A stretch of 45,996 nucleotides of DNA from Hausera hauseri (Eukaryota), in NCBI GenBank assembly GCA_046269625.1, contig JBJURY010000012.1:62001-107996 (forward strand). The letters run 5' to 3'. A model generated the notes under the pieces. The model was not told the DNA's origin. It saw only the letters and a program-made list of their open reading frames with translations, and searched no databases. The position numbers were made by a program, and so were the translations under genes. How positions within the stretch are numbered: the first letter of the stretch is position 1; the number at the start of each line of letters is the position of its first letter. Positions 1 to 45,996 of this stretch are shown here, in pieces.

Positions 1-2125
1 AGTTTATTTTTCTAACCAAATATTTTAAAATATTATAGTAGTAATTTTTACTATTGATATTCAAAGAATGTACATCATATATCCCTATACCATATTCCAT
101 TTTTATATTTAATCCAGATAATATTTTTATTATATTTTTAATATTTTTAGAAGCTTCAATAGATATTACATCTATACCTAAATTATATATTTTTTTTATT
201 ATTGATTTATTAATTTTACTATAACATATATGAGAATGTATTTGAAAATTCTTATTAAAACCATAATGTATTAATCTAAAAGCAATCTTAGTCCATTTAA
301 AATATTTTATTTTTTTACTTAATGATTCTGGAATTCCTTCTTGATAACCAGGTTCATCAATTTGTATTATCTTTATATCATTATATATAAATTCTTTAAT
401 ATATTTTCTTAAACTAAAAGCTATCTGATAAGCTATTTTATTTATCTTTAAGTCATTTCTTAAGAAAGACCATTTTATAATAGTAATAGGTCCAGTAATA
501 ATTGCCTTTACTAAACTATTAGATTTTTTTATCGTAAAATATATTAAATTGAATATATGTTTATTTTTTATACTAATATCCCCAAATATTATTGGAGGTT
601 TAATATATCTGGTACCATAACTTTGTACCCAACCATTTCTAGTAATAAAACAACCATTCATTGATCTACAAAAATATTCTACCATATCAGTTCTTTCGTA
701 TTCACCATGTACTAATATATCTATATTATTATTTTTTTGAAATAATATAAGTTTATTTATTTTATTTAATAAAATATTTTTATAATTAGTGAAACTTAAT
801 TGATTTTTTTTAAATTTACTTCTACATATTCTTAATGCTTTTGTTTGGGGGAAAGAACCAATTGTTGTAAAAGGTAATATTGGTAATTTAAATTTATTAT
901 AATTATTATAATAATGTTTATAATTTTTAATTAATTCTATTATTTTATTATTGATTTTTCTTCTTATATCTTTATAATAAAAAGATTTATTATTAATAAT
1001 ATTATTAATTATTGTTTTATTTTTTTTATATATATTATAACATAAATTTATTCCGTATATTAATATATTTTTTATTTCATTTATTTCAATTACCTTTTCT
1101 AAAGAAAAAGTTAACCAATATTTTATCATTGATTCTTTTTCCTTATTTAAACTATAAGGAATAAACATTAAGGAATTATCAAATGAAATAAATATATTTT
1201 TTATTTTAATGGGGATTATTCTATTAATTATATCCTTATAATTACTTCTCCATATATTATTAGCTTTTATTATACCTAATGATATTCTTTTACAATTGTA
1301 TCTTTCGAATACCAGTATATCTTTTATTAAATATATATCAAAATGATAAATAAAGAAATTTAATCCTTTTAATATTCTCAAGTTATTTATATTAGCATTG
1401 GAATATAATATTAATATTGTTTTTATATTTTTAAAACTTAATAACGATTTATAGATACAATAAAATAAATTGATATCATTATATTTTTTTATATTATAAG
1501 ATTCCTCAAATTGTAACCAATTTATATATTTATATTTTTTAAAAATTTTATTTATTAATAAATAATATCTTCTAACAATTAAATTTAAAATTTTTCTATT
1601 TAAGTTAATTTTAATATTACATAATTTTAAGAAAGTATATGGTCCTATTATAGTATACTTATAGTTTTTTTTATTATTCTTATAATTTTTTAATAATTCT
1701 ATTTCATATAATAAGAAGTCCGTATTATATTTTTTATTAAATATACTATTATCTATTTCAGGAGTTAAATAATGGTAGTTAGTATTATACCATTTATACA
1801 TATTTAATGTTTTTTTATTATTATAACCTTTAGAAATCTTAAAAAAATCAATAAATGTTAAGTACCTGTTTTTTTTTAAAAACCTTTTTGGTAAGAAACC
1901 TAATAAAAACATTGTTATATAAATCCTATCATAATAGTTAAAAAACCCAATAGTAATAATATCTAATTTATTTTGTATATATATATTATACAATATTATT
2001 TTCTTTATTCTATTATAAAAAATAATATAATATTTATTACTTTTATAAAATATTCTCTCAATTATTTCTTTTAATTCTCTATTTTTTCCAATTGATGGTA
2101 ATCCAATAAGGTGAGTTTTAATCAT
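1..2125 (-). CDS. metE: cobalamin-independent methionine synthase (3' end runs off window)
   Basis: Not in ORF track. Hand translation: start MIKTHLIGLPSIGKNRELK; same-frame motifs HGEYERTDMVEYF, GWVQSYG, IQIDEP, HSHICY, GIYDVHS. Confidence 0.95.
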   Translation of the reverse strand, partial: MIKTHLIGLPSIGKNRELKEIIERIFYKSNKYYIIFYNRIKKIILYNIYIQNKLDIITIGFFNYYDRIYITMFLLGFLPKRFLKKNRYLTFIDFFKISKGYNNKKTLNMYKWYNTNYHYLTPEIDNSIFNKKYNTDFLLYEIELLKNYKNNKKNYKYTIIGPYTFLKLCNIKINLNRKILNLIVRRYYLLINKIFKKYKYINWLQFEESYNIKKYNDINLFYCIYKSLLSFKNIKTILILYSNANINNLRILKGLNFFIYHFDIYLIKDILVFERYNCKRISLGIIKANNIWRSNYKDIINRIIPIKIKNIFISFDNSLMFIPYSLNKEKESMIKYWLTFSLEKVIEINEIKNILIYGINLCYNIYKKNKTIINNIINNKSFYYKDIRRKINNKIIELIKNYKHYYNNYNKFKLPILPFTTIGSFPQTKALRICRSKFKKNQLSFTNYKNILLNKINKLILFQKNNNIDILVHGEYERTDMVEYFCRSMNGCFITRNGWVQSYGTRYIKPPIIFGDISIKNKHIFNLIYFTIKKSNSLVKAIITGPITIIKWSFLRNDLKINKIAYQIAFSLRKYIKEFIYNDIKIIQIDEPGYQEGIPESLSKKIKYFKWTKIAFRLIHYGFNKNFQIHSHICYSKINKSIIKKIYNLGIDVISIEASKNIKNIIKILSGLNIKMEYGIGIYDVHSLNINSKNYYYNILKYLVRKIN

Positions 2126-2195
2126 ACTGAAATAATTTAAATTAAAATATCATATTCGTAATATGAATTAACAAGTTGAAATCTTGTTTTCAGTT
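2126..2195 (+). tRNA. tRNA-Thr(CGT), degenerate
   Basis: Cloverleaf ACTGAAA/TTTCAGT, D ATTT/AAAT, anticodon arm TCATA-TTCGTAA-TATGA, T arm ACAAG-TTGAAAT-CTTGT; lacks D-loop GG and TTC. Confidence 0.8.
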
Positions 2196-2198
2196 AAG

Positions 2199-2342
2199 AT
2201 GAAAAAAAGAAGGTATATATTACAGTCAATAATAAATTCTGGTGAAAAATATTATATTAAAGCAAAAAAGCCATATAACAAGGAGATAAAAAAATTTGAT
2301 AAAAAGATTAGAACAAGAATCATATATAAAAGATGTTTGTAA
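2199..2342 (+). CDS. rpmG: 50S ribosomal protein L33
   Basis: 47 aa MKKRRYILQSIINSGEKYY...KKFDKKIRTRIIYK matches L33 pattern; below ORF-track cutoff. Confidence 0.85.
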   Translation: MKKRRYILQSIINSGEKYYIKAKKPYNKEIKKFDKKIRTRIIYKRCL

Positions 2343-4762
2343 ATAAAATAAATAATATATTTAATAAGTATAATTATATAAATAATGAAAAATATATATT
2401 AAAGTTTTGGATTAAGCAAAATATATATAATAAAATATTAAAAGCTAAAAAAAAATATATAACTATACATGATGGTCCACCTTATGCAAACGGTGCAATA
2501 CATATAGGACATATTGTTAATAAAGTAATTAAAGATACTATTATGAAAACTAATAGTAATATATATATTACACCTTTATATTTACCCGGATGGGATTGTT
2601 TTGGTTTATCAATTGAAAATAATATTAAGATACTAAATAAAATCAATAGAAAGGAATTAATAATATGTTGTAAAAGAATGGTTAGAAGGAATATAAAAAA
2701 TAATATATTAATATTTAAAAAAATAGGTATGTTATATGATTGGGAAAAATATTATACTACAATGGATAAAGAAGTAATAAAAAGAGAACAAGCATTTTAT
2801 AGAAAAATATTAAACAAAAAAGTAATATATAAAAAGAAAAGAAATATTTCTTGGTGTATAGGATGTAAAAGTGTATTATCGGATAATGATATTAATATAT
2901 GTGAGATAAATACTACGGTATATAGTATGGTGTTTAAATTAAGAAAAAAAATTGTATTTAAAAAAAATAAACATATTGTTAATAATAAAATATATTTAAA
3001 ATTTAAATCATTATATGATTATTTTTATAATCGATTTATGATATCTAATAAAAATATTATTATTTATATTAATTTAATTAATAATAAAATTATTATATGT
3101 AAAGATAATAATAATAATAATAATTTTTTATATATAAAAAGAATGAATATATTATTATTGAGTAATAAAAAAATAATAAATAATTATTATAATAAATTAT
3201 TATTATTAAGTAATAAAAAATATATAAAAATAAAGATTAATAAATATAAATTAATGGTTTTTAAAAATATTAATTTAATAAATAAAAAAATAATTAATAA
3301 TTTAAATAACAATCTATTTAATAAGACACTTAATAATTATACCACTAGGTTTAATAAAAAAAAATTTTATGTTTGTTCAAAACATAACAAAATAATAGTT
3401 TATAAAAAAAAAGCTCATATATTTTTAAGATTAAATAATTTATTCTTTAAAAATTCTTTATATATAATAAAAAAAATAATATTTTACCCTAAATATTTAA
3501 AGAATAAATTTATAGATATAATATTTAAAAGACCTGATTGGTTATTATCAAGAAATAAAAATTGGGGTGTAAATATTCCTGATAATAAACTTACATTTGA
3601 TATATGGTTTGATTCAGGAGTAACACATTATACAATATTAAAAAATAATTTATATAATAAATTAGTAAGATATCCAGCTGATATTTATATTGAAGGAATA
3701 GATCAATTTAGAGGATGGTTTAATTCTTCTTTTATTACAAGTGTTATTGCATATAATAGATCTCCTTTTAAAAAAATTATTTCGCATGGTTTTGTAGTAG
3801 ATGAAAATAATAATAAATTCTCCAAATCGAAAAAGAATTTTATTTCTTCAATAAAAATAATCCAACAATTTGGAATAGAAATATTACGAATATATATATT
3901 AAAAAGAAATTATTTTAAAAACATAAAGTTCTCTATTAATGATTTAAGGAATGAAAAATATATATATTTAAAGGTGAGAAATATTATAAAGTTTATTATA
4001 AATAATATAAATATAAAAACTAGACCTAATAATGTATATTTTTTATCAATTGATAAATTCTATCTAATAAAATGTGTTATACTAGAGAAAAAGCTTTTAT
4101 TTTATAATAAAAGATTTCTATTCTATAAAAGTATAAAGTTATTATTTAAATTTTTACTAAATAATCTAAATGAATATATTAATATTTCCAAAGATAGATT
4201 ATATCTGTCTTTGGAAAAATATAATAATAAGATATCTAATATATATACTTTTAAAATAATAATAAAATTTTTAACAATTATTTTTTCACCTTATTTTCCG
4301 TTTTTATCAGAAGAAATTTGGAGATATATTGGAGATAAAAAATCAGTTTATTTAACTAAATTAAATAGAATTAATATTTTTAATATAGTTAATAGAAAAA
4401 AAATAATAAAATTATTTTTAATTTGGAAGTTTATATATAATATAAAAAATATTATATTAAGTAAACTAAGATATTTTAAAAATAAATATAACTATAATAT
4501 TATTAATAATATAAATATATATCTATATTTTAGATATAGATATATAAAAATAATGTATATAATAAATAAAGAATTCTGTAATTTAATAAAATGTAATAAA
4601 ATAAAAATAAAAAAGAGTAGTAAAGATTGTATAAAAATAAAAATATCTAGAAATAAAAAATGTATAAGATGTTGGAAATATAATAATATAACTAATTATA
4701 TTTGTAAAAAATGTATTCTATTAATAAATAAAAAAAAACAAAGAAAAATGTTATTTATATAG
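2333..4762 (+). CDS. ileS: isoleucine--tRNA ligase
   Basis: HDGPPYANG, HIGH, PGWDC, DWLLSR, EGIDQFRGWF, KFSKS, C-terminal CxRCW zinc motif. Confidence 0.95.
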   Translation: MFVNKINNIFNKYNYINNEKYILKFWIKQNIYNKILKAKKKYITIHDGPPYANGAIHIGHIVNKVIKDTIMKTNSNIYITPLYLPGWDCFGLSIENNIKILNKINRKELIICCKRMVRRNIKNNILIFKKIGMLYDWEKYYTTMDKEVIKREQAFYRKILNKKVIYKKKRNISWCIGCKSVLSDNDINICEINTTVYSMVFKLRKKIVFKKNKHIVNNKIYLKFKSLYDYFYNRFMISNKNIIIYINLINNKIIICKDNNNNNNFLYIKRMNILLLSNKKIINNYYNKLLLLSNKKYIKIKINKYKLMVFKNINLINKKIINNLNNNLFNKTLNNYTTRFNKKKFYVCSKHNKIIVYKKKAHIFLRLNNLFFKNSLYIIKKIIFYPKYLKNKFIDIIFKRPDWLLSRNKNWGVNIPDNKLTFDIWFDSGVTHYTILKNNLYNKLVRYPADIYIEGIDQFRGWFNSSFITSVIAYNRSPFKKIISHGFVVDENNNKFSKSKKNFISSIKIIQQFGIEILRIYILKRNYFKNIKFSINDLRNEKYIYLKVRNIIKFIINNINIKTRPNNVYFLSIDKFYLIKCVILEKKLLFYNKRFLFYKSIKLLFKFLLNNLNEYINISKDRLYLSLEKYNNKISNIYTFKIIIKFLTIIFSPYFPFLSEEIWRYIGDKKSVYLTKLNRINIFNIVNRKKIIKLFLIWKFIYNIKNIILSKLRYFKNKYNYNIINNINIYLYFRYRYIKIMYIINKEFCNLIKCNKIKIKKSSKDCIKIKISRNKKCIRCWKYNNITNYICKKCILLINKKKQRKMLFI

Positions 4763-4843
4763 AAATAGTTGGATTTGAACCAACGACATATAATATGTTC
4801 CCCCTTAGCAGGGGGGTGCATTAAACCCCTCTGCCATATCTCT
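4760..4843 (-). tRNA. tRNA-Ser(GCT)
   Basis: CCCCC-CTGCTAA-GGGGG anticodon arm, long variable arm, GTTCAAATC T loop, AGAGATA/TATTTCT acceptor. Confidence 0.93.
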
Positions 4844-6044
4844 ATAATAGTCTTGTAAAAATATTTATGATTTTTTTATAATATTTTTCTTTTACAAATA
4901 ATAATATTTTTACTTCTGTAATATATAAATGTTCTATTGGATATTTTTTTTTAATATTTGTTATTAATCTATTAATATTATATTTGCTAATAATAAAATT
5001 TAATAATGTTATTTTTATTAATATTTTTCTATTAATATAAGAACAATATCTGCTAAAATTATTTATATAATAATTATATTTACTATTAATAGCTTTGTCA
5101 ATTAAATCATTACTATCATTTAATTTAATGGATAATAAATAAATAGTATTATTATTTATCTTAAAATATGATATGATGTCTGATATTTTATATATTTTAT
5201 ATATATTATTATTACATAACCTATATTTATTACTTAATATACATCTTATAAAATATACCTTTTGATAAGTGATATATTTGTTTTTTTTACTAAAAGTTAT
5301 ATCAGTACCTGAAGTAAAATCTTTTTTCATATTTTTATTTTTAAAGCTTGATAAAATTTTTAATTTTACTTTATATTTTATACAGTTTTTAACAGACCTA
5401 AATTGTAAAACTTTTGCTCCGTTACTTGTTAGTTCTAATATATCTATAGGTTCTATAAATTTTATTCTTTTTGCTTTCTTAAACTTATTAGGATCAAGAT
5501 TATAAACTCCATCCACATCTGTATAAATATAACAAAAATTACTATTCATTATATAGCTTAATATAATAGCAGTATAATCAGATCCTCCTCTACCTAAGGT
5601 ATGAATATTATTATTATTACTATCAATACCATAATATCCAGTTACAATAACTATATAATTTTTTTTTAAATATTTATTAATCTTAGTTTTATTTATTGAT
5701 CCTATTTTAGAATCCCCATATTTACCTTTTGTGAATATGGGGATTTGCCATGAATTCAAAGATACAGATCTAGCTCCATATTTATTTAAAAATATACTTA
5801 ATAAACTACAAGAGATCTGTTCACCAGATGAAACTAATAAATCTTTTTCTCTTTCTATTGAATTATTAATATAACCAATTTTATTATATAAACCAAGTAA
5901 ATTATTAGTCGTATTTCCCATAGCGGATACAACTATTATTAACTTAATATTATTTTTATACCAATGTATTATTTTTTTAGCTATAAATTTAATCTTTTTT
6001 AAACTAGATAATGAAGATCCACCAAATTTCAACACTATTAACAT
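4842..6044 (-). CDS. lysC: aspartate kinase
   Basis: VLKFGGSS, VVSAMG, TLGRGGSDYTA, TDVDGVY..DP. Confidence 0.95.
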   Translation of the reverse strand: MLIVLKFGGSSLSSLKKIKFIAKKIIHWYKNNIKLIIVVSAMGNTTNNLLGLYNKIGYINNSIEREKDLLVSSGEQISCSLLSIFLNKYGARSVSLNSWQIPIFTKGKYGDSKIGSINKTKINKYLKKNYIVIVTGYYGIDSNNNNIHTLGRGGSDYTAIILSYIMNSNFCYIYTDVDGVYNLDPNKFKKAKRIKFIEPIDILELTSNGAKVLQFRSVKNCIKYKVKLKILSSFKNKNMKKDFTSGTDITFSKKNKYITYQKVYFIRCILSNKYRLCNNNIYKIYKISDIISYFKINNNTIYLLSIKLNDSNDLIDKAINSKYNYYINNFSRYCSYINRKILIKITLLNFIISKYNINRLITNIKKKYPIEHLYITEVKILLFVKEKYYKKIINIFTRLL

Positions 6045-6958
6045 TTCAATAATATATAAAAAACATTTATTTTAAACAGCAAAACTTTATTTGCTAATTT
6101 AATTATATTTATTTTATTTATAAAACAATTAATATTTTTAAAGGTATTATATATAGTATTATTAATAATATTATTTTTTAAAAAAATATATCTAAAAATA
6201 TTTATTATTCTTTTATTTTTTCTTAAATTATTCATTATTATATCTTTTTTTGCAATATAATTATTTAAATTAATAAATTCATATAATCTTTTATTTAATC
6301 TATTTATATTATATATTCTATCACCAAAATATTTATATAAAATATTATTATATAAATATCTTACTATATTTCTTTTATATTGAAAATTTATATTAGAATT
6401 ATCGAAAATATAATTTTTTTGTTTATTTATTTCTAACATCCTAATCCTAGAAAGGGATAATAAAGGTCTAATTAAGGTTATATATTTTAGTTTAGTTTTA
6501 TATTTCATATTTATTAATCCTCTAATTCCTGTACCTCTTAATATTCTTAATATAAAATTTTCAATATAATCATTATAATTATGCCCTAAAAAATAATACT
6601 TTATTTTATTTTTTAAATAAATATTTAATAAACAATTGTAACGATATTTTCTAGCAGCGGATTCCAACCCATATAACTTAATATATTTATATTTTATTTT
6701 TACTCTCTTATATATAATATTCATATCTCTCTTTTTACATATTTCCTTTATATATTTTTCCCATAATTTACTTTTATTATTTAATAAATGATTAATATAT
6801 ATTATATATATATTTTTTTTAAATATATTAAAATATTTTAATATATAGTCTAGTAGGTAATTAGAATCATATCCTCCACTAAAACATATACCAATTTTAT
6901 TTTTACTAATTATATTATATATATCGTCTTTAATGTATTTATCTGTGAATAATAACAT
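6038..6958 (-). CDS. tilS: tRNA(Ile)-lysidine synthetase
   Basis: SGGYDS PP-loop, ESAARKYRY, GHNYND, RGTG, IRPLL. Confidence 0.93.
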   Translation of the reverse strand: MLLFTDKYIKDDIYNIISKNKIGICFSGGYDSNYLLDYILKYFNIFKKNIYIIYINHLLNNKSKLWEKYIKEICKKRDMNIIYKRVKIKYKYIKLYGLESAARKYRYNCLLNIYLKNKIKYYFLGHNYNDYIENFILRILRGTGIRGLINMKYKTKLKYITLIRPLLSLSRIRMLEINKQKNYIFDNSNINFQYKRNIVRYLYNNILYKYFGDRIYNINRLNKRLYEFINLNNYIAKKDIIMNNLRKNKRIINIFRYIFLKNNIINNTIYNTFKNINCFINKINIIKLANKVLLFKINVFYILLKC

Positions 6959-7820
6959 GAATAAAATAAAAGGAATAATTACTGCATTAATAACCCCATT
7001 TAAAAAAAATAAAAATATTGATTATATTTCCTTATATAATCTATTAAGATATCAAATAAATAATAATATAAAAAAGTTCGTTATATTAGGAACAACCGGA
7101 GAATCTACTAGTTTAACAATAACAGAAAAGATTAAAATGTTAAGTTTTATAAGAAAAAAATTTAAAAATATTAAAATAATATCTGGATCTTGTTATAATA
7201 GTATAAGTAATACAATATACTTGAACAATAGGATTAAAAAATATTCTAATTATATATTACAAATAGTACCTTATTATTTAAAACCTAATCAAAAAGGAAT
7301 ATATTTGTATATCAAAAAGATATGTTTGTATACTAATACACCTATTATTATTTATAATGTTGAATATAGAACAGGAATAGTTTTAAAAAGAAAAACATTA
7401 TTAAAATTATCTAAAATAAATAATATAATAGGTATAAAATATTCATGTTTAAATATAAAAAAAATAACACATATAATAGCCTTTATAAAAAAGGAAAACA
7501 GAAAGTTTTTATTCTTTTGTGGAGATGATAAATATATTATAAATATATTAAAAAAAAGTGACGGTGCAATATCAATACTTTCTAATTATAACCCAGGAAT
7601 AATAAATAAAATATATTCTTGTATTAAACAGAAAAGAAATATCAATAGTATTAAATTATTAAATAAACAAATTAAAATATTAAGCTTAGAAATTAATCCA
7701 GTTATAATCAAATACATATGTTATTTAAAAAAAATAATATCTAATTATATGGTAAGATTACCGTTGATTAGTATAAATAAAAGAAATAAAGTAATAATAA
7801 ATAATTTGAAAGGAAGATAA
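6957..7820 (+). CDS. dapA: 4-hydroxy-tetrahydrodipicolinate synthase
   Basis: ALITPF, GTTGES, PYY, YNV, IGIK; start moved to MNKIKG. Confidence 0.95.
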
Positions 7821-8338
7821 TGAAAGAAAAAAGTTATTTTATAATAGAAGCAGGGGTAGGAGGTAAAGATTCTTATGGTTGTTTACTACTATTAAAAAAA
7901 ATGTATATAAAATATTTAAATAGAAATAAAATAATATATAATATAATAATAAATACTATAAGAACATTAATTATTAATATAAAAGATATTAAATTTCTTA
8001 GATATGAGGTAGGGATTCATAGGGTGCAAAGAGTACCTAAGACGGAAAAGTTTAATAGAATCCATACATCAATAGTATCAGTCGATATAATTAATAGAAT
8101 CCCTACAAAAGATACTATTATAATTAATAAAAAAGATATTATTATAGAAACATTTAAATCCTCTGGAGCAGGAGGACAACATATTAATAAAACTAACTCA
8201 GCGGTAAGAATAAAACATTTACCTACTGGTTTAAAGGTAGAATGTCAGAAAGAAAGATCACAGTTCTTAAATAAAAAAGAAGGATTGAAAATATTGGAGA
8301 ATAAAATAATATATGAAGAACATACTAATAAAAAATAG
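7820..8338 (+). CDS. prfA: peptide chain release factor 1, truncated (172 aa)
   Basis: [10 protein letters not shown] (RF1 PxT motif), [24 protein letters not shown]. Confidence 0.88.
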
Positions 8339-9359
8339 TTTTTATAAAATAAATTATTTCTTTTATCTTATTATATTTACTAAATGATATCCTAACAGAA
8401 TTATTTATATATTTTTTTTTTAATTTTATCTTCCTTAATATAAAAGATATATTATTAGAATTACAAGTAGAATTTTTCGAATATGCAGTTTTAATATTAT
8501 AAAATTTATTATTATTTTTAATATATCCAAAGTTAATTATATCAGGAATTTTATTATATATACAACCATTTATAAAATATTCACTATAACTTAATATAGT
8601 AAATAGTAATAAATTACTTAAACAAATAATTGATTTTATTTTTCTAATTATCTTAATTGTTTTAGCTAACCCTAATATTTGATAAGTAGGTAAAGTACCT
8701 GGAAACAATATATGTAGATCTTTATTATAAAATAATATTTCTTTTTGTATCCTTTTCCTAATAAATATAACACCTATACCTTTAGGACCGTATATTTTAT
8801 GCGTTGAGAATGATAGAATATCTATTCCTATTCTTTTAAGATTAATAGTAATTTTTCCTATACATTGAGTATAGTCTATAAAATATATATTTCGTTTTAT
8901 TATATTAATGCTTTGTCTCACACCAATTTCATTATTTATTATATTAATAATAGCATTACTAAGTATATTTTTATTATTATATATACCTCTCTTATTATTG
9001 TTAATATAATATATTTTATAGTGTTTTCTTCCCGTTTTATTCTTTAAACTTTTTATATATTTTAATATTGTAGGATGTTCTAAGTTTGATATAGATATAT
9101 TTTTATTTAGATTTATTAAATACTTAATAGCAATAATATTACCTTGTGTTGACCCAGATGTAAAAAATATTTCATTTGATTTACATTTTAAATAATCTGC
9201 AATTATAGTTTTTGCTTTATTAATTAATTTATTTACTTCGAAACCTAATATATGATTAGAAAAGCTATTAGCATAGTATTTAAAACTATTATTAATTATA
9301 TTTTTAACTTTAATATCAATATCAGTAGTTGAAGCATTATCAAAATAAATAATTTTCAT
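8325..9359 (-). CDS. iscS: cysteine desulfurase
   Basis: [32 protein letters not shown], catalytic-loop Cys (STC). Confidence 0.9.
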
Positions 9360-9377
9360 ATTAAGAATTATCCACTT

Positions 9378-9601
9378 ACTGAAGTGATGAAATAGGTAAA
9401 CATAGTGGACTTAGTTTTTTTGAGTGCTTGTAAATAATAAGTAGAATTTTTCCCTAATCGGAAGAATTTAAATAATAAAATTATTTTTATAATTCCGAAC
9501 TAATAAAGAATGTGTAGAGACTATATAGGAAAAGTAATAAGATATAGTCCAGATAGAAAATCCACAGCGTAAGCTTGTCGGTTCAATTCCGATCTTCAGT
9601 A
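9378..9601 (+). tRNA. tRNA-Leu(TAA), intron-containing (exons 9378-9412 and 9557-9601)
   Basis: ACTGAAG/CTTCAGT acceptor; joined exons give GTGGA-CTTAAAA-TCCAC; AGC-GTAA-GCT variable arm; GTTCAATTC T loop. Confidence 0.92.
9413..9556 (+). ncRNA. group I intron (144 nt) inserted after U34 of tRNA-Leu(UAA)
   Basis: P1 with U.G at the splice site, P3, P4, R element GTAGAGACTA, S element AAGATATAGTCC, terminal G9556. Confidence 0.9.
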
Positions 9602-10185
9602 TGAAAAAAAATATACATATAACATCAGGTAGATTAATTAGTAATAAAATATTCTATAAAAAAGAAAATATAAATAGTATTAAAGCAACTATATCTGAGA
9701 TAAGAAAAACAATATATTTTATATTTAGAAATAATATAAAAAATTCAAAGGTATTGGATCTATTTTCTGGAACAGGAATATTAGGTATTGAAGCTTTATC
9801 AATTGGAGCAAGTGAAATAACATTTGTAGAAAAGAATAAAAAATATTGTAGTAATATTAATAAAAATATAAAAAATATTATTAATAAATTCTATCTTAAA
9901 AAAATAGTAAGTATAAAAATTTATTGTACAAATGTATTAAATTATTTAGTAAACAATAATAAATTATATGATATTATTTTTATGGATCCACCATATAAAT
10001 ATAATGATATTAATAAATTAATTAATATGATATTAATATATTTAAATAAAAAAGGATTTATATTTTTAAAAACAACTATAAATAATATAGGTAAAATAAA
10101 AGGTATAAAAAATATTAATATAAAAATATTTAAAAAGAAAAAAAGGATTAAATTTTATATAATAACAAAAAATATTAATTATTAA
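9601..10185 (+). CDS. rsmD: 16S rRNA m2G966 methyltransferase
   Basis: ITSG N-terminus, LDLFSGTG.LGIEALS.GA, DPPY. Confidence 0.9.
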   Translation: MKKNIHITSGRLISNKIFYKKENINSIKATISEIRKTIYFIFRNNIKNSKVLDLFSGTGILGIEALSIGASEITFVEKNKKYCSNINKNIKNIINKFYLKKIVSIKIYCTNVLNYLVNNNKLYDIIFMDPPYKYNDINKLINMILIYLNKKGFIFLKTTINNIGKIKGIKNINIKIFKKKKRIKFYIITKNINY

Positions 10186-10624
10186 ATAAAATAGTATTTA
10201 ATATCTTGTTTTTATATTCTAAATATATTAAATAAGGAAGATTAATATCTAATACTCTGGATATTTTATTTTTAATATTATATATTGTATTAAAATTAAG
10301 ATAACTTTTAATAAAAAATATTAATTTTAGTTCTATTTTATTAATTAAAAAGGTTTTATTTTTAAAAATAATTTCTTTCTTAAATGGTAAACTATATTTT
10401 ATTTCTTTGAATATTATATTAATGATATTATTATTATATTTTTCTATTTTATAAATTATTATTTTCTTTACTGTGTCTTTTATAAATATTTTAATAATTT
10501 TTTTATCTATTAGTCTGTTTATATAAATAATATTAATATATATTCTAATATTTGTTTTATATAGATTAATTATACCTGGTATCAAACTATTGATTTTTAT
10601 TTTGTTTTTTCTTAAATATATCAT
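10175..10624 (-). CDS. rplY: 50S ribosomal protein L25 (divergent)
   Basis: IPGII motif; conserved tRNA-Gln-prs-rplY order. Confidence 0.6.
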   Translation of the reverse strand: MIYLRKNKIKINSLIPGIINLYKTNIRIYINIIYINRLIDKKIIKIFIKDTVKKIIIYKIEKYNNNIINIIFKEIKYSLPFKKEIIFKNKTFLINKIELKLIFFIKSYLNFNTIYNIKNKISRVLDINLPYLIYLEYKNKILNTILFNN

Positions 10625-11517
10625 TAAATTATCTTAAATAGTTTATTGAATATTATTTTATATATATCAAAGAAATATATTTTATTGTTTTGAATATTTT
10701 TATTAAATGTATTTAAAAAAAACATTCTTTTTATTCTCGACCTAGATAAATCATTAATAAAATTTTTTGCTGATAATATAGCATGTGTAGCAAAGACATA
10801 GATGTTTTTTATATTCTTACTAACTAATTTTGTTAACTTAAATATAGTCCTTCCTGAATCAACAATATCATCAATTATTATTCCATTATTGTAACTTTTA
10901 TTAATATTATTAATAAAAGTTACTTTATTTTTGTATCTTTCTTTATTATATATATATATATTATACTTAATATATTTCTTATATTGTTTTACTCTATTAA
11001 ATGATCCTGAATCTGGAAATATTATTATAGTATCTCTAATACTAAAATTTTTATTTATAATCTTTATATAAAACATAAATGAACTTATTTCTATCAAAGG
11101 GGTTTTATAAAACCCTTCTATTTGTTTTGAATGTAATTCAAAAGTTAGTATACATTTTATTTTAAATAAATCAAATATGGAAGCGATTACTTTAGCAGAA
11201 ATACATGAGTTATTTATTTTTCTATCTTGTCTAGAATAACATAGATACGGCATAACTAACACTATATTATATAGATTTCTTATTAAGGCATCTAGTATTA
11301 AATATAACTTTATTAAACCTTTATTTATGTCCCCAGTAAAAAAATATATTATTATTATTATCTTTTTATTAATATTTATTTCTTTAATACTAATGGATAA
11401 TTCTTTATCCTTAAATTCTTTTGTATAAATACCTATTAATTTAAATCTTTTATATTTATTTAGTATTTTCTTTAAGTTATTGTTAACTATATTTGAATAA
11501 ATAAAAGTTTTTTTCAT
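10624..11517 (-). CDS. prs: ribose-phosphate pyrophosphokinase
   Basis: PYLCYSRQDR, ELHSKQIEGF, PDSG, IDDIVDSGRT, ATHA. Confidence 0.95.
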   Translation of the reverse strand: MKKTFIYSNIVNNNLKKILNKYKRFKLIGIYTKEFKDKELSISIKEININKKIIIIIYFFTGDINKGLIKLYLILDALIRNLYNIVLVMPYLCYSRQDRKINNSCISAKVIASIFDLFKIKCILTFELHSKQIEGFYKTPLIEISSFMFYIKIINKNFSIRDTIIIFPDSGSFNRVKQYKKYIKYNIYIYNKERYKNKVTFINNINKSYNNGIIIDDIVDSGRTIFKLTKLVSKNIKNIYVFATHAILSAKNFINDLSRSRIKRMFFLNTFNKNIQNNKIYFFDIYKIIFNKLFKII

Positions 11518-11520
11518 ACT

Positions 11521-11592
11521 AAAGGAAGATAGGATTTGAACCTATGATTCCGGAATCAAAATCCGATACCTTAGCCACTAGGTGACCTCCTT
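11521..11592 (-). tRNA. tRNA-Gln(TTG)
   Basis: TCGGA-TTTTGAT-TCCGG anticodon arm, GTTCAAATC T loop, upstream of prs. Confidence 0.93.
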
Positions 11593-11928
11593 ATGAAGAA
11601 TATAAATAAAGTAATGCTAATAGGATACTTAGGAAATAACCCTAAGATAAATAAAATAAATAGGGAAAATTATGTACTAAATTTTCCCCTTTCTACATCG
11701 GAAAAATATAATAATAATAGTTCAATAACTTGGCATAATATTTCCTTATTTACAAAGAATAAGAAAATAAATAATATTCTTAAAAAAGGTATGTTAGTGT
11801 TTTTAGAAGGTAGGATAAAATATAGTTTCTGGGGTAAGGATAATAAAAATACTAGAGTAAATATAGTATGTAATATAATAAATATATTAAGCGCGGTAAA
11901 AAAAAATATAAAAATCTTTCCTTATTAA
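11593..11928 (+). CDS. ssb: single-stranded DNA-binding protein (short tail)
   Basis: INKVMLIGYLG, TWHNI, KGMLVFLEGRI, C-terminal FPY resembling IPF. Confidence 0.9.
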   Translation: MKNINKVMLIGYLGNNPKINKINRENYVLNFPLSTSEKYNNNSSITWHNISLFTKNKKINNILKKGMLVFLEGRIKYSFWGKDNKNTRVNIVCNIINILSAVKKNIKIFPY

Positions 11929-11929
11929 A

Positions 11930-12547
11930 ATGTTAAGTATATATATTAAAATTATAAGTGATTTATTAAAAAAAAATATACTTAATAAAATTAAATCAAT
12001 CTATTTCGGAGGTGAGAGTATAATATTTAATTATTTATTTTATAAATTAACTAATAATATTTTTAAGAATAATAATATTATTATCTATTCTTTTAAGAAT
12101 AGATATAAAAAAAAAATAAGTAATATAAGAATTATTAATATTAATAAAATAAGTAATATAAAAATAGATCTTTTTATATCTGAGATCTTATATTATAATA
12201 AAAATAATATTATAATTAAAAAAAATAATAAATTCTATATAGAAAATATACTAATTAAGTTATCTAGTTTAAATATATATTATTTACTTGATTATAATAG
12301 ACAATATAAAAACAATATTATAAAATATGAATTTAAAAATGCTTCAAAATATATCCTTGATAAAAAATATCTAAAGAATATTAATACCTTTGATAATAAC
12401 ATTATATTAAGTATAAATAATAAAAAGAAGGTAAAAATAAATAATAAATTAATTAAAATACCTGGTTATATATCATCAAATTTAATAAAAAAAAATAATA
12501 ATACTATAATTTATTGTATTAATAAAGAAAAAGTATATATTAAATGA
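11930..12547 (+). CDS. rpiA: ribose-5-phosphate isomerase A-like, catalytic motifs eroded
   Basis: Length and pattern: IYFGGES, IDLFI, DNNIIL, KLIKIPGYISSNLI. Confidence 0.6.
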   Translation: MLSIYIKIISDLLKKNILNKIKSIYFGGESIIFNYLFYKLTNNIFKNNNIIIYSFKNRYKKKISNIRIININKISNIKIDLFISEILYYNKNNIIIKKNNKFYIENILIKLSSLNIYYLLDYNRQYKNNIIKYEFKNASKYILDKKYLKNINTFDNNIILSINNKKKVKINNKLIKIPGYISSNLIKKNNNTIIYCINKEKVYIK

Positions 12548-13281
12548 AATTTATTAAAATGCATTCTTGTGGAAATGATTTTATTATAACAACAAAAAAA
12601 TTTAATATTAGCATTTGTAATAGAAATATAGGTATAGGATGTGATCAAGCAATACAGATAATAGATATAAAAAAATATATATTAAGATGTATTATATATA
12701 ATAATGATGGAAGTAAAGCTTATAATTGTGGTAATGGTATTAGATGTCTAGGATATTATATATTTAAAAAAAGAAAAATAGATTACTTGAAAGTTATTAT
12801 TAAAGATTATAAATATAATTTATGGAGAATAAATAAAACATATATATTATTTAGTGTAATACAATACTTTAATAAATATAAGAAATATTTATTTTTACCA
12901 AAAAATTTATATATATTAAATTATAATTTAAATATATTTATAAATTATAATATAAATTATAATTTATATTTTTCTTTTTTTTTTATTGGTAACTATCATA
13001 TTATAATTTATAAGAAATATAAAAGAATAATAAAACAATATAATAAAAAATTTAATATAACAATATTAAAACATAACAATATTAAAACAATTGAAAGAGG
13101 TTCTGGGATAACATATTCATGTGGAACAGCAAATTGTTCTGCACTTCTATATTACTCACTGATATATAATATAAGATTAATCAAATTAACAAATCGTTTA
13201 GGATATTTATATTTATATTTATATAAACATAGAATACTTTTAATAGGAAAAACTAATATAGTCTATAAAGGAATAATATGA
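12544..13281 (+). CDS. dapF: diaminopimelate epimerase
   Basis: MKFIKMHSCGNDF, GIGCDQ, NNDGS..NCGNG.RC, ERGSG.T.SCGT. Confidence 0.95.
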   Translation: MKFIKMHSCGNDFIITTKKFNISICNRNIGIGCDQAIQIIDIKKYILRCIIYNNDGSKAYNCGNGIRCLGYYIFKKRKIDYLKVIIKDYKYNLWRINKTYILFSVIQYFNKYKKYLFLPKNLYILNYNLNIFINYNINYNLYFSFFFIGNYHIIIYKKYKRIIKQYNKKFNITILKHNNIKTIERGSGITYSCGTANCSALLYYSLIYNIRLIKLTNRLGYLYLYLYKHRILLIGKTNIVYKGII

Positions 13282-13547
13282 TATATATTAACGCTAAGAA
13301 TAAAAGTATAGGTAGATTAAAAAATAATATAATCAACTTTATAAATAAATATAATAAAAACAAAATCAAGGTGGTTAATTTTAATCAGTTAAGAATAAAC
13401 AAAAAAAAGTACATTAAAAGGTATACTGGATATCCAGGAGGGATAAAAAAATATAAACTAAAAGAAATATTTAATAAACCTATATATTATATTAATTATA
13501 TAAGAAAAATAACTAATATATACAACAATATATTAATTATATTATGA
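13278..13547 (+). CDS. rplM: 50S ribosomal protein L13 (short, 89 aa)
   Basis: INA....IGRL, YTGYPGGIK; upstream of rpsI. Confidence 0.88.
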   Translation: MIYINAKNKSIGRLKNNIINFINKYNKNKIKVVNFNQLRINKKKYIKRYTGYPGGIKKYKLKEIFNKPIYYINYIRKITNIYNNILIIL

Positions 13548-13936
13548 TTGGCTTTTATTATTATGGTAAAGGAATAAAAAAAAAATCAATAGCTAAGGTA
13601 TTTATAAAAGATACTAGGAAAAAAAATGGATTAATAATAGTTAATAATAAATTGTTGATAGAATATTTTAAAAAAGATGGAATAGAGAATATATATTATA
13701 TTTTATCTTTAATAAAAAAGAAATTTTATATTAATATTATAGTGAATGGAGGAGGAATTATAAGTCAAATTATGGCAATAAAATTAGCTATTTCCAAAGC
13801 CTTACTAAACCTTAATACCTTTAATAATAATATTATTAAATATAATAAGCTAATTACTACAGATTCTAGAAGAGTAGAAAGAAAAAAAGTTGGATTGCAT
13901 AAATCAAGAAAAGCTCCGCAATATTCTAAAAGATGA
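13544..13936 (+). CDS. rpsI: 30S ribosomal protein S9
   Basis: GGG..SQ, DSRRVERKKVGLHKSRKAPQYSKR. Confidence 0.97.
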   Translation: MIGFYYYGKGIKKKSIAKVFIKDTRKKNGLIIVNNKLLIEYFKKDGIENIYYILSLIKKKFYINIIVNGGGIISQIMAIKLAISKALLNLNTFNNNIIKYNKLITTDSRRVERKKVGLHKSRKAPQYSKR

Positions 13937-14961
13937 TATATATAAAGAACAATTTATATTATTTTTTTAAATATAATTTTATTTATACTAATAAAATTAC
14001 ACTAAAACTAAAATTAGGTATAGATCCTACAGGTTGTTCTTTGCATTTGGGACACTATTTTTTATTAAATAATATTTTTATTTTAAAAAAAATAATTAAT
14101 ATTAAAATCATATTATTAATAGGAAATTATACAGCGGGTTTAAATAATAAAATTAAACAAAAAAAAATATTATTTTATTCTATAAGTATAATAAAACAAC
14201 TAATAAAAATATTTATTAATAATAATATAAAGTATAAACTATATTACAATAATTATTGGTTTAATATAAAAACTATTAATAGTTTTTTTATTATATTCAA
14301 AGGTTTAAAAATTGTAAACATTATTAATACAAATAATAAAAAACAAATAAATCAATACTTATATCCTTTATTCCAAGCTTATGATAATTATATTCTAAGA
14401 CCTGATATAGAAATAGGAGGGATTGATCAAAAGTGTAATTTTAAAATGTGTTTTCTTAATAGAATTAAAAAAATTTATTTTTTTCTATTTGAATTATTAT
14501 TAGATGAAAATAAAAACAAAATATCCAAAACATTAAATAAAAACTACAATCTGAATACAATAAAATATACTTATTATTATTTTATAAGTAATAAAAACAA
14601 ATTTATATTATACTTATATAAAAGATTTAAAGGAATTATTAAATTTATTAGAATAAAAAATAGAATAAAAACCGTTAATTTATATTATAGTATAATATAT
14701 AATATATATAAGGATAAAAAGATACTAAAGTATTTATATTATAATAAATATAAGATATATAAAATAACTAAAAAAATAAAACTCATAAGATTACTTGTAT
14801 TAATAAAGATTACGAACTCCTTAAGGGAATCAAGAATAATTATTAATAAGATATATATAAATAATAAGATAATACACAATACTTTTAAATATATTAGAAA
14901 AAAAGGAGTCTATAAATTAAACTATAAGAAATATAACATATATATATTGAAGATTATATAA
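13933..14961 (+). CDS. tyrS: tyrosine--tRNA ligase
   Basis: GIDPTG.SLHLGH, YPLFQAYD, EIGGIDQ, KISKT, S4-like tail. Confidence 0.92.
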   Translation: MIYIKNNLYYFFKYNFIYTNKITLKLKLGIDPTGCSLHLGHYFLLNNIFILKKIINIKIILLIGNYTAGLNNKIKQKKILFYSISIIKQLIKIFINNNIKYKLYYNNYWFNIKTINSFFIIFKGLKIVNIINTNNKKQINQYLYPLFQAYDNYILRPDIEIGGIDQKCNFKMCFLNRIKKIYFFLFELLLDENKNKISKTLNKNYNLNTIKYTYYYFISNKNKFILYLYKRFKGIIKFIRIKNRIKTVNLYYSIIYNIYKDKKILKYLYYNKYKIYKITKKIKLIRLLVLIKITNSLRESRIIINKIYINNKIIHNTFKYIRKKGVYKLNYKKYNIYILKII

Positions 14962-15154
14962 TATTAAAGAAATTAAATATAATATTTTTTTTTATATATA
15001 TATTAATATTATTTTTAATATTAATAATAATATTATTACTAATATTATTATTATTTTTAATAAATCTAATACTTTTTGCTTTAAATGTAATTAATAATAA
15101 TTTTTTAATTAGTAATAATTTTTTAATTAGTAATAATTTTTTAAATATATTCAT
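14954..15154 (-). CDS. small protein (66 aa), possibly a diverged RNA polymerase omega subunit
   Basis: Fills the tyrS/tRNA-Asn gap; LLLITFKAKSI resembles the omega motif (TYRARQL-like); size fits. Confidence 0.4.
   Translation of the reverse strand: MNIFKKLLLIKKLLLIKKLLLITFKAKSIRFIKNNNNISNNIIINIKNNINIYIKKNIIFNFFNII
15088..15141. repeat. 3 x 18-bp tandem repeat (TAATTA(A/G)TAATAATTTTT), in frame, encoding KKLLLI x3
   Basis: Read directly; one mismatch between units. Confidence 0.85.
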
Positions 15155-15163
15155 CAATATTCC

Positions 15164-15236
15164 CAATTTAACTTAGAATTGAACTAAGGACACATGGATT
15201 AACAGTCCATTGCTCTACCAACTGAGCTATTAAACT
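15164..15236 (-). tRNA. tRNA-Asn(GTT)
   Basis: GCTCAGTTGGTAGAGC D arm, ATGGA-CTGTTAA-TCCAT, GTTCAATTC. Confidence 0.95.
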
Positions 15237-15664
15237 TTTCTATTAGTAATTAAATTACCATATATATGGTCATATTCATGTTGTATAAATATTGAATTAT
15301 TATTCTTTATATATAATAATATTTTTTTATAGTTTATGTTAATATATATAATAACGATATACTTTCTTCTTTTAATTAATCTATATAAATAAAGTAAAGA
15401 TAAACAACCCTCAAAAGAGGAAATATATTTTTTACTAAACCATATTATCTTAGAATTAATAAATACATTAAAATTAAATATTTTTTTATTAGAAATAAAA
15501 GTATTATTTAATTTCCCTAATTGTGATAATGCTAAACCTAATGCTTTTTCTTTACGTATTATAACCATTGCTTTAATTATAATAATATATATAATTAGAT
15601 CTATATGTATTAAATTACTACTTTTGTTAAATAAAATCTTATTTGGATATCTTAATAAGTTCAT
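15230..15664 (-). CDS. def: peptide deformylase
   Basis: LGLALSQLG, EGCLS, QHEYDHIYG; start moved to MNLLRYP. Confidence 0.93.
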   Translation of the reverse strand: MNLLRYPNKILFNKSSNLIHIDLIIYIIIIKAMVIIRKEKALGLALSQLGKLNNTFISNKKIFNFNVFINSKIIWFSKKYISSFEGCLSLLYLYRLIKRRKYIVIIYININYKKILLYIKNNNSIFIQHEYDHIYGNLITNRKV

Positions 15665-15893
15665 GAATAAATATATATATATATATTGAATTTCAATATG
15701 TACAAAATGTAGAAAGATAAAATATATAATAAATAATATAAATTTAAATAGAATTAAATATATAAAATATGATAAAATGTATGATAAAATAAACATATAT
15801 ATAAATATTTTCCCGGCTATAGGATATAATAATTATATATCAAATAATAATATATTAAAGAAAATTATTATTATATTAAAGAACAATTTATAA
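15663..15893 (+). CDS. thioredoxin/glutaredoxin-fold protein with in-frame TGA at codon 9 (readthrough gene or pseudogene)
   Basis: MNKYIYIY*ISICTKCRKI...INIFPAI...: CxxC and cis-Pro loop; frame exactly fills the def-rpsJ gap. Confidence 0.6.
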
Positions 15894-16161
15894 TAGAAGG
15901 GAGATTAAACTTTAATAATTCTATAAACTTTTTTCTGGTAATTTTTTTTATAAATATCTTATACTTATATATTCTATATTCTATTTGATCCATAGAATTC
16001 TTATCTATATGAGGTGACCTTAATAGACTAAACTTTTTTATTTTTTTAGGTAAACAAATAACATTATAAATAATATAATTTTTTTTAAAAAATAATATTA
16101 TTTGTTTTAAATATTTATTTAATATAATCGGATTAAATGATTTTAATAATAATTTAATCAT
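15871..16161 (-). CDS. rpsJ: 30S ribosomal protein S10
   Basis: LKSF, LP, LRSPHIDKNS.DQ.E. Confidence 0.93.
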   Translation of the reverse strand: MIKLLLKSFNPIILNKYLKQIILFFKKNYIIYNVICLPKKIKKFSLLRSPHIDKNSMDQIEYRIYKYKIFIKKITRKKFIELLKFNLPSIINCSLI

Positions 16162-18202
16162 TATGTTTTATATATTGTTTAGAGACTTTTTTATAACAAA
16201 AAAAATCCATATCAAAATCTATCCTACCTTTTGTTAATGATCTAGCCACAGTGGAATAATTAAGCACTTCAGAAAGTGGTACTAAAGAAATAATTCTAGT
16301 TTTACCTTTCTCATTAAATGATTTAAGAATTTTACCTCTCTTAGAATATAAATTACTAATAACCCCTCCCATAAATTCCTCAGGGAATATTAAATTTAAT
16401 TTCATTATTGGTTCTAGAATGATAGGAATAGAATTTTCAAGTGCTTTTTTTAAAGCAATAGAACTTGCAATTTTAAAAGCATATTCACTAGAATCTACTT
16501 CATGAAAAGTACCTCCTATTAACTCTATTTTTATATCCGTGACCTTATATCCAAAGAATCCGTGTTCACAAGTTTCCATAAAACTCTTTTCTATTGGTTT
16601 AATATACTCATTTGGAATTGAACCTCCTTTAATAGAATTAACAAAACTATTTCCTTTGCCTCTTTCTTTTGGAAAAACATTTAATATAACATGACCATAT
16701 TGTCCTCTACCACCTGATTGTTTAATGTATTTACCTTCTATATTTAATGATGATTTACTTATAGTTTCTTTATAGAAAACCCTTGGATAACTTTTAAATA
16801 GTTTTATTTTTGAATCTCTTCTTAGTTTTTCTATAAATACTTCTAAATGCAATTCACCTAATCCTGATATTATAATATCAGAATTTTTTTTATTAAATCT
16901 ATACTTTATAGAAGGATCTTCTTGAGAATTCTTTTTAATATAAGAAATAAGTTTTTGTTGTTCTGATTTTAACAAAGGTTTTATAGTAACAGAAATAACA
17001 GGTTCTGAAAATATTATCTTCTCAAAAGAATACCTAGAATCTAAAGAAGATAAAGTATCTCCTGTACTAGCTTTTTCAATACCAGTTAAAGCAATTATAT
17101 CACCAGATCTTGCTATATTACTTTCTATTTTTTTATCTGCATGTATAAAAAATATTTTTGAAAACCTAACTTTTTTACCTTGAGTAGTATTATATAACAC
17201 TTTATTATCAATACTTAATATCCCAGAATATATTCTAATATAAAATAATCTACCTAAAAATATATCATTAACTATTTTGAAAATAAAACCATAAAAATCA
17301 TTATTATCTTTCAATAAAATTTTATTATCTTTATCATCGGAAATAATATATCTCCTTTCTAAAGGAGATGGTAAAAATTGTACTATACTATCCAATAACA
17401 ACTGTATACATTTATTCTTCAATGAACTACCACATACTATAGGTATTATTTTCTTACTGATAGTTAATTCTCTAATATACAATAATATATCATTATCAGA
17501 AAGCTTATTATCTAAATATTTAGATGTTAAATATTCATTATTATATACAATATCTTCTACTAATGTTTGTCTTAATAGTTTAATTTTATTTATATAAATA
17601 CTAGGTATAGTTATTACATTATAATCATTCATATTGTTAGAATTCCAATGATAATATTTCATATCAATTATATCTATAACCCCAATAAAATCACCATCTT
17701 TATATATAGGATAGTGTAATTTAATTATATTGGTATTAAATTTCTTCCTTATTTGATCACATACTAGATCATAATTAGAACCATTCCTGTCTAATTTATT
17801 AATAAAACATATAAAAGGTATTGAATATTTTGTTAATTGTTTCCAAATAACTTCTGTTTGCGCTTGTATGCCTGACACAGCACAACAGATTAAACAAACA
17901 CCCTCAAGTACTCTCATTGACCTTTGAACCTCTACACTGAAATCAACATGTCCTGGTGTATCAATTATATTAATTTTATAATTAACAGATTTTTTTTTCC
18001 AAAACACTGTAGTAACAGCTGAATTAATAGTAATACCTCTCTCTTGTTCCTGATCCATAAAATCCATTACTGTATTACCTTTATGCACCTCTCCTAATTT
18101 ATAACTTTTACCAGTACAATACAATATCCTTTCAGTAATTGTTGTTTTTCCAGCGTCAATATGTGCGCATATTCCTATATTTCTATAGTTATATATAATC
18201 AT
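16154..18202 (-). CDS. fusA: elongation factor G
   Basis: AHIDAGKTT, DTPGHVDF, NKLD, KQSGGRGQYGHV. Confidence 0.98.
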   Translation of the reverse strand: MIIYNYRNIGICAHIDAGKTTITERILYCTGKSYKLGEVHKGNTVMDFMDQEQERGITINSAVTTVFWKKKSVNYKINIIDTPGHVDFSVEVQRSMRVLEGVCLICCAVSGIQAQTEVIWKQLTKYSIPFICFINKLDRNGSNYDLVCDQIRKKFNTNIIKLHYPIYKDGDFIGVIDIIDMKYYHWNSNNMNDYNVITIPSIYINKIKLLRQTLVEDIVYNNEYLTSKYLDNKLSDNDILLYIRELTISKKIIPIVCGSSLKNKCIQLLLDSIVQFLPSPLERRYIISDDKDNKILLKDNNDFYGFIFKIVNDIFLGRLFYIRIYSGILSIDNKVLYNTTQGKKVRFSKIFFIHADKKIESNIARSGDIIALTGIEKASTGDTLSSLDSRYSFEKIIFSEPVISVTIKPLLKSEQQKLISYIKKNSQEDPSIKYRFNKKNSDIIISGLGELHLEVFIEKLRRDSKIKLFKSYPRVFYKETISKSSLNIEGKYIKQSGGRGQYGHVILNVFPKERGKGNSFVNSIKGGSIPNEYIKPIEKSFMETCEHGFFGYKVTDIKIELIGGTFHEVDSSEYAFKIASSIALKKALENSIPIILEPIMKLNLIFPEEFMGGVISNLYSKRGKILKSFNEKGKTRIISLVPLSEVLNYSTVARSLTKGRIDFDMDFFCYKKVSKQYIKHND

Positions 18203-18207
18203 TATTA

Positions 18208-18681
18208 TTAAAAAACAAAATGAGAAAATGCTCTATTAAGTTCAGCGTTTTTATGCACTAGATCTCTATTCTTAATAGAATCACCTGTATTAAAGTAACT
18301 ACTTACTATTTCTAATGCTAAAGAAATATAAAAACTATTTTTTCTATTTTTTAAAGAATTCCGTTTTAACCACTTCATAGCTATAAATATACTTCTTTTA
18401 TAATTTATTTTGATAGGTATTCTATACGTTGTTCCTCCAACTCTTTTACTTTTTATTTCTACTCTAGGTCTTATATTTCTTAATGATATTTTGAATATAT
18501 AATAAGGATTTAAAAAAAAAACATTACTTATAAAACAAAATGTTTTATATAATATACTCAATGCTTTATATTTTTTTCCTTGTTTCATTATTATATTTGT
18601 AAACTTAAATAATATATAACATCTATATTTATTTATAATATTTATAGTCCTTAATTTAATTTTTTTTCTTCTTCTTGACAT
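18208..18681 (-). CDS. rpsG: 30S ribosomal protein S7
   Basis: [22 protein letters not shown]. Confidence 0.96.
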
Positions 18682-19040
18682 TTTTTTGTACCATATTTCG
18701 ATCTGGAAGATTTTCTATTTTTAACGCCATTTAAATCATATACGCCTCTTATAATATGATATTTAACCCCAGGAAGATCTTTAACCTTTCCTCCTCTAAT
18801 TAAAACTACAGAATGTTCTTGTAAATTATGTCCTTCTCCTCCTATATAAGAAATAACTGTATGTCCTGATGATATTTTAACTTTAGCTACCTTTCTTAAA
18901 GCTGAATTTGGTTTTTTAGGAGTTGTTGTATAAACCTTAACACATATACCTTTCTTCTGTGGACAACTATTTAATATATTACTTTGCTTTTTCCTTTTTT
19001 TCTTTCTGCATTTTTTTAATAATTGATTTATTGTTGACAT
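18651..19040 (-). CDS. rpsL: 30S ribosomal protein S12
   Basis: [28 protein letters not shown]. Confidence 0.98.
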
Positions 19041-22000
19041 AATTTAAATTTAATCCAGTACCAAGTGGGGGTACTCTACCTGAGATAATATTTTCTTTTA
19101 CCCCTACAAAGGTGTCTTGTTTGTTTAGGAATACTGCATTAGTTAATATTTTTGCAGTTTCTTGAAAAGAAGCTGAAGAAATAAATGAGGTATTATTTAA
19201 TGACACTTTAGTAATACCAGTTACTATATTTTTATACATATTTATGTATTTTTTATTCTTGAAATATTTTATATGATCAACTATTTCTTTATTATATATA
19301 TTAATATTATTTTTATGTACACTAACCTTAATATTTCTTACCATTAAACTTAATATTACCTCAATATGTTTATTATTTATAAATATACCCTGATTATTAT
19401 AAATATATTGAATTTTATTCAACATATTTATTATATATGTATTTAATCCACTCTTAATTAAATAATCTTTCATATCTATATTACCTCTAGATAATCTTTT
19501 AAACTTAAGTATCAAACTATTATTATCAATACAATTAAATTTATTACTTTTTATAATATATTTTTTGTTTAATAAATTATTTTTAATATATAAATAAACA
19601 TTATTATTTCTAAATGAATAGTTTACTACACCTGTAATATCACTTAGCTGAGATTTAGATTTAATATTATTTACTTCAAATAATCTTGATATTTTAATTA
19701 GACTCTCAGTTATATCAATTCTATTCCTAATAGGAATATTTTTATATAAAACTATTAATTTGTCTTTGTTAATAATCATATTATTATTAACATATAAAAT
19801 ACAATTCTTATATACCTTTATAGTTTTAAGAGACATACCGTATTTATCAACTATAAATATATCCCCTTTATTAGAAAGAACGTTAATAATATTATTCTTA
19901 CAATATATTTTTAAATATGGTGAATATTTTATATATCCAGAATATGACGAATATAATTTATTTATAGTAATATTATTACTTTCATTTACTCCTCCTATAT
20001 GAAAAGTTCTCATAGTCATTTGAGTACCAGGTTCACCAATAGATTGTGCTGCTATTACTCCTACAGAATCCCCAATCTTAGCATATCTCGATATAGATAA
20101 ATCAAATCCATAACATAAAATACATATACCTTTCTTTAAATTACAAAAGACTGGGCTCCTTAAATATACCATATTAATTCCCTTATCTATTAGTAGATTA
20201 ATATTATCATTAATAAAAACTGAATCTTTTTTAATTAAAACCTTGTCTTTATAATAAATATTAAATAAACTAATTCTTCCATATAATTTGTTTTTATCAA
20301 TATTATCTATATATAATCCTCTTTTAGTAAAACAGTTTCTACTAAGAATTATTGAATCCCTAGCAACATCTACTAATCTTCTGGTTAAATATCCTGAAGA
20401 TGCGGTTTTTAATGAAGTGTCTATCAAACCTTTTCTAGCACCTGATGTCGAAATAAAATATTCTAATAAACTTAAACCTTCCTTGAAATTAGAAAGTACA
20501 GGTATAGTAACAAAACTAGTATCAGGTTTATAAATTAAACCCTTAATACTAGATAATTGTCTAATCTGTAACAACGAATTCTTAACACCTGAATTAAAAA
20601 TACAATAAAAAGAGTTGGAAAATAATTTGTTTTCTTTTAATGATATATTTTTTATTATATAATCTATTATACTTATTAATTTTAACCATAATGATTTAAT
20701 TTTCACACATAAACTTTTATTACTTATTAAGTAAGAATTATATTTCTTAATTAAGAATATATTTTTTCCTATATATTTTTTTAGTAATATATTCTTTAAA
20801 CTAGGTATAATAATATCATCGATAGATAAGGAATAACCAAAAAAAGTGGAAAAGTAAAAACCTAAATATTTTAATTTTTCTACGAAATTTATAGTAATAT
20901 CATATTTCTTATAAGAATAAATCTTTTTAATTAACAATATAATCTTATCTTTACTTAAAACATCATTAAAATATTTGAATAATTTAAAACATTTTATTTC
21001 ATTAAATATAATTATCCTGCCTATAGTAGTAGAAACAAATATATCATTATATATATTTAAATATATTTCATTATTAACATTTATCTTATATCTATAATAA
21101 TATATTATTACATCATCTAAATTATAAAAATATAATACCTTTTTAGATATTTTAATAAATTTAATAGTTAATAAATAAAGCCCTATTATCATTTCTTGTG
21201 TCGGATATATCACGGGTTCCCCATTAGATAATGATAATAATTTATTATTATCTAATATTAATTCATTTACTTCGTACTTAGATCTCTTTGAAACAGGTAA
21301 ATGTATAGCCATTTGATCACCATCAAAGTCAGCATTATAAGATGAACAAACTAATGGATTAATAAATATAGTATTTTTTTTAGTTAAAATAGGATAAAAA
21401 GCTTGTATACTTAACCTATGTAAAGTAGGTGCTCTATTTAAAATTATAGGATAATCTTTAATAATATCATTTAAAATTCTTATTACATTATCAGAAAATT
21501 TATTTACTTCCTCTCTTATAGATATAAAATTAAGGAATATATTATCTTTAAGTAATCTATTATAAATAATAGGTTTAAATAATTCAATACCAATCTTTAT
21601 AGGTATCCTACAAAATTTTATTTTAATAAATGGATCTACAACAATAACCGCTCTACCTGAATAATCGACTCTCTTACCTAATAAATCCTGTCTAAATCTT
21701 CCTGTTTTACCTTTCAAATTGTCAGAAATTGATTTTAAAGGTTTTCTATTAGAATTTCTTAGAATTTTTTTACTTTTTATATTATCAAACAAAGAATCTA
21801 CAGCTTCTTGTAATAATTTTTTTTCATTTATTATTATTAACTCAGGAGTGTTAATTTTTTGCATCCTCCTTAATCTATTGTTTCTATCTAAAACATACTT
21901 ATATAAGATATTAATATCAGATATAGCATATCTTCCATTATTTAATCTTACTATTGGTCTTAATCCTGCTGGAAGAACAGGTAAAACAGTTAACATTAAC

Positions 22001-22653
22001 CATTTCAGTTTTATCTTATTGCGCTTAAATATACAAAATATTCTATATCTATCAAATAAAACTACTTTATCTTCCAAAATTATTTTTGACTTCATTATTC
22101 TAATCTCTTTATCAATATCTATATTACTTAACAAATAATATAAGGCTTCAGAACCAATTCCATATTTTATAGAATCGCCATACTCTAATATATTTCTATA
22201 ATATTCACTTCTAGTTAATACAGTAAATTTTTTTAAATGACTAACTTTAGAATTCAAAACTATATAATTTTCATAATATATTACCTTCTCCAACTTTTTA
22301 TAACTTATACCTAATATAATACTTAACTTTGAAGGAAGTGTTCTTAAATACCAAATATGACATATAGGAATAACTAATTTTATATGACCCATCCTATCTC
22401 TATTATAACAATTATTTAAATATTCTGTATCACAAACAAAACATGTTTTAAGATTATTTTTACCTTTACAATATATACACTTTGATTTATTAGTCCCAAA
22501 TATTTTTTCACAAAACAATCCTCCTGGTTCCGGTTTAAAAGATCTATAGTTTATTGTTTCAGAATTTTTAACTTCACCGTAAGACCAGGAGGTTATTTCT
22601 TTGGGAGAAGCAATGGAAATTTTTATATTAGTAAAATAATTACCTTTACTCAT
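18979..22653 (-). CDS. rpoC: RNA polymerase beta' subunit
   Basis: [33 protein letters not shown]. Confidence 0.98.
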
Positions 22654-25600
22654 ATGTAGATATACTTATTCCTAAAGATCTTATTTCTTTTTCTAAAATC
22701 TTAAAAGACTCTGGAACTGAAATACAAATATCATTACTATCATATAATAATTTTTTATAAACTGTTTTTCTACCATATATATCATCTGATTTTATAGTAA
22801 GCATTTCTTGTATAGTATAAGCAACTCCATAAGCTTCTAAAGCCCATACTTCCATTTCACCAAATCTTTGTCCACCAAAATTTGATTTACCTTTTAAAGG
22901 TTGCTGAGTTATTAAAGAATAAGGACCAACTGATCTAGAATGTATTTTATCAGAAGATAAATGATTAAGCTTTAAATAATATAAATATCCGAAAGAAACA
23001 CGTTTTAAATATCGTTTACCTGATATACCATCATATAAATAAACCTTCTTTTCTATACTACCGTTCACAAGATTAATAATATAGTTTAGCTTAGTTATAT
23101 CAAAACCATTAAATGTGGGAAAAACTAAACTAATTCTATCTATATCTAAATAAAATCTATTACATAATATATTTTTATATTGATTATACTTTTCCAAAGC
23201 AAAATAAAAATTCCTTAGGAGATATTTCAATTCTAAATATCTATTTGAATCTATTAAATTTTTCATCTTTCTTTTTAGTAGGAACATTAAATACCCCCAA
23301 TGCAACTCATATAATTGTCCCAAATTCATTCTAGAATGAATGCTTAAAGGATTTAATATCATATCGCAAATAGTACCATCAACTAAATAAGGCATCTCAT
23401 TTGTTTCTAATATTTTTGATACCACACCTTTGTTGCCATGTCTACCTGACATTTTATCACCTACCTCAATTTTTCTTTTTGAAATAATTGTTATGACTAT
23501 TTTTTTTAATATATTTACCCCAAGACTACTACTAATATTATTATTATTATATTTACATTTTATTTTACTTAATCTATTATTTATGTAACTAATATATTTA
23601 TATATACAATTAATACAACTTTTATTTTTTTTCAAAATAAAACGACTAAATTTAATGAAACCAACTGTACAAATACATCTCTTTAACAATTTTATATTAT
23701 TTAAATAGTATAAACATTCATTAAAGTAATAAGATATATAATTACTATAATTGATATACTTTCTTTTTTTAAAAATTTTATTATTTTTAATTAAAATTAT
23801 TTTATTTTTTTCAATTATTTTAATATTAGATATAATTCCAGTAATATTGTGTGTTAACCTTACAGATCTATCAACATAATTAGAATTCTTATCATTAAAT
23901 ATAGCATAAAGAATATTTTCTTCAGGTAATATAAAACGCTTACCTGTAGGTATTAACTTACTAACTAATATATCATTTCCTTTTACTCTAATACCGGTTC
24001 TTATAATACCAAAGCTATTTAAATTATTACAATAATTTATTGGTAAATAAAAATTATTTTTCGAAGTGAATTCAGCTCCGTGTCTAGTATTCTTTATCAA
24101 ACATTCTATTTCTTTAATATGTATACTAGTAAAAATATCACTATCTAATAATCTCTTAGAAATAATAATAGAATCTTCAAAATTAAATCCTTTATAAGGT
24201 AAATAAGCAGCTAAAATATTTTGACCAAAACAGAAATCTCTCTTAAATGAATTATTGTTTTCAGAAATAATTTTTTTCTTTTTTATTAACTGATTTCTAC
24301 TTAAACAAGGGATATAATTGATCAGTAGATCTTGATTAGATTTAATATTTTTTTTAAGGAAAAGTACTAATACTCTAAAAAACTTCCTGAAAAATATTTT
24401 TAAAATAATAATATTATTATCTAAATACAATACCAAAGATTTATTCTTTAAGAATAAAGAACTATAAGAATAAAGAACAACATTTTTATCATATCCGGTA
24501 ATAATAATAGGAGTCATCTTAACCAAACAAGGTAAAGATTGTCTTTGCATATTAGATCCCATTAAAGCTCTATTAGAATCATTATGCTCTAAAAAAGGGA
24601 TTAATATAGTTGCTAAAGAAAAAACTTGAATAAATGAAATATTAATATACTCTATATTATTTTTTGATATAGGTATAATATTATTATTACTTCTACAATA
24701 AACAATATCATTACTAATAGATAAATTAGTATCTACACAATCTATTTGTGCTAATTTTTTTTTTATTTCATCTACAGCAGAAAGGAAAAACATCTTTCTC
24801 GAAAAGAAACCATTTATATATCTAAAATAAGGTGTTCTTAATATACAATATTTATCAATAAAGGAAAAAAGAGAAAAGGAATTTACTAATCCTATATTAG
24901 GACCTTCTGGAGTTTCAATAGGACATATTTTACCAAACTGAGAGATATGAATATCTCTCAGTTTATATCCCGCTCTACATTTTTTTATATTATCTGAACT
25001 TAATGACGTGATCTTTCGTTTGTGAGTTAAGTCGGATAAAGGATTAGTTTGATCTAGAAATTGAGATAATTGAGAAACACAAAAAAATTCTTTAAATAAA
25101 GAATTTATCATACTTGTATTAAATAAGCTTTTTAAAAATTTTCTATATTTAAAATTAATTAATTTAGTATATATACTATGTCTATAATTTAATAAAAAGT
25201 TTCTAAGTAATTCCTCAATAACAGCACCTAAACTTTTTATTTTTTTATTAGTCAAACAATCAATATTATTAAAAAAGTTTACATTATTATCTAATAAAAC
25301 TTTTATTATTTCTATAACGGAAAAATTATTTACTTTGATATTTAATTTTCTAAAAAATCCTTTGTCATCATTTACTAAAGAAAATACAATATTCAAATCA
25401 TTAAAAATCTCTTTGATATCTTCTATATTCTTTGTAGAATACTTATATTTAGCTTTATTAATATAAAAATTATTTAGTATAATATCGTTATTATATTTTG
25501 ATTGTATTGTAAATACATTAACACTAAAATAACCTTCGAACTTGAACTTATTAGTTAAATAAATTACCTTCTTTATATTTAACCTATCATTTTTATTAAA

Positions 25601-26443
25601 TTTAACTCCATACAAATAAAAACTTCTAGATATTATAAAATTATATTTAGGTTTATTGATCTGTAAATATTTATTTTTAAATAGCAAATATTCTTTATAT
25701 TTTAAACATATATCTTTTTTTAAAACCAATAAATTATTATAATACAAATCGTAATAATTTTTTTTATTAACCATTCCAGTATTAAGTTGAATATACAAAC
25801 CATTAGAATTTATATATATCTTATGAAATTTTAATAAACTATTCAATACTAACTTACTATCTATATTTAAAATTTTAAATAAATCATATATAGGATATCT
25901 AGGAGTATTATTAAGTTTAAAATAAATAACAGCTTTATCTATACCGATAGATATAATATTTTTTGTGGAAACTATATTTATTATTCTCTGGTTATTATTA
26001 TCTATATTAAAATAGATTCCTGGGAATTTTCTATATTGAGAAACAACAACACGAATAATACCATTAATTAAAAATTCTCCTCTTTCAGTAATGTAAGGTA
26101 AACTACAAAAATTGAAATTAAAAAATATTCTTTCCTTACATAAACCATTTGTAAAAAAACTAATACATAATTTTAAGAAAAAATTATAACAATAAGTAAT
26201 ATTTCTAAATTTACAAATATTGTATCTAATATCTTTTCTAAAAGAATACCCTAATATATTTATCTTAATATTATTATTATTTAACAATAACTTATCAAGT
26301 ATTTTTTTTAAACCAAAACCATATCTGAGATAATTACTTTCGATAAAATTACTAAAAGATTTTTTTTGAACATATAGGGGGTTAAAAAGATATTTTTTCT
26401 CTAAAAAAAATATCTTTCTATTCCTAATTAGTAGTATTCTCAT
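22646..26443 (-). CDS. rpoB: RNA polymerase beta subunit
   Basis: ETPEGPNIGL, GDKMSGRHGNKG, GGQRFGEMEVWALEAYG. Confidence 0.98.
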   Translation of the reverse strand: MRILLIRNRKIFFLEKKYLFNPLYVQKKSFSNFIESNYLRYGFGLKKILDKLLLNNNNIKINILGYSFRKDIRYNICKFRNITYCYNFFLKLCISFFTNGLCKERIFFNFNFCSLPYITERGEFLINGIIRVVVSQYRKFPGIYFNIDNNNQRIINIVSTKNIISIGIDKAVIYFKLNNTPRYPIYDLFKILNIDSKLVLNSLLKFHKIYINSNGLYIQLNTGMVNKKNYYDLYYNNLLVLKKDICLKYKEYLLFKNKYLQINKPKYNFIISRSFYLYGVKFNKNDRLNIKKVIYLTNKFKFEGYFSVNVFTIQSKYNNDIILNNFYINKAKYKYSTKNIEDIKEIFNDLNIVFSLVNDDKGFFRKLNIKVNNFSVIEIIKVLLDNNVNFFNNIDCLTNKKIKSLGAVIEELLRNFLLNYRHSIYTKLINFKYRKFLKSLFNTSMINSLFKEFFCVSQLSQFLDQTNPLSDLTHKRKITSLSSDNIKKCRAGYKLRDIHISQFGKICPIETPEGPNIGLVNSFSLFSFIDKYCILRTPYFRYINGFFSRKMFFLSAVDEIKKKLAQIDCVDTNLSISNDIVYCRSNNNIIPISKNNIEYINISFIQVFSLATILIPFLEHNDSNRALMGSNMQRQSLPCLVKMTPIIITGYDKNVVLYSYSSLFLKNKSLVLYLDNNIIILKIFFRKFFRVLVLFLKKNIKSNQDLLINYIPCLSRNQLIKKKKIISENNNSFKRDFCFGQNILAAYLPYKGFNFEDSIIISKRLLDSDIFTSIHIKEIECLIKNTRHGAEFTSKNNFYLPINYCNNLNSFGIIRTGIRVKGNDILVSKLIPTGKRFILPEENILYAIFNDKNSNYVDRSVRLTHNITGIISNIKIIEKNKIILIKNNKIFKKRKYINYSNYISYYFNECLYYLNNIKLLKRCICTVGFIKFSRFILKKNKSCINCIYKYISYINNRLSKIKCKYNNNNISSSLGVNILKKIVITIISKRKIEVGDKMSGRHGNKGVVSKILETNEMPYLVDGTICDMILNPLSIHSRMNLGQLYELHWGYLMFLLKRKMKNLIDSNRYLELKYLLRNFYFALEKYNQYKNILCNRFYLDIDRISLVFPTFNGFDITKLNYIINLVNGSIEKKVYLYDGISGKRYLKRVSFGYLYYLKLNHLSSDKIHSRSVGPYSLITQQPLKGKSNFGGQRFGEMEVWALEAYGVAYTIQEMLTIKSDDIYGRKTVYKKLLYDSNDICISVPESFKILEKEIRSLGISISTYE

Positions 26444-26774
26444 CTATTCTATATTCCACATTTAATTTATTGAACTTATTTTTAATATCTTCTATTTCCT
26501 TCTTATCAATATTTTCTTTAACTAGAAAAGGTAAGTTATCAATTTTTTTTTTAGATTCAATCAAACTCAATCCAGTAATATTTTTAACTTCTTTAATAAT
26601 AGAAATTTTATTACCTATAATCTTACTTATATAAATATTGTATTTATGTTGTTTTTTTTTCTTTTGAATATCTTTAAAATCCTTAATATTAAACTTTGTT
26701 TCTATTATTTTAACTAATTTTACTAATTCTAAAACTGATAATTTGGTAATTAATTTAAAAATCTTTTTTATCAT
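26424..26774 (-). CDS. rplL: 50S ribosomal protein L7/L12
   Basis: LSVLELVKLVK, IKEVKNITGLSLIESK; position before rpoB. Confidence 0.92.
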   Translation of the reverse strand: MIKKIFKLITKLSVLELVKLVKIIETKFNIKDFKDIQKKKKQHKYNIYISKIIGNKISIIKEVKNITGLSLIESKKKIDNLPFLVKENIDKKEIEDIKNKFNKLNVEYRIDENTTN

Positions 26775-27186
26775 AAATAAAACATAATCTATTGATATTA
26801 AACGTCAATAGGTAAACTAATTTGATATATAAATATTTAACTGTAGTAACATTATTTAAATAAGAAAATATTTTACTAGAAATAATGGTATTATTAATAA
26901 TTGAAATTACATTGGTAAAATTGGTATATTGTGCAATTAATTTTACTGCTTCAAAAAACCGTTTAGAATAGAATAGAATAATTTTATTAGATAAAGATAT
27001 ATTTATTTTTTTCTTATCAAAAAAATAATTCAGTAGTGTATTTTTAAAGAATTTCACCTTAATGAATAAATTACTTCTAATAATACTAAATATAAAATTA
27101 AAAGTTATATTATTATAATTTAAAAAAAACAAATTATTACAATTAAATATTGTGTTTAAATAAATAAATTCTTTTTCACTAAACAT
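26755..27186 (-). CDS. rplJ: 50S ribosomal protein L10 (divergent)
   Basis: KNTL motif; upstream of rplL. Confidence 0.7.
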   Translation of the reverse strand: MFSEKEFIYLNTIFNCNNLFFLNYNNITFNFIFSIIRSNLFIKVKFFKNTLLNYFFDKKKINISLSNKIILFYSKRFFEAVKLIAQYTNFTNVISIINNTIISSKIFSYLNNVTTVKYLYIKLVYLLTFNINRLCFIYDKKDF

Positions 27187-27187
27187 A

Positions 27188-27574
27188 TTACAAATTAAAG
27201 CTTTTTAAAGTACCTTTGATTATCTTAAAACATTTATTCTTATCTAAGGTGTTAAAATCTAACTTCTTAATATCATAAATATAATTCAATAATTTATTAT
27301 TATATAGACATTTTTTTTTCTTACTTAAATCAAAAATCTTAATAGCGTAACTTACCAGAACTGAAATAGTAGGAGGTTTAATTGTAAATTTAAAACCTGA
27401 TCTTAAAATATTAATAAATACTCTATAATATAAATTTTTATTTAATAACTTAGTCTTACTATTAAACTCATTACAAAAGGTATTTATATTTATTTTATTC
27501 TGTCCTAAAACAGAAGATAATGGGGGTTTTGGAAAAGCTTTCATAGGTTTTATGTATAATTTTATAACATTCAT
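27188..27574 (-). CDS. rplK: 50S ribosomal protein L11
   Basis: PKPPLSSVLGQ, FCNEFN, KPP, GT.KS; upstream TTG extension lies inside tRNA-Trp. Confidence 0.92.
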   Translation of the reverse strand: MNVIKLYIKPMKAFPKPPLSSVLGQNKININTFCNEFNSKTKLLNKNLYYRVFINILRSGFKFTIKPPTISVLVSYAIKIFDLSKKKKCLYNNKLLNYIYDIKKLDFNTLDKNKCFKIIKGTLKSFNL

Positions 27575-27644
27575 AGAGATAAAAGGATTTAAACCTTTAA
27601 AAATGGTTTTGGAAACCAAAACTTTATCGTTAAGCTATATCTCT
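27574..27644 (-). tRNA. tRNA-Trp(CCA) with U27.U43 mismatch
   Basis: AGAGATA/TATCTCT, GCTT/AAGT, TTGGT-TTCCAAA-ACCAT, AAAGG-TTTAAAT-CCTTT; tuf-tRNA-Trp synteny. Confidence 0.9.
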
Positions 27645-28822
27645 ATCTTAGTTATAACACCTGCTCCAATAGTTTTACCACCCTCCCTGATGGCAAATTT
27701 TAACTGTTCTTCTAAAGCAATTGAAGAACATAATTCAACTTTAATATTAACACTTTCTCCAGGAAGGACCATTTTTTTTTCTTTATCTAATTTTATTATT
27801 CCTGAAACATCAGTTGTTCTAAAATAAAACTGGGGTTTATAGTCACTAAAGAAAGGAGTATGTCTACCTCCTTCCTCCTTTGATAATATATATATATTTG
27901 CATAAAATTTTTTATAAGGTTTTATACTACCAGGTTTTGATAAAACTTGTCCTCTTCTTATATCCTCTCTTTTTATTCCTCTTAATAAAATTCCTATATT
28001 ATCACCTGACTGCCCATATTGTAATACTTTATTAAACATTTCTATGCCTATACAAACAGTTTGAATAGTTTTTTTTAAACCTACAATTTCAATATTATCA
28101 TTATTTTTAATTACACCTCTCTCTATTTTACCAGTAGCAACAGTTCCTCTACCTGGAATGGAAAACACATCTTCTATAGGCATTAAAAAATCCTTCTTGT
28201 TATTATTAACAGGTGGATCTATATATTCATCCAAATAATTCGCTAAACTTACTATAGAATTAATACCATACTTATCTTTAGAACCTTCTAAAGCTAATTT
28301 AGCTGATCCTCTAATAAAAGGGGTTTTATTACCATTAAAATTATATTTATTTAATAATTCTCTAACTTCAATTTCAACCAGATCTATTTCCTCATCATCT
28401 TTTATTAAATCACATTTATTTATATAAACTAAAATCTTAGGCACTCCAACCTGCCTTGCTAACAATATATGTTCTCTAGTTTGTGGCATAGGGCCATCAA
28501 CAGCAGAACAAACTAAAATAGCACCATCCATTTGTGCTGCTCCTATTATCATATTTTTAACATAATCTGCATGACCAGGACAATCAACATGCGCATAATG
28601 TCTATCTTTTGTCTCATACTCAACATGAGTTGTATTAATAGTGATACCCCTTTCTTGTTCCTCAGGTGATGAATCAATCTCATCATATTTCTTAATCTTT
28701 CCACCATATTTTTTTGATAAAACACAAGTTATAGCAGAAGTCAATGTTGTTTTACCATGATCTACATGTCCTATAGTACCAATATTAACATGAGTTTTAT
28801 TTCTTACAAACTCCAATTTCAT
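27635..28822 (-). CDS. tuf: elongation factor Tu
   Basis: [32 protein letters not shown]. Confidence 0.99.
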
Positions 28823-28828
28823 AAACTT

Positions 28829-28900
28829 AACTTATAATTGGAATTGAACCAAAATCATTTTCCATACTAGAGAAAATCTTTACCTTTAAGTTATATAAGC
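28829..28900 (-). tRNA. tRNA-Thr(AGT)
   Basis: GCTTATA/TATAAGT, TTTCT-CTAGTAT-GGAAA, GTTCAATTC; occupies the Thr slot of the Tyr-Gly-Thr-tuf cluster. Confidence 0.87.
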
Positions 28901-28901
28901 T

Positions 28902-28972
28902 AGCGAACAATGAGGATTGAACTCATATTGTAAACTTGGAAGATTTATACTTTACCATTAAGATATGAACGC
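28902..28972 (-). tRNA. tRNA-Gly(TCC)
   Basis: TAAAT-CTTCCAA-GTTTA, GCG...CGC-T acceptor end, GTTCAATCC. Confidence 0.92.
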
Positions 28973-28976
28973 ATAT

Positions 28977-29059
28977 TGAAGAAGATTGGATTTGAACCAA
29001 TGAAGAAAAAAATCAGTAGATTTACAGTCTACTCCTTTTAACCACTCGGGAACTTCTTC
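28977..29059 (-). tRNA. tRNA-Tyr(GTA)
   Basis: GAAGAAG/CTTCTTC, GTAGA-CTGTAAA-TCTAC, long variable region. Confidence 0.95.
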
Positions 29060-29088
29060 TGCGTTCAAATACGCAAAAATACTAATTA

Positions 29089-30159
29089 TTATTTACTAGT
29101 AATTAATACATTAAAGAAATAAAATAGAAATATATTTATTTCTTTTAATACTATATTCTTTATAATGATACTATTTATATCTGATATTAATACTAAACAA
29201 ATACTATTCTTTAGTATTCTTTTTTTATCTTTACAAAGAGAAAAAAAAACTTTTCTTACATCTGAAACCTTTATTAAAATATCTATACAAATAAATTTAT
29301 TTAAAACATAATTTAACAATATAAAATACTTTTTTTTTAATGCAGTATTGAAATAAGAAAACAATAATGCTAAATAAATTCCAATGAATAAAATTCTACC
29401 GTGTGAATATTTATAATCAAAATAATTTTCTAAAGAGTGCGAAAAAGTATGTCCAAAGTTTAGCTTGAATCTTACATTAGTATCTCTATAATCCATACTA
29501 ACGATATTTAATTTACTTTTAATAGATGCTATAACAACTTTAAAAATAATTGATTTAGTAATTTTTTTTCTGTCAATAAGAAGATGTATATTATTTTTTA
29601 TGTAACAAAACAAACTCAAATTATTTATAAAGGAAATTTTAAAAATTTCAGAAAATCCATTTAAATAATCACTTAAACAAAGCGTAAATACAAAATCAAC
29701 ACAAATAAAAGTACTAAAAGGATTGTAGTACGTTCCAATACAATTTTTAGCATATATAGTATTAATACCAGTCTTTCCTCCAATACTAGCATCCACCTGT
29801 GACAATAAAGTAGTAGGCACATATATAAAGTTTATTCCTCTTAAGTATATAGAAGATATAAAACCTGAAATATCTCCAGAAACACCACCTCCTACAGAAA
29901 AAACATAATCAGATCTAGAAAAATTTAGATTCAGTAAATTATTTATGACATTATAAACGATAAAAATGTTTTTGTCAAGTTCGCTATAAATTATATAAAA
30001 ATATTTCATTACCAAATATTTATTAAATATTTTAAATACCTTATTATCTAATATAAAAAATTTTTTTTTATTAAAACTTTTAATAAATAAAAATAAATTA
30101 CTAAGCTTTTTAAAAATAAAAATTTTACTATACTCATTTCTTATTGTTCTTATATTCAT
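29089..30159 (-). CDS. aroB: 3-dehydroquinate synthase
   Basis: GGGVSGD, RGI, PTTLLSQVDASIGGKTGIN, LNFGHTFSH. Confidence 0.96.
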   Translation of the reverse strand: MNIRTIRNEYSKIFIFKKLSNLFLFIKSFNKKKFFILDNKVFKIFNKYLVMKYFYIIYSELDKNIFIVYNVINNLLNLNFSRSDYVFSVGGGVSGDISGFISSIYLRGINFIYVPTTLLSQVDASIGGKTGINTIYAKNCIGTYYNPFSTFICVDFVFTLCLSDYLNGFSEIFKISFINNLSLFCYIKNNIHLLIDRKKITKSIIFKVVIASIKSKLNIVSMDYRDTNVRFKLNFGHTFSHSLENYFDYKYSHGRILFIGIYLALLFSYFNTALKKKYFILLNYVLNKFICIDILIKVSDVRKVFFSLCKDKKRILKNSICLVLISDINSIIIKNIVLKEINIFLFYFFNVLITSK

Positions 30160-30589
30160 AAAAAGTTCTAAAAAAATTTATATTATAAATAATACTAGTA
30201 GAAATAACTAAATTAGATAAATATCTTTTTTTAAAATAAAATATAGTCTCAAAATAACACCTTTTCATTAATACTAATATCCTACTAAATAAACATCTAT
30301 TTAATATAATAATAAAACCATTAGAAATGAAATAACAAACACAATTACCAATACTAAAAACAACCTTATTACTTAACAAATCACCACCTCCGAATGAAAT
30401 AATAATAAATTTACTAAAATTAATAGAATCAGTTAATAATCTAAATTTTCTTTCAAGATAACTAACAAAAATCATTGTAGAAAATATTCTTTTAAATATT
30501 ATATCTTTATCAAAAAAATTACTCAAAACGAAATTAATAAAATAAATAAAAATACTTTTTCCAACACAAGGGAACCCTGTAACCAACAT
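30134..30589 (-). CDS. aroK: shikimate kinase (divergent)
   Basis: MLVTGFPCVGKS P-loop, ERKFR, ISFGGG; upstream of aroB. Confidence 0.8.
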   Translation of the reverse strand: MLVTGFPCVGKSIFIYFINFVLSNFFDKDIIFKRIFSTMIFVSYLERKFRLLTDSINFSKFIIISFGGGDLLSNKVVFSIGNCVCYFISNGFIIILNRCLFSRILVLMKRCYFETIFYFKKRYLSNLVISTSIIYNINFFRTFYEYKNNKK

Positions 30590-31700
30590 GAAATATAATA
30601 TAAAAAATATAATAAAAAAATATAAAACCCCATTGTTTATATACAACAAAAGGGAAATAATAAAAAATATAAAGATATTCAGAAAAAAAAATATAAAGAT
30701 ATTCTATGCGTTAAAAGCTAACTATAATGAATATATTATTAAACTATTATATAAAAGAAATATAAAGTTTGAGGTGATATCAAAAGGTGAAATTGAAAAA
30801 TTAATAAAAATAAAAGTAAAATATAAAGATATGTTATTCTCGGGAATATATAAGGAACAAAAAGATATAGATTACTCGTTGAAAAAAAATATTGGATACA
30901 TAAGCATAGATTCTTTTTATGAATTAAAAAAAATATTAGCAAACAATATTAAAAAAACAATATTATTCTTTAGAATAAATTTAAATATAAAAGTTGATAC
31001 AAAAAAAAACATTAAAACATGTTTAGAATACAACAAGTTTGGTATGAATTTGAAAGAATTACTAAAATGTATTAAGAAGATAAGAAATAAAGTGCATACG
31101 ATAGGTTTAAATACTCATTTAGGTTCACAAATTAAACAATTTAATCCTTATAATAATGCAATAAAAAAAATGGTAGACATAGGAAAAAAGATAGAAAGGA
31201 AATTTAATATTAAGGTTAATAAAATAAATATAGGAGGAGGAATAGGTATAGATTATATTAATAATAAAAATTATTTGGAAAAAATATTAAAATATATAGA
31301 AATAAAAGGTATTAATATATATATGGAACCGGGAAGGTCATTAGTTGGAAACTCATGTATAATACTAACAAAAATTGGATATATAAAAAATAGAAAATAT
31401 AAAAATATAGCAATAGTGAATATAGGTATGGATAGTATTATAAGACCAATGTTATATAAAAGTTATCATAGAATAAAAACATTATTAAGATATAAAAATA
31501 AAAAAACTATATATGAGATAGTAGGTCCGATATGTGAATCAACAGATATTTTATATAAAAAAAAAAGTTTCCATATAAAGAATGGCGATATACTAGTAAT
31601 ATATGATACAGGTGCGTATTGTTTAAGTATGAAGAGCAACTATAATATTAGAAGAATACCAAAAGAAATAATTATAAATAAAGGTATCAAAGCTATATAA
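30588..31700 (+). CDS. lysA: diaminopimelate decarboxylase
   Basis: YALKAN, KFG, HLGSQ, NIGGG, EPGR, GPICESTD, GAY. Confidence 0.95.
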   Translation: MKYNIKNIIKKYKTPLFIYNKREIIKNIKIFRKKNIKIFYALKANYNEYIIKLLYKRNIKFEVISKGEIEKLIKIKVKYKDMLFSGIYKEQKDIDYSLKKNIGYISIDSFYELKKILANNIKKTILFFRINLNIKVDTKKNIKTCLEYNKFGMNLKELLKCIKKIRNKVHTIGLNTHLGSQIKQFNPYNNAIKKMVDIGKKIERKFNIKVNKINIGGGIGIDYINNKNYLEKILKYIEIKGINIYMEPGRSLVGNSCIILTKIGYIKNRKYKNIAIVNIGMDSIIRPMLYKSYHRIKTLLRYKNKKTIYEIVGPICESTDILYKKKSFHIKNGDILVIYDTGAYCLSMKSNYNIRRIPKEIIINKGIKAI

Positions 31701-31938
31701 TTTTGATAATACCCATTTTAGAATTATCTCCATTTCTGAATCCTATTTTTTTATAAACAATTTTTTTATATATACCCAAAAGATTATTTTTTTTAAATAT
31801 ATATGGTTTATAATATATAATATTTTTATAATTTGTTATTATTTTACGTTTAGTAATTAATGAATTAAATAAGTTCAGGAATCTTTTTTTTGTGTGTTTT
31901 TTTTTAAGATTAATTTTTCTTCTTTTTCTATGCCTCAT
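31693..31938 (-). CDS. rplQ: 50S ribosomal protein L17 (short)
   Basis: MRHRK start, GFRNGDNSKM. Confidence 0.88.
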   Translation of the reverse strand: MRHRKRRKINLKKKHTKKRFLNLFNSLITKRKIITNYKNIIYYKPYIFKKNNLLGIYKKIVYKKIGFRNGDNSKMGIIKII

Positions 31939-32596
31939 AAAAATATTGATCAATTAAATCCGAATGATTTAAACTATTCCTTCTAAAATTATTAAACACA
32001 GACATACTACTCTTAAATTTTGTCATATTTTCTAACATTTTACATACCTTTCCTACAATTCTTTTGATACTTGATGAATTATTTATTTTTATAAAAAATT
32101 TTATAATATTATAAGAACTTTTTTTTATTATTTTATAATTAATCCTAAGAATATTAGAATTATTTGATTCAATCATAATTATTTTCTTTCTTGACTTCAT
32201 TTTTCCATTTTTTATATGAATTTTTAATTCAATATTTTTATATGAATTTAATATACATACATCACCATCTATTTTACATATCTTTTTTATAATAAACATA
32301 TTACTTACAATAATATTATTATTAACTCTTATATTCAATTTAGAAATATAATCCAAGTTAAAACATATTTTTTTTAAATTTAGTATAATCTGTGTTGTAT
32401 CTTCATACACATATCGCATGTTAATGAATTCATTATCAATATTTTTAAATTTAACACCGTAAATACCTGATGATATACTACATTCTAAAAAAATTTTTCT
32501 TAGTAAACTAGAATAAATTCTAGAAACCTTTTTACTAACCTTTTCAAACTCAATAATATAAGTTTTTTTTTTTAATTTTCTTAGTTTTATTTTCAT
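31928..32596 (-). CDS. rpoA: RNA polymerase alpha subunit, NTD only
   Basis: LRK.FL, NEF....V.ED..QIILNLK; between rpsD and rplQ. Confidence 0.87.
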   Translation of the reverse strand: MKIKLRKLKKKTYIIEFEKVSKKVSRIYSSLLRKIFLECSISSGIYGVKFKNIDNEFINMRYVYEDTTQIILNLKKICFNLDYISKLNIRVNNNIIVSNMFIIKKICKIDGDVCILNSYKNIELKIHIKNGKMKSRKKIIMIESNNSNILRINYKIIKKSSYNIIKFFIKINNSSSIKRIVGKVCKMLENMTKFKSSMSVFNNFRRNSLNHSDLIDQYFYEA

Positions 32597-33141
32597 ATTT
32601 TATTATTATAAAAACTAAGTATATTTTTTATATCAAATAAATTACATACTATATTTAAATCTGGTTTATTAATTATAAAAATCTTATTACTAATTACTTT
32701 TATCCATTTATTTATAGTTATTTTTTTATCAAACTTAGAAGATTTATCCAATAATATTACAGAATCTATACTCAGTAAATACGACGGAATATTAACGACT
32801 ATATTATTCACTCTTACATGCTTATGGTTTATATATTGTCTAGCTGACTTACGTGTTAAAAAATAACCGGTTCTATATAGTACATTATCTAATCTATATT
32901 CTAATATACTTAATAAATTAACGTTTTTTTTTCTACTATATACAACATATCTAAATAAATTATTTTCCTTAATACAATAATATCTTTTTATTTTTTGTTT
33001 AGATCTAAGTTGTTTATTATATTCAGTATCTTTCTTTTTTTTTTCCTTGTATATAAAAAAATTAATTCTCTTTTTTAAATTAGAAAATAATTCCAAATTA
33101 AACATTTCTCTTTTATATAATTTCCCTCTTTTTATATTCAT
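32593..33141 (-). CDS. rpsD: 30S ribosomal protein S4
   Basis: QLRSKQK, LEYRLDNVLYR, ARQYINH, VNIPSY. Confidence 0.95.
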   Translation of the reverse strand: MNIKRGKLYKREMFNLELFSNLKKRINFFIYKEKKKKDTEYNKQLRSKQKIKRYYCIKENNLFRYVVYSRKKNVNLLSILEYRLDNVLYRTGYFLTRKSARQYINHKHVRVNNIVVNIPSYLLSIDSVILLDKSSKFDKKITINKWIKVISNKIFIINKPDLNIVCNLFDIKNILSFYNNKI

Positions 33142-33488
33142 ACTCTTCTTTTTTTCTTAGGTCTACATCCATTATGTGAAATCGGTGTAATATCTAAAAT
33201 AGCAATAATATTTAAATTTAAACTCTCTAAAATTCTTAATATAGCCTCTCTACCTGGCCCTTTTCCTTTAAATAATACTCTAACATTAGAGATTCCTAAA
33301 TCCATTATCTTATCTTTTATAGAATTAATATTTCTCTGTGCGGCAAAAGGAGTGGATTTTTTAGCTCCTTTAAATCCGTTTACTCCTGAACTAGTCCAAA
33401 ATAATGGTTTACCGAAATTATTTGAAACAGTAATAATAATATTGTTAAAAGAAGTGTAAACATTTATATTAAAAAAAAAATTATTCAT
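33138..33488 (-). CDS. rpsK: 30S ribosomal protein S11
   Basis: KKSTPFAAQ, GPGRE, HNGCRPKKKRRV. Confidence 0.97.
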   Translation of the reverse strand: MNNFFFNINVYTSFNNIIITVSNNFGKPLFWTSSGVNGFKGAKKSTPFAAQRNINSIKDKIMDLGISNVRVLFKGKGPGREAILRILESLNLNIIAILDITPISHNGCRPKKKRRV

Positions 33489-33865
33489 ATTAAATTCTTA
33501 TTTTTTCTTCTGGTATTAGCATTAGTTCTGGTTCTTTGACCTCTAACAGGTAAAAATTTATGATGTCTATAACCTCTATAACAATTAATTCTTATCAACC
33601 GTTTTATATTTTCTATCTTTTGTCTTTTCAAAGAATCGCCTGTTTTTAATTTATTTATCCCTTCTAACAAATTATCTTTATCAATGTCTTTTAATTCGGA
33701 AATTCTTTTATTATATATATCATATTTCTTACACAAACTAAATGCTGTACTAATACCAATACCATATATATTAGTTAAAAAATATCTTACAAAAACACTA
33801 TTTTTTGTATAGATATTTAAAAAATAAATATATTTATCCTCCTTGCTTTTGTTTATGCTTGCCAT
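33485..33865 (-). CDS. rpsM: 30S ribosomal protein S13 (start uncertain)
   Basis: IYGIG, YRG.RH, LPVRGQRTRTNA. Confidence 0.95.
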   Translation of the reverse strand: MASINKSKEDKYIYFLNIYTKNSVFVRYFLTNIYGIGISTAFSLCKKYDIYNKRISELKDIDKDNLLEGINKLKTGDSLKRQKIENIKRLIRINCYRGYRHHKFLPVRGQRTRTNANTRRKNKNLI

Positions 33866-33950
33866 ATTTACAATAATTGAATAGTTTTTTACCTCTTCTA
33901 ACTAACTTACAATATAAACAAATTTTCTTAATGGAAGTTACAATTTTCAT
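33834..33950 (-). CDS. rpmJ: 50S ribosomal protein L36
   Basis: Hand translation MKIVTSIKKICLYCKLVRRGKKLFNYCKYGKHKQKQGG (CxxC..C..H). Confidence 0.93.
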   Translation of the reverse strand: MKIVTSIKKICLYCKLVRRGKKLFNYCKYGKHKQKQGG

Positions 33951-34159
33951 CTTATCCTATATACTATACGACCTTTATTAAAATCATTTATTCCAAATTC
34001 CACTAGTACCTCATCTCCTGGGATAATTCTAATAAAATTTATTCTCATTTTACCTGAAATATAACAAATAACTTTCTTATTATTCTTCAACCTTATTAAA
34101 AAAGTAGAACTAGGTAAATTCTTTACAACAACACCTATAACTTTTATTTTTTTTGACAT
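33947..34159 (-). CDS. infA: translation initiation factor IF-1
   Basis: ISGKMRINFIRIIPGD, KGRIVYR. Confidence 0.96.
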   Translation of the reverse strand: MSKKIKVIGVVVKNLPSSTFLIRLKNNKKVICYISGKMRINFIRIIPGDEVLVEFGINDFNKGRIVYRIR

Positions 34160-34517
34160 AAAATATATTTCCTCCAAAAGATTCTATTATCTTTTTAGCT
34201 TTACGACATGCTTGTATATTATATAAAAAACACTTGAAATGAAACATATCAAATAGTAATTTCATTAGAATAGAGGTTGAAATAAATGAACCATGTAAAA
34301 TAAAATTAATCTTTCTGGAGCAAGAATGTTTTCTGAAGGTTATCTTTTTTATTCTTCTAAAAAAATTAATATATTTAGTACTAAAAGACCTCATATTCTT
34401 ATATCCAGATCTGGATCTTTGACCTTTATTACCTCTACCGCAAGTATTACCATTACCAGAAGCATTTCCTCTACCCACTCTTTTCCTTTTCTTACATAAC
34501 TTTCTAACTAGAATCAT
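34110..34517 (-). CDS. rplO: 50S ribosomal protein L15
   Basis: KRVGRGNASGNGNTCGRGNKGQRSRSG. Confidence 0.93.
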   Translation of the reverse strand: MILVRKLCKKRKRVGRGNASGNGNTCGRGNKGQRSRSGYKNMRSFSTKYINFFRRIKKITFRKHSCSRKINFILHGSFISTSILMKLLFDMFHFKCFLYNIQACRKAKKIIESFGGNIFYVKKNKSYRCCCKEFT

Positions 34518-34915
34518 TTTTTCAAAATACTTATTATTATATTTATAATATTAAAACTATTTTTAGTGCCAAATACTTTACAATATATATTATTTATACT
34601 CAAAATATTAAATATCTTTCTTACAATCCCCCCAACATAGTATCCTAACTTTGAATACCCAATCAATACTCTGGATTTACAAAATTCACCATAATAACAA
34701 CTAAACATATTAAAATTAATACAAACCCTAAAAATATTTTGCTTCGCTTTATCATAAGATTTTTTTATAGCAGATGAAAGATCTCCAGATTTACCCTTAC
34801 CAAATCCTATATTATTAGTATTTCCCATAACAGAATAAACGCAATATCTAAAATGCCTTCCACCAGCTCTGACAAAAGAAGTTTTCTTAATTAATAAAAT
34901 ATCTTTCCTAAACAT
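34514..34915 (-). CDS. rpsE: 30S ribosomal protein S5
   Basis: GGRHF, IGFGKGKS, AIKK, KVFGT.N. Confidence 0.92.
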   Translation of the reverse strand: MFRKDILLIKKTSFVRAGGRHFRYCVYSVMGNTNNIGFGKGKSGDLSSAIKKSYDKAKQNIFRVCINFNMFSCYYGEFCKSRVLIGYSKLGYYVGGIVRKIFNILSINNIYCKVFGTKNSFNIINIIISILKK

Positions 34916-35273
34916 AATATTCAGAATATTTTCTAACAAACTTTTGTAGATATTTTTTTGCTATTTTACCCGCTAAAATGCAATATGTCAAGTCCCTAAC
35001 TTTTATACCTAAATATTTTATTTTTAACATAAATAATAAAATAATCAATTTGATAGAATACTTACTTTTTTTATTTTTTTTTTTAATATTTATTATATTG
35101 AATATTTTACTATCCAAAGTAGATAAAGAAAATAAAATATTATTAGTATTTATTCTATATAATGTAAAATAAATATTAACATTAGAATAATTGACTATAA
35201 CAATATATTTTTTATTTTTATTTTTTATAAAGATTTTTTTTTTATATAAAGTATATCTATTTACTCTTTTCAT
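34908..35273 (-). CDS. rplR: 50S ribosomal protein L18 (divergent)
   Basis: SNVNIY, STL; between rplF and rpsE. Confidence 0.7.
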   Translation of the reverse strand: MKRVNRYTLYKKKIFIKNKNKKYIVIVNYSNVNIYFTLYRINTNNILFSLSTLDSKIFNIINIKKKNKKSKYSIKLIILLFMLKIKYLGIKVRDLTYCILAGKIAKKYLQKFVRKYSEYYV

Positions 35274-35793
35274 CCTTTTTTCTTTTTTTAATATTTATAA
35301 CCTCGTGCTTATATTTCAAACCGGTAGATGTATAAACATTTATTTTATTAACCCCTACAATCTTATTTGCAAAATTTCCCAAAATCTCTTTATTACGCGA
35401 TATCATTATCATTTTTTTTCCATTACTTAGTATAACAATATTAATAATACTAGGCACAATAAAAAGTATAGTATGAGAAAATTTACATTTTATAATTAAA
35501 ACACTATTATTACAATCAAACTTATATCCAACACCAACCAATTCAATTTTTTTAGAAAAATTCTTCTTCATTCCAATAACAAGATTATTTATGTGGGAAT
35601 AATAAGTTACCGATAAAAAATTATTACTGCATATTTTAATATACTTCTTTTTTTTAGAAACAAATAATCTAACATTGTTCGGAATGTCTTTATGAATATA
35701 ATTATTACCATTGCTAAACACTAATAAATGTAATTTTCTACTATAAAATACATTTAAATTACTAAAAAAAATTTTTCTTCTGTAATCTTTCAT
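35257..35793 (-). CDS. rplF: 50S ribosomal protein L6
   Basis: ELVGVGYK, FSH, YTSTGLKY. Confidence 0.9.
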   Translation of the reverse strand: MKDYRRKIFFSNLNVFYSRKLHLLVFSNGNNYIHKDIPNNVRLFVSKKKKYIKICSNNFLSVTYYSHINNLVIGMKKNFSKKIELVGVGYKFDCNNSVLIIKCKFSHTILFIVPSIINIVILSNGKKMIMISRNKEILGNFANKIVGVNKINVYTSTGLKYKHEVINIKKRKKDEKSK

Positions 35794-36154
35794 TAATTTC
35801 AACTAATAAAATTCCCCCTGTTTTATTAATAATAGAATCATAACTATTTAACAGACCAAGATTTGTAGAAAACAACATGCGTCTAAATAGTAACTTACTT
35901 ATTACTTTGTATTTATAATAATGATATATACTAGGCTTTGAAAACAACACTAACCTAATACTAACAATATTTAAATACACAACTATATTTTTAATATCAC
36001 AGTAGAAAGTTTTAACTACAAAATATTTATACTTCAGTAAAGAAAACAAAAAGAAATAAATAAATTTAGAATACCTAATGGTTATTTTTTTTTTTCTTGC
36101 CAATAAATGATTATTTATATTGCAAACTAAATTAGTAAGATGTAGATTGGTCAT
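35762..36154 (-). CDS. rpsH: 30S ribosomal protein S8
   Basis: SKPS, STNLG, GG.LL; spc operon position. Confidence 0.88.
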   Translation of the reverse strand: MTNLHLTNLVCNINNHLLARKKKITIRYSKFIYFFLFSLLKYKYFVVKTFYCDIKNIVVYLNIVSIRLVLFSKPSIYHYYKYKVISKLLFRRMLFSTNLGLLNSYDSIINKTGGILLVEINERLQKKNFF

Positions 36155-36456
36155 TACCAGCTAGATTTTAATAAACCCGAAATTTTGCAATCAACCAACA
36201 TATCTCTCAATAAATTTCTTGAGATCATAAATTTCTTCAATACACCTCTAGGTCTACCCGTAAAATAACATCTTTTTCTTAATCTTATCTTCATGGAATT
36301 TCTTGGTAATTTTTGTAGCTTAATTTCAGAATATAAACTATTTAAATTATTACAAGAATTCTTTATAACTGTTTTATAATATTCTCTTCTACTATTGAAA
36401 ATATTGTTTAATCTAATCCTTTTTTTTTCCCTTTCTAATACAGATTTTTTAGACAT
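36154..36456 (-). CDS. rpsN: 30S ribosomal protein S14
   Basis: MSKKS, LQKLPRNS, RC..TGRPRG, KSSW. Confidence 0.95.
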   Translation of the reverse strand: MSKKSVLEREKKRIRLNNIFNSRREYYKTVIKNSCNNLNSLYSEIKLQKLPRNSMKIRLRKRCYFTGRPRGVLKKFMISRNLLRDMLVDCKISGLLKSSW

Positions 36457-37003
36457 TTTCTTTAAAAACGAAGTTAAAAGTTTTAAGTAGTATAATAGAC
36501 TCATTTAAACTTTTAGAGTTTAAATGCAAAGTAATATTTAATCCTTTTAGACTAATATTTTTAATACTAGTCAATTCAAGAAAGATGGAAGAATTGTTAA
36601 TTCCAATACTAAAATTATTACTACTATCAAAAGAATTAATAGAAAAACCACAAAAATTTTTCATATTAGAACAATATAAATTTACTAATCTATCAATAAA
36701 ATCATACATATTATTATTTCTCAAAGTAATTTTTAAACCTAAATTCATATTTTTTTTAATACCAAATTCTGAAATTGATTTCTTTGCTTTCAAAACAAAA
36801 GGTTTTTGAAATGTTACCATTTCTAATTCTCTTATACACCTAATCAAATTATTTTCTCTTAAACTATTTGAAAAGGTAACATTTAAAACTATTTTAATTA
36901 TTTTAGGAACACACATTATGTTTTTGTAGCCTAAATATTTTATAAAAAAAGGTACTATTTTTTCTACATAATATATTTTATATCTAGAAACATATATTTT
37001 CAT
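36449..37003 (-). CDS. rplE: 50S ribosomal protein L5
   Basis: VPKIIKIVLN, QKP...AKKSI..F, KITLR. Confidence 0.95.
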   Translation of the reverse strand: MKIYVSRYKIYYVEKIVPFFIKYLGYKNIMCVPKIIKIVLNVTFSNSLRENNLIRCIRELEMVTFQKPFVLKAKKSISEFGIKKNMNLGLKITLRNNNMYDFIDRLVNLYCSNMKNFCGFSINSFDSSNNFSIGINNSSIFLELTSIKNISLKGLNITLHLNSKSLNESIILLKTFNFVFKENV

Positions 37004-37359
37004 ATTGTGTAAGAACAAAAAGATAATATTTTACTAACCTTTGTATATTTAAGTTCTTTCAAAATAACACCAAATATTCTCGTGCCAATAAGTTCAAAAT
37101 TATCATTCAACAAAACTACAGAATTATCCATAAACTTTAAATAAAAACCATCATGTCTACGAATTCCGTATTTTGTTTTAACCACAAGTGCATAATACAT
37201 ATCACCTTTATTTACTCTGGTATTGGATTTAACTTTTTTTACACTGACTTTTATGATGTCACCTATCATTGCTACTTTCTTTTTTATTACTTTTATACAA
37301 TAAACTTCTTTAGCACCCGAATTATCGGAAACTCTTAGATATGAACCTTGCTGTATCAT
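37000..37359 (-). CDS. rplN: 50S ribosomal protein L14
   Basis: MIQ, DNSGAK, GTRIFG. Confidence 0.97.
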   Translation of the reverse strand: MIQQGSYLRVSDNSGAKEVYCIKVIKKKVAMIGDIIKVSVKKVKSNTRVNKGDMYYALVVKTKYGIRRHDGFYLKFMDNSVVLLNDNFELIGTRIFGVILKELKYTKVSKILSFCSYTI

Positions 37360-37574
37360 AGTACTCTACTAAATCTGAACTTTTTTTTTTGAGAATAAGT
37401 TTTGCAATGAATAAATTCAATTGCCATACCCACCTTTAAAAAAACAAAACGAAAATCAACCAAATAATAATTAGTTACTAAGTATATTTTATTGTATTTA
37501 CTATTTTTTTTTTTTCTTCTTACAAGAACTTTCAATGTTCTTCTAGAACATATCTTATCAATTTTACCTATCAT
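37356..37574 (-). CDS. rpsQ: 30S ribosomal protein S17
   Basis: KY.K, KVG, SQKKKF; position. Confidence 0.82.
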   Translation of the reverse strand: MIGKIDKICSRRTLKVLVRRKKKNSKYNKIYLVTNYYLVDFRFVFLKVGMAIEFIHCKTYSQKKKFRFSRVL

Positions 37575-37963
37575 AAATTACAAATAATCTTTGTTTTCAC
37601 TGGTAACTTATAAGATGCTGCTTTCAACGCTTTAATGCAAAGCTTAATATTTCTACTACCAAGTTCACAAATCACTCTGTTAGGTTTCACAGAACAAATA
37701 TAATATATAATATCCCCTTTACCGTTTCCCATCCTCATTTCTTGAGGTTTTTTAGTAACGGAAACGGTGGGGAAGATTCTGAATATAAGTTTACACTCCC
37801 TATTCATAATATGAGTTATAACTTTTCTACTAGATTCTAATTGTTTTTTTTTTAAAAAACCTGAACTTAAAGCAATAAGACCAAAATGATAAAAAATAAG
37901 TTTATTACTGTTATAAGAATAACCTTTATTCTTTAAAGCTCTGAATTTAGTAAAATTCTTCAT
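37571..37963 (-). CDS. rplP: 50S ribosomal protein L16
   Basis: RIFP, TKKP.EMRMGNGKG, KLP. Confidence 0.96.
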   Translation of the reverse strand: MKNFTKFRALKNKGYSYNSNKLIFYHFGLIALSSGFLKKKQLESSRKVITHIMNRECKLIFRIFPTVSVTKKPQEMRMGNGKGDIIYYICSVKPNRVICELGSRNIKLCIKALKAASYKLPVKTKIICNL

Positions 37964-38568
37964 TTAAAATAACAAATCCATACTTTTATACCAAGTATAC
38001 CATACTTTGTCCTAATTCTATTAGAAGAATACTTAATACATGTATCTATAGAATGTAAAGGTATACTACCAAAAACATATTTTTCTCTTTTAGAAAGATC
38101 GGAACCATTAATTCTTCCGGTTATCAAAACTTTAATTCCTCTGACAAATCTTTTGTTTACATATTTCAACATATTCTTTTTTATAAAGAATTTGTAACTA
38201 TTATTTACTATTTTGTAAGACAATAAATTAGATAAATTCTCTGGGGTAATAAATAATATCTTTCTAATATTAATAAAGATATTAAATAAAAGATAACTGT
38301 ATAATTTTTTTTTTAGCAATCTAACATTTTTTCCCATTCGCCCTATTAATACACCTGGTTTATCAGTATAAATAGTTAGAATATAACATTTCTCTAAATA
38401 TTCAATATAAAAATCACTTATTAAATAATTAAAATTATTATCCAAAACTTTCTTTATCAATAAATATACCTTAATACAATCAAAAAAATATTTCTCACTA
38501 TAAAACCTAGTTTTCCAATTCAAACTTCTAATAATCCTTAAAAAATTAGGATTTATTTTTTTTCCCAT
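37960..38568 (-). CDS. rpsC: 30S ribosomal protein S3
   Basis: MGKKINP, PGVLIGR.G, GRING, TKYGILGIKVWI. Confidence 0.96.
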   Translation of the reverse strand: MGKKINPNFLRIIRSLNWKTRFYSEKYFFDCIKVYLLIKKVLDNNFNYLISDFYIEYLEKCYILTIYTDKPGVLIGRMGKNVRLLKKKLYSYLLFNIFINIRKILFITPENLSNLLSYKIVNNSYKFFIKKNMLKYVNKRFVRGIKVLITGRINGSDLSKREKYVFGSIPLHSIDTCIKYSSNRIRTKYGILGIKVWICYFK

Positions 38569-38891
38569 ACATAAACCGATAAAAATAAATTACACCGACT
38601 TCTTTTCAAAAAAGAAGTCTTTCCCCTAGCTAAATAAATAATTTTTTTTGTACTTGTTGATTTATTAGCATATAAATAATCAATAACAATTTCCTTAATA
38701 TCAAAACTGAAATTAATATTATTAAGTAACAAATTAAATAACTTAATCAAAAACTTAGATTTTTTACTATCGAAAAATAAAAAATAATTATACATTCTAT
38801 TAAAACTTAATTTTTTTACGGTTCTCAAAAAAAACTTCATTTTTTTCAATGACACATTAATTTTTTTTAAACTTACCTTTAATTTTATCAT
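38553..38891 (-). CDS. rplV: 50S ribosomal protein L22
   Basis: S.KK, ARG motif; position. Confidence 0.82.
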
Positions 38892-39150
38892 CTTTAATAG
38901 ATCTAGAATGCTTCAAAAATTTTCTGGTGAAAATAAATTCACCTAACTTATGACCAATCATTTCGTTAGTCACTGTAACTGGTAAATGTTTTCTACCGTT
39001 ATGCACATAAAATATTAAACCCACAAACCTTGGTAAAATTACAGAATTCCTAGACCAGGTTTTTATTACACTTAACCTACCTAAATAATATTTATAAACA
39101 ATATTTAAAAGTTTAATACTACAAAATAGATTTTTTTTTTTACTCCTCAT
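38857..39150 (-). CDS. rpsS: 30S ribosomal protein S19
   Basis: [19 protein letters not shown]. Confidence 0.97.
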
Positions 39151-39947
39151 ATTAAAAACTTATCAGTTCGTTTTATTTTCCTAGTTTTCAATCCCTTAGT
39201 TAAAAAACCCGCAGGAGTAACTGGATGTCTCCCGGTAGAAGTTTTACCTTCTCCCCCCCCATGGGGGTGATCAACAGGATTCATAGCAACACCTCTAACA
39301 GTTGGTCTAATACCAAGTCTTCTATTAACTCCAGCTTTACCTTTCTTAATTAAATAATGATTAGAATTACCTACCTGACCTATCACTGCAATACATTTTA
39401 TATTAACACGCATCATTTGACCTGACTTCAATCTCAAAACACAATAATTATAACTCTTAAATACCAAAACACAAAAACTACCTGCTGACCTAGATAATTT
39501 TGCCCCTTTTCCCGGGATTAGTTCAACCTGACTTATTTTAATTCCCAAGGGTATTCCTTTTAAAATTAATGAATCCCCAAGATTATAATGATTACTATGT
39601 CTAACATACACTATATCTCCTAATTTTATACCTTTTATATGTAATACATACTTTTTTTCCCCACTAAATGAGGTAACTAAAGAAATTAAAGAACTTCTAT
39701 TAGGATCATATTCAATGCTTTTAATGATATAACAAACTTTTTGTTTGGAAAAACTAATTTTCCTGATTTTTCTTTTTTTTCCACCACCTCTGTGCCTTGT
39801 AGTAATTCTACCTATGTTGTTTCTACCACAACTATTCTTCTTACTGTATAATAATTTTTTTAATATAGGTTTGGAACAAATATTCACTAAACCAATTCTA
39901 CCTCTACTTCCCGATGAAGTAGGATTACATTTTTTTAAATAAGACAT
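39147..39947 (-). CDS. rplB: 50S ribosomal protein L2
   Basis: [33 protein letters not shown]. Confidence 0.98.
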
Positions 39948-40155
39948 AAAAAAATTTAATTTTCTTATTGCATCTAAGAAATGATCTGATAATAATTTTT
40001 TTTTTTCCATAAATAAAAAAAAAAATCTTTTTAATATCTAATTTACTTAATCCAAGTATAACAGTTGAAAAAATAAAATATTTAAATTTCCTAATAGAAA
40101 TTATTTTAAAACTCCTAAAAATAAAAACTAACGTATCAAAATTAATAATTTTCAT
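39925..40155 (-). CDS. rplW: 50S ribosomal protein L23 (divergent)
   Basis: SKLDIKK motif; between rplD and rplB. Confidence 0.65.
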   Translation of the reverse strand: MKIINFDTLVFIFRSFKIISIRKFKYFIFSTVILGLSKLDIKKIFFFIYGKKKIIIRSFLRCNKKIKFFYVLFKKM

Positions 40156-40741
40156 ATAAACTAATTAATTTCCCTAAACAATTATAGAAAAAAATTATAG
40201 TATCGAATTTAATAAAATAGATAGGGTTCATTTCATTGTAAGTAATAAAAAAATATTTATTAATATTTCTGAAAGATAAAAATAAATTTGAATCAAACTT
40301 ATCAGATATAAAAAGTGTTTTTCCACAACTATAATATTTATCTTTTATAAATTTAAATACATAATTTGAACTTGGTTTTTTTAATGTGATCTTTTTCAAA
40401 AAATATATTTTATTCTCAAATAAAAATTTTAATATTAAATTTTTTAAACAAGAAAAATACATTTTTTTATTATTTTTTTTTTTTAAACACTTTGAATTGC
40501 TAAAACATCTACCTCCTCCTCTAAATATAGGATTAGATCTACTCCCTTTTCTTGAATGTCCAAGACCTTTTTGAGGGAACAATTTTCTAGTCGAATAATT
40601 TAACCTAGATCTATTCTTCATATGTTTATTATTAATTCTATAAGTAAAAAAAATAGTTCTAATAACTTGACTAACCAAACTATAATTAAAAATAAATCTT
40701 TTTTTTATACACAAGATAATAGTAAAAAAATAATTTAACAT
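40142..40741 (-). CDS. rplD: 50S ribosomal protein L4
   Basis: QKGLGHSRKGS, RGGG, NKK. Confidence 0.93.
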   Translation of the reverse strand: MLNYFFTIILCIKKRFIFNYSLVSQVIRTIFFTYRINNKHMKNRSRLNYSTRKLFPQKGLGHSRKGSRSNPIFRGGGRCFSNSKCLKKKNNKKMYFSCLKNLILKFLFENKIYFLKKITLKKPSSNYVFKFIKDKYYSCGKTLFISDKFDSNLFLSFRNINKYFFITYNEMNPIYFIKFDTIIFFYNCLGKLISLYENY

Positions 40742-41331
40742 AATGATAACTTAATCATGGAATTTTTCTTACCAGGAATTGAACCATACAAAAAAATATT
40801 GTATTCAAAATTGTGAACTATTTTCACATTTCTGACACTAACTCGCTTATTACCCATTTGTCCAGGCATTTTTTTCCCTTTGAAAACTCTGCCTGGATCC
40901 TGGCACATACCTATAGATCCAGGCGTTCTATGAGATTTAGTATTACCATGAGTTTTATTACCTGAAGAAAAACCCCACCTTTTAATAACTCCAGAAAATC
41001 CTTTACCTATAGATCTAGAAGTGGCCTTAACAAAAATATCTTTCAATCCTCCTTTAGCAAACTTTAACATATCTCCAAAATTATAATATTTATTATACAC
41101 ATTTTTAAAATTACAAACATAACTGTAATATCTTAAATTAATTATTTTTTTTAAGACTGACAAGTTTTTCTTTTTTTTTACATTATTTTTATACAATAAT
41201 TTAACCACTGTTTTATTTCTCCAAAAAATAAAATTTTTATCATACCTAACCACCGTTACAGGTGTAAATTTATTGTTTATATAAAAAGAAACCATTCCTT
41301 TTTTCAGACAAACAACACCGAAGAATTTCAT
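40735..41331 (-). CDS. rplC: 50S ribosomal protein L3
   Basis: KKGM, PVTV, GKGFSGVIKRW, PGRVFKGKKMPG; start moved to MKFFG. Confidence 0.96.
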   Translation of the reverse strand: MKFFGVVCLKKGMVSFYINNKFTPVTVVRYDKNFIFWRNKTVVKLLYKNNVKKKKNLSVLKKIINLRYYSYVCNFKNVYNKYYNFGDMLKFAKGGLKDIFVKATSRSIGKGFSGVIKRWGFSSGNKTHGNTKSHRTPGSIGMCQDPGRVFKGKKMPGQMGNKRVSVRNVKIVHNFEYNIFLYGSIPGKKNSMIKLSLC

Positions 41332-41340
41332 ATTTTGGGC

Positions 41341-41369
41341 ATTATACACCAAAAAATCTGAAAAGTAAA
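41341..41369 (-). promoter_or_regulatory. sigma70-type promoter for the rplC operon
   Basis: TTTACT-17 nt-TATAAT followed by GCCC discriminator, ending 10 nt before the rplC ATG. Confidence 0.7.
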
Positions 41370-41373
41370 GTAC

Positions 41374-41402
41374 TTGACAAAAAGATAAATTGGGTGTATA
41401 AT
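41374..41402 (+). promoter_or_regulatory. sigma70 consensus rRNA promoter
   Basis: TTGACA-17 nt-TATAAT followed by GGCGC discriminator. Confidence 0.9.
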
Positions 41403-41409
41403 GGCGCAA

Positions 41410-42150
41410 AAAAGTAAGAGTTTGATCCTGGCTCAGATTTAACGCTAGCGGTATGCATAACACATGCAAGTTTAACAATTGTTTAATTGTAGCGTACGGG
41501 TGAGTAATATATTGGAATGTAATTCAAAGATTACAATAACTTTTTGAAAAAAAAGGTAATATGTTTATAAATTCTTTTAAATTAATATAAGAAAAAAGTG
41601 TTAAATATTTTAACACGCTTTGAAAACAGCCGATACTAGATTAGTTAGTTGGTAAGATAATAGCTTACCAAGACAATGATCTATAGTTGTTCTGGAAGGA
41701 AGACCAACCACATTGGGATTGAAAAAAGGCCCAAACTCCTACGGGAGGCAGCAGTGAGGAATATTGGACAATGAGCGAAAGCTTGATCCAGCAATACCGC
41801 GTGTGTGATGAAGGTTTAACTACTGTAAAACACTTTTTTCTAGGAATAAAAAATATTTGATATATAATGAAAACACTAGAAGAATAAGTACCGGCTAATT
41901 ACGTGCCAGCAGCCGCGGTAATACGTAAGGTGCGAGCGTTAATCGGAATTATTGGGCGTAAAGAGTATGTAGGCTGAATATTAAGATATTCATAAAATCC
42001 TTATGCTCAACATAAGGAAGTGAATATTACTAATATTCTAGAATGTAAAGGGGGAGAATAGAATTCTACAAGTAGTAGTGAAATGCACAGATATGTAGAG
42101 GAATACCGAAAGCGAAAGCAATTCTTCAATTTACTATTGACGCTAAAGTA

Positions 42151-42198
<48 letters not shown>

Positions 42199-42285
42199 CT
42201 AAACGATGTTGATTAACTATTGGGTTTCTCAGTGGTGAAGCTAACGCATTAAATCAACCGCCTGGGGAGTACGATCGCAAGATTA

Positions 42286-42325
<40 letters not shown>

Positions 42326-42334
42326 TGATGTGGA

Positions 42335-42365
<31 letters not shown>

Positions 42366-42416
42366 ACTTTTGACAAAATATAAGTGATGTCCGAAAGGAA
42401 TAACGAAAATTATATA

Positions 42417-42470
<54 letters not shown>

Positions 42471-42805
42471 TGCAACGAGCGCAACCCTTTTTTTTATTAT
42501 TCTACATGAGAGAACTATAAAAATACAGCTAATTAAAATTAGAGGAAGGAAAGGATGACGTCAAGTCATCATGGCCCTTATAAGTAGGGCTTCACACGTC
42601 ATACAATGGTTAATACAAAACAAAAAAATGTAAAATTAACCTCAGTACGGATTGTATTCTGAAACTCGAATACATGAAGCAGGAATCGCTAGTAATCGTA
42701 AATCAGAATGTTACGGTGAATACGTTCTCGGGTCTTGTACACACCGCCCGTCACACCATGGAAATATGTTCTATTAGAAATAAATTAAAATAGAATATGT
42801 AACTA

Positions 42806-42851
<46 letters not shown>

Positions 42852-42860
42852 TATTAATAA
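41410..42860 (+). rRNA. rrs: 16S rRNA (ends approximate)
   Basis: AGAGTTTGATCCTGGCTCAG, GTGCCAGCAGCCGCGGTAA, AAGTCGTAACAAGGTA; GGATGATGTGGATTAATTCGATGCAAC is betaproteobacteria-like. Confidence 0.98.
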
Positions 42861-42931
42861 AGGTTTATAGCTTAAAGGTAAAGTATTGCTTTGATAAGGC
42901 AAATTTGTTGGTTCAATTCCAACTAAACCTA
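42861..42931 (+). tRNA. tRNA-Ile(GAT)
   Basis: AGGTTTA/TAAACCT, TTGCT-TTGATAA-GGCAA, GTTCAATTC. Confidence 0.95.
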
Positions 42932-44696
42932 ATAATGTTTATAGAGGATGCCTTGGCATTCAGAGGCGATGAAGGACGTATTAAAAACGAAAATTATGAG
43001 TATTAATTTAGAATCATAAGTATCCGAATTGGGAAACCAGATTTTTCATTGTTTCTACAACAAAGCTAACGTAATGAACTGAAACATCTTAGTAATTACA
43101 GGAAAAGAAATCAAGTGAGATATTTCCCAAGTAGCGGCGAGCGAAACGGAACAAGCCGATATATTTTATTATGAATATTATCATAAACTTTTTGAATATA
43201 GTGCCATAGAAGGTAAAAGCCCTGTTTGTTAAAATATTCATAAAGAACTAGATATATCAAAAATTAAAATAAAACACGAGAAATTTTATTTGAATAAGGA
43301 AGACCATTTCCTAAGGCTAAATACTACTGAATGACCGATAGTGAACTAGTACCGTAAGGGAAAGGTGAAAAGAACTTTATAAAAATGTGAAAAGATCCTG
43401 AAACTGTAAACAAAAAATCAATCAGAGCTTTTTTTAGTAATGATGTACCTTTTGTATAATGGGTCAGCGACTTATATTTAGTAGCAAGCTTAACTATAAA
43501 GGGAGGCGAAGATAATCCAAGTTTTAAATAAACGTCAAGTTTCTAAATATATACCCGAAACCAGACGATCTATCCATGAACAGAATGAAGGTATCTGAGG
43601 TTCGAACTCACTAACGTTGAAAAGTTAGGAGATGATTTATGGATAGGAGTGAAAGGCTAATCAAGTTTGGAGATAGCTGGTTCTCTTCGAAAGCTATTTA
43701 GGTAGCGTATTGTTTTAAAATTACAGGGGTAGAGCACTATATTAATAGTCTATATTATAATAAACTCCGAATACTGTTAATTTATAAAATAATAAACAGA
43801 CTATGGGTGATAACATTCATAGTCGAGAGGGAAACAACCCAGATCATAAGCTAAGGTCCCGAAATAATATCTAAGTGGTAAACGAAGTTTCAAAACAAAT
43901 ACAATTAGAAGGTAGGCTTAGAAGCAGCCATCCTTTAAAGATAGCGTAAAAGCTCACTAATATAGTTTTGATGCGCGGAAAAATAAACGGGGCTAAGATA
44001 TTTACCGAAGCTATGAATAAATTTTATTTTATGGTAGAAGAGCGTTCTGTAAATCGAAGAAGATATTTTGTGAAAAATATTGGAGATATCAGAAGTGAGA
44101 ATGCTGACATTAGTAACGATAAAGAAAGTGAAAAACTTTCTCGCCGTAAATCTAAGGTTTCCTACGCAATGTTAATCAACGTAGGGTTAATCGGTCCCTA
44201 AGATGAGGCTTCAGCGTAGTCGATGGAAATTAGGTTAATATTCCTAAATTTTTTTTAAAAGTGAAGGTATAAAATTTATACTCAGATTAGTAAATAATAA
44301 AATATTTATATATAAGTAAAACTTAGAAGATAAAAAAACTGCTTCAAATAGTTTCATTATATCCAATATATCATATTGTTAATTTGAAATAAATCTAGAA
44401 AATTACCTAAACAAATTTTAAAAAAAGCCGTACTAAAACTGACACAAGTGGATAAGAAGAGTATTCTAAGGCGCTTGAGACAACTTAGGAGAAGGAACTC
44501 GGCAAATTTGTACCGTAACTTAGGGATAAGGTATACCAAATATATAATTTATATTGGTCTAAGAAAAAAGGTAGTTGCGACTGTTTAATAAAAACACAGC
44601 ACTCTGCAAACATGAAAATGGAAGTATAGGGTGTGACGCCTGCCCAGTGCTGAAAAACTAAAATTTATTTGTGAATAGCAAATCTATTAAATCTCA

Positions 44697-44782
<86 letters not shown>

Positions 44783-44848
44783 AACTGCACTGTCTCCTCC
44801 TAAGGCTCAGTGAAATTGAAATGTTCGTGAAGATGCGAACTACTTGCG

Positions 44849-44882
<34 letters not shown>

Positions 44883-45169
44883 ACCATATATTGTGAAGAC
44901 TATTACCACGTGTAGAATATGTGGGAGAATAATTTTTAATTATTCAACAGTGAAATACCACTCTTGATAATACGAAACACTAATTTTATACCTTAGATCA
45001 GGTAAAAAAAAAATATATGAATGACAGTTTGACTGGGGCGGTCTCCTCCTAAAAAGTAACGGAGGCGTTTACAAAGGTTGGCTACTCCGAGATGGAAATT
45101 CGGAGGATAGGGCAAAGCCACAAGCCAGCTTTACTGCAAGACATGCAAGTCGAGCAGTTGCGAAAGCAG
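42932..45169 (+). rRNA. rrl: 23S rRNA, 3'-incomplete; last ~100 nt probably from another bacterium
   Basis: GGATGCCTTGG, GAACTGAAACATCT, GTAACTATAACGGTCCTAAGGTAGCGAAATTCCTTG, GACTGGGGCGG; homology stops in domain V. Confidence 0.95.
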
Positions 45170-45268
45170 AAGTACTCAATCGACACCTCTGAAATAAAGC
45201 CCTACTTCGAACTCTGGAGAGTTCTTGAAAAAGGCGTGTTTTATGCCGCAAATAGGCTTTACGGTTTG
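45152..45268 (+). other. fragment of a bacterial M3 (Dcp-like) metallopeptidase gene, foreign to this genome
   Basis: EQLRKQKYSIDTSEIKPYFELWRVLEKGVFYAANRLYGL matches the recalled Dcp pattern KPYFE..VL..GVFYAA..LYG. Confidence 0.7.
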
Positions 45269-45319
45269 GACACTGCCATGGTGCTCCTCCATGTTCCTCT
45301 CATGACACTAACATGTTAG

Positions 45320-45996
45320 CACCATGATGATAAATCACCAACATCAGATTGCGGTTCGAGAGAAAACGATATTAAATCTCCTCCGGCAGCTCATCAAGCG
45401 AATTTCAATGGTGTTGCAGGTGCAAATGCACTGGGCTCTATCAAACATGGTATTGCGATAAATAACATTTCTCCAATAGTAGCACCAACAAATATCACCC
45501 ATTTAGTTGGTTCATTGCCCGTAACATGGAATACAGGACAAGCAATCACGGCCTTGTTGTCGTCAAATGCCGGAAACAATCCTTTGACGATTCTAACTCG
45601 AAAGGATCTTTCTTCAAATTCCCAGGGTATTACCAATTCTGTTCAAAACCAATCGACAATCAATAACAATAACATCCTGACACTTTCCCCACAATTGAAT
45701 CATCTCATTGCTGCTCCGTCACTTGCCGGTTGTCTTTCTACTGTCGTAACCTCTTTGCCGACCTCCGGGTCGAATCAGATCTCAAATGGCGATGTGCCGT
45801 CCAATCAGATGGTTGCGTTGAGTAACATCATATCCACTCTCAACAACGCTCTTGTTGCCAGCCAACAGCAAAATCAACCACAACCACAGCCACAACAACA
45901 ACAGCAGCAACAGCAACAACAACAACATCAACAGTCGTCTCAGCAGGTTGGCCAGAAACAAAGTTCACAAGTCACAAATATCAATGCGATTTTGAT
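45320..45996 (+). other. eukaryotic (fungal-like) exon encoding a low-complexity S/N/Q-rich protein, open to window end
   Basis: Stop-free frame from 45320, preceded by CTAAC (45308-45312) and TAG acceptor; GC far above host. Confidence 0.65.
45863..45934 (+). repeat. CAA/CAG polyglutamine tract
   Basis: QQQNQPQPQPQQQQQQQQQQQHQQ. Confidence 0.9.

Follow-up and report, generated by a model that had tools for sequence, protein, structure and literature searches.

The window analyzed here, by which we mean the whole stretch of 45,996 nucleotides at G000:C12:62001–107996, is part of a contig of 107,996 bp with a GC content of ~20% that lies within an 869-Mb host assembly. The EF-Tu encoded on this contig shares 69–74% identity with that of Candidatus Vidania, whose genomes span 104–136 kb, and ~71% with that of Zinderia, and judged by these sequences the contig belongs to a planthopper symbiont, a betaproteobacterium resembling Vidania; on the same EF-Tu identity to Vidania, an origin from a plastid or apicoplast was rejected. 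The genes of the contig are densely packed, the standard genetic code fits, and the contig is not closed, starting in a TA-rich repeat. Between the genes for a cysteine desulfurase (IscS) and for rsmD, the window carries at 9378–9601 a class II tRNA-Leu(UAA) gene that is interrupted between U34 and A35 by 144 nt. The coordinates of these features, and of those discussed in the following, are collected in Table 1.

Table 1. Coordinates of the split tRNA genes, their introns, and related features (window numbering unless a contig or L number is given; ↓ marks the 5′ splice site).
Feature	Coordinates	Strand	Description and basis
Cysteine desulfurase gene (IscS)	8325–9359	−	flanks split tRNA-Leu gene
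tRNA-Leu exon 1	9378–9412	+	acceptor 5′ strand, D arm, anticodon stem 5′ strand, C32 U33 U34; sequence, ARAGORN -i
tRNA-Leu exon 2, first part	9557–9601	+	A35 A36 A37 A38, anticodon stem 3′ strand, 11-nt variable arm
tRNA-Leu exon 2, rest	within 9557–9601	+	T arm, acceptor 3′ strand, discriminator A; sequence, ARAGORN -i
rsmD	9601–10185	+	flanks split tRNA-Leu gene
Group I-derived intron	9413–9556 (A9413 to omega-G9556)	+	RF00028, R1, core columns
P1	9409–9414 / 9420–9425	+	ACUU↓AG with guide UUGAGU; 4/4 model pairs canonical
P2	9426–9430 / 9438–9442	+	5–7 bp, loop UAAAUAA; MFE fold, R1 consensus alignment
P3	9448–9453 / 9528–9533	+	UUUUCC with GGAAAA; 6/6 pairs canonical; MFE fold
P4	9458–9463 / 9493–9498	+	6/6 pairs canonical; MFE fold
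P5	9470–9476 / 9480–9486	+	A/U-only; MFE fold
P6 stub	9499–9513	+	AC...GU, 2 bp, P6a extension deleted; R1 and Rfam alignments
J6/7 and P7 5′ strand	9514–9523	+	GUAGAGACUA; identical to the invariant block in 24/24 comparators
Linker at P8 site	9534–9538	+	GUAAU, 5 nt; R1 and Rfam alignments
J8/7 and P7 3′ strand	9539–9550	+	AAGAUAUAGUCC; J8/7 AAGAUA (9539–9544), then UAGUCC; invariant comparator columns
Tail	9551–9556	+	AGAUAG, omega-G last; 5 nt (9551–9555) from P7 to terminal G
Split tRNA(CAU) gene	contig 51474–51686 (L007:1474–1686)	−	ARAGORN -i
Second intron	contig 51514–51653 (L007:1514–1653)	−	140 nt, after U33, G at end
tRNA-Leu(UAG)	L006:8430–8502
tRNA-Leu(CAA)	L005:5071–5147 = C12:35071–35147	+	RF00005, 37.8 bits
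P8-less group I intron	L152:2413–2617		91.7 bits
P8-less group I intron	L157:960–1108	−	56.4 bits; P2 missing too
P8-less group I intron	L111:1413–1568	−	37.4 bits

Judged from the coordinates of both exons, the tRNA-Leu gene forms a cloverleaf with an acceptor stem of 7 bp (ACUGAAG/CUUCAGU), a D stem of 3 bp, an anticodon stem made of GUGGA (9405–9409) and UCCAC (9561–9565), and a T arm (GUCGG/CCGAU), to which the features of a class II tRNA-Leu are added, namely a long variable arm (11 nt), a UAA anticodon, and a discriminator A. Without 9413–9556, the anticodon loop reads CU-UAA-AA. At default stringency, ARAGORN in intron mode (-i) calls a tRNA-Leu(taa) with a 144-nt intron at precisely these bounds (gene at contig 71377–71602) and puts the intron at position 37; over the 108 kb, it makes just one further intron-bearing call. 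At this locus, neither plain ARAGORN nor Rfam at the gathering threshold finds the gene or its intron. A preliminary description of this DNA had proposed that the insert starts after U34 and ends in G, at the insertion site of the cyanobacterial/plastid trnL(UAA) intron, and that its excision yields a perfect anticodon arm, with the intron mode of ARAGORN named as a check. All of this holds, as U9412 precedes the insert, G9556 is its last nucleotide, the CUU/AAAA context matches that site, and the sequence and ARAGORN -i agree on the restored arm.

The insert can be followed as a group I structure from one splice site to the other. In P1, the wobble U9412·G9422 marks the 5′ splice site, and the U-run in its loop (9415–9419) could pair with the AAAA of exon 2 to form P10; an almost identical P1 is present in the phage intron L060. 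The loop of P2 is without the GAAA tetraloop of the comparators, P3 has U-A in place of two of their C-G pairs, and J4/5 and J5/4 (inside 9458–9498) are A-rich. P7 comprises G9517, the bulged A9518, and the pairing of 9519–9523 with 9545–9550, G9519 being part of the guanosine-site pair. Present together, then, are a P1 with its U·G, an omega-G, a P7 with bulged A, J6/7 and J8/7, and a P3/P7 pseudoknot with a P4–P6 domain in which P6 has only 2 bp. A nested minimum-free-energy (MFE) fold gives P2, P3, P4, and P5 unaided (z = −2.9), and the coordinates assigned in the preliminary description to P1, P2, P3, P4, P5, the stub P6, P7, and J8/7 each hold in the sequence.

The Rfam model RF00028 aligns end to end at 9403–9565, with a score of 10.5 bits (E 3.4 over 4227 families) that is below the Rfam gathering threshold of 50 bits. 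The Rfam search proposed earlier thus barely registers the intron. A second covariance model, R1, was derived from 24 tRNA group I introns on phage contigs and contains no sequence of the present genome; its sources were IMG/VR introns with the same P7 motif, of which the tRNA-embedded ones were kept, 24 were aligned, and the consensus P1 structure was corrected. On the whole contig, the top match to R1 is the tRNA-Leu intron (9405–9609; 38.9 bits, E 1.8e-8), followed by the second intron described below (25.9 bits, E 4.4e-5) and then by a match of 8.1 bits. From P1 to the end of P7, the tRNA-Leu intron retains 39 of the 44 core columns that are invariant among the comparators, including 16/19 G/C columns, and the second intron retains 35/44 (15/19 G/C), in a genome of 20% GC. 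Base composition alone predicts ~12 matches in these columns; since the alignment was optimized, the nominal probability of such a difference comes out too small, but the contrast is large. Furthermore, relative to the phage introns, P3 and P4 carry substitutions in both partners of a pair (e.g., C-G to U-A), and these compensatory changes leave all six pairs of each helix intact. The 10-mer GTAGAGACTA, which spans J6/7 and the 5′ strand of P7 (Table 1), has exactly two occurrences on the contig, one per intron.

A chance hairpin was ruled out by the R1 E-values, and the group I identification made in the preliminary description is upheld by the R1 homology. On sequence and predicted structure, the tRNA-Leu insert is a group I intron of subgroup IC3 and of the tRNA-Leu.3Ug type. 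Leu.3Ug is the classical type, found in Proteobacteria too, in the survey of Williams 2020 (bioRxiv 10.1101/2020.01.27.920355), which mapped 5,292 tRNA group I introns using a screen of at least 18 Rfam bits; since 10.5 bits is below that value, the tRNA-Leu intron would escape such a screen.

The preliminary description had also reported that P8 and P9 are absent and had called the intron ultra-miniature, and both points are borne out. Between the 3′ strand of P3 and J8/7, there is only the linker GUAAU, compared to a P8 of about 20–57 nt in the comparators, and the P8 region shrinks from 21 model positions to 3 nt in the R1 alignment and from 57 to 0 in the Rfam alignment. Downstream of P7, the comparators read ...AUAGUCC-AGA-(P9, ~45 nt)-UAAG/AAAAUC and the window reads ...AUAGUCC-AGA-UAG/AAAAUC (slash, 3′ splice site); the window joins AGA to UAG where the comparators carry P9, and this helix is thus cleanly excised. 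IC3 introns are held by two tetraloop-receptor clamps, as seen in the Azoarcus structure, and P8 is reckoned part of the conserved group I core. Here, the L2-P8 and L9-P5 contacts are without a counterpart, L2 being UAAAUAA. With P8, P9, and both tetraloop-receptor contacts gone, and with P8 reckoned part of the core, autonomous activity is doubtful.

Our size comparison covers, among the matches listed, ~75 introns that lie in tRNA genes and carry this P7 motif (67 from IMG/VR, 8 from metagenomes); the shortest of those listed measures 178 nt (range 178–877 nt), compared to 144 and 140 nt for the two introns here, which are thus smaller than every comparator collected. Numerous metagenomic hits to the P7 pattern whose spacers measure 10–17 nt look like chance and were excluded from this comparison. 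The loss of P8 alone is not unique, as three metagenomic/viral group I introns (L152, L157, and L111 in Table 1) have ~5 nt in its place, and none of the collected metagenomic/viral comparators listed is without both P8 and P9. We know of no description of natural P8-less group I introns, and the literature that we searched gave no stated smallest natural group I intron.

The other intron-bearing ARAGORN call lies outside the window on the same contig, where a tRNA(CAU) gene is split by 140 nt. RF00028 again aligns end to end (15.9 bits), and this second intron has the exact GUAGAGACUAUA block, a P3 of 6–7 bp, and AUAGUCC in common with the tRNA-Leu intron. It has neither P5 nor P9 and its tail is UUUUG, but a 5-bp, A/U-only P8 is retained, so that the core is common to both introns and the peripheral losses differ: the tRNA-Leu intron has P5 and no P8, the second intron P8 and no P5. 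Its MFE carries no significant thermodynamic signal (z = −0.43). The insertion site is the same as that of the phage tRNA-Met(CAU) intron L087. As for the identity of the split tRNA, the contig's uninterrupted tRNA(CAU) is initiator-like, its anticodon stem having GGG on the 5′ side, and the window encodes at 6041–6958 (−) a TilS, a 306-aa PP-loop protein with a TilS N-terminal domain match of 142.7 bits (cutoff 93.6). A genome that encodes TilS needs a tRNA-Ile2(CAU) substrate, and because the intact tRNA(CAU) is initiator-like and TilS is encoded, the split tRNA(CAU) is probably tRNA-Ile2. ATA is the commonest codon that we counted, with 2747 occurrences. We note that another TilS-like gene is found at G000:C28172:2601–3122 on another contig of the assembly and is presumably that of a co-symbiont. 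The presence of a second intron of equally reduced design strengthens a functional reading of the first.

The second locus also bears on whether the reduced design could be an artefact, either because an assembly collapse deleted P8 and P9 or because A/T-rich DNA resembles a group I core by mere coincidence. All sampled words of the locus are contained in nine DNA sequencing runs and in no RNA run, and the reads of four of the DNA runs place on the locus only A/T-rich fragments of 19–38 nt, with no contig across the gene; the single joint seen in these reads, 9494>9641, has one side of 21 nt and differs from the splice junction. This lack of reads spanning the gene, together with an Rfam score far under the gathering threshold, leaves some room for such an artefact. 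We nevertheless consider it extremely improbable, in light of the R1 E-values obtained for both introns, of deletions without flanking repeats, of intron bounds that restore the anticodon loops exactly, and of two loci that follow a common reduced plan, yet differ in sequence and in the parts lost. The tRNA-Leu insert is a real, if extreme, variant of a known intron class, and probably a functional one.

This reading is in line with the demand for the tRNA concerned. Over the 85 ORFs that reach 150 aa or more, TTA accounts for 69.8% of the Leu codons, as the dominant Leu codon that it had been taken to be from the outset, and for 6.4% of all codons. The two other tRNA-Leu genes, with UAG and CAA anticodons, cannot read UUA by standard wobble rules, and no second UUA-reading tRNA was found on the contig, a point that the preliminary description had singled out for checking; since the contig is not closed, a further tRNA could lie in the gap. 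We note in passing that tRNA-Leu(CAA) abuts tRNA-Ser(UGA) and is overlooked by ARAGORN in its default mode. For four published Vidania genomes, Table S4 of PMC8406288 gives leuS and tilS as functional in 4/4, a tRNA with TAA anticodon in 0/4, and a single tRNA with CAT anticodon per genome. This pattern would be expected if both split genes were general to Vidania and had been overlooked by tRNAscan-SE. Introns are not mentioned in the Vidania papers that we consulted, and our literature search found no paper tying group I introns to Vidania, Nasuia, Zinderia, Carsonella, or Sulcia.

The same observations can be set against the possibility that the introns are dead relics, in which catalysis was lost with P8 and P9, the split genes have become pseudogenes, and the decoding of UUA (and of AUA or AUG) is left to tRNAs imported from the host or the co-symbiont, as in mitochondria. 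Every peripheral stabilizer is missing along with P8, the runs matched to the locus contain DNA only, and Vidania lineages have lost many translation genes, among them aminoacyl-tRNA synthetases, for which supply by the host has been proposed (PMC12992758). However, the core positions that are retained, including those that are G or C, would hardly have survived neutrally in a fast-evolving genome of 20% GC, and such retention would have had to happen twice, independently. Moreover, the tRNA exons are perfect, and keeping leuS and tilS, as in the published Vidania genomes, or tilS, as here, would make little sense without tRNA substrates. Taking both sides into account, we consider a relic unlikely.

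We instead favor, with a probability of roughly 70%, the reading that both introns are still removed by group I chemistry, probably with the help of a protein, because the catalytic positions are conserved, and are so in two introns, even though the genome drifts to A/T. In this reading, the 144-nt intron derives from the tRNA-Leu group I (IC3) intron that is classical in bacteria and plastids, deletions having taken all of the periphery, namely the GNRA tetraloops of P2 and P9, P6a, the whole of P8, and the whole of P9; erosion of the genome in this lineage, to which the preliminary description attributed the reduction, may have been the cause. The catalytic core is kept nearly letter for letter, comprising P1 with its U·G, the P3/P7 pseudoknot, P4 with an A-rich J4/5, J6/7, J8/7, the guanosine pocket with its bulged A and G-C pair, and the terminal G. 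Splicing would proceed by the two usual transesterifications, with guanosine attacking after U9412 in the first step and the exons being ligated after G9556 in the second, to give a tRNA that decodes UUA. With none of the known tertiary clamps left, the core would most likely need a protein or chaperone, supplied by symbiont or host, in order to fold, instead of relying on the RNA by itself.

A stronger role for proteins is conceivable, in which an endonuclease/ligase of the host or the symbiont excises the insert and the conserved core is merely a recognition structure. Such a pathway would suit a symbiont that depends heavily on its host, and an insert whose activity as a ribozyme is in doubt now that P8 and P9 are lost. 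Yet conservation has fallen on precisely the catalytic positions (the splice-site U·G, the terminal G, the bulged-A guanosine pocket, J6/7, and J8/7). Furthermore, protein tRNA-splicing enzymes act at 37/38, and not at 34/35 and 33/34 as would be required here; a protein-spliced tRNA intron was rejected as a candidate on account of this wrong insertion site. We know of no bacterial protein pathway of this kind, and rate this explanation as very improbable. Returning to removal by group I chemistry, we also lean, with less assurance, toward a more far-reaching version, in which the 144- and 140-nt elements are ribozymes active in vivo and the shortest natural group I introns, without P9 or the clamps and in one case without P8. 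They would have been maintained over hundreds of millions of years, in a bacterial genome that ranks among the smallest, because two of its busiest tRNAs depend on them, and a recruited protein of the symbiont or the host would probably prop them up.

Comparison with known systems helps to place the two introns. With the bacterial, cyanobacterial, and plastid tRNA-Leu(UAA) introns (IC3), the tRNA-Leu intron shares the CUU/AAAA site, the U at −1, and the terminal G, as well as the P1 guide UUGAGUGC, J6/7-P7 GUAGAGACUA, and J8/7-P7 AAGAUAUAGUCC followed by AGA. It differs from this classical intron in its size (144 nt, against 178–877 nt in the listed comparators), in residing in an obligate insect endosymbiont, in having no P8, P9, or GNRA tetraloops, and in a P6 of only 2 bp. 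The Azoarcus pre-tRNA-Ile(CAU) intron, at ~205 nt, is the model compact self-splicing group I intron. It resembles the present case in its betaproteobacterial host, its position in a tRNA anticodon loop, its IC3 subgroup, and its compact core, and the second intron is also in a tRNA(CAU), but the Azoarcus intron is inserted after U36 and the Vidania-like one after U33. Azoarcus also has P8, P9, and the L2-P8 and L9-P5 clamps, both of which are missing here. The P8-less introns L152, L157, and L111 are similar in the sequences of P7 and J8/7 and in having ~5 nt from the P3 3′ strand to J8/7, but their helices are G/C-rich and they retain a P9 or a hairpin resembling it. Among engineered minimal group I ribozymes, such as the sunY “miniribozymes” of ~180 nt and the Tetrahymena deletion series, peripheral helices can be removed with some activity left, usually at high Mg2+ or with helpers; in contrast to the present introns, these are laboratory constructs and longer than 144 nt. 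Finally, the intervening sequence of the apicoplast trnL(UAA), a predicted group I intron (PMC3064897), occupies the identical site and is likewise found in an extremely A/T-rich, much reduced, and host-dependent genome, but the apicoplast is an organelle of cyanobacterial descent and the present genome that of a betaproteobacterial symbiont.

If both introns still splice, they would be much smaller than all tRNA group I introns among the comparators listed, and the lower bound for group I ribozymes would shift to a natural core of ~140 nt without P9 (and in one case without P8), with a minimal catalytic core smaller than the engineered versions have suggested. Such introns would provide a compact model for telling elements that are essential to catalysis from those whose role proteins can take over, and would point to a possible splicing helper encoded by the host or the symbiont. 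They would also indicate that self-splicing introns can outlast extreme genome reduction inside indispensable genes. The published Vidania tRNA inventories would then omit two essential genes, which would explain annotations with leuS and tilS, no tRNA-Leu(UAA), and a single tRNA(CAU). For annotation, we note that standard tRNA and Rfam screens overlook such genes, and that the intron mode of ARAGORN and a subgroup-specific covariance model detect them.

Several further observations concern the contig itself. The rsmD ATG (9601–9603) starts at the discriminator base of tRNA-Leu, such that the 3′ end of the tRNA shares 1 base with the ORF. A search with the IscS protein against genome contigs matched only distant phyla, at 24–30% identity. 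The first 180 positions of the contig (C12:1–180, L002:1–180) consist of low-complexity sequence, a long (TAA/TA)n tract at which assembly of the circular genome probably broke off; neither 5S rRNA nor tRNA-Ala was detected on the contig. In the rRNA region (window 41410–45996), the genes for 16S rRNA, tRNA-Ile(GAU), and 23S rRNA abut or overlap without spacers, the 16S end at 42861 being the start of the tRNA, which ends at 42931, with the 23S match running from 42921. Four tRNAs have A34 anticodons (Thr-AGU, Val-AAC, Ser-AGA, and Arg-ACG; window 28828–28901, L004:6838–6910, L006:8344–8428, and L005:4899–4973), of which bacteria usually have Arg-ACG only. Finally, the release-factor gene at window 7820–8338 (+) encodes just 172 aa, in which the PCRF and RF-1 domains are both partial, and TGA is the stop codon in 19 of the 85 long ORFs.

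Follow-up and report, generated by a model that had tools for sequence, protein, structure and literature searches.

A release factor 2 (RF2) gene that appears to have been overwritten by its paralogue prfA, in a genome where a quarter of the genes end in UGA, is what we consider the solid novelty of this analysis. A small CxxC gene of the same genome carries an in-frame TGA, and our best explanation, held tentatively, is that UGA became leaky after the conversion of prfB by prfA and that the small gene is an eroded thioredoxin whose tryptophan codon is now TGA and is partly read through. The DNA analysed, here called the window, comprises 45,996 nucleotides (G000:C12:62001-107996) of a 108-kb contig (C12, JBJURY010000012.1) with ~15-25% GC in the 869-Mb assembly of Hausera hauseri (G000, GCA_046269625.1); coordinates refer to the window unless prefixed. 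We infer that the contig belongs to a Candidatus Vidania-like, betaproteobacterial planthopper symbiont, based on its size, on its amino-acid pathway genes, recognised by eye from the starts of open reading frames (ORFs), and on the Vidania labels carried by many top matches of its release factors. At ~45070-45170 the contig switches to foreign sequence inside the 23S rRNA, and a second, chimeric contig (G000:C101765:1-~2500) carries argG, an rsmH-like gene and the 23S end of the symbiont. The assembly is misjoined at the rRNA, with at least one misjoin in C12; because the second contig supplies these missing parts, the symbiont genome (~110 kb) is nearly all in hand. Between ~45070 and 45996, sequence of higher GC and then eukaryote-like poly-Gln sequence take over from the 23S rRNA.

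The prfB remnant (7820-8338, + strand) joins an RF2-type N-terminus (GGKDS..C) to an RF1-derived body. Two tracts on this strand are identical to prfA, which is located at C12:59392-60090: one of 359 bp (7966-8324) that matches G000:C12:59553-59911, outside the window, and covers both the recognition loop and GGQ, and one of 51 bp (7899-7949), the two being set apart by 16 unique bases. The prfA and prfB products share a 119-residue identical run that includes the PxT loop of RF1, and the loop of the remnant reads PKT (8036-8044, + strand), of the RF1 PxT type, where other Vidania RF2 proteins have SPY or SPF. Among nine Vidania-labelled RF2-like proteins the loop was SPY/SPF in six, SKF in two and RF1-type in one (P0157). 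The prfB product ends 55 residues past GGQ, compared with 97-98 in three other Vidania RF2 proteins, and the prfB tract abuts the end of the next gene. The RF1 of the contig retains a normal RVQRVPxT loop. PxT and SPF loops are reported to set stop specificity, UAG versus UGA (PMC3472500). The symbiont contig carries only two release-factor genes, the second symbiont contig carries none, and a search of the whole assembly with Vidania RF2 returned no other symbiont copy. With the SPF/SPY loop replaced by PKT, the C-terminus missing and no other copy found, a working RF2 appears, as judged from sequence alone, to have been lost here.

In four other Vidania genomes, too, RF1 and RF2 share identical runs, which span 25-56 residues and lie in the GGQ domain only, compared with nine residues in E. 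coli; in all four pairs the within-genome run was the longest of its row, the pairing by genome being inferred. Paralogues within a genome are thus more alike than those between genomes, a sequence pattern indicating that prfA and prfB evolve in concert. As described for Ca. Portiera (PMC3673631), the identical tracts of the release-factor paralogues are centred on GGQ. The Portiera tracts, however, measure 56-172 bp and are stated to lie outside the specificity motifs, whereas those found here (359 and 51 bp) include the recognition loop. A literature search outside subscription journals retrieved no description of prfA/prfB conversion for Vidania, nor of any tract that extends across the loop. 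Since prfB is listed as absent in 10 of 69 Vidania genomes (PMC12992758, Suppl. Data 4) and the text of that paper mentions no recoding, UGA may be terminated by another route. Two Vidania-labelled proteins, P0157 and P0022, have an RF1-type N-terminus, a PxT/PxN loop and a short RF2-like C-terminus, and look like RF1/RF2 chimeras. Both release factors of the present symbiont (7820-8338 and L012:1495-2193) are without the N-terminal domain, the PCRF profile being matched only from position 103 of 194; this domain is also missing in several other Vidania and Carsonella release factors.

The sole tRNA-Trp (27573-27645, - strand) has the anticodon CCA, a 4-bp anticodon stem with U27.U43 unpaired, a 7-nt loop, and unchanged A9 and G24. 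It is the one cleanly folded tRNA of 25 in which the top anticodon-stem pair is open, and no tRNA with a UCA anticodon occurs in this set. On its predicted fold it fits the 4-bp-stem definition of PMC13092985, in which a tRNA-Trp(CCA) of this kind is reported to have raised UGA read-through ~2.5-fold in E. coli and to be the only Trp tRNA of Zinderia; it is also given there as the sole tRNA-Trp of ~6.5% of standard-code genomes, and the feature is not diagnostic alone. The tRNA-Trp gene overlaps both the stop of tuf and the region in which the rplK frame starts.

Several other tRNA genes showed unusual features. The tRNA-Asn(GTT) at 15164-15236 is 95.6% identical over 68 nt to the tRNA-Phe(GAA) at G000:C12:43655-43727, and tRNA-Lys is 85% identical to tRNA-Asn, a likeness that may reflect conversion or recruitment among tRNA genes. 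Two tRNA-like genes (9360-9600 and L008:1496-1691) hold insertions; Rfam matched the latter to Intron_gpI at E=0.075 and gave no match for the former. We take both insertions to bear motifs like those of a group I intron core. ARAGORN called A34 anticodons for Thr(AGT), Val(AAC) and a poorly folded Ser(AGA) (28828-28901; G000:C12:26838-26910 and 48344-48428), which may be misparses. No tmRNA was detected by ARAGORN or Rfam.

The small CxxC gene (15663-15893, + strand) runs from an ATG at 15663 to a TAA ending at 15893 and has 76 codons if its TGA is read through. It begins MNKYIYIY and continues with TGA as codon 9 (15687-15689, next base A), four codons upstream of Cys13 in a CTKC motif (Cys13-Cys16, 15699-15710); the 67 codons past the TGA contain no additional stop or frameshift. 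The ATG lies in a CATG (15662-15665) common to the start of def (peptide deformylase, 15230-15664, - strand), whose Pfam match begins at 15664, and the 3' end overlaps the convergent neighbour rpsJ (15871-16161, - strand). Start overlaps of this type occur in two other divergent pairs of the window (6956 and 30587) and, with def starting at 15664, the small gene fills the sole non-RNA gap of at least 90 nt in the window. On all of these points (start, first residues, TGA, TAA, shared CATG, otherwise unexplained gap) an earlier, sequence-only reading of this DNA proved accurate.

Statistically, the frame behaves as a gene. An open frame of at least 67 codons arose in 6.3% of 20,000 dinucleotide shuffles and a CxxC in 1.8%, with both in one frame in 0.025%. 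The codon score exceeded that of mononucleotide shuffles (p=0.0008, n=5,000), stood at the 42nd percentile of 363 real sense pieces and was reached by no antisense piece; the + frame was also the best of six. It could be argued that the frame is no gene at all but AT-rich spacer, or antisense to a def frame extended upstream by 44 codons, given the lack of a database match, a fold model with pLDDT 46 and a def frame that is open to 15796. However, the score per codon is better for the small frame (-2.85) than for the def extension (-3.27) and, with the shuffles and the shared CATG, this makes such a reading highly improbable. We conclude that the small frame is real and gene-like.

The weak similarities that we detected suggest that the gene is probably a decayed thioredoxin, and on balance we lean towards its being trxA. 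BLASTP against E. coli TrxA gave E=0.02 over the stretch YWISICTKCRKIKYIIN, and in both BLASTP and HHalign alignments CTKC pairs with the thioredoxin CGPC, with the CxxC at the start of a helix following a strand. Thioredoxin domain was the sole match among the 38,880 PHROG families (E=0.11 with W at codon 9, E=0.55 with X; no match with the part after the TGA alone). HHalign against 11 thioredoxins returned a probability of 3% and a profile score of 17.0, a value matched by none of 341 full shuffles and by 7 of 341 in which the CxxC was kept. A nine-sequence thioredoxin HMM scored 5.1 bits, equalled by 21 of 5,000 full and 54 of 5,000 CxxC-keeping shuffles, and placed the segment fifth among 718 from the contig. 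Elsewhere on the symbiont contig, no thioredoxin was detected.

General searches gave a different picture of the thioredoxin-fold gene proposed in the sequence-only reading. The read-through protein had no Pfam or NCBIfam match at E<=10, and with W substituted at the TGA no thioredoxin or glutaredoxin family scored above its cut-off; nor is the locus among the 78 PF00085 matches in the assembly. A word-indexed set of 5.8 billion proteins yielded five candidates, none at E<=10, a set of 1.84 billion representatives yielded no match, plasmids held no homologue, and the single match among PDB sequences (E=0.14) was unrelated and not a thioredoxin. Foldseek found nothing at E<=0.001 with the single-sequence model, which is itself of low confidence. 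Syntenic relatives were equally elusive: def retrieved one unrelated locus from genome contigs, fusA retrieved 22 metagenome loci at 39-60% identity, none of them symbiont-like, and the genome collection contained no relatives of the assembly, five of its own proteins having no exact copies there. These searches gave no confirmation of a clear thioredoxin fold.

Comparison with TrxA (E. coli NP_418228.2 and Vidania trxA) was likewise mixed. The small gene shares the pattern aromatic-W-x-x-x-C-x-x-C-K/R-x-I with the helix that follows, one proline in a hydrophobic-P-A/T-hydrophobic context and a C-terminal helix. Unlike TrxA, it is without the N-terminal strand-helix, Asp26, Trp31 and Pro40, has CTKC instead of CGPC, is 76 rather than 109 residues long and scores under every library cut-off. 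The TGA had been placed at a conserved tryptophan. It does fall four residues before the first cysteine, in the Trp28 column, but that column is variable (W in 6 of 11 aligned thioredoxins); the invariant tryptophan is Trp31, just before the first cysteine (11 of 11), which is Ile in the small gene, so that the WCGPC active site (Trp31 and Gly-Pro) has become ICTKC. The cis-Pro suggested earlier has a candidate in the sole proline, residue 51 (15813-15815, + strand; IFPAI), which lies 38 residues past Cys13 compared with 44 in E. coli TrxA, but no local alignment extended to it. Of the 69 Vidania genomes tabulated in PMC12992758 (Suppl. Data 4), 23 are given a functional trxA and 46 none, which suggests a real but dispensable gene.

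Alternatively, the gene could encode a glutaredoxin-like protein, or another small protein with a CxxC, whose codon 9 never specified tryptophan (TCA, GGA or CGA, for example, having become TGA) and the fit to Trp28 is coincidental. The 76-residue length and the start at the first strand suit glutaredoxin or NrdH. With X at codon 9 a six-sequence glutaredoxin profile scored 14.1 versus 12.3 for the thioredoxin profile, and such a protein requires no tryptophan at this codon, position -4 being T, T, G, V and G in five dithiol glutaredoxin-type sequences. However, 27 of 436 CxxC-keeping shuffles equalled the glutaredoxin score, BLASTP produced no alignment with E. coli GrxC, and the gene had no Pfam match to PF00462 and was not among the ten PF00462 matches in the assembly; a glutaredoxin profile match with TVP/GG motifs was not found. 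In addition, trxA but no grx appears in the gene tables consulted for Vidania (PMC12992758), and TGG to TGA is the favoured G-to-A change. We consider this origin improbable. Two further identities were rejected: ribosomal proteins L33 and L36, of which the CxxC context is reminiscent, because both genes were found elsewhere by eye, and a selenoprotein, because the TGA lies away from a cysteine position and no tRNA-Sec is present among the 25 tRNAs.

In this genome TGA is in regular use as a stop. It ends 31 of 118 contig ORFs of at least 65 codons (26% of stops), 33 of 125 of at least 45 codons and, among the long ORFs of the window, 15 of 52; most of these stops lie in ATGA overlaps. S9, S11 and IF-1 stop at TGA exactly where their family profiles end, and read-through would add three residues to rpsI (S9, 13544-13936, + strand) and two to rpsK (S11, 33138-33488, - strand). 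The same 118 genes contain 118 TGG codons and no in-frame TGA, whether at tryptophan sites or elsewhere, in agreement with the earlier statement that long genes use TGG; in five other A/G codon pairs A ends 80-87%. Across the contig, a code 4 frame mended no split ordinary gene and no second in-frame TGA was detected in ordinary genes. Genome-wide code 4 was therefore rejected, and UGA is not a free tryptophan codon. The next TAA or TAG follows after a median of two codons past TGA versus six past TAA (p=0.006), but selection for back-up stops was also rejected, the difference being non-significant once ATGA overlaps were controlled (p=0.098). Vidania itself has been reported with prfB and code 11 (PMC10333215), and published tables give prfB, a tRNA-Trp for UGG and no in-frame UGA (PMC10333215, PMC10540940). 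The earlier appeal to Zinderia and Nasuia is thus an analogy only.

These data lend themselves to another explanation, which we judge nearly as likely as a leaky UGA: UGA may still terminate translation efficiently, through an RF1 of relaxed specificity or a factor supplied by the host. The TGA would then be an ordinary, recent nonsense mutation that is turning a dispensable trxA into a pseudogene, and the decay of prfB would be real but unrelated. The TGA-terminated genes, the conserved C-termini and the absence of TGA among tryptophan codons all suit it, as do the absence of trxA from 46 and of prfB from 10 of 69 Vidania and the prior loss of the active-site tryptophan and Gly-Pro. Against it, the symbiont sequence yielded no candidate for a factor that reads UGA, its RF1 has a normal loop, and the 67 codons past the TGA remain without stop or shift, three other sequencing runs implying no net change in length (see below).

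A leaky UGA, the explanation that we tentatively prefer, follows from the replacement of the UGA-reading loop of prfB together with its truncation. Both release factors would then recognise UAA and UAG well but UGA poorly. A ribosome that meets UGA would either terminate slowly or accept Trp-tRNA(CCA) and run on to the next TAA or TAG, giving genes that end in TGA short tails. In E. coli with RF2 weakened at UGA, ~80% of the residues inserted at this codon are reported to be tryptophan (PMC11903333). As TGA is absent from needed genes, read-through would be too inefficient or too recent for TGA to have displaced TGG there; it may have surfaced only in a dispensable, already eroded gene, through a G-to-A change that fits the genome bias. 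The ambiguous intermediate stage imagined in the sequence-only reading thus gains from the lost RF2 loop, the truncation and the 4-bp-stem tRNA-Trp, and loses from the many TGA stops and the lack of a second in-frame TGA. Read-through as tryptophan is plausible, if unproven, from these independent features of the termination machinery. The fuller proposition, that UGA means both stop and tryptophan after erasure of RF2 (leaving two RF1-type factors and a Zinderia-like tRNA-Trp), that the thioredoxin codon was the first to switch and that overwriting by a paralogue is a route not described before, we regard as rather doubtful.

An assembly or consensus error could lie behind the TGA or the chimeric prfB, given that the contig is misjoined in the 23S rRNA and that another chimeric contig carries the remaining symbiont sequence. 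The TGA also follows a (TA)n run, and the contigs compared from other runs do not cover the codon. Nine runs from nine studies, none of those listed being an RNA run, hold 0.93-0.99 of sampled words of 13000-19000 (0.99 in seven of the nine; one may be the source). Contigs of four runs, compared over a part of the region that does not include the TGA codon, match def without differences. If the 6,830-nt contigs of X2 and X8 are shifted back by one unit of an 18-bp tandem repeat, their start falls at 8295, which lies within the release-factor repeat and exactly 30 bases from its 3' end. The contigs of 26,560 nt (X3) and 26,975 nt (X2, X8) start at 15205 and end exactly 30 bases into universal 16S stretches; across the small gene, their lengths point to zero net indel in X2, X3 and X8 and hence to the same (TA)n length. 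These contig-end checks are blind to A versus G at 15689 and to the 5' edge of the conversion tract. Moreover, the 16 unique bases between the identical tracts would not be given by a collapsed repeat, and conversion tracts recur in other Vidania. An error of this kind therefore seems quite unlikely.

Known code-change systems resemble the present one in part. Like Ca. Providencia siddallii (PMC10540940), this is a reduced, AT-rich symbiont with tRNA-Trp(CCA), a damaged prfB and UGA still in use as a stop; in sister strains of P. siddallii, ~9 genes with in-frame UGA are thought to rely on read-through (PMC10540940). There, however, prfB was hit by an in-frame UGA (intact in sisters) and 9-125 genes contain UGA (PMC10540940), whereas here prfB appears overwritten by prfA and truncated, with one candidate in-frame TGA only. 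Ca. Zinderia insecticola (code 4) is likewise a betaproteobacterial-type symbiont whose only tRNA-Trp has CCA with the top stem pair open (PMC13092985), and neither symbiont seems to have a working RF2. Zinderia, in contrast, has lost prfB and is reported to carry in-frame UGA in 59% of genes (PMC13712303), whereas here TGA makes up 26% of stops and ordinary genes contain none in frame. Set against the code 4 symbionts Zinderia, Nasuia, Hodgkinia and Stammera, a tRNA candidate for reading UGA is probably present here (CCA with the 4-bp stem), but many in-frame UGA codons at tryptophan sites (0 in 118 genes; one candidate) and the abandonment of UGA as a stop (still used by 31 of 118) are not.

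It is not settled which of RF2 loss, tRNA change and codon disappearance comes first in UGA-to-tryptophan reassignment. In this genome RF2 looks disabled although about a quarter of genes end in UGA, which codon capture would not predict. The cause may also be visible, since the conversion tract, which in other Vidania does not reach the recognition loop, appears to have crossed it here. Annotation by presence or absence would score the prfB remnant as present or merely short. Even a thioredoxin that is no more than a pseudogene would leave termination at UGA in this cell to be explained. Looking ahead, with dozens of Vidania genomes available, varying tracts among them and ten without prfB, the order of events should be testable by comparison.

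Follow-up and report, generated by a model that had tools for sequence, protein, structure and literature searches.

It has long been asked in which order the events follow by which UGA passes from stop to tryptophan, i.e., whether the release factor, the tRNA or the loss of the codon comes first; almost all of the known cases are end states. One form of tRNA-Trp(CCA) that is discussed in this respect has an anticodon stem of four base pairs. In Escherichia coli, the C27A variant, in which the top of the stem is unpinned, increased UGA read-through approximately 2.5-fold, and an in vitro study that the same paper cites saw no effect of C27A by itself (PMC13092985). According to the accessible part of that work, there are 757 genes of this form, which was found in 70 of the 201 genomes in which UGA encodes tryptophan (34.8%) compared to 8.9% of all tRNA-Trp(CCA) genes, and it is the sole tRNA-Trp(CCA) in approximately 6.5% of the standard-code bacteria (PMC13092985). 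The four-pair shape by itself is known and common, and does not imply recoding.

Among the closest described systems, bacteria such as Zinderia insecticola and XS4 share with the Vidania analysed here an unpinned top pair, a 7-nt anticodon loop, the lack of A9C and G24A and a sole tRNA-Trp (PMC13092985), and all are reduced betaproteobacterial insect symbionts without RF2. In Zinderia, however, the change is complete and UGA is read as tryptophan in 59% of the genes (PMC10540940, Table 2), whereas here there is one candidate in-frame TGA, 27% of the genes end in TGA and the mismatch is U·U, which lies outside the six variants simulated and the one assayed in the accessible part of PMC13092985. 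In Portiera aleyrodidarum, also an insect symbiont, prfA and prfB share identical tracts in direct orientation as they do here, but these tracts measure 56-172 bases, surround GGQ and leave the specificity motifs untouched (PMC3673631), while the tract in Vidania covers approximately 430-450 bases, the RF2 motif is replaced by PKT and the C-terminus of RF2 is gone. Providencia siddallii PSAC, PSOF and PSLP resemble our case in having only tRNA-Trp(CCA), in being at an early stage of the passage from code 11 to code 4 and in the occurrence of UGA both at the gene ends and within genes; however, they have kept prfB, either intact or with a UGA of its own, and have 9-125 genes with in-frame UGA (PMC10540940). 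In the Vidania described here, the identity of RF2 was erased first and in-frame UGA is barely present, which is the reverse order. Finally, the published Vidania agree with this one in their gene content, truncated RF1, dapA-prfB order and loss of trpS, but they are described as keeping prfB and UGA as a stop, and the accessible parts of these reports mention neither a conversion of prfB nor read-through (PMC10333215, PMC12992758, PMC12691624). No report of prfB conversion or UGA reassignment in Vidania was found in the literature searched, which was mostly outside the subscription journals.

What is new here is the setting of a tRNA type that is itself known, a testable setting in which RF2 has been overwritten and UGA still closes genes. 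That RF2 could be overwritten while UGA closes 27% of the frames is contrary to codon-capture reasoning. Moreover, Vidania is cited as the betaproteobacterial symbiont in which prfB and UGA as a stop have been retained, and is used as such in arguments on its own origin, and the repeated losses of prfB in the published Vidania make the question testable by comparison.

The contig and its organism

The window, i.e., the whole stretch of 45,996 nucleotides that was analysed, is the final 46 kb of contig C12 (107,996 bases, 20% GC) from an assembly of 869 Mb. Based on its overlapping genes, the amino-acid pathways that are present and the nearest relatives of its RF1, we identify this contig as Ca. 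Vidania fulgoroideae, a betaproteobacterial symbiont of planthoppers. The best four matches in the RF1 search were all Vidania (47-51% identity), and the amino-acid genes on the contig (His, Met, Arg, Trp, Lys and Thr as well as shikimate) correspond to the gene content of Vidania. A fusA scan of genome contigs for its relatives returned 19 loci, all of which were unrelated, and class and order searches gave no genome smaller than 400 kb among the matches listed. One genome marked as unpublished was excluded from every analysis.

Release factor genes

The following features of the window concern the release factors:

7820..8338, + strand: release factor gene at the prfB locus (dapA - RF - iscS) with an RF2-type start and an RF1 core, the C-terminal part being absent
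7820..7898, + strand: unconverted 5' remnant, likely prfB (profile match; resembles Vidania PENLEP PrfB by eye)
7899..8324, + strand: tract copied from prfA (51 + 359 identical bases)
8036-8044, + strand: RF1 motif PKT within the copied tract
8171-8179, + strand: GGQ within the copied tract

The gene at 7820-8338 spans positions 109-280 of the 347-position RF1 profile, and approximately 65 C-terminal positions are missing. It does not qualify as an RF2, having PKT instead of SPF, an incomplete domain 2/4 and prfA as its best whole-protein match. Its first 42 amino acids gave a match to a prfB model (E 0.0078) and none to the models for prfA. On our own profiles, the 5' remnant scored 6.8 bits for RF2 compared to 5.7-6.2 bits for RF1, a weak signal that is backed by the dapA-prfB synteny; a search for homologues of the first 45 residues of the protein found none. 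In Vidania PENLEP, prfB is located directly downstream of dapA on the iscU side with prfA approximately 10 kb away (PMC12691624, rows of Table S2), and the layout is alike here, the gene at 7820-8338 lying at the syntenic position of prfB.

The prfA gene (C12:59392-60090, just upstream of the window) encodes an ordinary Vidania RF1 whose canonical determinants are kept and are the same as in 11 other Vidania RF1s. PKT is found in both class I release factor genes of the contig, and no protein with SPF and GGQ was found in its six frames (107 kb). Searching the whole assembly with a prfB profile gave 11 matches, which on contig C12 were only these two genes; the others were on seven contigs with 34-44% GC. 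As regards the status of prfB, which the original prediction had proposed as a check, the prfB locus, with PKT, tracts shared with prfA and no C-terminus, no longer encodes RF2.

The decay of RF2 seems to recur across the genus since PENLEP PrfB has SKT at the SPF site (by eye) and prfB was scored as absent, without comment, in 10 of the 69 published Vidania (PMC12992758, Supplementary Data 4). Given the SKT in PENLEP, Vidania may long have coped with UGA while lacking a canonical RF2.

UGA at gene ends and within genes

The use of UGA is illustrated by the following features of the window:

11930..13936, + strand: four consecutive genes including dapF, rplM and rpsI with ATGA ends; next TAA/TAG after 13, 9, 9 and 2 codons
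30134..40010, - strand: eleven TGA-ending genes, most of them for ribosomal proteins or infA, with a TAA/TAG following 0-13 codons on
15663..15893, + strand: degenerate 76-codon frame that resembles thioredoxin (trxA-like) and has CTKC (weak profile match)
15687..15689, + strand: in-frame TGA followed by A, codon 9 of the trxA-like frame (alignment to thioredoxins)

Among the 119 frames of at least 70 codons on the contig, 32 (27%) end in TGA with the next TAA or TAG 0-13 codons on, and 26 of these ends are ATGA overlaps with the next start; many belong to essential ribosomal proteins, and GroES, RpsD, RpsK and RplP are among the abundant proteins whose genes end in TGA. Read-through would add 0-13 codons past the tryptophan with a median of 2 compared to a median of 4 in the frame-matched controls (p 0.075). 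The six TGA genes without an overlap have a mean of 2.3 codons to the back-up stop compared to 10.6 in the TAA/TAG genes (p 0.029), and the two tests of distance combined gave a post hoc p of 0.009. Outside the ATGA overlaps, TGA closes 6 genes and TAG 22 (p 0.034 against the off-frame background). Both the back-up distance and the depletion of TGA fit, albeit modestly, a long-standing weak termination at UGA that is buffered by nearby stops.

The original prediction had also named the count of in-frame TGA as a check, and here the outcome went against it: the 119 frames hold 117 TGG codons and a single candidate in-frame TGA at 15687, even though the other boxes of A- and G-ending codons have 80-87% A. 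Recoding is therefore not established. Of the features that define code 4 bacteria of the type of Zinderia, Nasuia and Stammera, the absence of RF2 holds within the 107 kb of a genome that is not closed, and in-frame TGA at conserved tryptophans falls far short of >50% of the genes; an established code 4 was rejected on the codon counts. A tRNA with a UCA anticodon was not found in the 107 kb, and a scan of all of the inter-gene gaps with translation table 4 gave no second convincing in-frame TGA.

The trxA-like frame lies between def and rpsJ, taking up the gap and overlapping the two genes. Its TGA aligns, within a weak profile match, to the tryptophan four residues before the first cysteine, which is invariant in 36 of 36 thioredoxins. 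On our own profile of these 36 thioredoxins, the frame scored 13.6 bits when TGA was read as W (1 of 2000 shuffles scored as high) and 7.8 bits when it was read as X (6 of 3000), and it was the top scorer of the 703 frames of the contig. The W-x3-CxxC motif is present in 15663-15893 only when TGA is W, and CTKC replaces CGPC. The frame has 76 amino acids compared to approximately 105 in a full-length thioredoxin, matched no Pfam or NCBIfam model and had no homologues in two large searches; the structure predicted from its sequence alone was of too low confidence to be used (pLDDT 46). Among 20,000 shuffles, 137 contained an open frame as long as this one, a figure to which we give little weight because the antisense frame is nearly open too. 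The gene after rpsJ in Vidania PENLEP, which is at the position of the trxA-like frame, is cspA; this identity was rejected for 15663-15893, which scored -1.9 bits for cspA with 881 of 2000 shuffles as high. By our own count of the published tables, trxA is functional in 23 of the 69 Vidania and absent from approximately two thirds. We read 15663-15893 as a degenerate trxA with a TGG to TGA change for which both read-through and a pseudogene are possible; a gene that is being lost and had acquired a nonsense mutation would look identical.

The reading that we tentatively favour, with confidence a little short of even, is that the loss of RF2 leaves UGA to the sole tRNA-Trp(CCA), helped by its open 27:43 position, and that this Vidania is at an early and leaky stage of the UGA-to-Trp change. 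A copy of prfA has replaced most of the RF2 gene, and UGA is likely left without a release factor; the truncated RF1/RF2 chimera presumably cannot read it. The tRNA-Trp(CCA) would then decode UGA slowly, the unpaired 27:43 easing the C34:A mispair, and the 32 TGA-ending proteins would gain a tryptophan and a median of 2 residues before finishing on RF1. Near-cognate decoding may be too slow, or the loss of RF2 too recent, for TGG to TGA changes to have spread, which would explain why only the weakly constrained trxA-like gene carries a TGA. It is possible, at somewhat less than even odds, that this represents the first step of UGA reassignment by a route that was not described in the literature searched, in which a prfA conversion erases RF2 at a time when a quarter of all genes close on UGA and the 4-bp-stem tRNA reads through to the back-up stops, all before in-frame UGA spreads. 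If true, each of the ten published Vidania that lack prfB would independently repeat this transition, which would have gone unrecognised because these genomes annotate well under code 11.

It is also conceivable that UGA is still a stop through a relaxed RF1, the chimera or a host factor, with a trxA-like frame that has become a pseudogene and a tRNA that has simply eroded. The 32 genes that close on TGA, many of them essential, and the failure of in-frame TGA to spread are what would be expected in such a case. Moreover, no code change was reported for the ten prfB-less Vidania (the term 'genetic code' occurs 0 times in the main text of PMC12992758), Vidania lack many synthetases and are thought to rely on host factors, and trxA is missing in approximately two thirds of them. 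The determinants of RF1 are, however, unchanged, the chimera has PKT and lacks approximately 65 C-terminal profile positions, and back-up stops are nearby and free-standing TGA stops are depleted. On balance, we consider that UGA is unlikely to have remained a stop.

tRNA-Trp(CCA)

The tRNA and its surroundings comprise the following features of the window:

27574..27644, - strand: tRNA-Trp(CCA) (ARAGORN and Rfam, 60.3 bits)
27603..27619, - strand: anticodon arm UUGGU-UUCCAAA-ACCAU with the anticodon CCA at 27612-27610
27635..27644, - strand: 10 bases shared by the 5' end of the tRNA and the end of tuf (its final codons and TAG)
27572..27574, - strand: likely ATG start of rplK (translation from 27574; L11 domain)

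Both programs confirmed the predicted tRNA-Trp(CCA) at 27574..27644, which is the sole tRNA-Trp in the 107 kb, with U27 (27619) and U43 (27603) unpaired and four Watson-Crick pairs beneath. The remaining stems are intact (7/7, 4/4 and 5/5 pairs). All of the loop oddities that had been pointed out earlier are present, i.e., a D loop without GG (AACGAUA), a T loop with UUU (UUUAAAU) and the discriminator A73. The G19-C56 pair is a tertiary contact between the D loop and the T loop in tRNAs. Among the 25 tRNAs of the contig, U56 occurs only in Trp and Pro, both of which have GAU in the D loop, the G19 position being an A. The peculiarities of the two loops are one compensated change from G19-C56 to A19-U56, not decay. 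A pseudo-tRNA was rejected on account of the intact remaining stems and the compensated elbow pair. With its CCA anticodon, 4-bp stem and 7-nt loop, the tRNA corresponds to the structural definition of the Blastocrithidia-like type of tRNA-Trp(CCA) (PMC13092985), and having A9 and G24 in the Rfam alignment, it carries neither A9C nor G24A, which is the second characteristic of that type.

Position 27:43 is paired in all 28 tuf-linked tRNA-Trp of free-living relatives in metagenomes, most commonly as U-A (11 of 28); these tRNAs were drawn from a tuf scan of metagenomes that gave 80 free-living loci with an identity of 69% or less. Since all 28 pair at 27:43, most often as U-A, a change of A43 to U is suggested as the origin of U27·U43.

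The original prediction that this tRNA supplies tryptophan at the TGA at 15687 with an unchanged anticodon gains support, mainly because the prfB locus no longer encodes RF2, and the TGA falls on the tryptophan position of thioredoxins; the 4-bp stem is a plausible contributor to UGA decoding rather than its established cause. The mismatch could instead be incidental AT-driven decay, UGA becoming tryptophan solely because its competitor RF2 was lost. Stammera reads UGA as tryptophan with a 5-bp tRNA-Trp(CCA) (PMC13092985, section 18), and stem mismatches are found in 11 of the 25 tRNAs of the contig (19 in total, roughly 4% per pair), including tRNA-Ser(AGA), the only other one with a non-pair at 27:43 (2 of 25). 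However, 27:43 is the experimentally relevant position and the other pairs are kept or compensated; from the rates for 27:43 and per pair among the 25 tRNAs, a mismatch at precisely this place has a probability of approximately 0.04-0.08. We consider it decidedly unlikely that UGA is read as tryptophan with a purely incidental mismatch.

As regards the charging of the tRNA, a search of the assembly found no trpS at a Vidania-like GC content, and trpS is absent in 50 of the 69 published Vidania. The discriminator for TrpRS is A73 in eukaryotes and G73 in bacteria (PMC12135181), and by this sequence feature, A73 would fit charging by a host enzyme. The discriminator is, at the same time, the A of the likely rplK ATG (an overlap of 1 base) and may therefore be fixed by the start codon. 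The absence of trpS bears on every read-through model for this tRNA. Because the tRNA overlaps the stop of tuf and the start of rplK, its maturation and intact mRNAs require different transcripts; 11 of the 119 genes of the contig terminate within a tRNA gene.

Other tRNAs of the contig also have unusual features. Three A34 tRNAs in four-codon boxes, Thr AGT (window 28828-28901, - strand), Val AAC (C12:26838-26910) and Ser AGA (C12:48344-48428), each occur beside a U34 isoacceptor and are apparently derived from G34. In bacteria, A34 is rare except in Arg ACG. The bodies of tRNA-Asn, -Phe and -Lys are homogenised (Asn and Phe are 96% identical across 68 bases) as are both tRNA-Gly genes (window 15164-15236 and 28902-28972; C12:43655-43727, 27786-27858 and 43362-43434), which raises the question of tRNA identity.

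Assembly of the locus

Nine public runs contain the release factor region at 0.95-0.98 of its words. Contigs of four of these runs (Logan assemblies) were compared over window 7700-9000; these runs show the repeat at roughly double depth, and in three of them it formed one unitig of 450 bases. In run X3, the repeat had a depth of 47 compared to 25.5 and 26 for its flanks, and in run X9 the depth was 12-14k compared to approximately 6k on both window flanks with records that enter both of them; the cover of the iscS flank was scant in runs X2, X3 and X5, which are uninformative in this respect. The duplication between prfA and the prfB locus is real. The runs possibly come from one biological source and thus support the assembly rather than replicate the strain.

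The contig is incomplete: argG, tRNA-Ala and the end of the 23S rRNA are all missing from it and were not found elsewhere in the assembly for this organism. At window ~45170-45996, the 23S rRNA gives way to a eukaryote-like sequence that codes for Gln repeats, i.e., a chimeric join, across which a long Rfam LSU call is misleading. Compared to the 450-base unitig of three runs, the copy in the window is shorter by 24 bases, the difference being in one patch (7950-7965). It is very improbable that everything described here is artefactual and due to gaps or a wrong join in the contig, with an intact prfB or a tRNA-Trp(UCA) in the missing part: the chimeric end, the missing genes, at least one doubtful assembly patch in the shorter copy and the lack of a single run record spanning the whole locus speak for it, but the release factor gene lies where synteny places prfB, the repeat is present in two copies in independent Logan assemblies and the X9 records reach both flanks.

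A contig with argG, C101765, was considered as the missing part and rejected since its rRNA is 75-80% identical. Its positions 1-6428 (C101765:1-6428) come from a second AT-rich reduced bacterium and carry an rRNA operon, argG, tRNA-Ala and an rsmH-like gene. On contig C12, another paralogue conversion tract was observed between trpG and carA, which share 48 identical bases across the catalytic Cys motif (C12:57367-57414 and 41946-41993). At window 14954-15166, beside tRNA-Asn, there is a spacer, rich in AT and containing a short tandem repeat, that is unusual for so dense a genome, and similar AT runs occur at the start of the contig. The dapE gene is apparently split (C12:22087-23129), a TAG separating it from a 55-codon piece that lies upstream, and rpsF and rpsR form a single fused frame (C12:20122-20649).
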